DNA from: Carcharhinus longimanus
Taxonomy: Eukaryota
Assembly: GCA_030264375.1 (NCBI GenBank)
Contig: JASCQW010000160.1
Location: forward strand, 17,351,920 to 17,415,919
Direction: 5' to 3'
DNA: 64,000 bases
Each line of letters opens with the position of its first letter. Position 1 is the first letter of the stretch. Below the pieces are notes generated by a model. That model did not search any database, was not told where the DNA came from, and saw nothing but the letters and a program-made list of their open reading frames with translations. Below are positions 1-64,000 of this stretch, piece by piece. A program made the position numbers and the translations under genes.

Positions 1-75
1 CCTGGGTGGGATTGTGTTCGGTGCAGACTCAATGGGCCGAGGGGCCTCTTTCTGCACTGTAGGGTTCTATGATTC
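1..75 (+). mobile_element. 3' end of HE1-like (V-SINE) element
   Basis: cctgggtgggattgtg..ggtgcagactcaatgggccga..ttctgcactgtagggttctatgattc matches the 3' ends of the SINE copies at 11197, 21005 and 34632. Confidence 0.8.
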
Positions 76-221
76 ACCCCCTGGGTTTTTAATGAGGTTC
101 ACGATTGTGACCTCTGCAGGGCAGGGAGTATGGGAGATTCAGGTCTGAAGCTGCACTGGAGAAACAGTCGTGATCTAGAACAGTTTTCCCTCCAATTCAG
201 CACTTTTGGGAGAATCGCCAT

Positions 222-1310
222 CATCATGTAACTACCTCGCTGGAGTCATTTGAGGAGGCAACAGAGAAGGTTGAATAAAGGCAATGCTGTTATATATGGA
301 TTTTCAAAAGGCATTAGATGCAGTGACATGCAATAGATTTGTGAGCCAAATTCTAACCTGTTGAATAAAAGGGAAAGTAGGCACTTGGGTAAGAAATTGG
401 CTGAGTGATCGGAACCATAGCGTGATGGCTGTTTTTTAGATTGAGAAAGGTTTGTAGTGGGGTTCCCTGGGGGTCAGTGTTCTAACTTTAACCTGGTGTT
501 GTGAGACTTCTTACTGTGATTACCCCAGTCCAATGCTGGCGTCTCCACGTCAGTGTTGTAACCATTGCTCTTCCTGATATGTATTAATGACCTAAACTAT
601 AGCGTTCAGGGCATGATTTCAAAATTTGCTGATGATACGAAGANNNNNNNNNNAAACATTGTTAACTGTAATGAGGATAGTCTTGAACTTCTAAAGGACA
701 TAGACATGTTTGTGGGTTGGGCAGACAAGGGGCAAATGAAGTTTGATGCAGAGAAGTGTGAGGTGATTCATTTTGGCAGCATGAATATGGAGACACAGTT
801 TAAAAGGAAGGGGGGAAACTCTAAAGGAGGTGCAGGCACCGATGGACCTTGGTGTGTATCATTGAATGTGGCAGGGCACGTTGAGAGAGCAGATAATAAA
901 ACATATGGTATCTTAGGCTTTATCAATGGGGGCATTGAGTACAAGAGTAAGGAAGTCATGTTAAGATTGCATAAGGCACTAGTTAGGCCCATCGCATCCA
1001 GTTCTGGGTACCATACTTGAGGAAGGATGTGAAAGCACTGGAGAGGGTACAGAGGAGATTCTGCAAGAAAGCTACAATTGCTTGTCACGAGAAGCAATGA
1101 GATTAGAATGGATAGGGTAGAACTGTTTTCCTTGGAGAAAAGAAGACTGCAAGGATACTTAATCGAGGTATTCAAGATCCTGAGGGGTATTGATAGGGTA
1201 AATAGTGAGAAACTGTTCACACACAAGAGAGCATCAGGAACTGGAGGGCGCTGATTCAAAATAATTGGCAAAAGAAGTAAGAGCGATATGAGGAAAGACT
1301 TTTTTTTTAC
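222..1310 (+). mobile_element. CR1-clade LINE (HER1-like) ORF2 RT/3' fragment, degenerate
   Basis: Translations show GVPxGSV(L)..LLFLICINDL, ISKFADDTK, KFDAEKCEVIHFG, GIEYKSKEVMLRLHKALVRP and LFSLEKRRL, the typical CR1 RT motifs. Stops and frameshifts are present. Confidence 0.9.
482..552 (+). mobile_element. Penelope-like pLTR 3' remnant inserted into the CR1 PQGS motif
   Basis: ctttaacctggtgttgtgagacttcttactg matches the tail of the Penelope element at 29771-29801. It is flanked by duplicated gtcagtgtt (473-481 and 549-557). Confidence 0.8.
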
Positions 1311-3382
1311 CTACAGGAGCCTTCCACATTCTTTTCAGATAACAATCCAATTCCCTCAATTGAATCTGCCTCCACTGCCTTTTCAGGAAGTTTGTTCCAG
1401 GCACCAGACACCCTTTGGGTAAAAAAATTCTAGTCTGTCTTCCAATAGACTGAACTTGTAAATTACAGGTAACTGCCTGTAAAGGGCAGTAATGAAATCT
1501 GGAAATCTACTCAGTGGATGTACCTGTCGGCACTTCTGAACCAACCATTTCAACTTTATTAAAATGGTTGTTATCTTCACACTGGTTGCCATGGGTTCCA
1601 CTATCCTAAAAGACCAAGTTCCAGCTGTTGCATTCGTCTGCTAATAGGCAATCCCTTTCTGCCATCTAATTTTCTTATCAGAAGACATCAAGAATACAAG
1701 AACTAAGGGACTTCCAGATACACGCAATTTTTTTTGCAAAGATTTATTATATCAAAATACAAAACATTTTTGAAGCAGAATAATGTTACATGGGAATTAA
1801 GCAGCTGAAAATGTCCACACAGTAGTTCCCACACTACCTTGCAGTTATATGTCCTCTATTGTTTCTCTGACATGTTCTGAGCTGAGCACACACACATTTC
1901 TTCATGAACATGCACCATTTTTACTCTGATTGATTACACAGCAGGTTTGAAATATTCAGAAATGGTTGGGTACCAGGACTCCCCCCGATCCTTCAGGAAC
2001 ATAAAATATTAGCTGGACTGCTGGTATCACCTGCTACTGTAAGTGCCTGACATCACTGCCAGAAGATATGGATGATTCTTCTGAATATCTTATTTAGAAC
2101 TCCACTCCCATAACATAGTGAGTTATTTGCGATAATACATTGGTGTGATACGTACATGTGTAACAGGCCTGAGAGGGGAATATAAGTCTGTATCAATCAA
2201 ATTTGTGTTGTGCGGTGCTGAATAGGTATCTTTACATTGGGAAATACTCACTCAACACTCAGTTTAGTAAGATGGTAAATGCTCCTCACCTTTAAGGCAT
2301 AAGAACAGAAGGTGGCCACACAGCCATCAAGCCTGTTCCACTGAAGCAGTATCATCTTGTGGGTGCCATATAGGATCGATGACCCACTCCACTGACCCTC
2401 TTACAGTTAGATCTCATCTAAGCCCTCTTGTTGTTACAGTATTGCAACATGACTTTATGTATGGCCTGCACTCATTAAAATCCCACTTAAGCTCTGAGGC
2501 AATGTCAGATTTATTTTTGACGACAAGTTCTACATTGAATGCCAAAAGCAATCAGTCCACCTTCCCACACTGCTACTTCCAGAGCTTTGCCAATTTTGGA
2601 GGGAAAATAGCAATCAATGGTACTTTGGAAAGGTACACAAATCCCATTGAAAACGCTATTCAAAAATAAACAGCGTGCCAAAAATCTCTTGTTTGAAGAG
2701 TGTCAATTCAGTCAGCTTTATTGCAGCTTAATTTCTGCGTGGGTAACATCTTAAAATTAGCTATCCATTAACAGATTAAAAATAAAGGCAACAACTGTCT
2801 GAGGTCTGCTTTAAAGGAGGAAACAAACTGAATTAGTGGGAGACAAGGCTTGAATTGGAGACCGATGTGTTGGCTTAGGGTAATGTTTGCCGTTGTGTGC
2901 ATTATAGAGTTCCAAGTCTTGCAGAGATAAATAAAAGCCAATTTTATATTGCACAATTGAAAGAAACAGTCATTGTATGCAATGGGGCCAGCAGTGATAT
3001 TCTAATTACTGTTGAGTCTGAATCTGTAATTTCAACATTTTGGGAGGAGAAAGTATCATAACATGAGAAAGAATGAGTTCCTGTGTATTGCCAAAATGGG
3101 AGGCGTTTGCTTTCAACTCCCAAACCCACTGCAACATATTTGAAGTCTAAAATAAATGGTTACAACAGATGGTGTAGAAAGATGGGCTTTGAATACTGTG
3201 TCAGATCAGTGCAAAATTCTTTTGAAATACATGCTCAATGGGGCTAATTAACCTTTGTTATCTCAAGACATCAGTCTGATAAAATTCAATGTGCAGCCCC
3301 AACCTCATCTAATAAATCTCCCTATTCTGCTTTGGGTTCATTAGTCTCATTAGATTCTACAATTTTACAGAAATTAGATTAT

Positions 3383-3556
3383 GGGTGAGATTCTCCTCCC
3401 CACGGTGGTGGGAGGTGGTGGGATCCTCTGGTCCCACTGTTGTCACTGGGAATTCCCATTGAAGCCACCCCACAATGCTGGGAAACTCATGGCAGGGGGT
3501 ACAACATTGGTAGGACCAGAGGGTCCCGACGGTGTGAACGGCCAGAGAATCCTGAG
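3383..3556. mobile_element. Palindromic MITE (subfamily with ttcccattga core)
   Basis: Inverted termini (gggtgagattctc..gagaatcc). The core is shared with 9588-9790. Confidence 0.65.
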
Positions 3557-3562
3557 TTATTA

Positions 3563-3727
3563 CTGGAATTCTCCAACCTCACCCATGGCTGGGATTCTTC
3601 AACCTCGCCCGTGGCTGGGATTCTTCAGCCTCACCGTTGGTTGGGATTCTCTGGTCGTAAATGGAGTTTTGGCTGAGTGTCAAATTCTTGCTGGTGGCGA
3701 GGCGAACGAGATCAGAGAATTTGGGCC
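3563..3727. mobile_element. Palindromic MITE with 26-bp tandem amplification of the left arm
   Basis: ctggaattctcc..gagaatttgggcc termini. The core aatggag(t)tttggctgag is shared with 31050 and 62725. The 26-bp period starts at 3565, 3591, 3617 and 3643. Confidence 0.65.
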
Positions 3728-6700
3728 AAATGTTTATATCTGCATTTAGTGCACAGGCACATTTAGCTAGTTAAGTATGCACACATTTGAAAACACCATC
3801 CAAGTTTGTGTCTGAATATTTAAAATAATATAAAAATTTACCCTGGCGGAAATTTTAAAAAAATGTTTTGCTGGGTATATTTGTAATATCATTGGAAGTG
3901 GTAGCATCAACGATTGGAAAATTTGTGATTAAATATACCAGTGCAAGCTGAAATATAAATAACAATTATCTGGGACAAATTCCATTTTGGTATTTGGATT
4001 TAACACTGCAACTAAATCATACATTTTCTTCAGCTTCTTCTCATTCTCAGTTCAATTATTTTGATGTTGATGCCTCAACCAGATTATTTTTAAGTCATTT
4101 AATAGATGCTTGGAGTTACAGACATAGGCCAGGATTTTATGGCCCTTCCCACCCAGAGGGATGTTATGACTCTGTCGATGTAAATGGCAATTAAAATAGC
4201 TGCCGCTTCCGTTGGGGTGAACGGGAGACACTGTAATGACTTCAATCAGGCCATTGAGGTTGGCCTATTGGAAAATGAACTCCCTCATTAAGGAGTCAAT
4301 TGGTGGGCCAATCAGGGAGTCTTTTACTTGTATTTAACTGGGAGTGTCAGTTCCTCTAGCACTCCCAAAGGTAGACTGCTGACTGATAGCACTCTGTGTA
4401 TTGATATTGGAATGGTAAATAAAGGAATTTTGGTGAAGAGACTTTTGCCTCCAAAGACTTGTTGCAGACATGTTGTGGTGGGGCTGGAAAATCCTGGCCA
4501 TCGGGTTTGAGTTAGCATAATTCAGTCATAAGATTCCAAATATGCTCAGGGTGCACTCAATCGTTATCAGAATAGTAGACAGAAGGTTATAAGTCAAAAA
4601 CTGCTGTGGCAATAATGCATGTGACCCAATCACAAAACGAGATTAAAGGTAACCATCTTACCTTCTTGATCGAAGGTCATGGTTGCAGGTGACAAAAGCG
4701 GGGAAAGAAAATGCTTTTAAGTAACTGTTGCAAAATCAGAACAATTAAAAAATTGGAATGAACTAGATTATCAACTACAAATACAGGACCTCCAATCATT
4801 CAATATCCACTGTTCATGCATCAACTGTCTTGTTTGTACTGGTTGATAACTGAAGCAAAGGCAGGCAGGAAATTTCCATCATTGACTTAGCAAAGTGCAC
4901 TGCGTGGCACCCACTGCTTTCAATGACAGAGCAATCAATGAGTCCTCTGAATCACCCCATAAATGAAAGAACTTCGGAGCTAAAAGCAAAATAAAATAAA
5001 CCAAAACATATCAAAGCATTCGGCCTCTTTACCAAATCAAGATTGAGGATGTTGGGAAGACCAATTCTCTGTTCTTCAAATGATACAGTAATAGCATTTC
5101 CCCCCTTCAGTGGTAAATGCGTTTAAGACTCAGTGATTTTATTATGATCTAAAACAATTGAAGCCCAATGTTAAGAATGTATCCTCTGGGCAGTAATGGC
5201 TCTCTTCAAATGTTATCAGGTCATTTATTGATTTATGTTTGTGTGTCAGGAGTTTCCTCCGTAAGCAGTTCGTGGATTATGTAAGATCTACGGCACCAAG
5301 ATGGGCCATTGGGTCAGGTGACTGATGCTGGCTTTTGCACCACACGCAAATCCCCTCTCACCCCAGTTCATGTTGCACTATTCAGAAAGATTATTCAGCC
5401 AACTCAATTGTAAATGACTAAATTATCGTGTTTGGCTATCCCTTGTCTGTCCTGCACCCAAACCAGGCAATCCAGCAGTCCGCTGTATCATTCCCAATGG
5501 ATTTCAATTTTATATGATTGAGGGAACAGAGGGAGGCTAAGAGCCCAGGTAGGATATATAGCATTAAATATTCTACAGATAAGGCTTTGGTACAGCACCA
5601 TTTTGTTTTGATCATAGACATAAACATTCTGCATTTATTGAAAAAAGTTATCACAACAGTAATACCTGAAGTTGGTTCAATTAACCCTCTAGTTGCCATT
5701 TTGCAGGCTTTATTTCAAATATTACGTGCACAATGCTGATACCAGAAAGAGGATTTCCCGTTAGATTATGATGAAGCCTTCCTGGTAGTTAGCACATGCG
5801 GTGACACAATAGGCAATGTCTCACTCCTGTCTGACAAAGTACAAAATGTGTGTGTCGCATTGCTTAGGTTTATAAACCAGAAAGAAAACTATAAAATTAT
5901 TTCAAATTAACGTATCTGCTTTATAATTAACCAGTCATCTTCCCCAATAAAAGAAGAATTGGGAGAATATAGCTGATCAGTTTGTTTTGACATTTTCAGC
6001 AATGATACAGTTTGCTAAATGAGGGGCTGAAGCATTAGCATCAAGAGGGTTAATGTCACTGCAAAACTGTGCTTCTGATTATCACTAGAAAAATTTGCCG
6101 TTGTAATGTACAAGATGATTATATTCTGAGTGAGGCATTGATGAAGAAAACCGTTACAGCCTTTAGACCACATTTCTTTGTTTTGGTGGGGGGAATAACA
6201 AATATTGCAGTACCTTGTTGCAGCACTGAGAGTGTGCATTGCGCATCAGTAATGGAGTGGTTGCAATATGATAATTTGCTGAACTAGACGCTTTCACAAA
6301 AGAGATCTTGAAAATTACACTGTGCAAATATTGGCTGAACACATTCGTATGAATTGCTGTTTTAATGTGGATGTTCGCCCGTTCATTTCAACTGGATAAG
6401 GGAGTTTTTCTCAAGATTGATTAACGTGAAATATTATGCTTTTTTCCGGTTAATAATTGTGTTCATTTGAATTTAAAAATGGGTGAGCTGTGATAAGGCT
6501 GCAGTGAAAATAAGCATCAGTGCACAATTAACACAAAAGAACAATCTGGGCCTTAGATTTCAGTTACATAGTGTGAAATGTGGTCTAGATGCTGTTCAGA
6601 TGGTATTACTTTCACCAAACAGCATCTCCCTCCCTATGGATCAATGTGAACCAGTAAGACCTTCGGTAACTCCTCAGCAGCTGGTCCTGAATAAATCAAG

Positions 6701-7924
6701 TTGGCTTTTCAAAGAGGCCAATTATGATGCTGAATATCATCACTAAAATTAAAATCCACAATTACATTAAAAAGACAGCCCACACTTCTCCGGTTTATGT
6801 AGGCCGTGTATCAAAAACAAAATTGCATTAAGAACAACAATGTAAGCCTCTAAGCAAAAAATTTGTCTGCAAAATGTATAGGCTTCATATTTTTTATCAC
6901 AGCTTTCTTTTTAGATAGACTCATTAGAAACATTTTAGAACAGCGATTACACTCATTTACATTCAGGATACCTATACTGGGGTCTCTCCCGATTTCTCAC
7001 ATTCTGAGTTTTAAAGCTTTTGAAGACTAAAGCTTTGCACCAAATCACATCTGCCAATTCTGAAGAATAAATATACCATTTCCAAATTCCTCGGAGCACT
7101 TTGACACAAAATGTGGAACAATTCGCAAGCTCTATACTTTATTCCAATAATATTCTGTTCCAGCATGACCTGTTTATATAAATGAACGAAGCCAGCGATA
7201 GCTGGTACATTTATTCCTTAGATTCCTCTAAATAGATAAAACTATTAAAATCAACATTTCTCACATTGAGCCAGTGGCTTTGTTCTTCACTGAGACTCAG
7301 ATACTTCAATTACTTTGCAGGTTTGCTGCATTGCAGAAGTGCCTCACCATCTTTGTTTTAAAGATTTGCAAAGGTCATCATCCAGTTAGCGTTCAAACCA
7401 ATTTCCTTAAAGGTGCAGAGTTGGGGAAGGTTGGAGAACTTTGAGAAATAGTTTAAAACATTCTGACCCGGAACAGTGACATCCTGGACTGTTTGAAAAG
7501 GAGTTGTAGAGTTTCCTAAAACAGTCAGTGGTAAAATCCTATAGGTTTTATATAAATAATGAAATACAACTTCATGGCCCAGAAAAGGGTGACACTTTTA
7601 AAAAAAAAGTCTGATGTGACTCACTTGATTAACAACAAGCACCAAGAAGATTAATCCATAAGTTAAATTCAGTTGAAAAACCATAAAGCTTTGGGAAATC
7701 AATCCCAGTAAAGAACATTTTATATAACATTTAATAGGTACAGACAACTGCTGTTAAGGGAGTGAATTCAAGTTCTAAAATTATCGTTGGCTGAACTACT
7801 TTACATTTCCAAAATTGTTTTTTTTTATCAGTTGTTGGAATTTATAATCAGCATGAGGAAAGTATGAAAGGACAATGACCGTACAAGTCCATCCAGATAT
7901 GGTTTTCTGTAGCCCCCACTGTCA

Positions 7925-8270
7925 GGGTTAGACACTAAGCCATACAGACCAGAAAGCTTTCAGGTTTTATGCTTTGGTCTGTGTGAAGCAGTCAACTGAT
8001 CTCAGCCAGATTTGTTTTGGGGGGGCGGGGGGGGAGGTGTGCTAGATTTGGCCTCAGCAGTCATGGGTTTGGGGTGCGGGGNNNNNNNNNNNNNNNNNNN
8101 NNNGGGGGGGGTTTGGGGAGTAGGGGGAGAGGCAAAATCAGTTGGCTGCTTCTGAAGTCCAACCTGCGATTCTTCTGGGAAATGGGGTGTGTCTAGACAT
8201 CAAGCCAGACATCAGAATCATGGTTGTGATGCTTCACATTACCATTGCTGACTCAGATGTAAAGAATAAC
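7925..8270 (+). mobile_element. Old SINE-like repeat with G-rich interior
   Basis: ccatacagaccag..ggtctgtg..ctgatctcagcc..ttggcctcagc. Weaker similarity is seen at 33650-33755 and 44910-45210. The family assignment is from recall only. Confidence 0.4.
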
Positions 8271-9228
8271 TGTGTGCATCAGTCTAAGGACTTCTGCTGG
8301 CTATAGGATAGTATCTGGCATGAACTGTCATGGAAGGCAACAAAGTAGGGGGTGTAAAATAGACCCTCTTTATACTGTGCCAAGCAAATGCCAATTGGCA
8401 GGAATCTGGACAATTCCAGGGTCTTACAATTATTATCTTCAGCCATGATTGGGACAGTAAGAATACAGCAATGGCATTTTGAGATAAACCCCATCACGCT
8501 GTTCCTTCACAGTTACACAACTATTCACACATTGGACAACAATGTGCAAGGGGCCTCTCATAACATTAGTCCCATTCAAACTGATCTTTCGCTTCTCTAG
8601 CGAAAGGAATTGGTCATGTTTCTCTTAAAAACAAAAAGCATTACGAATTCCTGTCATGCATAACCATCCCAAGAGCAACCCTCCCCTCCCTCCCACGACC
8701 CATTTGCACCATTTGAAACCACCCAAACCATTTGAAATGATGGGCACAACCTAACATTTTCTACACAAGTATCTCACAATGAAGAAAAGCACAAAGCTGA
8801 GAAATGCTTCCAACATGCAACTCAATAAGAAACACCGATTGGGGAGGGTTCTGCTTTTTTTCAGTCAGGAGATCAGATGAGGCACACAACATTCCTTTTG
8901 TTCCTTCATCGTTCTACAACGGAAAGACCTGATTCATGTTGGAAACTAGATTGACACCAACAAATGCCAGGTATTCCAGATTTTAAACTTACATGTATGG
9001 TTATAAAAGGTACACTGTAATGACTGTACATTATTAGTAAAACCTTGTGAACATGATAGATAACAGCTCAAGCTTCTTTTACTTAGTTCACTGGCTTAGT
9101 CTCTCTCTTTCAACATCCCCTCTATGCCTCTCAATATAAAACTCTCATGAAATTCACATAATGACATGACAATCATAAAAGTACAAATGCCACACATTTT
9201 GAAAAAAAACTGAGTGCTGAATAAAATA

Positions 9229-10010
9229 GGGGCTGTGTTTTGCAGTACAAGTCACAGTGAAGCTATCAGAGTTCACTGTTATTTCTGAGGAAATCGTACA
9301 GCAGCTTCAGTGGCCACACATGGACATGTGATCACAGAATTCAGGAAGTTTTTACTTCTCTAGGAGCTGTGTAAGACTTGGCATCGATATAGTTTGAACA
9401 CCATGAAATTGCTGTACTTACCTGATGTAAAAAAGTTAGGGCTTGAACAGTCCTGCTTAATTACCTTTTTCAGTTTGATATAACTTAATTACTTGCGAAC
9501 AACCTCTCTGGCACTGAAAATTAACTTTTACAAGTGTGGAGTTTCATTTCTTCAGATTTTAGTTACTACTGGAGACTTGAAAGAATATGGTGGGGATGGG
9601 TCTTGTCTGGCCTCCCCACTGCATGTTTCTCGCAGCAAGAGGCAGCACGCTATTTGCTGGTGGCAGAATCTTCTGGTCCTGCCACTGTCAATGGGATTTC
9701 CCATTGACTGCACCCAATGTAGCTGAGAAACACATGGCTGTCAGTGAGACTAGGAGATCCAGCCGACATGAACGGCTGAAAAATTCCAACCAATGTTTTT
9801 GTTACCTTTTCTTTGTTTCTTGTATGTCTCTTTTCATCCAATCTTTCCCTCTTTTTAATCCTTCTATGACATTGAACTCAATATTCTGACACCTCCTGAT
9901 TTAGACTCTGTGCTGCTCATCAATGAGCTATATAATTGCTGGCATTGTTCACACGAGCCCTACAAATTCTGGAGAGGGTCCCTACATTTCTCTGACTTTG
10001 GCTGACAAGA
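9229..10010. repeat. Old interspersed repeat (probable non-autonomous DNA element), interrupted by a MITE
   Basis: 9487-9570 aligns with 16419-16500 (ttact..aacaac..tggca.tgaaaatt..aagtgtgga..cttcaga). ttagactctg at 9901 matches 16594. Confidence 0.5.
9588..9790. mobile_element. Palindromic MITE (ttcccattga core)
   Basis: Shares ctggtcc..cactgtcaatgggatttcccattga..gaacggc..aaaattcc with 3383-3556. Confidence 0.65.
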
Positions 10011-10011
10011 G

Positions 10012-10128
10012 ATGGAATTTTTCTGTTCCACCAGCCACAGAAATCGTACCAGGCGGGAAACGGACCGTGCAAAGATCCGTTAACCTCAGGTGAGACCTTG
10101 GAGCGAGCGTGATTGTAAAATCCTGCCC
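10012..10128. mobile_element. Palindromic MITE (aaaggtccattgacctcgg core)
   Basis: tggaatttt..gtaaaatcctgccc termini. Similar to 19058, 28663, 30784, 49537 and 62577. Confidence 0.7.
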
Positions 10129-10159
10129 AAGAACTTCCAAAATTATTTTGAAACACTGG

Positions 10160-10580
10160 AAGAGGCTATTCAGTCCATTGTATCTATGTTGGCTCTCTAT
10201 AAAACCAACTTTGCGAGTCCAACTCCCATGCCTTTTCTTTCAGCCCTGCAAATCTTTTCCTAACTCCCTTCAGAAAGCCATGTCTGAACATGCCTCCACC
10301 ACATTCTCAGACAATACATTCCAAGTCCTTTCTACTTGTTGTGTGAAAAAACTTCTCTTCATGTCACTGTTGAATCTTTTGGCAATCACTTCAAATCGGT
10401 GTCCCCTGCTTTTTGACCCTTTCACTATGGGGACAGTTGATCTTTATCTACCCTGCTGAGACGCACTCCCCTCCCCACCCCCCATGATCTTGTAAACCTC
10501 TATCAAATCTCCTCTCGACCTCCTCCAAGGAGAACAACCCCAGATTCTCCAGTCCGTCCACTTAGCTGAAGTCCCTCACG
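10160..10580 (-). mobile_element. Degenerate CR1 LINE 3' end
   Basis: Reverse-strand CR1 3' signature (tgtaaacctctatcaaatctcctct..ccaaggagaacaacccca; attccaagtcct..tgtgtgaaaaaact), also seen at 18068-18700. Confidence 0.7.
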
Positions 10581-10863
10581 TAAGAGCCGTAGAAAGTCAA
10601 TCGGCAGATGCAGCAAATGGTGCCACAATCCTGCCCGTATTAAATAAAGGTGAGGTGTCACTTCCACTGTCAACACAGGCTGATCATTTAACATTCCTGG
10701 CAGCATGGCTAATGACAAATTCTGAGTATTTTTGTGCTGTGAATTCAAGTTAATCCAGAGCTTGACATAGAGCTGGGATGAGGCAGCTGAAGCTGAGTTA
10801 ATTTAGGAGCATTCATCCCTTACTTTGCGAGGACAGCTGTTTACAAATGCCCTTGCAGTGAGT

Positions 10864-10942
10864 ACAGTAAAAAGTCTGACAACACCTGTCAGACTTTTTA
10901 CTGTGTTTACGCCAGTCCAACGCCGGCATACCCACATCATGA
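10864..10942 (+). mobile_element. Penelope-like pLTR mini-insertion with inverted 5' segment
   Basis: Hairpin acagtaaaaagtctgaca/tgtcagactttttactgt followed by ccagtccaacgccggcat..cacatcat. A 12-bp direct repeat cttgcagtgagt flanks it at 10852-10863 and 10943-10954. Confidence 0.8.
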
Positions 10943-11196
10943 CTTGCAGTGAGTGCCAGGGCTGCGCGACATTTGAGTCTGTCAACTGCACATGACAGGC
11001 TTCAGCATTTACTGGCTTTTATTCAGATGGAAGACTCATAAAGACTGAGCAGATAAATATAACCTTACTCACTAGAGGGAAAATGATAGTTACTTTTACT
11101 TTACACGCCACCCAATTTTTATTTTCTATGGAGGAAGTGTAAAATAGATGGCAAATTCCCTCTTCCTGCAGGCTAGGTTACAAAACACCCCCTTAA

Positions 11197-11519
11197 GGGC
11201 AGCACAGTGGTTAGCGCTGCTGCCTCACAGCACCAGAGATTCCAGCCTTGAGAGACTAGTTGTGTGAAGTTTTCACATTCTCCCCATGTCTGCATGGATT
11301 TCCTCCAGGTGCTCCAAAGATGTGCAGGTTAGGTGGACTGGCCGTGCTACATTGCCCCTTAGTGTCCAAAGATGTGTGAGTTAAATTGTCCCTTAGTGTC
11401 GGAGGGATTAGTGGGGTAAATGATGTGGTTATGGGGATAGGGCCAGGTGGGATTGTTGTCAGTGTAGGCTCCGTGGGCTGAATGGCCTTCTTCTGCACTG
11501 TAGGAATTCCATGATTCTA
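11197..11519 (+). mobile_element. HE1-like tRNA-derived V-SINE
   Basis: tRNA-like head (gggcagcacagtggttagcgctgctgcctcacagc), V-domain-like tttcctccaggtgctcc..aaagatgtgcaggttagg, and CR1-like tail ending atgattcta. Confidence 0.85.
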
Positions 11520-11881
11520 AATATTTCACCTTGATAAACTGAATGTGAAAGATTAACAATTGTGAGTGCAGGCTTACTGAATGAAAAAAAACACAGAACA
11601 AGACTTCAATCCACTAATCTAATGGATGAAATGTTACTTACAACCTTGGCTGCATTGCTTGACCAATGAATCACTATTTGAAGCTTCTTTAACACAACTG
11701 TACCACATGGAGGAGTGTGTTGGAAATAAAACCACAAAATTAGATGTAAACTGGGAATTAGCTCACTGGGAACTGGACACTGGCAGAATCGAAGAACTTG
11801 ACAACCCTCAGTCTCAGTCAGTCACCTCGTTACTAACTGGCTTCAAATTCAAGCCCCCAAGTCAAAGAGCAGGAAGCTAAT

Positions 11882-12042
11882 AGAAAATGCTGGAAATTCT
11901 CAGCAGGTCTTACAGCATCTGTGGGGAGAGAATAGAACTAATATTTCAAGTCTGGATGACCCTTTGTCAGAGCTCTATTCTCTCCCTACAGATGCTGTCA
12001 GATCTGCTGAGATTTTCCAGCATTTTCTGCTTTTGTTTCAGA
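11882..12042. mobile_element. Penelope-like pLTR inverted-repeat remnant (second family) with hammerhead core in the loop
   Basis: About 56-bp inverted arms (11882-11938 versus 11971-12028). The minus-strand loop reads agctCTGACAAagggtcatccagacttGAAAtatt. Confidence 0.8.
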
Positions 12043-12533
12043 TGTTTTTATCTTAGGAAGCTGATAGACTGGTACCAATCAAAACCATTTGTGAAGGAAC
12101 AGAGAAGTTCAACACAGACTGCGTTTGTGACATAAACTGACTGAAGTCACCCAGTTGCTAACGTGGTGCAGAAAGCTCGTTTGTTAACCCACAACCAAAC
12201 AAGGGAAGGCTGGTGGAAGAGTATTGTGTGGTTAGGCCTCATTCATTCAGACCTCCAGGTCACTTATTCATCACAACATCATTGCCTTATACATTCCCCT
12301 AATAAACTAGATCAAGATCTTCACTTCCCAACAGTAAAAATGTCCAAGCTTTGCTTTGAAATAGAATGCAATGTTATGACTTTAGATATATAGGATTAAT
12401 ATGGATTCATTCTGAATTCAATGCTATTGATTTCAATATGTGATTACTACCACATAAACGAACAACGTCCTATACAGCACATCTGATAATAGCCAAGAGC
12501 GAGAAGTGACCAAATATTAGTCTTCAAAGTTAC

Positions 12534-12670
12534 GGGCCAGAATTTTCTGGCTGTTCATGCCCCATTGCCACAAAAGTGAGGACAGAGAATTTGGCGCTCA
12601 GCTAAATCTTAGTTCACTACAGCAGGACCAGAAAATCCCGCCAGCGTGAATGGCCGGAAAATTCCGGTCC
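12534..12670. mobile_element. Palindromic MITE (ttcactgcagcggga core)
   Basis: gggccagaattttctgg..ccggaaaattccggtcc termini. Similar to 43995 and 44770. Confidence 0.75.
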
Positions 12671-13944
12671 GTGGTGTTTAAATCAGCAACATTGGCAACA
12701 AATAGAAAAATAAAATAAGTAATGATTTTATATTTCTGGAATCAAATGGAATACAAGCAACAGAAAAATATCTTTTTCCTCTTCTCTCTAGTATGTACAA
12801 CTAATGCTCATCAGTCGCTGTGCAGCATAATGGATTCTCCACGAACACGGTTCAATAGCTGGAAAAGTGGTTTCTGGCAACTACTATTATGTGCCTGTCA
12901 CCAGCAACCTAAACGTGCAAGATTTTTTCTCTTTATCCAGTTCAATCGGGAACGGAAGCAGACACTACCAGATATGATCTCAGATAGCTTTTCTGCATTA
13001 TCTTGAAGAAATGGACGATAAATGTAAATGATATGAATGCATTGTTTTCTGCTACAGTTCTTTACATACTTCAACTGATTAATCCCCCATTGCTAATGAT
13101 TCCCTTCCCCACTTGAGCCAACCACTCGTTTTCAAACCCCACCACCCCCCCTTCACCCCTGCCCTACGTGTCTTTTTACTTCCCCAAGTGAGCAGCTCAA
13201 CTGTCCCTAAGCATTGCCCACACTCTATCCTTTCATGCCCTACAGAATCAGGGCACAAAGTGACCATTAATTCCATCCTCTCCCCACGCCTTTAATAATC
13301 TTCTGTACGCCACAGCCTTTTCAAATTGGACAGGGTAACAATCAGAACCTGGGAACATGTGCATGAAATATTAGTTCTCCAGAAACGACAACTCGTAAGT
13401 TCCAGCCTAATGTCGTCAAGGCAACATCCCCAGTGTGCTGCCACTGATTGACTCACTGATCGCCCCGTACAGAAAGGTTTCTGCACAGTAAATACATTTA
13501 TTTTCCCGAAGGCCTAAATTTGACACGAGAGATGAGAAGGCAAGTGGTGTTTGCTGAGCAAAGGACAGTTTCCACGGGAATCATTCCCAAGGGATAAACA
13601 TCATTCAACACACACATTCCTTCAGAATTTATCTGAATGTGCATCTGAGACAATTTTTTTTTCACTAATGAACAGCAAACAGCACTGATTCTCCTCACAC
13701 AATTCATGTTGAAGATAAAGGAGGTCTGAATATGCTATCAAAGAACATATAACATTCAGTTGCGGTGCTTCCTGTGGAGTGATTTGCTTATGACACGATG
13801 GTTAATATTGTGTTTGAATAGGATTCAAGGACGAAATGACCTCAAAATGTCACGACGTGCTGCATGAAGGAGGAAGCATTAGATGTGACCCTTTCCTTTG
13901 ATCAACTCAAATATTCAACTGATGCAAGTTAGTTATTAAATTAG

Positions 13945-14211
13945 TTAGAAAGATTTAAAAGGGAGCCGAGGGCAACTTCATGCAGAGGGTGGTGTATATG
14001 TGAAATGAGCCGCCAGAGAAAGTGGTTGAGGCAGGTACAACAACAACATTTAAAAAGCATTTGGATAAGTACATGGATGGGGAAGGATTAGAGGGATATG
14101 GGCCAAACGTAGATAATTGGGACTAGCTGGGAAGGCAACATGGTTGGCATGGACCAGTTGGGCCAAAGAGCCTGTTTCCTTGCTGTATTATTCTATGACT
14201 CTATGATTCTA
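13945..14211 (+). mobile_element. CR1 LINE 3' end with (ttctatga)n tail
   Basis: cagagggtggtg..acatttaaaaagcatttggataagtacatggat..tgggccaaagagcctgtttcc..ttctatgactctatgattcta. Confidence 0.85.
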
Positions 14212-14556
14212 GTAACTGATTAAACATAAAATGAAAATTGTGTAGTTTCTATAATAGAAGGCCAATCTGCATTGTTACACCCAAGTGGCATTGATAATTT
14301 ACCCAATCACTCCTTGCCTAATACAAGGTGAAATTCCTCTTCCAAAGAAAAGCATGAATTCCCTGCTCCTTGTAGTTAATGGCCCACTGATAATTCATGT
14401 GAATTATGGTCTTTTAAAGTGTGAGAATTAAATGTTCCTGGGTGGTCATTAACAGTTATTAATTAGGTTTCTGTTAAACAATATTCCTAGATTGGTGAAA
14501 CTTACGTGAAATTGCATGAACTGCCTACAGAACATTAAGTAGAAACAGAAAGGGAA

Positions 14557-14665
14557 GCCATGATTTTCCAGTCTTGCAGTGACAGGTTTCTGATCCATTC
14601 AAATATCCATTGACTTCGGTGAGATTGGAACGTCCCGCTGATCACTGGGGCCAGAAGATCCCTCC
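14557..14665. mobile_element. Degenerate palindromic MITE
   Basis: gccatgattttcc..ccattgacttcggtgagattggaacgtcccgctg..aagatcc. Similar to 38184-38306. Confidence 0.5.
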
Positions 14666-15354
14666 TGGAAGTTTTAAAACAATTATTTCATGGGATGTGG
14701 GCATATTTGGAAAGGCCAACCAACACTTGTTGTCCATCCCTAGTTGTTCGTGTGAAGATGGTGAGTTAAGGTCTGGTAAAATCAAAGGACTGCCTAATTG
14801 AGAGCTCCTATGTATGCTTAACCCTGTTTGCTTCGGTTTATGCAAATACTTCACTTATGCAAAGGCTTCATTTTAAGATATTTCTGCCCAAGCAACTAAC
14901 TCTAAGCTTAAAGGATTGACTATACTCTAAAACTCAGAAGGCTAAAGGTTAGTTGAAAATTGACTGCATTCCCGAAAGAAAACAATTCAAGCAAACAACC
15001 ACAACTGTTCTTTTCTAGACAGAGACAGACTGTGAAAAACACTTCTGATAACAGGATAAGAATTGACATATAGTTTGGAACTGTGTATTCAGTTTTCAGT
15101 TTGTTTTCAAGATCCTGTTCCACTCAGTTCTCAGATTTTACTCTTTTTAAGTACAGGTTTTTGTACAGGACCTGGCTGTGAAGCCAGTTTTGAAGTTCAC
15201 TCTCTTCTCATTTCTATTACATTAATTGTTTTTTAAGTTTTGTTCAATAAAAGAAGCCATTTTAAAACCCATACCACGTGCTGTCCCCTCATCTATTCGA
15301 ACAAGTGAATGGACCCTACACCAATACTTTGTAAAATGTCACATGACTTGTCGA

Positions 15355-15531
15355 ATGAAGGTTAGGTGGATTGGCCATGCTAACTTGCCCTTTACTGTCC
15401 CAAGATGTGTAGGTTAGATGGATTAGCCATGGTAAATGTGTGGGGTTGCAGGGATAGGACGGGGGATGGGTCTGGGTAAGATACTGTATCAGGGTTGGTG
15501 TAGACTTGATGGGCTGTAGGGATTCTATGAT
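15355..15531 (+). mobile_element. 5'-truncated HE1-like SINE
   Basis: ggttaggtggattggccatgctaa..cccaagatgtgtaggttag..tgtagggattctatgat. Confidence 0.8.
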
Positions 15532-15879
15532 ACTTACAGACCATCATCACCAAATCAATGGCTATCTCAGTGAAAAAGAAACCTCGGCTGGATGGCATTT
15601 AAAATTTTGGATAAACCCAAAGATTTTTTTGCGGGTGTAAGGTGAAATGAATGAGGAAACAATACAGCATGGAGAACAAAAGGACAAAGTAATGGCATGA
15701 GAAAGAAGAAAGGAGGTAGCGGCAAGAGATTCTGATGAAATGTTTCTTGATAGTTGTTGCAGAGACAAATGTGACTTGAGGTCAAGGATAAGTAAATGTA
15801 TTTACTATTTTTATAGATTATCAGGATGGCAAGAGTGCATAACCAGGTATTACTTTGCAGATCTCAGAGATCCATAAAA

Positions 15880-16110
15880 AAGGCCAGAACATTAATCATG
15901 GGGATGTCAATCACTTTGAGATTGAATGGGAAACAGAGGAAATGCTAAGGGGTAGTACTTTTTTTAGGGGGATTTCAAACTCTGATTTCTTTCTCTGTTT
16001 AACAGCTTTTTGGGTCAGAGGCCGTTCTTTAATAATAATAGTTATAGTATGGAAGATAGAAATAAGGGAGAATCTAGGATTCAGTGATCATAACACAATT
16101 TGAGCTGAAA
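15880..16110 (+). mobile_element. Highly decayed CR1 AP-endonuclease fragment
   Basis: Frame 15855-16103 ends in ENLGFSDHNTI (APE LGxSDH motif). An upstream atcatgggggat resembles the MGDFN motif. Confidence 0.5.
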
Positions 16111-16604
16111 AGTTTGTGAGGATACTAAAAAAGAACATGGCTCAGATTCTGCATTAAGCACAATGGTGAAGTGAACAGCACCCACTGTAATTATGAGGTA
16201 AATTGGACAACAATTTCCGGAGTCTACACATGCATAGTTGAATGCAAAGATTTGGAATTTGCTGTCCGAGTTAAAATATTCCACTGTAGACTGTGCTATA
16301 ACAGTAACTTGCTGATAGACTTGGCATTTAAAATCAATGAAAGGGTGTGAAGTTATGATAATTATCCAAGAAAAAGCCAGAAAATGTTAGATGGTACAGT
16401 TAGGTAGTTATCAGTCATAGTTACTGCCAAACAACTTTGTTGGCATTGAAAATTTAATTTTTAGAAGTGTGGAATCACAATCCTTCAGAATATAATTAAT
16501 CTTTATCTTTGTCTCTTTTACTCCCTCTCATAATTTCATTCCTTCTCTTTATTTTTTCTGGACATGATTTAAATCAAATTTATTCTTCCTGGCTTAGACT
16601 CTGC

Positions 16605-17343
16605 AGGGGCGAACTTGCGAAATAAAGTCCAAATCCAGGACGAGCGTGAAAACGGGAGAGTTTCTGATCCAATTTTTGGGTGAGTGCAAATGTGCTATCT
16701 TATGCACTTAGAGCAAAAAAAAGCCATAAAATCCATTTCTCGCCAGTCAGGGAGGGGGCAGGTCTTAAATCACCCCAATGCTGGTTCAGAGCAGCAGAAG
16801 GCGCCATTGCACATGCACAGGTCCCTGCCGCTCTGAGAACAGCAGAGACCTGTCACTCAGCCGCTACCTCTCTCAGCCAGCCTCCGTGGCCTAAAGCAGG
16901 CCCCCTCCACCCATCCCCCCCACTCCCCCTCCCACCAAGCTACTGTGGAGGCCCATGGCCTATCGCAATCCCGCTGGCCAGACCAATTGACTCCTGTTAC
17001 CTTCCCCACCTGCCTGGACCGATCCCCCTGCCCTTCTCCCATCGTTCGTAACTGCAGCGTGGCAGCAGCCCTCACCTCTCCTGCCCCCCTCCCCCCACCC
17101 ATGATCTCTAATGCAGAGTACGCACAGACTCTGCAGAGGGTGGCACAGGGGGTGACAGCTGCGGGTCCAGATGTAAATAATTCATTCAGCCCTGTGCAGG
17201 AAATGGGCGTGAGACAAACTGACCTCACTGGATATCCACTGCTGGTAAGATCATGAGAGGTGATAAGTCGGGTGTGAACCTGATTTCTTGGTTCTCGGGT
17301 GATCTTACCAGCTCACCGCAGCCGACGTGGTAAGATCACTCCC
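16605..17343. mobile_element. GC-rich non-autonomous DNA transposon, Harbinger/PIF-like
   Basis: Imperfect TIR (ggggcgaacttgc / gtaagatcactccc) and candidate 3-bp TSD tgc (16602-16604 and 17344-17346). It is inserted into the older repeat shared with 9229-10010. Confidence 0.55.
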
Positions 17344-18067
17344 TGCGTGTCTTAGTGAGCATTCTTCAATCTGATGGGTGGAAGAGTCTCGCTGTCACTT
17401 GCCCTGGTTATACACATTGTTGATTCAGAGGACATCATGCTGGATCTGAGGCTGGATTAGAGCAAGTCTTGTGATCAAAGGCCAATGCAAACTCTGTGGG
17501 CAGCTGTCAGTGCGACGAACAGCGAGCATCAATCCTCCACCACTCATTCTGAAATCTAATTCCTTGACACAAAGGGCTGACTTTAATGGCCTTGTCACGG
17601 AGGGGTTGGAACATGCGGCGAGCCACTCAGAACTCCATTGACATTGGTTGGAGTGGAAAACCCTATTGGCAGAAAAGCTCACCAAAATGTTGGACATTAA
17701 AAGGACAGAATATAGAGGACCAACATTGAAGTTTTAAAATCAGTTAACTGGAACACAGTGATAGTTGCCATCCAAATAATTTTTCAGTTTGTGGTGTGAA
17801 ATTGGGTCTTTCTATGAATGCCCAGTTGGATTGCTTATTGCGTAGAAAGTGAATGTTGAAAAGGGAAAATTAGTTGTGACTAATTTAAAACAAGTGAAAA
17901 TATACTGCACCGCAACATGATTCTATGGGACTGCAAGGAACAGAAGGCATTCAAAATGTACAGTGATAACTGGCCAGTTAAAAAATATGCAAATGTAGTA
18001 AGATCAACCTTTATAAATAGTGTAATGAAGACTCACAATGAAGAGAAATGATAAAAAGCGTTAGTCC

Positions 18068-18700
18068 AAAGAACAAAGTACAATACAGCACAGGAACAGG
18101 CCTTTCAGCCCACCAAGCCTGTGCTGATACATGGTTTCTATCCCTCTGCCTCCCATTCATGTGTGTATCAAGACATGCCCTGAACATTGCTAACATGCCT
18201 GCTTCCTTCACTGGCAGTACGTTCCAGGTACCCATCCCCCTCTGTGTGAAAAACTTTTTCTGCATGTCTACCCTAAACTTGCCACCTCTCCCTATAAACC
18301 TGTGCCCTCTCCTTTCCACCCTGGAAAAAAGCCTTTGACTCTCCACCCCATCTATGTCTCTCGTAATTTTGTAGACCTCTATCAGGTCTCCTCTCAGCCT
18401 CCCTCTTCCCAGTGAAAATAATCTGAGTTTATCCAACCTCTCCTTATACCTAAAACCCTCCAGACCAGGCAACATCCTGGTAAACCTTTTTTGCACTTTC
18501 TCCAAAGCATCCACATCCTCCTGGTAGTGTGGCAAACAGAACTGAACACAATATTCCAAATGAACTCTAAGCTGTAACATAACTAGCTAACTTTTATATT
18601 TGATGCTCCGGGCTGATGAAGGCAAGCATGCTTATACCCTCTTGACCATCTTATCCACCTATGTTACCAATTTCAGGGATCATTGGCTCTGTATGCCCAG
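18068..18700 (-). mobile_element. CR1 LINE ORF2 3' end
   Basis: ORF 18011-18580 reads HLEYCVQF..DVDALEKVQKRFTRMLPGLEG..ERLDKLRLFSL..RLRGDLIEVYKI..FFTQR, a canonical CR1 C-terminus. Confidence 0.92.
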
Positions 18701-19057
18701 ACCCACTTAAAAAAATGTGGTGAGAAGCTGGTATCAGCAATTAAAATGTCAGATGAGTTGCATCACGTTTTCTTTTAATTAGGAAGAGAAGGAAAACTTG
18801 CCTGATTGAATCTTGGTATAAATTTTACAATTCATTGCTCCTGGTACAGTAGCCTCTTGGAACAGGCGTGCAATTCACAGTTGTGACACTGGAGCTCAGC
18901 AGACTTCTATTTCCGGAATCAAGAAATGTGCTTCCGTAATCTGAAGTCCGACGCTAGTATCACCAAATATCTCACTGCGCAATTCTGGTTGCCCAATTCA
19001 ATGAAAAATATTTCAATCCTTGAGAGGTGGACAGCTGAGTGAGAATTGATTCCCACG

Positions 19058-19195
19058 GGGCTGGATTTTCCGGTCATATTTGCCCCAAAGCTGGAAATTC
19101 CCGCCCGAGATCAATGGACCTTTGCATGGTCTGCAGAATTTTCTGTCCAGTCCAGTATGATTCCCGTAGTGGGCAGGACGGAAAAATTTTGCCCC
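19058..19195. mobile_element. Palindromic MITE
   Basis: ggggctggattttccg..tcaatggacctttgcatggtc..cggaaaaattttgcccc. Confidence 0.75.
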
Positions 19196-19244
19196 AAATG
19201 TCAAAAACTTTTCTTTGAACGGGGAACCGATGGCGATTTAATTT

Positions 19245-19677
19245 ATGTTTAAGACCGAGCATTTGTACCAACTGACTCAAGAACAGCTTCTGCCCTGTTG
19301 CCATCAGACTTTTGAATGGATCTACCTTATATTAANNNNNNNNNNNNNNNNNNNNNNNNNNNNNNNNNNNNNNNNNNNNNNNNNNNNNNNNNNNNNNNNN
19401 NNNNNNNNNNNNNNNNNNNNNNNNNNNNNNNNNNNTGTACCAACTGAATCAAGAACAGCTTCTGCCCTGTTTCCATCAGACTTTTGAATGGATCTACCTT
19501 ATATTAAGTTGACTTTTCTATGACTGCAACACTATACTCCGCATCCTCTCCTTTCCTTCTCCCCTATATACTCTATGAACAGTATGCTTTGTCTGTACAG
19601 CACGCAATAAACAATACTTTTCACTGTATACTAATACATGTGACAATAATAAATCAAATCAAATTGAATCAAATCAA
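19245..19677 (+). mobile_element. Rex1/Babar-type LINE 3' end spanning a gap
   Basis: ctcaagaacagcttc..gccatcagacttttgaatgga..aacaatacttttcactgtatactaatacatgtgacaataataaatcaaatcaaat. It is the reverse-complement match of 36050-36260. Confidence 0.8.
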
Positions 19678-19744
19678 AGATTCTGAAACAGCCAACGTGA
19701 TCTCAGAAAATTACTCATTGGCATAAAGGATTCAAAAAATGACA

Positions 19745-20000
19745 TAGTTTTAAAAAGTAGTACTCATATGGGAGTAAGGCGGGGGTAGTTTGGAGGAACA
19801 CTTTCATCCTAAGAACAATAGCATTCTAAGACCAATTACCAAATAAGGATATTAAAGTGGACAGTATAATTGAAGTTGAGAATTATGTGTAATTCTGGGT
19901 GGAGAAGGAATTAAGTGTTACAGAGGTTAGATGGGTTGATCAGTGAAAAAGGTAGGAGACTGTGAGCCTAGTGGTCTTTTTGTCTTTCAAACAGTTCTTT
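19745..20000 (+). mobile_element. Very degenerate CR1 3' fragment
   Basis: Residual tttaaaa..ggggtag..aggaacactttc..ggaattaagtgtta..tgagcctagtggtctttttgtc pattern of CR1 3' ends. Confidence 0.4.
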
Positions 20001-20559
20001 AGTCCCACACAAGGACCTCATGGCCAAGGAACGTGCATTCATAATGTGGCCAAACAGTCTTGGTATCAACCTACAAATACTTCCAACACATACCAACGGT
20101 AGTAAGTGTGGTAAGATTCTGGGAGGAATCCTGGTCATCCATGTGATGAAAAAGAAAGTTGGAGTCTTTACCATTACTATCCATAGCTCCAGAATACCTG
20201 CATGTTAAAATGCATGTTGCCACAGCAACTCGGACTCCCTGAATGAAGGGTAACAGCATCACCATTACTACAGTTATCTTAATTAAAGAGGATACTGAGA
20301 TAATTTCTGGTAACCTAGTGCTGCCTTTTATAGTTCCCAAGTGGTTCACATTGACTCCTTATTTTGTGCAATATTTGTATACAGCTAGTCAGCATGCACT
20401 GACTATTCCAAAAGTCCATCAAAACTCAGGCCTCTTCGGTTTATTGCCACTATGGATTCTGCAGGCACATACATGCTTGCTTTTCCATGGTCCTACTTTG
20501 ACCAGATGGGTACAACATACGCTGGCCTATGCAGCTGAGAATAAAATATTCGAAATGTG

Positions 20560-21000
20560 ATAGGAGTCTGACAGGAACAGGAATGGGCCACACCAACCCT
20601 TGAGCCTGTTTCACCATTTCATTAGACCATCTCTCATCTGTCACAACTCATGTCACTCGCTTTTATCCCATAGCCTTGATCCCCAGCAAAAAAAAACTAC
20701 TGATCCATATCTTGAAAATTTCGATTGAATCATTCACAGTCTTCAGCTGACCAAGTTCCATCAGCTTGTGTAAGAAACATAGTTCCTGATATCAATCTAG
20801 AATGGCCCATAATTTTTAAGATCACACCTTCATGTCATGGATGACCCCCAGTGGAAATAGTCCATATTTTTACCCTATTGACTCCTTTAATCATGTTAAA
20901 TACCTTGATTGGATCATCCTTCAACCTTCTAAATGTAAGGAACCTCAAACCAAGTGTATGCAACCTCTCCTCATAATTTAAATCTTGAAGCCCTGACATA
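20560..21000 (-). mobile_element. Degenerate CR1 3' fragment
   Basis: ORF 20835-21032 reads GLQDLNYEERLHTLGLRFLTFRRLKDDPIKVFNMIKGVNRV. Confidence 0.75.
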
Positions 21001-21004
21001 ATCA

Positions 21005-21345
21005 GGCAGCATGGTGGCACAGTGGTTGGCATTGTTGCTTCACAGATTCAAACCAGTTCAATTCTGGCCCTGGGTGACTATCTATGTGGAGTTTGCATGT
21101 TCTTCTTCTGTCTACATGGGTTTCCTTGGGCGCTCCAGTTTCCTCCCACAGTCCAAAGATGTGTGGGTTAGGTGGATTGGCCCTTTAGTGTCCCAAGATG
21201 TGAGGTTAGATAGAATTAACCACTGTAAATGTGTGGGATTATAGTGCGAGGGCAGGGGAGAGGGCCTGGGTAAGATTTCTATCAGAGACTCAATGGGTTG
21301 AATGGCTGCTTCTGCACTGTAGGGATTCTGTGATCCTTCTATGAT
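21005..21345 (+). mobile_element. HE1-like V-SINE
   Basis: ggcagcatggtggcacagtggtt head, ccagtttcctcccacagtccaaagatgtg V-domain, and ttctgcactgtagggattct tail. Confidence 0.85.
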
Positions 21346-21449
21346 AATTCTAATGACAATCTATGTTGTATCCCTACATCATTCCCTTGGTTTTTATTCT
21401 CTTGAGTTTAGAAGGTTGGCCGGAGAGGTCTAATTAAGGTAGTGGTATC

Positions 21450-24400
21450 CTCTGCTTTTATAATATTACACTGTGTGTTTATTGCAAATGTTTCTCATTT
21501 TGGAACTCCTCCATTAATTTTAGCAAGTTGACTGCATGTTGAACAAGAAATGCCAATCACCTTGAAAAATTCTCTTCTACACTTCATTCCCTAAGTCCCA
21601 CCTCAACAAATACATCCCAAAGCTTTACCATGCAGCAGAATCATCCAACTAAACAACAACTATCTTAATATCCTACAGTTTATTTCCTTTATACATTTTT
21701 TTCTAGGCTAATTTCTCTCTCATGTTCCTCTACTTCTCTTCAAAGTATACTTGACTTCCGAGCTGCATGCATCATTAATAAAGTATCTGTAAAAATGAAC
21801 ATCTCAGTATGTGAAGATTTTTTCTACAAAGAGAGAATATCCCTATCCAACATTTGCGTGGCAGATGCCACACTTATTATACATTGCTATAAATATATTT
21901 CTCAATTTCAATAACTTTTCTGAATAAGCATGTTTGTCTTTAAAAATGTTTCCACATTAAGCCAAAAAAAATTAAATACAGAGCAGTGATTATTCAAGTC
22001 TTTTGACACTGGGGTGTACTGATTACTTATTAAATGGTATGACAGAAAGGTCGGTTTTAATTGTTCAAAGATTTCTTTGAAAAATATTGCAGCATATCAT
22101 GAATGGAATGCTCATGCGATCTAGTATCCACTGATAACTATTTTATACGATATTTCATTCATATCGTACATATTGATGTTAAAGCGATCTCTGATGGATT
22201 CAAACAAGTGCTGTCTGTAGAGCAACAGCAGTGTGAACCAAGACAAAGGTGAGAGTCATATTCCCACACAGATAAATCAGTGCAGGCTATTTGTTGGATA
22301 TCCCATCAAAGACACTGAGTTGTGGCAGTTCTTTCGCAATTGGGCCACTCCCATGAGCCTATCATTCAAATCTGTCCTCGCCAGATTGCAAGGGTACCAA
22401 TGCAGCATCAACCATCATTTCCAAGACTGTTTAATTTTACGATGTGAGTGGGCTTTTGCACTGTCACACACAAATTGCAAGATCTGATCATAATCTATTA
22501 GCAAAAGTTATATGACTTAGTATCAAATGGTTGCAAAATAGCAATCACATTGGCCAATCATTGTTAAGCAATTTTTGTTACAGGTGGAAGTTCCTTTTCA
22601 CTGAGCATCGTTTAGGGATTTTGCTAAAATTCTGCTGGGATTTAGTTTGATGCACATTTTATTCATGCTGAAATTTGATTCACACATGAAAAGAGGCAGA
22701 TTGCAGATACCTGCAGCTGTCTCTTGAGAAAAATTTAGAGGTCATTGTGCATTAACAACATTGCATATTCCTAAAGTTCATTAAAAGGGTATTGGCGGGG
22801 GAAGGGGGGAAGAAAGTGAAATCTGGCTACTGTAATTATATTTCATATTAATGCCTCCACCCCTCTCTCTCTCATTTCACTTTCTCCTAAGTATTTAAAT
22901 ATAAAAACTGCTAACGCTGAATGTGCTCTAGTTGCTAGTTTATTAAATGCTCTATTTACTGTGATAGTGGAAATATACACTTTTTGTTAATTTATATCTG
23001 AATACTTGGTTAATTTTGCTTTTTGAATATCCAATCAGTTATCAAACTTGCAATATCTACTCAGTTTAAGGCAGTTTAATCATGCAATACTGGATCCATT
23101 TTGATTTTGTTGCGTCCAATCATTTTCCATCAAGTATAATTCAATTGATTCTTTGACTGGATATTGAAAGTCAAATAAGACAACCATGTTATTGGACTAT
23201 GGTTTTCCTACCAACCGGCAGGTATGATTGATGATGACAATAGCCTCAAGTACAGATCATTAGCTGAGCTAATTAAAAATTGAATGCAAATATTCAGATG
23301 GATTATTACTTTCTAATGCACAGAGATTAGTTCTCTTAGTGAATACCAGCTTTGATCTCCACACACGTCACTCGATTAGTGAAGGGACCTGCTATCCCAG
23401 TGATAGTACTCGGTTCCGTGGGTAACAACCTGCTTTATTGCCAGTACGATTGTGTGAAGATTATTTACAGAGCTTTGCAAGTACAGCAAGGGGTGAAAGG
23501 ATGAAATACACCCATTGACAGTCATTGGATTCTGACAACAAACACTACCAAATATGAAATTAAGGAATCTGACTGACATCAGTGAGAAAGCTAATGGGTG
23601 AGTCTGCCACTGAATGCCGGGAAAACCATAATAATTTTAAAAATATGATTGTCAGCTCTGCCTCAGATGGTGTAACAATCTTAACACCATTTTGAACAGG
23701 GTCATCAAATTACTACCTTCACTTGCTTACCTGTATTCAACTGAACGCTCTACAAGGCAGGTCAAGTGTATTTCCAATACTTGGTTATGCACCTTTTAAA
23801 TCTAGTTTGACATATTTATCACATTTGCAACACTTGTGGCACTGAGCAAAAGAGAAAACCACAAGATCGAGAAGTTGAAGCCACCTTGGAGTTGTGTAGC
23901 CTTTAAAATGCAAAATGCCCAATGACAATTTTGTTGATTCCATTATAATGAATGGAGGCCAACAAAACTGGGGCTGGGGCCTATTTCAGTGGAAATAACA
24001 TAAGGGGCAAAAAAAAGGTTTCAACAAACTGCAACAAGCATGTGCCATTCAGTATTAAACTTTCATTCTAAATCTTACTGCATATAAAGTATTACTTCAC
24101 TGTTTCAGATATGCTATACAAAAGCCACAAACTCAGCACCTGACATGGCACCATCTTGNNNNNNNNNNGGAGAGAGGAGAGTGGGAGAGTGAGATGGAGC
24201 ATATGCACCCATAGGAAACTGTGACATCGTAAAGCAGCAAGATCTGTGGAAAGACAACTAACAACTTCACAGTTTCATTTACATGTCATCACTGAGCGAT
24301 CTGTCACACCAACGTTACAAAATTACCTTGGAGGCAACATGACACCACTGATGGGCAGATAATCATTCCCCACGTGTGGTGTGTGTATGTGTGTGTGTGT

Positions 24401-24734
24401 GTCATTATATTGGTGGCGTAAAATTATTACAAACTACATGTTTCTTCACATCATTTTTTTCAAGCACTTAAACTAAGTAGGCTGGCGAAACAAAACACTG
24501 CCACCCTTTAAGTAGACCTTTCAAAGGGGTATATACGAATACGGTGTCGATACTTTTAATTGTGGGGTAGGTAGTTAAGAAAATAGCGCTGCAGCACTGC
24601 TGTTTGCACAACTGAGACCACAAGGCTAACTTCTACCACAGAGTCTGTGCTCAATTTCTTTTGAGCAGAGAAACACATTCTGTACACAGATTTACAAATA
24701 TTGTCAAGTATTTTGTTAAAACTAATCACTATTA
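21450..24734 (-). other. Putative long 3'UTR of the minus-strand gene
   Basis: AT-rich stretch with no recognisable TE, directly downstream of the stop codon. AATAAA occurs on the minus strand near 23434, 22939, 22658 and 21478. The true end is unknown. Confidence 0.45.
24374..24402. repeat. Imperfect (TG)n microsatellite
   Basis: gtgtggtgtgtgtatgtgtgtgtgtgtgt. Confidence 0.85.
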
Positions 24735-24961
24735 CTAGAGCCGTGTTGCCTGCCCATGGTATTCTTCGTGATCCACCTGATCCAGAATAGCCATTTCGTC
24801 CTCAGGCTGGTGTCTGTACTTGTGAAACTCTTCTTTCATGGCAGAAAAATAAGCGTAAGGGTCCTGACGGGAGTGTCTCTTCTTCTTTTGGAGGTAGAGA
24901 ATGCCTTGGGGCTGGAGAACCTGAGATTCACTGGGCTGCTGGACCTGTGAGATTGGAAAAC
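24735..24961 (-). CDS. Terminal coding exon of an unidentified protein; ends ...DQVDHEEYHGQATRL* (class I PDZ-binding motif)
   Basis: Acceptor ccttttatttttgcattag|G. The phase-1 frame is open for 74 codons (FPISQVQQPSESQVLQPQGILYLQKKKRHSRQDPYAYFSAMKEEFHKYRHQPEDEMAILDQVDHEEYHGQATRL), then TAG TAA TAG TGA. The phase matches the exon at 39308-39429. Confidence 0.85.
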
Positions 24962-25139
24962 CTAATGCAAAAATAAAAGGAGAATTTGATTAGATGCCAA
25001 TGAAATATCAACGATACGTATAGTAGGCCTTAACTTCTTCAGATAGGAATTACGCTTGGTGCTACCAATAGTAGTTGGTTGAGAGGCAGCACAAATTGTG
25101 GGAAATAAGTCTACAATACAATACTTTTACTACAGAAAC

Positions 25140-25630
25140 AGTCTGAATTTTCTTGGCCTCTTGGAGATGGGGGGGAATGGTAGGGGGCTGTATTAGATTG
25201 GCTGCCTGATGCGTTCCTACCTCCAGTGTTTCTCTGGGGTGAACTGGGAACTGTGATTGCTCTCCATGGAGGCAGGGGCCAATTACTGCAGTTGAGGCAC
25301 TGCCTAGGGGTCTATGTCATTAGAGTGGCCCTCCCACTACTGGGTGCAGAGGTTTCCAGGTAATTGGAGATGGTCTCCTGGTGGCCGGCCAGGGGACCAT
25401 TGGACTGGGAGGCTCAATGACAGGGCAGGAAGGGGATGGAGTGGTGAAAAGCCACAGTCTTTTCAGTGAATAGTTCCGCAGAGTGATTTTCCGTCAACCT
25501 ATGGACTTCAGGCCTCTTTAATATATAACTTCAATGCAGGTGGCAGAGATGCCTTTGTTCTTAACCATCTGCCTCTCCTGGTGAACCTGCTGACCTGACA
25601 TCTCTGTTGGTCCTCTGGTTGGGCCTGTTG
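25140..25630. mobile_element. Old GC-rich non-autonomous DNA-transposon-like sequence
   Basis: Begins gtctgaattttc, like the MITE termini, with a GC-rich interior resembling 51969-52790 and 42085-42600. Boundaries are approximate. Confidence 0.35.
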
Positions 25631-25632
25631 CA

Positions 25633-25771
25633 ATGTGGAGATGCCGGCGTTGGACTGGGGTAAACACAGTAAGAAGTCTCACAACACCAGGTTAAAGTCT
25701 AACAGGTTTATTTGGTACTTTACCACCAAATAATCCTGTTGGACTTTAACCTGGTGTTGTGAGGCTTCTTA
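25633..25771. mobile_element. Penelope-like pLTR inverted-repeat remnant
   Basis: A minus-strand copy (atgtggagatgccggcgttggactgggg..aacaccaggttaaag..tttatttggta) abuts a plus-strand copy (accaaataa..ggactttaacctggtgttgtgag) of the same tail seen at 29751-29801. Confidence 0.85.
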
Positions 25772-25802
25772 TAAGGACTGCTTAATCAGCATATACTTCG
25801 AA

Positions 25803-25960
25803 AAGAAAGAACTTGTATTCAGAGAGCACCTTGGAACAGCCCATAGTGCTTCACAATCAATGAGGTGCCTCTGAAGTGCAGTCACTGGTGTAGTGTAGGG
25901 AAATGGGGAGTGAATTTGCACACAGCAAGGTCCCACTAATCGCAATGCAATAATAGCCAA
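25803..25960 (-). mobile_element. Old SINE/L2-type 3' tail (DeuSINE-like)
   Basis: aagaaagaacttgtatt..gtgcttcaca..tgaagtgcagtcactg..aatttgcacacagcaaggtcccac. A related piece lies at 26860-26945. The family is assigned from recall. Confidence 0.45.
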
Positions 25961-26953
25961 AGCTGAGAGCTCCCTTCCCTGGTCTCAGTTAGTCACTGCC
26001 TCGAGGCTGCTCTGGAAAACATCTCCGACCGAAGGTTAACCGACAGAGGCCGTGAGCAGGACAGGGGAGAGAGCTGACGGAGCGGCTAATGCTAAAAATT
26101 GCCTCTGCAGCTGGGAGCACATATCGTTTTCAATTCTTTAACAAGGACAGATGCTTCCTGTCAAATACAGCAGGCTGCGCCTTGCAAGATGAAGCATTAA
26201 TGTTTAAGAAAGATGGTCTTATTAGAACGAGAAAGAAGAACATCAGTCATGTAAAAGACAGGTTAATAATGAAGATAAGAGGAGGAGGCCAGCCAGAGTG
26301 ACCCAAGTATTAGCCAGATCCTGTAAATTAACTCAAGAACCAAAGGCAGGCTGTGCCGAGACAGTTAGTAATGTGTGGGATGTTTCAGCCCCATGGTTTC
26401 ATGTCATATCACAACTCCAGGTCGCTGACAAGTTATAAATTATACTCGCATTGGGCAATCTCGCATCTTAGGCCGGAATTTTCACAAACCCTTTCCTTCC
26501 TCCCTCACTTTTCTTCCCTGGGAAAAATAATATTTGTGGAAATGGCAAACCTGGGAAGTGAAGGATGCGGATGTGGGTCCCACCACCTCATGTTGCAGCC
26601 ACTCTTCATGTGAAGCTGCTGCAATGACATTGGTTGGACTATTTAACAGTGCGAGGCAGCACCGCCAAGTATATTCATCCCTCTCTTCATATGTATATAG
26701 CTGTACACACACATTCCGAGAATACCGAGTGGGAGTGGGAAAACTGATTCATTTCCCACGTTCTACCCCCCCCCCAACCTTCCCAAGCTCGGGTAGGGGG
26801 GAACCGAGCCCAATCTTAGTGAGACTGGACCTTGGCACTGACTGGGGAAAGAGAGTCACACAGCCTCTGTCATGACCTCAGGACATCCCGAGGCATCTTA
26901 CAGCGAGTGAATCTCTTTTTGAAGTGTTTTATTGTAGGGAATGCAAATTATGT

Positions 26954-27044
26954 CATAGGGGTTTGCAGCATGGAAACAGGCCCTTCGGCCCAACTTGTCC
27001 ATGCTGCCCCTTTTATTAACCCCTAAGCTAGTCCCAATTGCCCA
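26954..27044 (-). mobile_element. CR1 3' tail running into a gap
   Basis: cagcatggaaacaggcccttcggcccaacttgtccatg..gctagtcccaatt is the reverse complement of the 14115-14185 tail. Confidence 0.75.
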
Positions 27045-27144
27045 NNNNNNNNNNNNNNNNNNNNNNNNNNNNNNNNNNNNNNNNNNNNNNNNNNNNNNNN
27101 NNNNNNNNNNNNNNNNNNNNNNNNNNNNNNNNNNNNNNNNNNNN

Positions 27145-27405
27145 CCATGTGCTGTGGGTTGACCCACAATGCCGTTAGGGAGGAAATTCCAGGATTTTGA
27201 CCCAGCGAATGCAAAGGAACAGTGATGTATTTCCAAATTAGGATGGTGAGTGGCTTGGGAGGGAACTTTCAGGTGATGGTGTTCCCATGTATCCGCTGCC
27301 CTTGACCTTCTAGATGGGAATGGTAGTGGGTTTGGAAGGTGCTGCATAAGAATCTTTGGTGAATTGCTGCAGTGCGTCTTGTAGATGGTACACACACTGC
27401 TGCTA
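27145..27405 (-). mobile_element. Non-LTR LINE 3' region (clade uncertain), same family as 36795-37600
   Basis: ttccaggattttgacccagcga..aaggaac..gctgcccttg..cttctagatgg..tggtgaattgctgcagtgcgtcttgtagatggtaca matches 36911-37105. Confidence 0.75.
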
Positions 27406-28440
27406 TTGAGTCTCAGTACTGTCATTGTGGAGAGACAGTGAGTGTTACATAGAAAGGGTTGAAGCTTCCTTATAGGAATTAATATTCAGTCAAGCAACGG
27501 CAAAGCATAAACCAAATCAATAGAAACACGAGAGAGCCGTTATTCTCCAAAGTACAATATAGAATAACATAAAAGTTGAAACTACAGCTAAATAATTAAG
27601 TATTTCAGCAGCTTTGATTCAGTTTTTGGTCACATGGTCCCCTGATATCATTGGATCATTTGCTCTGAAAGGCTTTCGCACCAACAGGATATTGGATCTT
27701 TTTTTAGCTTCACAAGATTTCATGTTGCATCAAACACCCAATTAAAACATTAGGGAGAGGCCACAAGTGAGCCGAGAAGATTTGAGACAAAAGTAACACA
27801 TAAATGTTCACTTTGTTTGGCTGAGATGCGTGGACAGTAACCAGAGGTATTCATTTTAACGAGTCGCCCAAAAGGGTCTTGCCAATTAACTGACAAATTT
27901 CCATTTTCTCAAATTAATTGATGTCGTATATCAATTGTCACAACTTCTGGTTCGGAATTTACTCACCGTGCTTGGTGAGACTCTGGCAACAAATTAGTGC
28001 ACTGGCAATTACGCAGGTGGATTCTAAATCAGGACCCTTTTGGCTAAGTTTCCACACTGTCATGGATCAACTGTCATTCCCAATCAATCTGAGGCCTTGC
28101 ATCTGTGCAGTCACAGCATCCACACCATTTGAGTATTTCCAAATCCCATAGTGTGCACTCCTATTGTACCAATAAAAGAGGGAAGTCAGAACTGCCTGAC
28201 AATAATTGAAATATTTTACCTTGGAGCCTGCAGACTAAATAAATTTTCTAGGAAAGAGATTGGAGTTATAGAAGAGCTCATGAAATATTCTTAAGGTTTG
28301 CTCCAATGTAAATTGTAAGACCAACAACAGCTGGGAAATACTACATGGTACATGCCTCTAGAGCCTTCAGGTTTTTCAATGGGTGCCTTTTTTACTTTGG
28401 TAGACCACACAGGACTTTGATATGCTCCATACCAAATAAT

Positions 28441-28796
28441 ATAGAATCATAGAATCCCTACAGTGCAAAAAGAGGCCATTCGGCCCGTTGAGCCTACACC
28501 GACAACAATCCCAACCCGGCCCTATCGCTGTAACCCCTCATATTTACCCTGCAAATCCCACAACACTAACAGGCAAATTAGAGTAGCCGACCAACCTAAC
28601 CTGCACATCTCTGGACCGTGGGAGAAAACTAGAGCACACGGAGGAAACCCCACACAGATACAGGGAGTGGAATTTTCCAGTCAGGCTGGTCCAAAAACCA
28701 GGAATTCCCGTCCGACCGTCAATGACGTTTCACATTCTCCACAACCCACCTCTAAAATTCCAGTGGTGGGGTGGGAGAATTCCAACCGTGCAACAT
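28441..28796 (-). mobile_element. HE1-like SINE (truncated) with a MITE inserted at about 28663-28787
   Basis: atagaatcatagaatccctacagtgca..ggaggaaaccccacacagatacag, then ggagtggaattttcc..ggagaattccaacc, then gtgcaa resumes the SINE. Confidence 0.8.
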
Positions 28797-29801
28797 TCAT
28801 GTCGAGAAACCGCACCGACTTCTTCAGAAGGCAAACATGGAACACAAGCAACAAAGTATCCGTCATGGTCCAGTACTTCCCCAAAGCAGAGAAAATACGA
28901 CATCTTCTCCAGAACCATCAACATGTCATCGACGAAGACGAACATCTCACCAAGGCCATCCCCACACCCCCACTACTTGCCTTCAAACAATCATGCAACC
29001 TCAAACAAACCACTGTTCACAGCAAACTACCCAGCCTTCAGGAGAACAGCGACCACAACACCACACAACCCTGCCATAGCAACCTCTGCAAGACATGCCG
29101 GATCATCGACATGGATGCCGTCATCTCATGTGAGAACACCATCCACCAGGTACACAGCACATACTTTTGCAACTCGGCCAATGTTGTCTACGTGATATGC
29201 TGCAGGGGGGGATGTCCCGAAGCATGGTATATCGGGGAGACCATGTAGACGCTACGACAACGGATGAATGAACACCGCTAGACAATCACCAGGTAAGACT
29301 GTTTCCTTCCTGTTGGCGAACACTTCAGCGGCCATGGGCATTCGGCCTCTGATCTTCAAGTAAATGTTCTCCAAGGCGGCCTTCATGACATACGACAGCG
29401 CAGAGTTGCTGAGCAGAAACTTATTGCCAAGTTCCGCACACATGAGGACGGTTTCAACCAGGATCTTGGATTCATGTCACACTATCTGTAACCCCCATGA
29501 CTTGCCTGAACTTGCAACATTTCACTTACTGTCCTGTCTGGAGACAATACACATCTCTTTAACCCATGCTTAATGCTATCTCCACGCACATTGTCTGCAC
29601 TTTTAAGACTTGAATAGCAGATTAGCTGTAAATATTCGCATTCTAATCAGTATTCGGTAAACTGTGTGTGCCTTTATATGCCCTGTTTGTGATCAGAATT
29701 CTCTACTCACCTGAAGAAGGAACAGCGTTCTGAAAGCTAGTGGTGTTTCCTACCAAATAAACCTGTTGCACTTTAACCTGGTGTTGTGAGACTTCTTACT
29801 G
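28797..29801 (+). mobile_element. Penelope-like element: 3' part of ORF with GIY-YIG endonuclease, plus pLTR
   Basis: PLLAFKQSCNLKQ, PCHSNLCKTC, CNSANVVYVICC..CPEAWYIGET(M*)TLRQRMNEHR..PVGEHF..AEQKLIAKFRTHEDGFNQD. Internal stops are present, followed by the pLTR tail. Confidence 0.9.
29706..29743 (+). ncRNA. Minimal type I hammerhead ribozyme motif in the Penelope pLTR
   Basis: cac-CUGAAGA-a-ggaac-agc-guucu-GAAA-GCUA-gug: conserved core, helix II, palindromic AGCU helix III and helix I cac/gug. Confidence 0.75.
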
Positions 29802-30783
29802 GACCTGTTGCCTCAGGAACGCATCTGCCATCCTCAGCTGGACAGCAAGCACAGAGGAGGCTAATTAGGAGGCCAGTGGGCCCACCGCTCATATGAATCC
29901 AATGTTGGAGTTCCAATGCCCCCTGAAAATCCCAGCCCAATGAGCCAATTTTCCCATTTCTAGCATGCATTGAATTATTAAAAATCTACCAAGATGCTAA
30001 CAATCAAAATTGACCTTTTTGCTAATTTTCTGTCTTCTCTTGGTGGAAGTGCTGACTCCTACTGGGTTGGGATTCCATTGGCATCAGTTGCCTTTCAGAC
30101 CTTTCCTCATGTATGAGACTGCACAGTGTTGGGAGATTATTCAGCTGAACGGACATCACAGCCGAGGCGAATACAATCCTCACCCAACATTTACGTTGCT
30201 AGCAGTCATTGGGAATCCCGACTAAATGTTCTCTACCTAGCTCTGAAGTGGCAAAGACAATTATTGAGTCTTGGCAGCTGTTCAAGTAGGGATGAAGAAA
30301 ACAAATGTGTATAGATTGGGACGCTTGGCTCTATGTGTTTCACCTGTACACTGCTTTCAGAAACGGTGTACTATGGATCTAAGAGGGATTAGCTTTCCAT
30401 CACAGTGAAAAGCTGTATTGGAAAATACAGATACCAATTCTGGTACAAATGAACAATTGTACCAAAGAACAAAATCCTAGAATACATCCTCAGTAAGTAT
30501 TCAATGCCTTTGGTACTTAATGAAAAGGTAAAAATTTACTTAAAATAAAAGTTTAAAGCTATCTTAAGACTGTATCCTTTATTACTTAGCTGTTTCCCTC
30601 ATTTCTCTGCATATCTTTGTCACATATTTTATCCTGAGTTAGAAGCCAGATCTGTACCCAAAACCACATGCACGTGTAGTTCTGCACATGCTTGCTAGGA
30701 AGTTAGGTGTAACAAATTGATCAGTGTTAACGAGCACATCAGCTTTCTTCTCCCCCCACCCCCCGCTTTAAGGAATTATAACA

Positions 30784-30908
30784 GGTGGGATTTTCCAGCC
30801 GCGCTCGCCCTAAGACCGGAAAATCTCACTCCGGGTCAATGGACCTTTGCATGGTCCTGTCCCGCCTGCTACGATTCCTATGGCAGACAGGATGGGAAAA
30901 TTCCACTC
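30784..30908. mobile_element. Palindromic MITE
   Basis: ggtgggattttcc..gtcaatggacctttgcatggtcc..gggaaaattccac. Confidence 0.75.
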
Positions 30909-31049
30909 TTAGCCTCTGTTCAACAATTCCAAATAGCAGCTTGGCTGATATAGAAACCTCCCCAGCTTGTTACTTCACCAGGTAACACAAATAGAAATCC
31001 ATTGGGTGGCAAGACCAACGAGGGGGGTGTCATTATCTGAGGATGACTA

Positions 31050-31185
31050 AGGCCGGAATTCTACAACCACGTCTGTGGCTGGGATTCTCCGGTCCTGCTG
31101 CTGTGAATGGAGATTTGGCTGAGTACCAAGTACACCGTTTTCAGTGGGAGCAGAGGTGGGGCGTACGATATCAGAATATTCCAGT
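31050..31185. mobile_element. Palindromic MITE
   Basis: ggccggaattct..gggattctccggtcctgctgctgtgaatggagatttggctgag..tattccag. Confidence 0.7.
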
Positions 31186-31636
31186 TTAACACAATGCTGA
31201 ACTTTGAAAACAGCTGCTTAATTTGATTTGACATTACCTACAAACACGCTTATCTAATTCTGAGGGTAAAATGCAGCTTTAGGGCAGTAGATACATTTAC
31301 AAACCTGTGTTGAGGTGGATAGCCCTCTGCCATAATCATAAAAATAATTGGTTTTCTATTAAGTCTGATGATGAAGACTCGAACACGATTGTAAGACTAT
31401 ATCAGAAAGTGCAGATAAATTGGATCGATGAAAAAATATTAGAATACATCCTCAATAAATATGCCAATGCCTTTAAAATGTAATATGTATTTTTACTGAA
31501 AATATTAAACTGAATGAGATCACAAGTGCAAACCCCAAAATGCATGTTTGACGTTATAAAGCCAGTCAAAAAAGGTCAGTTTGAAAAGTGCACTATATCA
31601 GTGAGCTATCCGAAGTACAAAATAATGTCAATATTC

Positions 31637-31932
31637 ATAGAATCCCAGTGCAGAAGGAGGCCATTTGGCCCATCGAGCCTGCACCAACAACACTCCCACC
31701 CAGGCTCTATCCCCATAACGCCATATATTTACCATGCTGGCCACCCTAACACTAAGGGGCAATTTAGCACAGCCAGTCAACCTAATTTACACCTTAGGGG
31801 GAAATTGGAGCACCTGGAGGAAGTCCACACAGGCACAGGGAGAGTGTGCAAACTCCACACAGTCACCCAAGGCCAGAATTCAACCCCGGTCTCTGGTGCT
31901 GTGAGGCAGCAATGCTAACCACTGTGTCACCC
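31637..31932 (-). mobile_element. HE1-like V-SINE
   Basis: catagaatcccagtgcagaaggaggccatt..gtgcaaactccacacagtcaccc..gctgtgaggcagcaatgctaaccactgtgtcacc. Confidence 0.85.
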
Positions 31933-32406
31933 ATATATGCTATTGGCTTTCCATTAGGTTTGATGATGAAGACTAGAACATGAATGTAAGACTACATCAG
32001 AAAATACAGAGAGCAATGTCATCATACATGGTGCAAGAACAAAAAAAAGCCCACTTGTTTTGTCAAGCTTACCTCCTTTTCAAGACAAAAGGGCAAACTC
32101 TAATCTCATGACAATTGGAGTAGAGTAATATCAAACCTTGGAACTGGAAAAGTGCAAATTTTGAGGCAGAAATGGCAATATCAGTGAGCATGCAAGCATG
32201 AATGGTCCAGAGATTATTGCACAATACCTTATTTTCTAGACCTTGGTCGCATCACCAAGGTTTGCAGTACAACTTGGTGCTTACACACGATGTGACCTTG
32301 GGCTGCAAAACACGAATTGTGCAATTAATTGCACAGCCTTTCCTCAGATAGAAATCATGCCACGGCTTTCTTGACCAATTTTAAGTGAGAAGGTGCTCAA
32401 GACATA

Positions 32407-32531
32407 AGGCCGGAATTCTCCAACTTTCTCGGGGCTGGGGCTCTCCAGTCCTGCTGCAGCGAACGGAGCGGCAAGCTCTCCGTTCTCAGTAACAGTAGTG
32501 GCGAGGTGCACAAGACGGGAAAATTCTGGTC
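32407..32531. mobile_element. Palindromic MITE
   Basis: ggccggaattctcc..cctgctgcagcgaacggag..gggaaaattctggtc. Confidence 0.7.
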
Positions 32532-33754
32532 TTAGTCCTTGAGTCACCCTCTCGTCCTCTGTATCTTGATTTATTTCATTAAGCCATGCATTGTTTTCGA
32601 AACCTTTGTGTCTGATCGAAGAAGTCAAGTGCACTGGAAAGACATAGTAATTATCTGTAATCAATTAGTCACTTTCAATTTGGCATTGTTTAATTAAAAT
32701 TAGGTTATTAAGGTTATATAAATTGGCAATCTTTTTGCTATATGTATTTTTGGCTAATTCCAAGCAAAGGTTTGATATTAAAATGTAGATACCACTGGGG
32801 AAGGTGCAGAGTATATACATGAATATCAAAGCAAGGCACAATATTTCTCATTGTTACTCTCAAATCAGCCCAGAGGAAGAAGTGAAAGTCTCTTTCTGAT
32901 GGTAGTTAAAGGTCTGGAATGAAATGAGTTTGCAAAATCTTGGGTAATTCCTCATGGGCGCAGAACCACAGCATAACATTGCTCACAATTCAATATTAAT
33001 TGGACATTCTCACCCAGAAATGCCAGAGGGTGGTTAATATAAACAAAGAAACTCTCATATGAAGTGAAGTTAAGGATTCTGTTCTGGGTTTGAGTTTAAC
33101 AGTGAAACATATTTTGCAGGATTACAGAGGGAATTCTACACTGCTGATAACAATTGTGACAATTGATGTTGGAGTGAATGCTGTTGACACTGTCAGCAAT
33201 AAGCACTCTTGTGGGATGTGACTTTTCATAGAGTGAACTGCATGCAGATGAATTCCCTCTGCGACATCAACTCTGATGATGAATATAAAGCCAAGCAAAG
33301 TTATTGGAAGCAGCATATTTCTGCTTTTTTTCATACAAAATATGTCTCATTACATTGTATTTACACGTATTCAGAGTTGACAATGTCAAGTTTATTTTTG
33401 AAATTATTCCAGTTAATTTTGGCAGTGGATTGGTTGAAAAAAAGATCATTTTCAAAAGCTAGCCTTTTTACTTTCCTACAGCAGTTAGTATTGTGCAACA
33501 TTTCAATGGTTCTGTTTTTTGCCTTTTCACAAAAAGGTAAGGACTAAGTTCTCTCCGAAAGCTACCTCTGGATTTACAGAATCAATGCTACCTGTTGGCG
33601 AACAGTCTTTAGTTGATGGCTCACTCTGAGGCTCTGAGAACTGTATGCCAAGGAAGTCCTCGGCTTAAAGGCTGCTCAGTGCTCTGTCAAGGAAGTTAGT
33701 AATAAAATTCCCAACATTGTCTGTTCAGGAGGGGGAAAGTGACCATGGTTTTCC

Positions 33755-34106
33755 TTTTTTTTAATTCATTCGTGGGACATGGGCATCGCTGGCTGGCTAA
33801 CATTTATTGCCCACTCCTAGTTACTCAAGGGCAGTTGAGAGTCAACCACATTACTGTGGCACATGTAGGCCAGGCCAGGTAAGGACTGCAGATTTCCTTC
33901 CCTAAAGGACATTAGTGAACCAGATGGCTTTTTCCAACAATTGACGATGGTTTCATGGTCATCAGTAGATTCTTAATCCCAAATATTTTTTATTGAATTC
34001 GAATTCCAACATATGCCATCATGGGATTTGAACCCCAGACCCAGAACATTTGCTGAGTTTCTGGATCAATATTCTAGCGATAATACCACTCGGCCATCGC
34101 CTCCCC
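33755..34106 (-). mobile_element. tRNA-derived SINE of a second family
   Basis: The minus strand starts ggggaggcgatggccgagtgg (A-box) with ggttcaaatccc (B-box). The body is tggttcactaatgtcctttagggaaggaaatctgc, and the tail gggcaataaatg is shared with the LINE at 36795. Confidence 0.8.
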
Positions 34107-34139
34107 AATATTCAGTGACCTCCTCTGGGAATTCACTGG

Positions 34140-34590
34140 CATGATATCTGGGATGAAAAATTGTCGATATGAGGAGCAACCTTAGATACTGGAATTATTT
34201 TTGCTGGGCCAGAGGAATCTAAGAGCAGAATAAATAGCATCTTTTAAAATAATTTAAGGGTTATGATAAAGTGACAGTGGAAAGACTATTTCCTCTGAAT
34301 TGGCATGCCAATTCAGCAAAGATGGGTCATCAATTTAAAATGACCACTAAGAGAATAAAAATAATGATTAGGCACTTCTGTTTATAGCATAGTTGGTAGA
34401 GCAACCACTGTGCCACGGGGAATGGTTGAAGCAGAACCAATTAAGAGTAGAGCAGGCAAATATTTGGATTAGAGGAAATAGAGGTGATCGAGGAAAAGAA
34501 GCACACTTGTGGGATTAGTTTTGGACTTCTGGAATAAAGAGTTGGCACAATGATGATGCTCCTTCTGTGCTGTAAGGTTATATAAGGTTG
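34140..34590 (+). mobile_element. Degenerate CR1 3' end
   Basis: tatgaggagcaacctt..ctggaattattt..agaggaatctaagag..aaagactatttcctctg..ctccttctgtgctgtaa. Confidence 0.55.
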
Positions 34591-34631
34591 TAGGCGAGGA
34601 TAGACTTGTCCTGGCCCACACAGTTAAATTA

Positions 34632-34980
34632 TGGCATGGTGGCCTTGTGACTAGCATTGCTACCTCACAGCACCAGAGATCCGGCTTCAATTCTGGCCTC
34701 AAGTCACTGTCTGTGTGAAGTTTGTACATTCTGTCCGTGTCTGTGTGGGTTTTCTCTGGGTGCTTTGGTTTCCTCCCACAGTCCAAAGATGTGCAGGTTA
34801 GGTGGATTGGCCATGGTAAAATTGTCCCAAGAAATGTAAGGTAGGAGGATTAGTGGGGTAAATACATGGGGTAATAAGGATAGAGCGGGAGGGAGGGCCT
34901 GGATAAGATACTCTGTGAGAGAATCGGTGAAGGCTTGATGGGCCAAATGGCCTCCTTCTGAACTGTAAGGATTCTATGAT
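34632..34980 (+). mobile_element. HE1-like V-SINE
   Basis: tggcatggtggc..gctacctcacagcaccagaga..ggtttcctcccacagtccaaagatgtgcaggttagg..ggattctatgat. Confidence 0.85.
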
Positions 34981-36049
34981 CACTTTATGATGCTCATTGT
35001 CAAAGTTCAGATCTGAAAATAGTCACTTGAGTGAAGTATTGAAGAGGTGTCATGACCAAATCCTAGTGTGAGCCATTGCCTTTAGGAAAGTAATGTGTCA
35101 GAGAAAGTTTTTAAAAGCACAAATATGAAGCGATACATTTTCTCACATAAAACAGAATTAAGCAACCAAAATAACACCAATAATTAAATGAAATGCTGAA
35201 ATGCACAGTGGGCAGAAGCAGTGACAAATTAAGTGAAAAAAAATACAATTTATTTGACAATAACTGAGATCTTTCTTACCAGGCAACCCTGCAGACCAAT
35301 TGTATAATCCAAAAAGGAATCAAAATTGGGACTTGCTTTCTAAATTATGATCTGGAGACTGAGTTCCTCTTTGAGTTTTGAGCTTTTAAATGGACATCAC
35401 AGACTGCATATGGAGAACCCTATGAGGTTTAAAATGTTAGACACTCTGATGATAGGGATCCATCAGTACCCCAGCATTCCTCATGACTGCCCAGTTTACT
35501 ATGGGCGCAGTATCTTTGGGAATGTTGGAAGGAGGATGCAAAGGCTACAATAGGAGATCAGGAAATCCCCTTGGAGATTCCACCCATTCTGTTCTAGTCA
35601 ATTGAACAGTCTGTTCAATCAACGCACGGCACAATGTGTTGTAAAGTATTTCATTTTAACATGCTGAAAACTGCGGCTGGATTTAACCAGCGTGAGCAGA
35701 TGGATTAGGTAGGACTTAATCTCACATCAAGAAGACCACAAATATGATTTACAAAAATAACAGGGCAACCAGATCCACTGAATGATTAGAGTAATTAGAA
35801 TAACTAGAGTTACGTAACAATTGGTAGGTATTGGTAGTATTCCACACAGATCTGATTTTAGACAGCAGTTAGATTGGAATTTCATAAGGCCTGTCTTATG
35901 AAGTCTCTTGCATTGCTGGCAGGCCAGAGTTATACTCTTAACTGTGTATCCACCCATGTCACGTCACAATCAGCTAGAAAGGAGTTCTGCACATGGGTGA
36001 ATGGATGTGGATCACGAGCTCTGTTTTGTCAGTGGCTAATTTTTCAATG

Positions 36050-36545
36050 AATTTGACTTGATTTATTGTTGTCACATATTAGTATACAGTGAAAAGTATT
36101 GTTTCTTGCGCGTTATACAGATAAAACATATGGTACATAGAGAAGGAACGGAGAGGGTGCAGAATGCAGTCATAGCTATGGTATAGAGAAAGATCAACTT
36201 AATATAAGGCAGGTCCATTCAAAAGTCTGATGGCTGCAGGGAAGAAGTTGTTCTTGAGTTGGTTGATAAGTGACCTCTGACTTTTGTATCTTTTTCCCAA
36301 TGGAAGAAGATGGGTGAGAGTATGTCCAGGTTGCATGGGGTCCTTGATTATGCGGACTGCTTTTCTGAGGCAGGGAGAAGTATAGACAGAGTCAATGGAT
36401 GGAAGGCTGGTTTGCGTAATAGACTGGGCTTTGTTCACAATGCTTTGTAGTTTCTTGCAGTCTTGGTCAGAGCAAGAGCTGTGATGCATAGGGAGATGAT
36501 GTTTTCTATGGTGCATCTGTAAACATTGGTGAAAGTCGTAGTGGA
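36050..36545 (-). mobile_element. Rex1/Babar-type LINE 3' end
   Basis: TNVYRCTIENII..CSDQDCKKLQSIVNKAQSITQTSLPSIDSVYTSPCLRKAVRIIKDPMQPGH..LLPLGKRYKS..LKNNFFPAAIRLLN, a typical Rex1/Babar C-terminus. Confidence 0.85.
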
Positions 36546-36794
36546 CATGAAAATGTACCTCAGGGGAATATCTCTTCCATACAAAGATCCCATGCATTCC
36601 AATAGATTGCCTGGGTGCTGATTTTGATCTTTCATCTTGCCAAAGTTGCAATGAACTTGAACCAATGTGAGACAATCTTCTACCAGTGTTTTACATTGTT
36701 GGACATGAGTAATCCTTGGTATCACATCAAGATCTGACACTGATGTTATATTGCTAATCACATGCTTCATTAATTCAATGGATGTTAGTTTCAC

Positions 36795-37600
36795 TGGCCA
36801 GCATTTATTGCCCATCCCTGATTGCTCCTAAGAAGATGGTGATGAGCTGTGTTCTTGAACAACTGCAGTCTCTGAGCTGTAGGTATACCCATAGTGCTGT
36901 TGGGGAGAGACTTCCAGGATTTTGAACCAGTGACAGCAAAGGAATAGTGATAAATTTCCAATGTGGATGGTTAGTGATTTGAAGGGGAAGTGCTGGTGCT
37001 GTCATGTATCTGCTGCCCTTGTCTTGCTAGATTGTAGTGGCCGTGAAGGTGCTGTCTAAGGAACCTTGGTGAGTTCCTGCAGTGCATCTTGTAGATAGTA
37101 CATGTTGCAGTTACTGTGCATCAGTGGTGGAGAGATGAATGTTTCTGGATGAAGTGCCAATCAAGAGGGCTTTGTCCTGGATGGTGTCAAGCTTCTTGAG
37201 TGTTGTTGGAGTTGCACTCAATCAGGCAAGTCAGGAGCATTCCATCATGATTCCATTCCTATTAGTTACTGCCCTCCTTCTCCCCACACCCTACCTTACC
37301 CTCACAGTATAAATCTTGCCTGATTTTCCTTGTCTTCAACTCTGATGAAGGGTCATCCTAATTTAAATGTTGGCTCCATCCTCTCTCCAAAGGTCCTGTC
37401 ACACCTGCCGAGATTTTCCAGCATTTTCTGTTTTTGTGTCAGTATTCTGTCACACTCCTGACATGTGCTTTACAGACAGTGGACAGGCTTTAGGGAGTCA
37501 AGGGGTGAGTTATTCACCACAGGATCCTTAGCCTCTGACCTGCTCTTGTAGCCACAGTTTTTATATGGTTAGTCCAGGTAAGCTTCTGGTCAATGGTAAC
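36795..37600 (-). mobile_element. Non-LTR LINE 3' region (clade uncertain), interrupted by a pLTR remnant
   Basis: ggccagcatttattgcccatccct tail..tttgtcctggatggtgtcaagcttcttgagtgttgttggag..gtggacaggcttt..gggagtcagg. Same family as 27145. Confidence 0.8.
37248..37440 (+). mobile_element. Penelope-like pLTR (second family) with decayed hammerhead
   Basis: aactCTGATGAagggtcatcc..gagattttccagcattttctgtttttg. Degenerate direct repeats flank it (agcattccatca 37236 / agtattctgtca 37441). Confidence 0.75.
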
Positions 37601-38183
37601 CAAATCTGCTTCAAAATGACCCAATAATGACAGTACAACTAATGTTCAAGACTGAAAAATGAACAGAACTTCATGATGTTGGGACTAACCTCATAGTTGC
37701 AGTGAATACTTCAGATTTTTACAGTAAGTTTTTGTAATGCATATTTACCTGTTTTCTTTCTATTTACAAGTATTTTTCTGACTCATATTAGGCCAACTCT
37801 GTCTTTTTCAAATATTTCTGACATAAAGGGAAATAAAAACTGGAAGTGTTGGAAATACTCAGCATGTACGGTGGTTCTATTGACATCAAAGAACCCCAGA
37901 TTACATGGGCTGTTGAGGGCCCATCTGTGTCTGGTGAGTGCATGAGCTGGCCATTTCAAGGACAGTAACAAAATGTGGGAAACTTGGACGTTGGCACAAA
38001 CACATCAGTCATTGGCATGCCACGATTTTCAGCGTGCAGTTGTACAATTCCTGTCCAGCAGAGCTACTGAAACTCCAGTCTCCAGTGTTCTGAATACATC
38101 AAAGCTATTCAATGGGTATCCTATTTTATGTAAGATGAGTAAGAGATTTTGATATACAAAATTGGATAGAAATATAAGAATTT

Positions 38184-38306
38184 GGCTGGGATTTTCCAGT
38201 CCTGCTGTGTTGGGTTTCCCTGTGGTGGACGCGGTGAGCCACTTAAATCTCTGTTGACTCCAATAGGACTGGACGATCCTACTGTTTTTCATTAAAATTT
38301 ATCCAC
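38184..38306. mobile_element. Palindromic MITE
   Basis: ggctgggattttccagtcc..ctgttgactccaataggactggacgatcc. Confidence 0.55.
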
Positions 38307-38366
38307 TACAGTGAACAAAATCCAAACACGTTTTTTTTACTTAAAAGGGACTATCATCTGAGGCCA

Positions 38367-38680
38367 TTCATAGAATCCCTACAGTGCAGAGGGAGACCAT
38401 TCAGCCCATTGAGTCTGCACCGACCACAATCCCACATTCCCATAGCCCCATGTTTTTACCCTGCTACATCCCCTGATACTAAGTGGCAATTTACCATAGC
38501 CAGTCAACCTAACCAGCATATCTTTGGATTGTGGGAGGAAACCGGAGCATCCGGAGGAAACCGTGCAGACACGAGGAGAATGTGCAAACTCCACACAGAT
38601 AGTGACTCAAGCCGGGAATCGAAGCCGGGTCCCTGGCACTGTCAGGCAGCAGTGCTAACCACTGTGCCACCATTCCACCC
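38367..38680 (-). mobile_element. HE1-like V-SINE
   Basis: catagaatccctacagtgcaga..tttggattgtgggaggaaaccggagcatccggaggaaacc..aggcagcagtgctaaccactgtgccacc. Confidence 0.88.
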
Positions 38681-39307
38681 AGAGCATGTTTCCTTAGAGC
38701 AAAGGATGGTTGCTTAGGTCAGCCTTGACATTAATGTGCCTTGCTTCAGGCTTAGATGTTCTTCAGAAGTAAAAGTTAGCCCAATCCTCCATTGGGTAAC
38801 CCTCTTCCACAATCAATTCAACAGAGATTTTCATCAGATGAAGGCTAGTCGTACCTGTATAGAATTTATCAAACTGATCAAAGTACCTTGAAAGTTGCAT
38901 TTGAGTAAAAAAGCCCCTCCCCTCAAAAAATTATAAACCTTTTGCGTTTATATAAACTCTATCATGATACACAGGATGTGATATTAGTTCAAACAACATG
39001 AACTAAAGTCTAAGGATGATTGTTTGAGATATCATATGTATAACAACTTTATGCCACCTTTTTCAACTGTAGTACAAACCTATTTGTAGCAGTTAGGTTA
39101 ATAAATAGGTTATAATACTAGATAGAGGAACGTTACATGAATGTATTTGTTACTTGCGTTATCCTAAACATACAAAACAGACGCCAATCTATCAAAGGCA
39201 GAATGGATTGGTGAGATACATATACATGACTTATTCATGCTCAGATACTCTTCAAAATTACTGAATGTTCCTCCCCATTTTTCCCCAGTGTTTCACATAT
39301 CACTCAC

Positions 39308-39429
39308 TGTTTTTTTGCCGCGCCTTTGAAGTAAGCTGGGTTGCCTTCTTGGGCTTTCGCACACGTGAATATCTCAGTACTTCGAAACTCTCAGGTACAG
39401 CAGCTGCACCATGTGTATCTGGAGGCCTC
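39308..39429 (-). CDS. Internal coding exon (122 nt, phase 2 to 1): RPPDTHGAAAVPESFEVLRYSRVRKPKKATQLTSKARQKN
   Basis: Acceptor ttctgtttatcttgatcccacag|G and donor ACA|gtgagt. Only one frame is open, and it joins the 24961 exon in frame (A|GT = Ser). Confidence 0.82.
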
Positions 39430-42400
39430 CTGTGGGATCAAGATAAACAGAACAGAGAATGGGGAAGAATTCTACTTCAACGCTTGACTTGCAATTGTCT
39501 ACTATCACTGACAACAGCTTGCTACAGTGAAGCATCCATTCAGTGTAATATACTAACTACAGTTCCTGAGCCAAAACTCAACCATGTGGTTGGACAGATT
39601 GGGTCTAGTATTCAATCGAGTAGAACTAATTTCAAAATTTATCCCCCATCCAAGTCACATTACCTGAACTCAAATAGATTTTAAAAATACTTCTCATTTT
39701 CCTCCCTCTTAATCTGCTTAGGTCAAATTGATCAGCCTATCAAAAAGGAACATGTTGAACGATGCACTTCCAGGATTAGGAAAGTGTCCCTAGAGGACCA
39801 AGCATTTGGTAGTGTGTGTGTTGGGAACAGGGGAGGTGATTGGGTTGATCATAGTTCCATTGTCATGGAAAAGTGCCTGCTTTCTGATGAGTATCTTATT
39901 ACGACAAAAACAAAATGAGGTCTAAAAGTCACCATGATGGAACTGTAAAAGGCAAATATCATAAGCAGAGTCCAACTCACTGTGCACCCTGTCAGATTCA
40001 GCATCTCTGTCTACAGGAAAGAACATTGGGTATAAAATTATTACGGCTTATTTTCAGACGCATGGGATACTGAGCCCTCAGTCTTACCGGGCTTTGTTGG
40101 CTTAATTTGGGTGAGTTTCCAGGAGCTGTCATGCCTCTATATTTGGATTAGTCCAAAGGCAAGTCCCAAATCGGGGAATGTTGCTAGCGATCAAGGGGGA
40201 AGGTCAATCACAGACATAGTTGGGAGATCATCCCACCTAGAATGGGGTAAACCCACATCTACTCTGTTGTTCTTGCATAGGGACTGAAAACAGGCATTAG
40301 GTCCCTTCCATACACAAATGACAGATCTAATGACTTTCAGGTGATGTTATCTGACACTTGAGAACGAACCTGACCAAATTTTGGGTTGACTGTCTTTCAG
40401 ATGTCTTTGAGTTGCAAGTCTGGCTTCCCGAAATTGGGTCTTGTTCACTTGTATGGTGCCCCTAAAACAGGTATCATCATGTCCAATTTTTGATTTTTTT
40501 TGTATTCTTTCTCTGCAAAAACTCTTTGGACAATACATGATAAAACATCTTGGAGCAGGATAATGATAAGATGCTGCTGGTTATATGTAAAAAATCAACT
40601 CAAATGCCTTAGATGCAAAACTTTGTTCTCCAGTTTTGTACTTTTTCCCGTCCCAATTATTTTTGCCTCTTTTTTGTTTTAAGACTATTCCTATGCCACA
40701 AACCATACTCTCAAATGAGAGGTAGGTTGGTATCCTGCATTGTCTCTCCCATTTGCTGCCTCGAGTCAGGTGCTAGGAATCCTACAGTATATTTAGAAAA
40801 AATGTTCCCCTGCCATTACCCTCTCTCAGGCCAGGTGACTCATCATGTAGCAAACGCAAGTGTGAACCCCAGATTCTACAACTCAATAGACATAGGAAGA
40901 AATCATCAACCGATTAAACATGGGCAGGGTCAAAGAAAACAGGATAAAATAATCAGAGAATTGAATTGAACTCCGCTAGTTTCTGGAAATGGAATGGAAA
41001 CAGCATTACTATACAGTGATGGAAAATCCCAACATTGTCGCCAAACTAAATTCTCTCCATCTTTCTTAGAAATATTTCCTATCCTCATTGTTATGAACAC
41101 TAAACTTAAGAAAGGTGTCAATGTCTGAGGGAATGGTTCATTCATCAATTGGATAGAGATTAACAATGAGGTGGGTCACAATATTTCATTTCATTTTGTT
41201 CATTTTAAATTACTTGCAATGAATGTAATGATTAAGTGGTGCCAAAACTGCCTTTTATACTATAAACTATCATTATATTAATTTTGTTTCTGTACCCTAA
41301 GCTGCCACAATAATCTGGACTTGTCACTAACTTGTAGCTCATCTACAAAACTAATGGATAATACAGAAGGCTTCAAATTCCCCTGTGGGGTGTTCACATG
41401 ATTACCCAATGCATGTTCTTTCCACCCGATACATGGCATTACTTTGGAGACCCAACAAGCCTGCCTTCCCTCTTCCTCTCTGCCCTAAAAGTTGTTCATC
41501 AGAATCCCTGGCACTTATCACTAATTGACCACTCTGATATTTTTTGGCCACCTGTGCCACCTCTACTAAATTATTTTGCTTCACTCCCTTTCTCTTTCCC
41601 TGCCTGGGTCCAATTATCCCTATGCTTATTAGCCCGACTTAACCCGAACACTATGACAGGTCGTAACTAGCACTGCTAAGCCATGGGAGATTGACTGGTG
41701 AATTTGTTATATATAATAGCTTTTTGTTCGTTATGCATTATGCTTCACTACAGAGTTGATGTCAAGAACATCATCATCTAAAATTGCGATAGAGCAAAGT
41801 CACTTATGATGGAATTGAAATCAAATACCTGGATGATATCATGGAGTGGGAAAGTGCGAATTCCTTTCTCATGAATCTTAACACTGTGTGAATTCTGTTG
41901 CATAGAATTGCTTGGATTTACAGCACCATTCCAACTGGCTCTTGTTTATGTTCTCGAGGAGCCTCCTATTATATCTAACCCCTGTTCCATTCTAATCACT
42001 CTGCATAAAGAATAGTGTCTCCTGAATTTCCTATTGGATTGATTAGAGGTTATCATGCATTAACTGGAGTTGATTTGATTTTAGGCCAACAGACTGGGGG
42101 AGCACAATTGCTGGCCACTAGTTCCATTGGCAAAGACATCCCCTCCCAATCTATGTCTTTGAGGCCACTGTATCGCTTAAATTTTATGGGGCAGCTGCGA
42201 GGCGCCAAAAGAATTGTCCCAATGCAACTTGCTGGATGAAACCTCAACATTGAGCAACAGCAGCCACCTGCTAGATAAAGTTTGGGCACTGGTGGGGGTG
42301 CGATTTCAAAATCATGGAGCACAGGGGTTCCCGGGGTAGCAATGATCTTATCTAAGTCAGAGGGCCCTTATTTTCTTATTGAAAATGAACTTTTAGAATG

Positions 42401-42599
42401 GAGACCAGCGTTAACAGAATAGTAAAGCTACCAATCCCATTTCAGGTCTGTTGCCACCCTTAAGGCTAAAGTGTTGACACACGACACCAGTGTGAAAATT
42501 GGGCATTACTTCCCAGTAAGAGGGGAAGAGTCACTACCCCAGGTTGCTCCCAGTTAACTGGTAGAGTTAAGCATGCACACTAACCAGCTATGTGTTGGC

Positions 42600-42726
42600 T
42601 CAAGGATAGTGTGTGGTGTAAATATGTAGGGATATGGGGGTAGGGCCTGGGTGGGATTGTGGTCGGTGCAGACTTGATGGGCCGAAGGGCCTTTCTCTGT
42701 GGGTTCTATGATTCTATGATCTATAG
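42600..42726 (+). mobile_element. 3' fragment of HE1-like SINE
   Basis: gtaaatatgtagggatatggggg.agggcctgggtgggattgtggtcggtgcagac..ttctatgattctatga. Confidence 0.8.
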
Positions 42727-43994
42727 ACTCAACAAATGGGGTGAGAAATATTCAAAAAAGTGGGAGACCCACTCTCAGAAAATGGCAATTACATTGAAAT
42801 GGTAACATCTTCAACCTTTTTATGTGTTGATATACTGAACATTTTCTATGAAGTTGTTTTGTGTTGGATATAGAAGTGAAGTTGATAGTGAATAATTTTG
42901 CGAAGGGTGTATCTGACCCAAGGGGTAACCTTTCTGATGAATTTGATTAAAGTTTTCCCCAGTGTCTCTCCAAAATGTCTTATACTGTTGGCACTGACCT
43001 CAGATGGTGAAAGCATTGATTATTGGGGGAAAAAAAATTGCCCCCCTTTCTTACTCAGAATATCAGACTGAATTGAAACAAATTGCATGAAAATATATGA
43101 GTTCTTTGCAAGAGTATACTTGCTTCAGATGCATTCTTAGCAAATACTTCCAGGAATCTTCTGCTGGAAATGTCAAAAGAAATGTGAATGGCCACAATGG
43201 AATTGATGTTTCAAGAGGAAGAATTAAGGGCACATATTACACTGTTGACTATAATTATAGTTCTCGCTTTTTCTACATGTCTCTTTGCAAACGATAAGAA
43301 ATTGAGAACTGGGATTGGAGCTTTTCATTTTTTTATTGCAAGTTTCTGATATCTTTATTGGAACACCATACACACTCCTAAGATGGGTTTGAAATTTCCA
43401 ATATGTTTTGTGGTACATCTTCCCCAGATATCCTGTTGCCTTCACGGTATTGATACAACATTTGGACAGTTCATTAGAAAACACCTTTCAGCCTACACAG
43501 GCATTGATCAAGGGCCCTCAGGCTCGGAGATTGACGTACCAACAAACAGTGCCACTGTATGATTGGACAAGGGTTTATTATCACAATTTAGTATACAACG
43601 TCACATACTTATTTGAGTTGCTTTCGGGAGTGGGATTGAGGGGTTGGTTGAGTAGGGAATCACCGCTTCTTTACAGGAAGGGCGTCACCAGTAGCCAATC
43701 GTGAGCACCTCACTTAGTGGGTAGTTACAGCTAGAGCAACATGGGCAGATACCTGGATGCAGTTTGCCAGCCCTGCCCCTCAGCAAGGAATGCTGAGTGC
43801 TGTGGAAGAACCTAAAGAGGAGGAAAAAGATATTGTGAAGCAATAAATGGTAAGTGAATGGAGATCATTTACAATACACAGTTTGTGAATATTACTTTCG
43901 CTGCCTGCAAGGCCAAGCTAATGTTTATTTCTCCAAATAGGTAAGCTGTGTGTGGAGATGTGGCTCGCCTAAATCATTACAAATAGGAGCCAAA

Positions 43995-44130
43995 GGGCGC
44001 AATCTTACTGGCCATTCATGCCGCGCTCCCACTGCAGCAAGGTTGGAGAATCTGGCACCCAGCCAAATCTCCATTCACTGCAGCGGGATGGGAAATTCTC
44101 ACTGGCGTGAACGGCCATAATATTCCAGCC
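43995..44130. mobile_element. Palindromic MITE
   Basis: gggcgcaatcttactggcc..cagccaaatctccattcactgcagcggga..tattccagcc. Confidence 0.75.
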
Positions 44131-44769
44131 AAGATCTTATTCCGGGATGGTCTTGGGCCTCCAGGTGGTAACAGAGCTTGCACAGCCTTAATTGAGGGCC
44201 CCAATGAGGCCCAATTAAATTTCTACCTCACTATCACAACAGTTGCTCTTGATGCGATTTCTGTTGAAAAGTTGGCGGATTGGGAGACTAATGGTGACAA
44301 GTTTCATTGCGGGACTCATGAGGTCCTTGTTGATAATTAAGTTGGGCCAACCTCAAAATTAAATCAAAATGTATTACTTTGCATAAACTTTTGCATTGAA
44401 AGTGAATCATCTTAAATAGTTTAAATGGAATAAGATATAAATCTTGAATAACTATCTTCAATCCCTGCTTAGTGGACTGTCCCACAGATGATGACATGAC
44501 CATCAATGATTAATTATGATATCAGTATTTTAAATTAAATATGAGGAAAACATAAATATGAAAATGTCTTAACACATTGTTTTAGCATGAGAAACTTCAG
44601 CTTGCAAAATACTTTGCTTTGTTAATCCATCATTTTTCCATTCCTACCTCAATATAGTCCCACTTCAGCATGAGAAATTCAATAAATTATTGTGGCTTAA
44701 TAATAACATGTTCTGCAATTAAATTGTTAGGAATGGTGATGTGTAGAAACACAGAGACCAAAATGTTTT

Positions 44770-44907
44770 CAGCCAGAGTGCTCCAGTCTCGCATGCTCTG
44801 CAGCCGCTCCCAGCAAGAATGGAGAATTTGATGCTTAGCCAAATCTCCATTCACTGCAGCGGGAGCAGGGAATCCCAGCTGCATACGAGGTTAGAGAATT
44901 CCAGCCC
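44770..44907. mobile_element. Palindromic MITE
   Basis: gccagagtgctcc..agccaaatctccattcactgcagcgggagcagggaatccc..gagaattccagccc. Confidence 0.75.
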
Positions 44908-45223
44908 TCAAGTTTGAGTCCTGGTTTGCTTCAAGTTACTATCTCATTTGCACTTGTGGCAGGGATGCAACAATTAATCTCAATAACCTGGGTGAGGGAG
45001 GAAAAGCAATTAATACCCGATTAGTACAGAGTAACAACTTTTTAAAAAGAATTATGGATGTATAGTTGGCAGATAATGATGACGCCAGACTATAATACTG
45101 CCATGCGGACAGTCAAACCCAGTTAAAAGAGTAACCAATTAGATAAGTTACCACAGGATAAAGGTGGAAGCCAACGACATTGTGAGTCATCACTTTCAGA
45201 GTATGAGGGTGGGTGACTGGTGG

Positions 45224-45361
45224 AACTCTTGGCCCTTTGGTTTAGATCAAGCCCACGATTGGGGTGCAATGTCTTTTCTTGTCAGCTTGGATCTTGTACA
45301 TCTCTCTTGTGGAGACCATAAATTGGACTCAATTTGAATTTGGTTGTTGGAGCAAGCAATG
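45224..45361 (+). pseudogene. U2 snRNA-derived sequence (about the 5' 115 nt of U2, rearranged); pseudogene or head of a U2-derived SINE
   Basis: Colinear blocks matching recalled vertebrate U2: tcttggccctttggtttagatcaa ~ TCTCGGCCTTTTGGCTAAGATCAA; gtgcaatgtcttttcttgtcag ~ GTGTAGTATCTGTTCTTATCAG; ggagaccataaatt ~ GAGGACAATATATT; ggttgttggagca ~ GGATTTTTGGAGCA. Confidence 0.75.
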
Positions 45362-46552
45362 CACTTTGCACATTGGCTTTATAACTTTAAGAATAGAATT
45401 TAAAAATTAAATAAAGGTCCAAGGGGAGCAAAAGAAAATGAAAAGAAGTTGGTCTAATAGTCCAGACTTTTGGAGATAATTTTCATCCATGTCTCTGGGT
45501 GGGAAAGTCGATGGGATCAAATGGAAAATTTGTTTGTACCCCAGCCAATAATTACATTCCATTTTTCAATAGGCAATTAAGTAAGATGTGGTGGACTGCT
45601 AACCAGCATCTTACCCACTCCTGACAGGTGGGTTAGATTAAAATTGCCCTCGCTTTACTGAGTCCAAAGCATGCTTCATTCCGGATGAATATCTTCTTTA
45701 TAAACCTAATCATCCCAGGCCTAGTTGTTAACTTTCTCAACCTGAGTAAAGCAGTTCAATAAAATCTGATAGGGCTTGTCAATTTTGAATTCCAATTTCT
45801 CACTTCTGTACACATTGGTTAAGGCAAAAATATGAAACGCAACATCCTTGAGTAGCATTCATCGCTGATGCCACTTTGCAAATTGAACTTTATTGATTGC
45901 AGATGACTTAATATTCATCAGTAATCTAATTGTATCTATTCTATCAAGGTTGAGTAGACATCTCTCAAATTAGTATATAAAAAGACCTTAATTTCTAAAG
46001 ACATTAAAATAGACATCTTGAAATATAGATTTATAATAACAAAAAATATTCAATGGGTAAAAATTCCAGCTACATTATAAAATGCTGGAGCTGAATATGT
46101 ATTCAAAATATTTATAAACTGTAGTCAGGTCACAGAGCATTTCTTCAGGACAGAAGTTAAATACATCCATATTACATTTTTTTTCTATGCAGCACAGTAA
46201 ATAAAATATGTATTTTGCGTAGAAAATATTTACAGGAAGTTTTCTGTTTGCAAACGATAGCATAACTGTTAAAGGACATATTACAGCTCTCACGAGCTTT
46301 AAAGAAGTGGAAAGCATTCCCACTGGGAACATTATTATTTGAAGTTGTACATTTTGTATGCCTGTTGCAAATCGGCCCGATGTGTTGTTGCTGAAACCTT
46401 CAATGGTTGGTCACGAGGGTGAAGGCAATGAAGAAGAAATCAAATCTGCAACTATTTGGAACAATAAGGGAAATGTATGTCCAATAAAAATATATGATTG
46501 ATTATTCCATGAAAGCATTTAAGGGATTTATCTGGTGATGTAGATGGTTAGC

Positions 46553-46808
46553 AATGATCATCCCCATGAGGTTCATGGGGATCACTAATTGATCTCCCTT
46601 TGGGGTTTGTTGAATATGAGTTTCCCTGGTAACAGGCCGTGACCTGACCAGTTGTAACTCATTACTTGAGCCTTTTATAAGGCAGGCCCAGGACTGGGTC
46701 TGCTGAACTGTAGTTCCAGGGACCAGTGTATACACCATGGTAGTGGATCTACATTGCATTCTGTAATAAACTATGTTCCTTTCCAATTGGGCTTCCTGAG
46801 TCATTATA
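46553..46808 (+). repeat. 5' LTR (start approximate)
   Basis: Aligns with 50925-51196 (attgatctcc, ccctggtaacaggc, aggcccaggactggg, tgctgaactgtagt, tacattgcattctgtaat, tatgttcctttcca). Confidence 0.88.
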
Positions 46809-46809
46809 T

Positions 46810-46822
46810 TGGTGATGAGGAA
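46810..46822 (+). promoter_or_regulatory. Primer-binding site (TGGCGACGAGGA-type, CpG-decayed; likely tRNA-Ser)
   Basis: tggtgatgaggaa immediately follows the 5' LTR. Confidence 0.65.
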
Positions 46823-49536
46823 CAAGAAAAATTTTGGACCACCTTGCCTTTCAATGACCCTGGTAAGACAGTGATGGGGAGATATTGAAAATGTTGCTGT
46901 TTGTGACTGGAAATTTATGATGTGGGTATGGAGGGTTGGCCCCAGTACATGAAAAAAATGAGGTATTTCTTCTGGGCAAAGAGGTTAGAAGGAGATGACC
47001 AACAAGAAGTCATTCTCCTGACTGCTTGTGGGGTGTTCAGCATCATAAAATATTTAACTTACCAGCCAACCCCAGATTCAAACTCGTTTGATGAATTGGT
47101 AGATATGGTATTGAGCCACTACAATCCTAAATCATTGTTATATTGCAATGCTACAGGTTTAACACAGCAAATAGACTCCCTAGGGAACTAGTCAGTGAGC
47201 TCCTAATGAGACTGCAGAAGTTGGTGGAACACTGAGTACCAGTCAGCATTTCTGGAAATGTTAAGGGATTGTTTAGAATGTGGAAGTAATAGTAATGTGA
47301 CCCAAAGGAAGCTATGGATTGAACCAGCTCTGAACCTCAAGAGCCATAGAACTGGCTCTTTTGCATGGAAATATGAAAAAAAGGGGCCCAGGAGCTTTAG
47401 GGGTCCATCCTCAGCCTTGCGTGACCTCCATACTGCAGAACCATTTACTGCCAAGAAACGGTAATTGGAGTTAGAGGCTGTGAGATTCCAGAACTAGACA
47501 GTCTCCACACTACAGTGAGAAGTGAGCACAGCTGTGCTGTACTTGTGGTCATGAGGTCTACCCCAGACAAGGCTACCGAAACAGGCCAAAGGGCCACATC
47601 AGGACAGGGCTTCACAAATAAACCAGCCCCAGAATGAGGAATTGATGCAGGTAAATTACATCATTGCACCCAAAGTTGCTCCAATCAAGATTAAACTTTA
47701 GGTAAGTGGCCAGCCCCAAGACATGAAGGTAGATACAGGAGCCTCTATATCTATTATTGGAGAGTAAGCCTTCCAGTGAACCCGATTGGGAAACGTGCCT
47801 TTAAGCCTGCAGGACACTAGGGCTAGATTGGCCACATACACTGGGGAGTCCTTATGTATTGTTAGGATCACTATAACCCCAGTTATATATGGGCAACAGA
47901 CTGTTTGACTCCCCCTAACAGTGGTACAAGGACCAGAGCCCAACCTCTTGGAAAGGAACTGGCTTCAGGAAATCAACCTGGATTGGTAACAGATCTTTAA
48001 TACCAAGTCATTGTGAAGTATCCTGAAGTAGTCCAAGAAGACCTTGAGCAAATTTGGGCCAAGATCCACATGGACCCAGAGCCCCAATCAAAAAAACTCA
48101 AGCTATTGCTAGCCCCCTATGCCCTATGTACCAAAGTAGAGATTGAATTGGAACATCTAGAGGAACTTGGCATTATAAGCCCAGTACAATTTGCTGAATG
48201 GGTCATGCTTGAAGTCCCAGTTTTAAAACCTGACAATTCAATCCGTGTCTTTGGGAATTATAAATTGACTACCAACAGAGTTTCCCATTTAGATAGAAAT
48301 CCTATGCCAAGCTCTGGCTGGGAGTCAGAGCATGAGCCACGCCTACCTCCAACTGGAGCTTATCACCATAAATACTTACAAAGGACTGTATGAGTATATT
48401 CTTTTTTCTTTGGGGTGTCTTTGGCTTGCAGAATTTTTCAAAGGGTGTTGGGGAATATCTTTCAAGGAGTGCCCCTCATGGGGCCATCTATTTGGATGAT
48501 GTTTTAATCTTGAGTTGCTGCAAAAGAACGTTTGGAGAGTTTGAAGGATGATCTTATAGCTTTTTCTGATGCTGGTGGTCTGATTAAAAAGGGAAAAATG
48601 TATGTTCTGGACCAACAAGGTAACATACCTTGGGTACAGAGTTGACCAGTATGGATCATACCCTGTCAAAGAGAAGGAGAAGGTGAAGGTCATAAAAAGC
48701 ATTCTGACTCCAAGGAACACAATGGAGTTGAGGTCTTTCCTAGATCTTATAAATTACTGTGGGAAATTCATACCAAACTTGGTGACTCTGCTGGGATCCC
48801 TCCACATAAAAATCAGAAATGCTCATGGAATCCTTCCACATTCTGTTTAAAAAAAATCAGAAATGCTCAAAGCAAATGTCATAAGAGAAGTCAAACAACA
48901 AGCAATTGTTAACAAATACACTAGCTCATTATAATTCCTGAGATACCTCCTCCTATGGGATAGGAGCAGTATTATTGCACTGTTGGGATGATGGGACAGA
49001 ACGTCCAATCACATATACATTGTGAACCCTGGCAGATGCAGAGAGGAATTATGCCCAGATTGATTATGGTATCTGTGGTGAATAAATTCCATCAGTACGT
49101 CAATGGTCGTTATTTCACCATAGTAATGGACCATGAATCTCTGCTGGGCCTCTTCAAGGAAGACAAAGTGATCCTTCCCACGGCATCAGTCCAGATCCAA
49201 CACCAAGCACTGCTAATAGGTCCCTAAGAATAAACCTCAGAACATCATCCAGAGAGACATTTAGGCAATGCGGATGACTTAATCCCATTTGCCAGTGAGG
49301 AGCTTCAGGCTTTCATGAGTATGAACAGAATAAGGCACATTAAGTCATCCTTAGGGGTTAAGTCATCCACATTGGAAGATGGATGAAGTCGTCATGGCTC
49401 TGAACTTCATGAAGACACTCAGTATCCACCTAGCAAATCTAGGCATGGACCCATAAGGACTCTAAGTTGGCGAAACAACAGCATGTCATCTTAAGTGGTG
49501 GACCACAAGAGCGTCCTATGGAGGATTTGAAACCTT

Positions 49537-49662
49537 GGCAGGAATTTTACTGTCCCACCTGCCATGTGAATTCGAGCAGGTGAGGGGTGAATCATGGAAA
49601 GGTCCGTTGACCTCAGGTGGGATTTTATGGTTTCGGGACGAGCGAAGCTGTAAAATGCCACC
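49537..49662. mobile_element. Palindromic MITE nested in Gypsy pol
   Basis: ggcaggaattttac..gaaaggtccgttgacctcaggtgggatttt..gtaaaatgccacc. Removing it restores DLKP|LFSKFQE..GIILWGTRVVV. Confidence 0.8.
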
Positions 49663-50911
49663 TGTTCTCTAAATTTCAGGAGTATAAAAAGTGGCATCAT
49701 CTTGTGGGGAACCCGAGTGGTTGTCCTGCATCCAGGCCTGCGACCAATGCTTCAAGAATTGCACAATGGCCACCCAGGAATTTCCAATATGGAAATGTTT
49801 GCAAGGAGCTATGTCTGGTGACCTGGCATGGACAGTGATATTAAAAATCTGGTCAAGAGGTGCAAAACCTGTCAGGAAAACCAGAAGGCCCCACCTGGAG
49901 CATCAGTGCACCCTTGGGAATGGCTGGGGTGACCCTGGGTGCGAGTACATGCAAACTTTGCAGGGCTCCATGTTTTGAATTCTCATTGGTACCCATTCAA
50001 AATGGATTGACGTGCATCGGATAGCCTCTACTTCCTCCTAAAATACCGTCAATCTATTAGTACCCATGGTATACTGAGGTTCTAGTGACAGACAATGGGA
50101 TCCCAGTTACCAGTGGGGAGCTTGAGGCCTTCATGAGTATGAACAGAATAAGGCACATCCACATGGTATCCTCAAATGGCCTGGCTGAGTGGATGGCCCA
50201 GACACTTAAAAGTGGCATGAAGAAACAAACCACAGGTTCTCTAGAAACAAAGCTTGCACATTTTCTTTTTACTTATTGGACTACGCCACATATGATATCA
50301 GGAATAGCAATGATGAGCTATTGTTGGGCCACTGCCTTCAGACTAGGCCTAGCCTGATGTTCCCAAATTTAGCCAGCAATGCCAAGTTAAAACAAGAAGC
50401 CCAGAAAAGGGATCATGAGACTGGATAGTGATTTTAGACTGGGAGATAGTGTCCCCGTGAGGAACTGAGGCGACGGCTCTCCATGGATTCTGAGAGTTAT
50501 TCTCAAGAAAACAGGACGGGTGTTTTATAATTTAAAACCAGGGAAGAGGTTAAAGAAGCACACAGATCATCTCCGCCACAGAGAACCGTCCACAGAGGCA
50601 ACTGTTTCTACCAACACACCACGGCGTCCTTCACACTGGCCTGTGGACGGGAAATCCCACCCCTAAAAACTCACCTGGATGATGAAGGTTCTGGCTGGGA
50701 CATGGAGACAGAGGCAGCAGGCATCAAGTAAGAGGTGCCACCAGGGATGAATCCCCTGTGATGGCTCTTCCGATGCTCTTCACCGAAGAGGTGTTCACCA
50801 ATTTGTTACAGGCCCCCCCCCAACCAGACTATCAGTGATGGAGATGAGGCCTTGGGCAAAAAGACAGCGAAGGCCCCATTGTCATGAGAGCGAGTGGGAA
50901 CCCTCAGACTC

Positions 50912-51196
50912 AGAGGGGGGGAGGTGTGGTAACCTCCACAAGGTTCTTGGGAAATTACGATTGATCTCCTTGTGAGGCTCGTTGAGTTGTTGAGTTCCCC
51001 TGGTAACAGGCAGTGACTGACTTGCCCAGCTGGAACTCACTACCTGAATCTTTCACAAGGGCAAAGGCCCAGGACTGGGCCTGCTGAACTGTAGTCCCAA
51101 TCAGGGACTAGTGCATGCATACCATGGTAATGGTTTTACATTGCATTCTGTAATGAATTATGTTCCTTTCCAGAGGAGTTTCCTGAGCACATTGCA
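50912..51196 (+). repeat. Polypurine tract (50912-50924) and 3' LTR (50925-51196, TG..CA)
   Basis: agagggggggagg followed by tgtggt..attgca, homologous to the 5' LTR. Confidence 0.9.
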
Positions 51197-51676
51197 TGTT
51201 CAGCCTCAGGAACTAGATTTGAATCTGGTCAAGTCTAATGAGGTAAACAGCTTCTCTCTGTAAATAAATTGTAAAGTATGAATATGAATTTACAAGTATA
51301 AAAGATTATGTATAATCCCATTAAGAAATAAAAAAATCCTCTGATGATCACAAAATTGAGTTGTAGATTCCTGGTTGAGCAGGTTGTAAGAAGACCATGT
51401 TAATCATTGCAAACATGGTATTAGTGCAATTTGATTGCTCCAACCTGCCCATAAGTTAGCATTAAATTGGTAATCACACAGAGTGATCCAAAGAAATGAA
51501 CATTTGCGCAGAGCCAGCAGGTGCTATTTTGTGTTGCAGTGAAGGCAGAGATGAGATAGTCCTGCTTTATAATTGGACTGTGCAATTTCTAGTTTGATGC
51601 TTATATTGCATAAAATAAAAAGGAATTTTGTATCCTTGAGCTAACAACCTCCACCTTGTTGAGCAGATTAACTCAC

Positions 51677-51715
51677 CGATATGTAAAAGAAAATTTTTTG
51701 AAAAACCTCTTGCTT
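51677..51715 (-). CDS. Probable 39-nt symmetric micro-exon; in the phase compatible with 39429 it reads (x)SKRFFKKFSFTY(R)
   Basis: Acceptor attatattttttgtacag and donor TCG|gtgagt. All three frames are open, so the frame is inferred from direct joining to the 39429 exon. Confidence 0.55.
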
Positions 51716-51968
51716 CTGTACAAAAAATATAATTTATCATTCTTTTTAGATGTTGTATTTGTTTATCCAAATAAAACTTAATCAATGATAGAGTCACAAT
51801 TGCATTAAGACATTAGGCAATTGCATTAATTAGCTAAAATATTGTACCGAAAGAGATACTTGTTTTGATGTATACTTCATTTCTTTGAAGTACATTTGCT
51901 ATTTTCGTGTCATCAAGCCACTAACGAGGGTTACCCCAAGACTCTGCCATCAATGCTTCAATCACAAC

Positions 51969-52790
51969 GGGCAAAATCTTATGTTCCCTTGGAAACAGGT
52001 TTTACGATGGGACAGGGAGGGATTTTGGAGGAGTCCAAATGTGTTTGGAGTCCAAAGATGTGTAGGTTAGGTTGATTGCCCCAAGATGTGTAGGTGAAGG
52101 GGATTGGCAGGGGTAAATATGTGGGGTTACAGGGACAGGGCCTAGGTAAGATGCTCTATTGGAGAGGTCGGTGAAGACATTTTGGGCCGAATGGCCTCCT
52201 TCTGCTCTGTAAGGATTTTATTTCTGTATGTCAGACTAGCAGCCTGCCATGTTCCTGCCTTTGGGCACTCAGCCCAGAGGTGGGTCAGCCCAGCAAAGGT
52301 GACCCACTTGGCAGTGGAGCGTAACCAATTTACAAAAATGAAATATTCATCAGTGGGTTGATTGGGCATGTCACTAGGAACTGGGGCACCCATGCCCGCA
52401 TTGAGGTGCTTGGAGGTGGCTTGCCAACAGCAGGCCTGGTGAGGCTTCCTTTTTAACTCCCTCAGTGGAGCCTCGGCCTTTGGTGGCATTCAGGTGTCAC
52501 TGCTGGCCATCTTGTTGAGGCATTTCCCCTACACAGAGCAGACCTGGTAGCTGTGGCCACTGACGATTTTATTAAAGTTCTGATCTCTTCAGTGGGTGCC
52601 TTATACTTCTCCGATAATGGCAGTCCCCTAGTGACGTTGCCATCCTTTCCACCTTCCTCAATTGGATTGTGGACCTGGAGGTGGTTTTTTAATTGACTGC
52701 ACCAAGCAGGTTCCCTGGCAGTTAGTGCAGAGTTAGGAGCCTGCAGTGGCCACTACTCACAATATTCTGAAAGCAGAAGATTCCACACAC
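51969..52790. mobile_element. Old GC-rich non-autonomous DNA element with a nested HE1 3' fragment (52032-52216)
   Basis: Starts gggcaaaatctt and ends aagattccacac. The SINE fragment is gtccaaagatgtgtaggttagg..ggccgaatggcctccttctgctctgtaagga. Confidence 0.45.
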
Positions 52791-54299
52791 ACTGTCCTGG
52801 AATACTCTGTTGGTCAGTATGTCAACTTCTACTAGCCTTGATTATGGTCAATTTGCTGCCACAAACTAGTGCCAGATATAATCATGGCCTTTAAGTATTA
52901 TCCACCAAATAACCCCGTGAACCTGCAAGCAGGTTCATAAAACTCATTAAAAAAATGAGATGCGGACAGAAAGTCATTACTTAATTATTCGTCTGAATCT
53001 CTGGATGGAACTTTTGGCTGCCAGATCAAATTTCCTGAACAATTCCAAAATGTATTAATGTTGCGCCAACTTTGTAAACGAAAGGCGATCAGTTAAGTGC
53101 TGCAGGATTCCCAAATGCCAACACTCTTTCCACCTACTTATACTCATCAAAGTGAGGGATATCAGTGCCGGGGGAAAGAAGTCATTTTTCACATTGACAA
53201 TGATAGATTTGGAGGACATGTGGGGATTTGTTGTGTGACTTAAACCTCAGGATTACTGCTGCAATTTCATGTGCCTGAGATTTCCATGTCCAACACAACC
53301 CTGTCAAGACAAATTTTAAACTATCTCGCACTAACCCCATGACTTCTCTATTCAGCTGTTTGTCAAAGTCTCCTCCAAGCAATTTAATGCCATGCCAAAG
53401 TGGTCCACTTCTTAACCTAATAAGCAGAGGGCATCTTTATGTCGAATTGTTTGTACATGTAACAAACACGAGAAAAATGGCAAATAACTGTATTGCCAGT
53501 AAAAATAAAACTACTCCACTCAGTCATTCTTCGTGGCTCCTTATAGCATCTTTAAGGTCCAGGAACAAGACCCCACTCACCCTTTTAATTGGGAAAGGGA
53601 CCTTATCTATTCACCGCTACTTCAGATCTCACCCCCATCCAAAAATAAAATGCAGGCTACCAAATTTTATATATTTTTAATCCACACTAACAGGTTTCCT
53701 GTGATTTCCACTTTGCACAGATAGTTGAATTTCCTGCAACTTGGCCTATGAGTCAGTTGGAAAATGTGCTATCGGGGAATAGAAGCCATGTAACAGAAGC
53801 TTGACTGCATATTGCCAATCAAGGTAACAAGGCTCATAAATAGAGGGTGAATGGACAGAACGGATACTCAGCTCAATGAGAGCTGATTTTCTTTTACAAC
53901 TTGATGCAGGAATTTACATCAGGAATCGCACCATCTGAAGCCTGATGGACAAAGTGAGTGTGAGATGCAACATTGCTCTTGGGGAGTCAGACAGCATGCT
54001 GTTTTATACAGTGCCAGCTTTGGTACTGATTTGTGGCGATTAAGTGACATTAGAATGGGTGTATGTGTCCATTCCAATCACATGGGCCCAACCAGGAAGT
54101 AAAATTGGTAGGGACTCTTCAGCATCATTAAACAGGCAAGCCGCCAGCATGACAAATGCTGCTGATTTGATAGCACATCTAATCAGGAGCGGGAAAGTCA
54201 GGCCTCTCTGACACCATTTTGTGGCAACCACCATCTCTTGAAATGGAGGTGTTCTGTGGCTGAAGGCAAATTGCATTGAATTCAACTTGTGAAGTGGCA

Positions 54300-54950
54300 G
54301 GCAAAACGTAAGAGAGGCCCCTCAGCTTTTGGACAACAGTGGAGGTATTGGTGGAAATGGTGGCAGAGGAGTTATTTAGGAACCCATTTCCCAGAGCTGC
54401 CCTCCAGTCACTGTAGTACATTTCAGTGTTTTTGATCTGATTGCCGCACTCTACATTTTTCTATTACAGCCTCACTTCTCAGCCATTCTTCACACACCGA
54501 CATTACTAATATACCTTGACATCCTTTGTCCTCAAAACATCTTTCTAGCCTGCACCCAACATTCTCCATTCTTTCTTGCAGCAGAAGCTAGCAAGCACTA
54601 ATAGGGTGACAGGAGGAGCAGGGCAGCCTACATTTCCACCTTGTGTTTAGTTACTATGAAAATCCCCTAGTCGCCACACTCTGGCATCTGTTCAGGTCAA
54701 CTAAGGGAGAATTGAGCGTGGCCAATGCTAAATTCCATGCCAGCATGTCTTTTGTACCATGGGAGAAAACCACAGCACCAAGAAGAAACCATGCAGACAC
54801 GGGAAGAACGTGCAGATTCTGCACAGTCAGTGACCCAATCCAGGAATCAAACCCGGATCTCCGGCTGTGTGAGGCAGTAGTGCTAACCACTGTGCCACCC
54901 CTAGTTGAGGCAGAAGTCAGAGGGATTTTGAAGCTGGATCGTGCCGGGGG
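54300..54950 (+). pseudogene. Decayed Myb/SANT-like (NAIF1-type) accessory gene of a PIF/Harbinger transposon
   Basis: ERPLSFWTTVEVLVEMV (54313-54363). After an AG acceptor, KLASTNRVTGGAGQP..[SINE]..LVEAEVRGIL resembles the RxxxFSxxELEVLVEEV and TGGG-P..EE-V patterns of these proteins. Confidence 0.4.
54642..54900 (-). mobile_element. V-SINE variant with an HE1-like head and a different 3' part
   Basis: The head tgtgaggcagtagtgctaaccactgtgccacc is as in HE1, but the 3' part is gttactatgaaaatcccctagtcgccacactc instead of the CR1 tail. Confidence 0.75.
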
Positions 54951-55195
54951 TACCGTGGGGCTCTTGGCCAATAGTTCTCTTTACTACCGCCACTGACATT
55001 TCATTCTCACACTCTCCGCACAAAATGTAGCTTCTTCCAGCAGCCACTCACCTTTCACTGCTTACCTTTCACAGTAAATGTTAAACTTTGCTCCTCACTT
55101 CCAGGTGCAGGAGCAGTGGGGCAATCTTGCGCTTGCATTAGTCGTGAGTGCAAACTGTGACATGGGTGCGAGGTCTCATGAGAATCGGAAAACAA

Positions 55196-56050
55196 GGGAC
55201 GGAATTCTCTCAAAAGAATTCTAAGTGTCGAATTCACGGAAAAACTGGAGTAATTCACGCTTCTCAGTGTGAGTTCAGACTAGAGTCTCCCACACTCCGC
55301 ACTGCAGAGGCCACCAGCACAAATCATTATAAATTAGTGCTTTATGCTCAGTGGGCAGTGCCAAGGTATCCCCTAGGCATGTGTGCTTTGCCCCTTGAAC
55401 AGTGCCAGGGTGCCCATGGCCTTACAAGGGCACCAGCCCACACCACCCGACCCACTGGGAGACCTTCACTTCAGCAGGCTCATCCCAAAACTTCCCCGAA
55501 AACAGGAGCTAGCGTAAATCCTGCCAGAATGAAACACTCCGGCAGGGTGGGAGAGGCCAGCGGGCCCGGAGAATTCAGTCCCAGGCCTGCTAATTGCGTT
55601 TAAATTATATTAAAAACAGAATAAAATGACTTACCTGTTCTTCCCGCCGGTTTCCAGCGCAGATCTGACAGCGCTGGGAGATGTGCTTCTGGCGGGAACG
55701 CAAGCGCCAATCCCACACATGCCCATCCGCAGATTCTCCCACCCCCGCTGCGCTAGAAAATTAGCATGGCGGGGTGGGAGAATCGCCCCCAAGGTTTGTG
55801 CCAGCGAGATCTCATTTTTTGATTTTCCCCTCTTCTCTCGCCAGTGCATAACAGGATTCCTGACCTCATTTAAATGCATTTCAACATAATTAGCGGGTTA
55901 CACCGTCATTCTCTNNNNNNNNNNNNNNNNNNNNNNNNNNNNNNNNNNNNNNNNNNNNNNNNNNNNNNNNNNNNNNNNNNNNNNNNNNNNNNNNNNNNNN
56001 NNNNNNNNNNNNNNCCCCCCCCCCCCCCCCGACACTTAGAATTCCCCCCT
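55196..56050. mobile_element. GC-rich non-autonomous DNA transposon (Harbinger-like); a related segment continues to about 56400
   Basis: Inverted repeat gaattctaagtgtcg (55216-55230) / cgacacttagaattc (56030-56044). It starts gggacggaattctc and has an internal hairpin at 55732-55784. Confidence 0.6.
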
Positions 56051-59000
56051 TTCTGACATGATGGCACATCGGCAAAATTTACAACTGCTTTTTACAAATG
56101 TGAAGCAGTCAAAAGGTGCAGCTAGGGGTGCAAAAGTAAGTATAGCCCCCAAGGGGCAGGAAGAAAGAGTGATCTATCCGGCCACTGCCCCTGGCAATGC
56201 CCCCCGGCACTGATCTCTATGCAGCTGACATTGCCATCTCAATCAGGCACTGCCTTGCCAGTGAAGACCATGCCTCCAGATTTTCTGTGCACAGATTGCC
56301 ATAAAATCTGGAGAGAAAACTTGGCTCTGCAGCTGGAAAGCTGCACGCTGGTTTTCTCAGCTCAGCCAGCGCTGCTTGCACAGAAATTACACAGTGGTTA
56401 ATAAGCTTGAGCGCAGCAGTACCGATGAAGACCCAATGCCATTTGTTTTACTAGAGCAAGTGACAGCTCAGAGGTTGGCATCCACTATGGAGGATGGACT
56501 GGATAGGACTTTACACAGATACTAACCCAGCACAAGTGCACAGGGAGATAAGATGGCCCTGTAGGGAAGCAGCTCAAAATCACACCTTAGCCCTGCTGCA
56601 GAGATGAAGATCTTGAGGATGCAGTGTACAGAATGTGGCTTTAAATCCAGGATTACCAAGTGGCATTGGTTGGATGGGATAGACTTAAGGCACTGATTTC
56701 CATATTAAAAAGGGGCTAGTCGGCTGAAACATTTTCGATGCTTAGCAGTGAACTATTTTCAAAATTGAGCCAGCCATAATTGTCAAAGTTAAACAGATGT
56801 AAAGTCTACCAACCACATTTTGAGGCTGTCACCGCCACTGATGCAGAGTAAAGGTGAGTAGATGTTGAAAACAATAATAAAGCAGATTGCTGGCATTCAC
56901 TGCTGGGTTGCTTGAAGAAAAGCCACATTGGACAGTGATTGGTGCCTGTGGAACTGTACCCCGCCAAAAAGGAAATGCTACCAGGAGAGGATTGCTACAA
57001 AAGGAGCGAGTGGAAAAATGATCTGTTTGAAAGTGGCATGTTAACCACATAGTGTTGGATTCACTGACAATGTGATCTATAATATCAATCACACTTTTAT
57101 AGTATTTTAAAACTATTGTTTAATAAAATTTAGACTATTTTTGTATCATTTATTTTGCTGGACCGTTTGCGGTCACAATTTGCTTGTTAATTTATGTCAG
57201 GGAATCTTTACTACAAAAGGAATCAAATTTGGACGTCTATGTGTAAAGAGTCTAGAGGTTCCAGCCAACTGTGATGCGTTGTTCTCAAGATATCTCCCAA
57301 AGAGGAGAATGGCAAGTGTAAATGTATTTTTGCTGTTAACCCTTCCTTTTTAGAGAACATTCAGACATAATTACCACCCTGTACATGGCTCCTGTAGTAA
57401 AGAAGTAAAATTGAGCAGATAAAACGTACTGAACAGAAAGCATGCAAGTATCAACTGTTTCACATGCACAGTTTAAAAATAAATCCCGTGTTATAAACAG
57501 GCTACTTTCACTATAGGAGGCAAATTTATAGAGCCACTTTCAAATATGTTTTTACATGGTATTTACACCATTATTTTGGCTTGTGTCAGAGTTATCGGAG
57601 AGGAGAGCATCCATTTGTTTGGCTATTATTCAAATCCTATTGTGGAGGTGAAAAGATAGTGTTCCAGGTATGGCGCTGTCCAGTCTCCTTAATATTCATT
57701 TCATTACATAATGTGGATGGTCTGTTAGTTAATCTGATGGATAGATTGGTCATGCTTTCACAGGAGTGCACGGTCTTTCAGCAGGGTTGAAAAATGGTTC
57801 TTGCATAACATGGAATATAAAGATAATGTCATACATTGTGACGTGGGCTTTGTTTGAATAATGGTTTCCGGTGCCATTCTTGAAATCTATGCCTTGTCCG
57901 TAAGGTAGATCATATGTTTTTATGATTCAAAAAGACCAAGTCTTTTTTCCTTTCAGCAAACCCATCAATCACAGACAACTTTATGATGCGTTTATTCACT
58001 TTATGCAATATCACCTCATCAGTTCAAAATAATTCCACTGCATTTCTTTGACAGCTCCTAACAATTTGCTGCAATGCGAAGTTAATGACGGTTAGTAAAT
58101 GGTTTACACTGCATCTAACAACAGAGATATTTATCTACAATGGGCTTCACCATGCTGACAGAGGGGGGGAGGAATGGCAGGATTAGGGGAAATGCTTAGG
58201 AACAATCACATTGAGCGACTCAGAAGACAAATGCAACAACGTTTGACTAGCGGAAGCATGCATTGCCTTAGCAGATGTGACTTTAAAGGGGAATACTTGA
58301 ACTTTCAACAATGCAAAGATTTTCTTTTCCCTTGTCTGGTGGTAGCAGTAAAGATGATAGTCCAAGTGGATCAAAAGTGATTTATGTCATGAAAAACGGA
58401 GGCACTTCGAAGAAGTAATATAAACAGAGGAAAACCTGTTTGTAACCATCTGAAATACTTCTAGTCAGAATGAAAAAAAAAAGCAGTGTTTTCCCAAGAT
58501 TTGCTGGTACTTAATTAGATAGGATAGTGGCAGTGCGTAACAGTCCTGCAAAATTACTGCCAATTCTCCATGCCATCAGGAACTGAAGGTAATTGTTCAA
58601 AGATCTCATCAAAAATGCAGCATCATTTATGTTGTGTAATTTACACTCGGAGGTTGGTCTCGGATTTAAAGCAGGTGCATTTTCATGATGACATATTCAC
58701 TAAAAATCTAGCACTTCGAACCCCAGTGTAAAGAACAATCTATATGAACGCTTCACGTTGTAGATCATGTAGTGTAATGTTAAATGGCAGGATGATTTAA
58801 AAAAAATAGATGTTTGTGATTGGGGAAAGATTTCCTTTTTTTTGGTAACTGAGTGCTGGTAGATTTCACACTGTTTTCTTGAAAATATCACCAGTTTTCC
58901 AAATGTTATTAATGGTAACATTTAGCTGTTAGCATTGGCACACAATTTCGATGAGTGCCCACTGACCACTGTAGAATCTGATAGCACAGAAAAAAGGCCA

Positions 59001-61130
59001 TTTGACCCATTGTGTACCTGCCAGTTCTTTGAAAACTCTCCAATTAAGCCCACACCATTGTCCCAAAGTTAGATTTAAACCAAATAGGAAATGAGATGTG
59101 CACAATGGGGCAAGGGTTACAGGCATTTATTTTCTGTGTGATTGCCCCTGACCTTCCAACCTGCCAAACATGCTGATGGTGGCTTCAATTTGTTCTTGAT
59201 GTTGCCCAGGACCTGAAGCTGAACACTTCCCCCTGTGAGTGAAATGCCTGACCACAAGGACAGGTAAAATGGTTAAACAGGGAAGGGGGAAAAAAATGGA
59301 GAGGAACACTGACCAATTTGAGGTCCACCATGATTAGAGGGAGCCTTTGGCAACCCTGTTGTGGTCTGTGATGAAACCTGTGACTTGCATTCCATGCCCA
59401 GTAACAGGAAATTGAATAGGGCAGAGATGATATCAGTCAGAAATTAAGGAAACATCACATGAAAGCAAAGAAACAATGAAAGTTGAAAGCAAAAATGAAA
59501 AATGATGGCAAGCAGAGAACGTTCCAAGTACTGTATTCCCCTTTAAAGGAAAAATGAGTTTAAAAGCCCCACCTGCTGCACCCCCCGCCTTTCAGACATG
59601 GATTCAACCCTTACCTATTGAGGTGTTGAGGACCTGGTCACAACAACACTGCCGTGATAGCTGAGATTAATCAAAAACAAAGCAGTTAAGACTCTGAATG
59701 ATCCATTTAATTGGAAGAATATTCATTAAACGAATGAAGACATTCAGATACATGAGCAGGATGCTCAATAATGCCAGTGGGTTCCGTGTTTACTGCACCT
59801 GACATCAATGAAAATGGAACAGAATCTTGAACAGAACGAAAAGACACTTTCACGTCAGTTTAAGAAAACAATACGTAGTTCTCAAGCACAATGACAAGAC
59901 ATGATAATTTTACCTGCAACTCACTCGAAAAAGAGTTCACAGAGAAAAGAGAAAAAAAAAATGGGACACTTAAGCAGTGATTGAGGCAGCCTTGGGTTAT
60001 AACGTTTCAAGATTGATGCGTGTCAACCTTCAAACTCATATTATCACACCCTGATCGATTGTACCCGGTTGAGTGGAGACCTGAGCTATGAGTCCTGGAG
60101 TTCGTCTTATGGCAAAGGCCTAATTCAACTCAGCAATAGTGAACCAAAGAATTCAGGTTGACATTTCCTTCTTATCTAAAGGAGAGAAGATATATCAAAA
60201 CTCTGTATGTAGGTGAAGTCACAATCTTAAAGGCACAGTATCCTGTTGTAGTCCTTCCAGGGTTATATGCAATACAACACATAGCTTGCTTTAGTTTATA
60301 AAGGTCTCTGATAAAGTTCTAAGAATAGTTAACATTTTGTCTTTTTTTTTCATTTTTCAGCTAGGCCTTCCTAATAAATTGGTACTTGCAAAAATGTTCA
60401 TAATTAGCAACTGCTCATCAAAGCAATTGAATTCCCTTCACACCTTTATGGAGTTAAAAAAAAGACCCTGGGTCAGATGGACACAAGAAGCAAAACATCA
60501 TTTCCTACATTGGTCTGAAAATATCATTATTCCATTGTACTGTCTGCCAGCCTTTCCAGCTGTGGCACGTGTGAGCCTTTCAGGTTTCTCCTTGGCTATG
60601 CTTGTGAGGTCAGTGTCAATAATAAGAAAATGTCGCAGACAGTTTTTCCATTTGGGTTGGAGGTCACTAAGAAATGAATAAGGCACATCCAGCATTTACT
60701 TCACTTACAGGCTTTTAACAGATGTATGTGACACAAGGCGGTCGCTCTGACTCTCCTGACCTTGAATGGAGATCATTTCAACCATTTCTCAATGACGCAC
60801 GATTTTAGAGAAAAGTCATGGCCCTAGAAGAATTTATTTTATAATTGGTGGGCATCACCCAGGACTCCTTTGCCCACACATTTTCCTTCCTCGGTGCTAA
60901 AGTTTGGCTTTCTATAGGTGTTTTAACATCTGAAATAATGGTAAAGGCAGCTATAGGCATATAGTGGTCATGTATGTAGCAAATGGGAACAAGTCTAAAT
61001 ATCATACCCAAATGTAAACGTTTAACGTATCTGGCGTACCATCCCCTCTGTTAAGAATAAATAATAGCTGCTTAGGGGAGATATCTATAAAAATAAATAC
61101 TTAATGACGAATTGGCTTAATCGACTTAAT

Positions 61131-61262
61131 CAGCTTTGACGAAGGATCATCCAGACTCGAAATGTTGGCTCTATTCTCTCTCCACTGATGCTGTCAAACC
61201 TGCTGAGATCTTCCAGCATTTTTTGTTTTTGTTTCAGATTCCAGCATCTGCAATACTTTGCA
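61131..61262 (+). mobile_element. Penelope-like pLTR (second family) with hammerhead motif
   Basis: agct-tTGACGA-aggatcatccagactc-GAAA-tgtt-ggct, then ctattctctc..gatgctgtca..tgctgagatcttccagcatttt..tttcagattccagcatctgca. Matches 11882 and 37248. Confidence 0.8.
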
Positions 61263-62576
61263 GTTATACTCAATGGCTAAATCAGTGTTCAGGGCAAGTT
61301 AAGCTGACATTAGTAGAACTTCAATATTTACACCAGTAAATTGAGGGTGTAAGGCAAATACTAACCTATTTAAGACTAATTACTGTTTATGTAGTTTAGA
61401 CTTGGGACCACCTTCAAAAAATCAATTACTCAAACCAAAATTCCCATTGTACCAAGAGCAAATCTCTCAAACTAGCTGGGAGGAGCCCTGATAACCTGTG
61501 CTGAATATTTTGGCTCCTGATGTTATACTTTCTACGGATCTACCCCATCTGAATTGGTATTAGTGATTCGCAATGAGCATAAATCTTTTCGCTGCTTCTC
61601 AGAAGCCTTCGAAGATACAGAAATGACTGATAAAGATGTCGCTCTTGTGCCGGCGAGAGAATTTATTCATTTATATTGGCTGTGCCTTAAAATTGAAGAG
61701 AAATGTTTGACGGTCTCAGTGTACAGTTGTACATTGCTTGCTCCTAATTCAAGGAAAAGCAGGTTACTATAATATAGGAAGTGTGTGTGTACACAGCAAA
61801 TATGCACAGAAAGCAGGGACACAATAATCGTACACAGCATTATAGCAAGCCTCAGACCAGCCAGCACCACAAGACCAACAGTTCCACTAACATCAAGCTT
61901 CATGTAGATATGAAGTAGCTATTTTGGGAATAAGGACATGTCCATTGCGCACATGGCTACAGTTCAGTGTAGAGTTGGGACAATTTTCCACTCAATTCAT
62001 TAGGAAGGTGAATGAAAATCTAATTTCTTTTACTTTGGCAGTGAGCAAAGAAGGCAGTTCAATTTCATCCCAAATAATGACAATCTTGCTATGTCTAATT
62101 TATCACTGTTAAATGTCAAAGTAAACATTTTGTGGGTAAGAAACACCAATGTGATATACACATTGGATAACAAATTGTTATGGATGATAGCACTGTTTGA
62201 TCTGTGAGATCACTGTCAGTTCTTTACATAACATTTAAAATAATAAATTTTACTGTACAGTCAGTGAAGGTCTGTGATAAGGAGACAGAATGAGAGCTCT
62301 TGCATTGATAGGTTTGTCATGCTAATGTCTGTCAACCTTCACCGAATAAATTAAGCACTTCAATAGCTTTGTTTCTTCTCCAAGGTGAGAAACAGCCCAG
62401 ATTCTGGCCAGGACAGACATCAACCCTTACCGGAGATGCGGACAATGGTGTTAATTTCAATCACCTAATTAGGTTGGAGAGGAATTTCCCAGATTTTTGT
62501 TCTCCCAGAATTAGCCTGAGTCTTTTTTTTGGCCTCTCCCAGGAGGTCACATGCTTTCAAGTGGGGTGGAGATATT

Positions 62577-62825
62577 GGGAGGAATTTTCCTGTCCCGCCC
62601 CTCACCACAGGAATTGTAGTCAGTGGGACACGAATGATGCAAAGGTCCATTGAACTTGGGTGGGATTTTCTGGGGGCAAGCGTGGCCAGAAAATCCTATC
62701 CCCAGGGTGGGATTCTGTGCCGGTCATGCCAGTGGGATTCTCTAGTGAAAAGAGATTTGACTGAGCTCCAAATTCTCCATATCCTCTGGCAATGGTGGTG
62801 CAGTGAGTGGCTGGAGAATTCTGGC
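62577..62825. mobile_element. Two adjacent palindromic MITEs of different subfamilies
   Basis: 62577-62703 is gggaggaattttcc..aaaggtccattgaac..gaaaatcctatcccc. 62706-62825 is gggtgggattct..gagatttgactgag..ggagaattctggcc. Confidence 0.75.
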
Positions 62826-62964
62826 CTGATTGTCTCTCAAGGTGCCACAATTGTGGGAGAATCACTATTGAAAACACAGTGGATCCCCAAGTATAGGCTA
62901 AAAGACAATGTATGAACAAACTACATTTGATTATGACTATTATTTTTTATTCTTTCAAGGGATT

Positions 62965-63990
62965 CAGGCATTGCCTAACTGCCCTTGTGAAGCACAAGAG
63001 TCAACCGTAAAACCATAAGACATAGGAGCAGGATTAGGCAACTGCCCATTGAGTCTGCTCTGCCATTCAATCATGGCTGACATTTTTCTCATCCCCATTC
63101 CTCTGCCATTTCCCCATAATNNNNNNNNNNNNNNNNNNNNNNNNNNNNNNNNNNNNNNNNNNNNNNNNNNNNNNNNNNNNNNNNNNNNNNNNNNNNNNNN
63201 NNNNNNNNNNNNNNNNNNNNNNNNNNNNNNNNNNNNNNNNNNNNNNNNNNNNNNNNNNNNNNNNNNNNNNNNNNNNNNNNNNNNNNNNNNNNNNNNNNNN
63301 NNNNNNNNNNNNNNNNNNNNNNNNNNNNNNNNNNNNNNNNNNNNNNNNNNNNNNNNNNNNNNNNNNNNNNNNNNNNNNNNNNNNNNNNNNNNNNNNNNNN
63401 NNNNNNNNNNNNNNNNNNNNNNNNNNNNNNNNNNNNNNNNNNNNNNNNNNNNNNNNNNNNNNNNNNNNNNNNNNNNNNNNNNNNNNNNNNNNNNNNNNNN
63501 NNNNNNNNNNNNNNNNNNNNNNNNNNNNNNNNNNNNNNNNNNNNNNNNNNNNNNNNNNNNNNNNNNNNNNNNNNNNNNNNNNNNNNNNNNNNNNNNNNNN
63601 NNNNNNNNNNNNNNNNNNNNNNNNNNNNNNNNNNNNNNNNNNNNNNNNNNNNNNNNNNNNNNNNNNNNNNNNNNNNNNNNNNNNNNNNNNNNNNNNNNNN
63701 NNNNNNNNNNNNNNNNNNNNNNNNNNNNNNNNNNNNNNNNNNNNNNNNNNNNNNNNNNNNNNNNNNNNNNNNNNNNNNNNNNATTCGGCCCATCAAACCA
63801 CATTGCTGTAGCTCATGTTACATGTAAGGCAGACCAGGTAAGGACGGCATATTTACTTCCCTAAAGGACATTGGCAAGCAGGGTGGGTTTTACAACAATG
63901 ATCATCATTCATAATTTTTATTGGATTCAAATTTCATCATCTGCTGTGGCAGAATTCAAACCCAGGTCTCCAGAGAATTTCCCTGAGTCT
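62965..63990 (-). mobile_element. Second-family SINE (as 33755) split by a CR1 3'-tail insertion and a gap
   Basis: ttgcctaactgcccttg..gagtcaacc, then the CR1 tail cataagacataggagcag, the gap, and tcaaccacattgctgt..ccaggtaaggacggca..ttccctaaaggacatt. tcaacc is duplicated. Confidence 0.7.
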
Positions 63991-64000
63991 CTGTAATATT

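Follow-up and report, generated by a model that had tools for sequence, protein, structure and literature searches.

What is the U2-like element at positions 45224-45415 of this shark DNA: a variant small nuclear RNA (snRNA) gene, a decayed pseudogene, or one copy of a retroposon family? The window, that is, the whole stretch analyzed, comprises 64,000 nucleotides of Carcharhinus longimanus (contig JASCQW010000160.1), in which no host gene was identified. The initial annotation had favored a U2-headed SINE, with a variant snRNA as the other candidate. We find that the locus is an old, internally deleted member of a dispersed U2-derived retroposon family, here called F1. The copy itself is likely inert and without function.

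The colinear similarity to U2 over 45224-45415 (forward strand) is borne out by alignment. Against the best genomic U2 (locus L031) the copy reached a local score of 100, compared with 39 ± 6 (maximum 61.5) for 1000 shuffles, and 111 of 162 aligned letters were identical. The Rfam U2 covariance model, which had been proposed as a check, responded only in part: it gave 17.2 bits (E 0.18) on a 281-nt stretch holding the copy, below the gathering score of 46, and found no match here when 5 kb or the whole 64-kb window was scanned. With this score, altered branch-point and Sm sites and a deleted stem III, the copy does not qualify as a functional U2 gene. Its parts, in window coordinates, are as follows:

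45224..45415, forward strand: whole F1 copy (U2-derived retroposon family), 88-90% identical to the family consensus by alignment
45224..45415, forward strand: subtype of this F1 copy, lacking both the first 12-nt repeat and the 7-nt duplication
45225..45251, forward strand: U2 5' head with stem I, about U2 nt 4-31, from alignments; stem I is paired in the predicted fold
45244..45268, forward strand: the "insert", U2 nt 24-35 twice in tandem, both versions diverged (most members have three)
45244..45294, forward strand: long hairpin module, decayed here, in which the repeats pair with the rewritten branch-point/stem IIa region
45301..45316, forward strand: stem IIb equivalent, its pairs kept in U2, F1 and the sister family F2 despite changed letters
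45317..45351, forward strand: 12-nt extra segment, then the decayed Sm site, over which the consensus is predicted to form a second hairpin
45359..45360, forward strand: junction of a 24-nt deletion by which most of U2 stem III is gone in the window copy
45360..45396, forward strand: end of stem III and conserved F1 3' segment, likely a loop-less remnant of U2 stem-loop IV
45397..45415, forward strand: A-rich tail, with AATAAA at 45410-45415 in the letters of the window

Much of the anatomy described initially stands: an insert after U2 nt 31 (13 nt in the window copy, 12 nt in the family), an altered branch-point recognition sequence, a stem I that still pairs in the fold, a stem IIb equivalent that pairs with different letters, and a 12-nt extra segment ahead of a decayed Sm site. 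The 5' end lies a few bases short of U2 +1. Likewise, no target site duplication (TSD) was found at the copy, the best flank match being 9/12. The A-rich end with AATAAA is present; at the family's conserved position, however, AGTAAA (51) outnumbers AATAAA (12) among 108 tails. The sequence past the Sm site had been read as non-U2, and this did not hold, since F1 runs on through U2 stem III and a remnant of stem-loop IV; the 3' part of the window copy looked foreign because 24 nt of stem III have been lost from it. An orthologous contig of related organism H crosses the deletion junction with one gap. Large deletions at stem III occur in 8 of 154 F1 copies, each with different ends, and alignment to the family shows two changes private to the window copy, a deletion and an extra base.

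The genome search that had been suggested to distinguish a family from a pseudogene recovered thousands of dispersed candidates sharing insert and tail, some with TSDs. A first DNA search of the 2.68-Gb genome returned 1,596 candidates on many contigs, and all of the 40 that were scored had E ≤ 1.2e-28; searching with a full-length F1 copy returned 4,875, the best non-self match being 87-88% identical. A 27-mer spanning the insert has 120 exact genome matches and a 28-mer of the tail has 213, compared with 0 for the reversed control of each. Capture-recapture, with the exact tail in 4 of 90 core-anchored copies, puts the family at about 4,800 copies, a figure that rests on only 4 recaptures and thus ranges from a few thousand to over ten thousand. 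An estimate of about 55,000 copies from column products was dropped, because gaps had counted as mismatches in it. The 147 copies aligned (three duplicate loci left out) average 90.2% identity to the consensus, with a maximum of 95.7%, and 30 tail-anchored loci bring the set to 177. The insert is present in 23 of the 26 tail-anchored copies that cover its position, and 27 of the 30 tail-anchored loci continue into the F1 body, one of the other three being a split copy.

The ends of these copies also bear marks of retroposition. TSD-like junction matches were found in 14 of 105 full-length copies against 1.1 expected, and with windows near the junction in 14 of 130 against 0.9 expected, at lengths of 8-19 bp; a clear TSD is present in only 20 of the 130 copies. 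Flanks are unrelated, except for one pair with a common U1-headed extension and a few pairs lying in common repeats. The commonest 5' end is U2 +1 (17 of 177 copies; 24 at +1 or +2, and 31 without alignment to the U2 head), and no shared upstream DNA precedes the 5' ends of the 177 copies except U1 pieces, which stand ahead of 7 of 177 copies compared with 1 of 177 in the control. Additional U2 heads show no such excess (3 of 177 versus 6 in the control). The element is about 220 nt long and ends in an A/T-rich tail reading A-run, T-run, A-run. The head is U2 rather than tRNA, 5S or 7SL, and the consensus holds internal T4 and T5 runs; by its letters F1 would fall outside the classical Pol III SINEs, defined by an internal A/B box and no oligo-T. 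It has the features of the SINEU class: an snRNA head, a common rearrangement, a length below 500 bp, an A-tail, occasional TSDs, and recurrent U1/U2 additions. We regard the family status of F1 as firm, and the preference of the initial annotation for a U2-headed retroposon family over an ordinary pseudogene was well placed. That the locus is instead a single decayed U2 pseudogene with private indels can be dismissed: the weak Rfam score, the missing TSD, the private deletion and the private extra base would suit it, but the insert, altered branch-point region, extra segment and tail recur at hundreds of loci with exact matches and in thousands of candidates.

F1 is old and likely extinct; its age follows from copies that average 90% identity to the consensus and from an insertion common to six related organisms. 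In the eight sequencing runs compared, out of 22, contigs of organisms B, C, D, E, F and H pass from the unique flank into the element, so the window insertion predates the split of these six. The orthologous contigs carry up to about 9% differences (e.g., 37/423 in organism F). One identical 253-nt contig of organism G was left out of the orthology count. No empty site was seen in the eight runs, and F1-like contigs were abundant in all of them.

The rearrangement that marks the family can be traced to U2 itself. Alignment of F1 with U2 extends over nt 1 to about nt 160 (126 of 167 letters identical), and in the consensus three tandem versions of U2 nt 24-35 match 9, 9 and 8 of 12 letters; in three intermediates (L213-L215) the third repeat is nearly U2-like, with 11/12 in L214. 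These matches show the insert to be U2 nt 24-35 repeated in tandem. Two repeats rather than three are found in 27 of 151 typed copies, the window copy included. The insert was also considered as the TSD footprint of a U2-targeting LINE and rejected, as a cut at nt 38/39 would duplicate nt 39 onward and not nt 24-35. In related organisms, variants with joints near window positions 45260-45297 carry a tandemly repeated hairpin module and an unaltered third 12-mer.

The repeats and the rewritten branch-point/stem IIa region of the consensus are predicted to fold into one long hairpin (z -4.0). Over 108 copies the mean z of this region is -2.2, compared with -0.05 for the same region of U2. The small ccca/tggg hairpin reported initially for the insert does not survive this analysis: it is excluded in the consensus because the repeats pair in the long hairpin (pair probability 0.00, and 0.04 in the whole window copy), and it turns up when a 62-nt piece is folded alone to minimum energy, a piece that folds no better than shuffles (z -0.26). 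In the window copy the long hairpin has decayed to this level, and the copy as a whole is at z -0.06, again no better than shuffles. For the Sm site, a further hairpin rich in G-U pairs is predicted (z -2.5 and -3.2 in two subtype consensuses); at this site the A of U2 is replaced by G in 122 of 177 mapped rows. Between subtypes, letters of stem III change together (19:5 versus 23:45, Fisher p 0.0002), which reflects one event entering the count repeatedly.

The 3' part likewise points to a U2 locus. Infernal placed the last F1 segment of one copy (L105) on positions 148-192 of the U2 model, which is stem-loop IV without its loop; the segment has no stable fold (z +0.6). A derivation of the tail from the U2 3' flank and 3' box, for which the variant junction of L046 matches at 11/13 (p 0.002), appears to fit about as well, with overall scores of 28 versus 27 for stem-loop IV, and both would be sources within a U2 locus. 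A LINE-derived tail was rejected, given that the tail-anchored loci run into the F1 body and that its similarity to a LINE tail is not significant. A foreign 3' end and a chimeric structure can therefore no longer be argued for F1, which is colinear with U2 nearly throughout; chimeric forms are found in its sister families.

Several further U2 derivatives were seen in the genome. Loci L046-L048, on three small contigs that have their flanks in common (about 90% alike), hold a U2 variant that is without stem-loop IV and runs directly into the 3' flank of the gene. A motif resembling a B box is found upstream, and no tRNA genes were called nearby. Ordinary U2 retrocopies form a set separate from F1. 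Dispersed retrocopies at L035-L044 and L049 share about 37 nt of U2 3' flank and end at the same place, suggesting that they were copied from a 3'-extended U2 precursor.

The first sister family, F2, was reached from the neighbor of one F1 copy. It is 300 nt long with 3,113 candidates, a count inflated by words shared with F1, and its 30 best loci (L216-L245, e.g., L217:1501-1799) are 95.2% identical to their consensus, with TSDs in 5 of 30 against 0.26 expected and AATAAA followed by an A-tail. It opens with U2 nt 1-39 and a linker, after which come a second U2 head, a pair of hairpin modules and stem IIb; it reads as a younger, double-U2-headed sister family. The first head ends at U2 nt 39-40, and the linker opens with a mirror-image stretch that can pair with U2 nt 25-39 at 15 of 15 positions. 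Relative to F1, the two inner stems of F2 carry two-sided changes at 4 and 1 of 11 pairs, which amount to few independent events, and in each stem 2 pairs beside the loop are broken. These two-sided changes between families suggest that the predicted hairpin was under selection.

The second sister, F3 (433 candidates; 30 loci aligned, L246-L275), consists of a U1 head (U1 1-51), a U1 repeat, a linker and an F1 body that ends after the Sm site. Its head matches the U1 variant of L175/L177. F1, F2, F3 and the LINE described below often adjoin one another (e.g., L004, L133, L253, L273, L307), and 12 of 117 larger loci have a second piece within 1.5 kb, several of these being split copies.

To U2 nt 39, an A-run is joined in 25 raw matches that reduce to six distinct loci: two F2 3' ends, three LINE 3' ends (one with about 25 extra bases) and one without assignment. 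The 3' flank at this nt 38/39 site, abutted by both the LINE and F2, begins TCTGTTCTT. The LINE piece matches human L1 ORF2p (E 1e-8) and proteins with Exo_endo_phos, RVT_1 and zf-RVT domains, and the LINE encodes an APE-RT protein; the piece also has a match at 63% in Scyliorhinus canicula. In L276 and L302, assembly gaps separate the coding pieces from the LINE 3' end. The element is of L1/Tx1 type, and its general features would tentatively suggest Tx1 rather than L1. Its loci (L276, L278, L295, L296-L325; 718 candidates) are otherwise dispersed. One copy (L314) is fused to U2 nt 1-41, and another is followed by F3-type copies. The DNA upstream of L314 resembles that of the U2 piece in L276, a locus that also holds a second U2 piece with a bare A-run at the same U2 site.

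An exact-pattern search of the genome for an F1 or F3 tail abutting U2 nt 39 gave 0 matches, and U2-like 3' flanks did not exceed the control among dispersed copies of F1 (148), F2 (30) or the LINE (29), so any preference for the site is weak. Comparison of tail and LINE 3' end, another of the checks proposed, yielded nothing significant for the candidate LINE (p 0.19-0.54 over the SINE tails).

Overall, the best explanation, to which we assign a probability of roughly 80%, is that the locus is an old, internally deleted copy from a dispersed family of thousands of U2-derived retroposons, F1, which an L1/Tx1-type LINE likely mobilized and whose source genes likely used U2 promoters. Ends at U2 +1 without shared upstream DNA would lead one to expect an external snRNA promoter. 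For F1, the combination of a U2 promoter and this LINE partner is slightly favored; for F2 the same combination is held with more confidence. In the simplest origin, the starting point of F1 would have been a U2 gene that was rearranged but had a promoter of its own. A copy inserting at U2 nt 38/39 would gain the upstream U2 promoter together with a new U2 head, and, starting at U2 +1, could become a new source gene; the presence of the younger sister F2 inside U2 genes likely explains how elements without a promoter are transcribed. In the source RNA, the long hairpin is predicted to lie over the branch-point/U6-binding region of U2 and the second over the Sm site, from which we infer that this RNA would not have acted in splicing. 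A bolder synthesis, tentative and at somewhat less than even odds, is that sharks evolved an snRNA-SINE superfamily independently of crocodilians, that a Keno-like Tx1 LINE carries copies into U2 genes where each gains a promoter and a head, and that selection favored hairpins which mask the branch-point and Sm sequences and so keep the RNA out of the spliceosome.

Two other accounts of the family deserve weight. F1 could be a SINE family whose transcripts came from read-through of unrelated host promoters or introns, with a different LINE clade moving it, which we consider unlikely. It would accommodate the fact that no F1 source gene with a recognizable promoter was found in the genome, as well as the empty search for F1 at the U2 site and the non-significant tail comparison. 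Read-through, however, predicts variable 5' extensions shared among copies, whereas none were found and the 5' ends peak at U2 +1; and A-tailed copies with TSDs of 8-19 bp are more in keeping with L1/Tx1 than with CR1/L2.

A good deal less probable is that F1 is no selfish element and that its copies derive, as processed pseudogenes, from an snRNA-like variant gene that was or still is functional, a structured paralogue of U2 on which the host exerts selection. Colinearity with U2 nearly throughout, starts at U2 +1, stems I, IIb and III retained with changed letters, the stem III co-variation between subtypes, and the odd U2 variant of L046-L048 without stem-loop IV all agree with such a gene. 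Yet no copy exceeds 95.7% identity to the consensus, the best pair is 87-88% alike, and with all copies this far from the consensus no living source gene was seen. Both the branch-point and the Sm sequence have changed, and the serial head additions and internal duplications of F2 and F3 are typical of SINE evolution. For the window locus itself, the variant-snRNA alternative is not supported: the copy is decayed, deleted and no more structured than its shuffles.

How F1 relates to known elements can be judged from the accessible portions of the relevant papers. There, crocodilian SINEU-3 is described as an A-tailed U2 derivative without internal promoter, with more than 1,000 copies about 90% identical to their consensus, an internal deletion of about 50 bp and a non-U2 tail of about 40 bp, and with 90% of copies flanking Mariner-N4_AMi (PMC4494074). 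F1 resembles it as a short, A-tailed, rearranged U2 with a shared internal change, many copies and about 90% identity to consensus, but differs in its internal duplications, rebuilt long hairpin, U2-derived 3' part and lack of target preference; among 177 copies no common junction flank was found beyond the few pairs in common repeats. As in the portrayal of SINEU-1 and -2 available there, F1-F3 show repeated addition of U1/U2 heads, partial head duplications and tandem insertion beside one another, and the Tx1 partner suggested for those elements also gains snRNA heads, as the LINE does here. Two quoted SINEU-2 motifs, however, scored only 13-23 of 52 points against F1-F3, the higher scores coming from the U1-like part, and F2, unlike SINEU-1/-2 as there described, is seen inside U2 sequences at the site of the LINE. 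The window locus is thus a member of the SINEU-type class that stands outside crocodilian SINEU-1, -2 and -3.

Processed U2 pseudogenes and snRNA-LINE chimeras, as that text presents them (PMC4494074), share with F1 the U2 5' end, A-tail and TSD; they are independent copies of normal U2, whereas all F1 copies carry the same rearrangements. Keno (Tx1 clade) and Utopia are non-LTR retrotransposons reported, in the accessible part of PMC4640811, at the very U2 site abutted by F2 and the LINE. F2 and the LINE are alike in abutting this site, and the LINE has an APE-type endonuclease as does Keno; unlike Keno and Utopia as described there, it is mostly dispersed, with 0 of 29 copies followed by U2.

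Other contents of the window were noted. At 44790-44910 lies a different, very abundant short repeat with hairpin potential and far deeper coverage than F1, and a similar piece lies near 44025-44086. Broken frames at 46900-50360 presumably derive from gag, RT and integrase of an LTR retrotransposon, and those at 562-1020, 18011-18586 and 28445-29248 are what we take to be remains of a CR1/L2-type RT and a GIY-YIG (Penelope-like) element. An assembly gap of N spans about 62990-63790, and smaller N runs are present elsewhere.

As far as the text available to us extends, Kojima (2015) detected no SINEU beyond crocodilians, proposed read-through from host promoters or introns for their transcription and left the mode of transcription open (PMC4494074), and a 2018 paper, in its accessible part, still treats the mechanism as not demonstrated (PMC5786205). 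No report of snRNA-derived SINEs in sharks was found in the openly accessible literature, and the accessible text of a paper on chondrichthyan SINEs makes no mention of snRNA or SINEU (PMC5499810). F1 is a SINEU-type element outside crocodilians, representing a second, apparently independent lineage with thousands of copies. Its datable subfamilies, the intermediates caught in the genome and the presence of F2 at the U2 site of the LINE make the question of SINEU transcription testable. The co-varying hairpin points to RNA structure mattering for propagation, and insertions common to related species could serve as phylogenetic markers.
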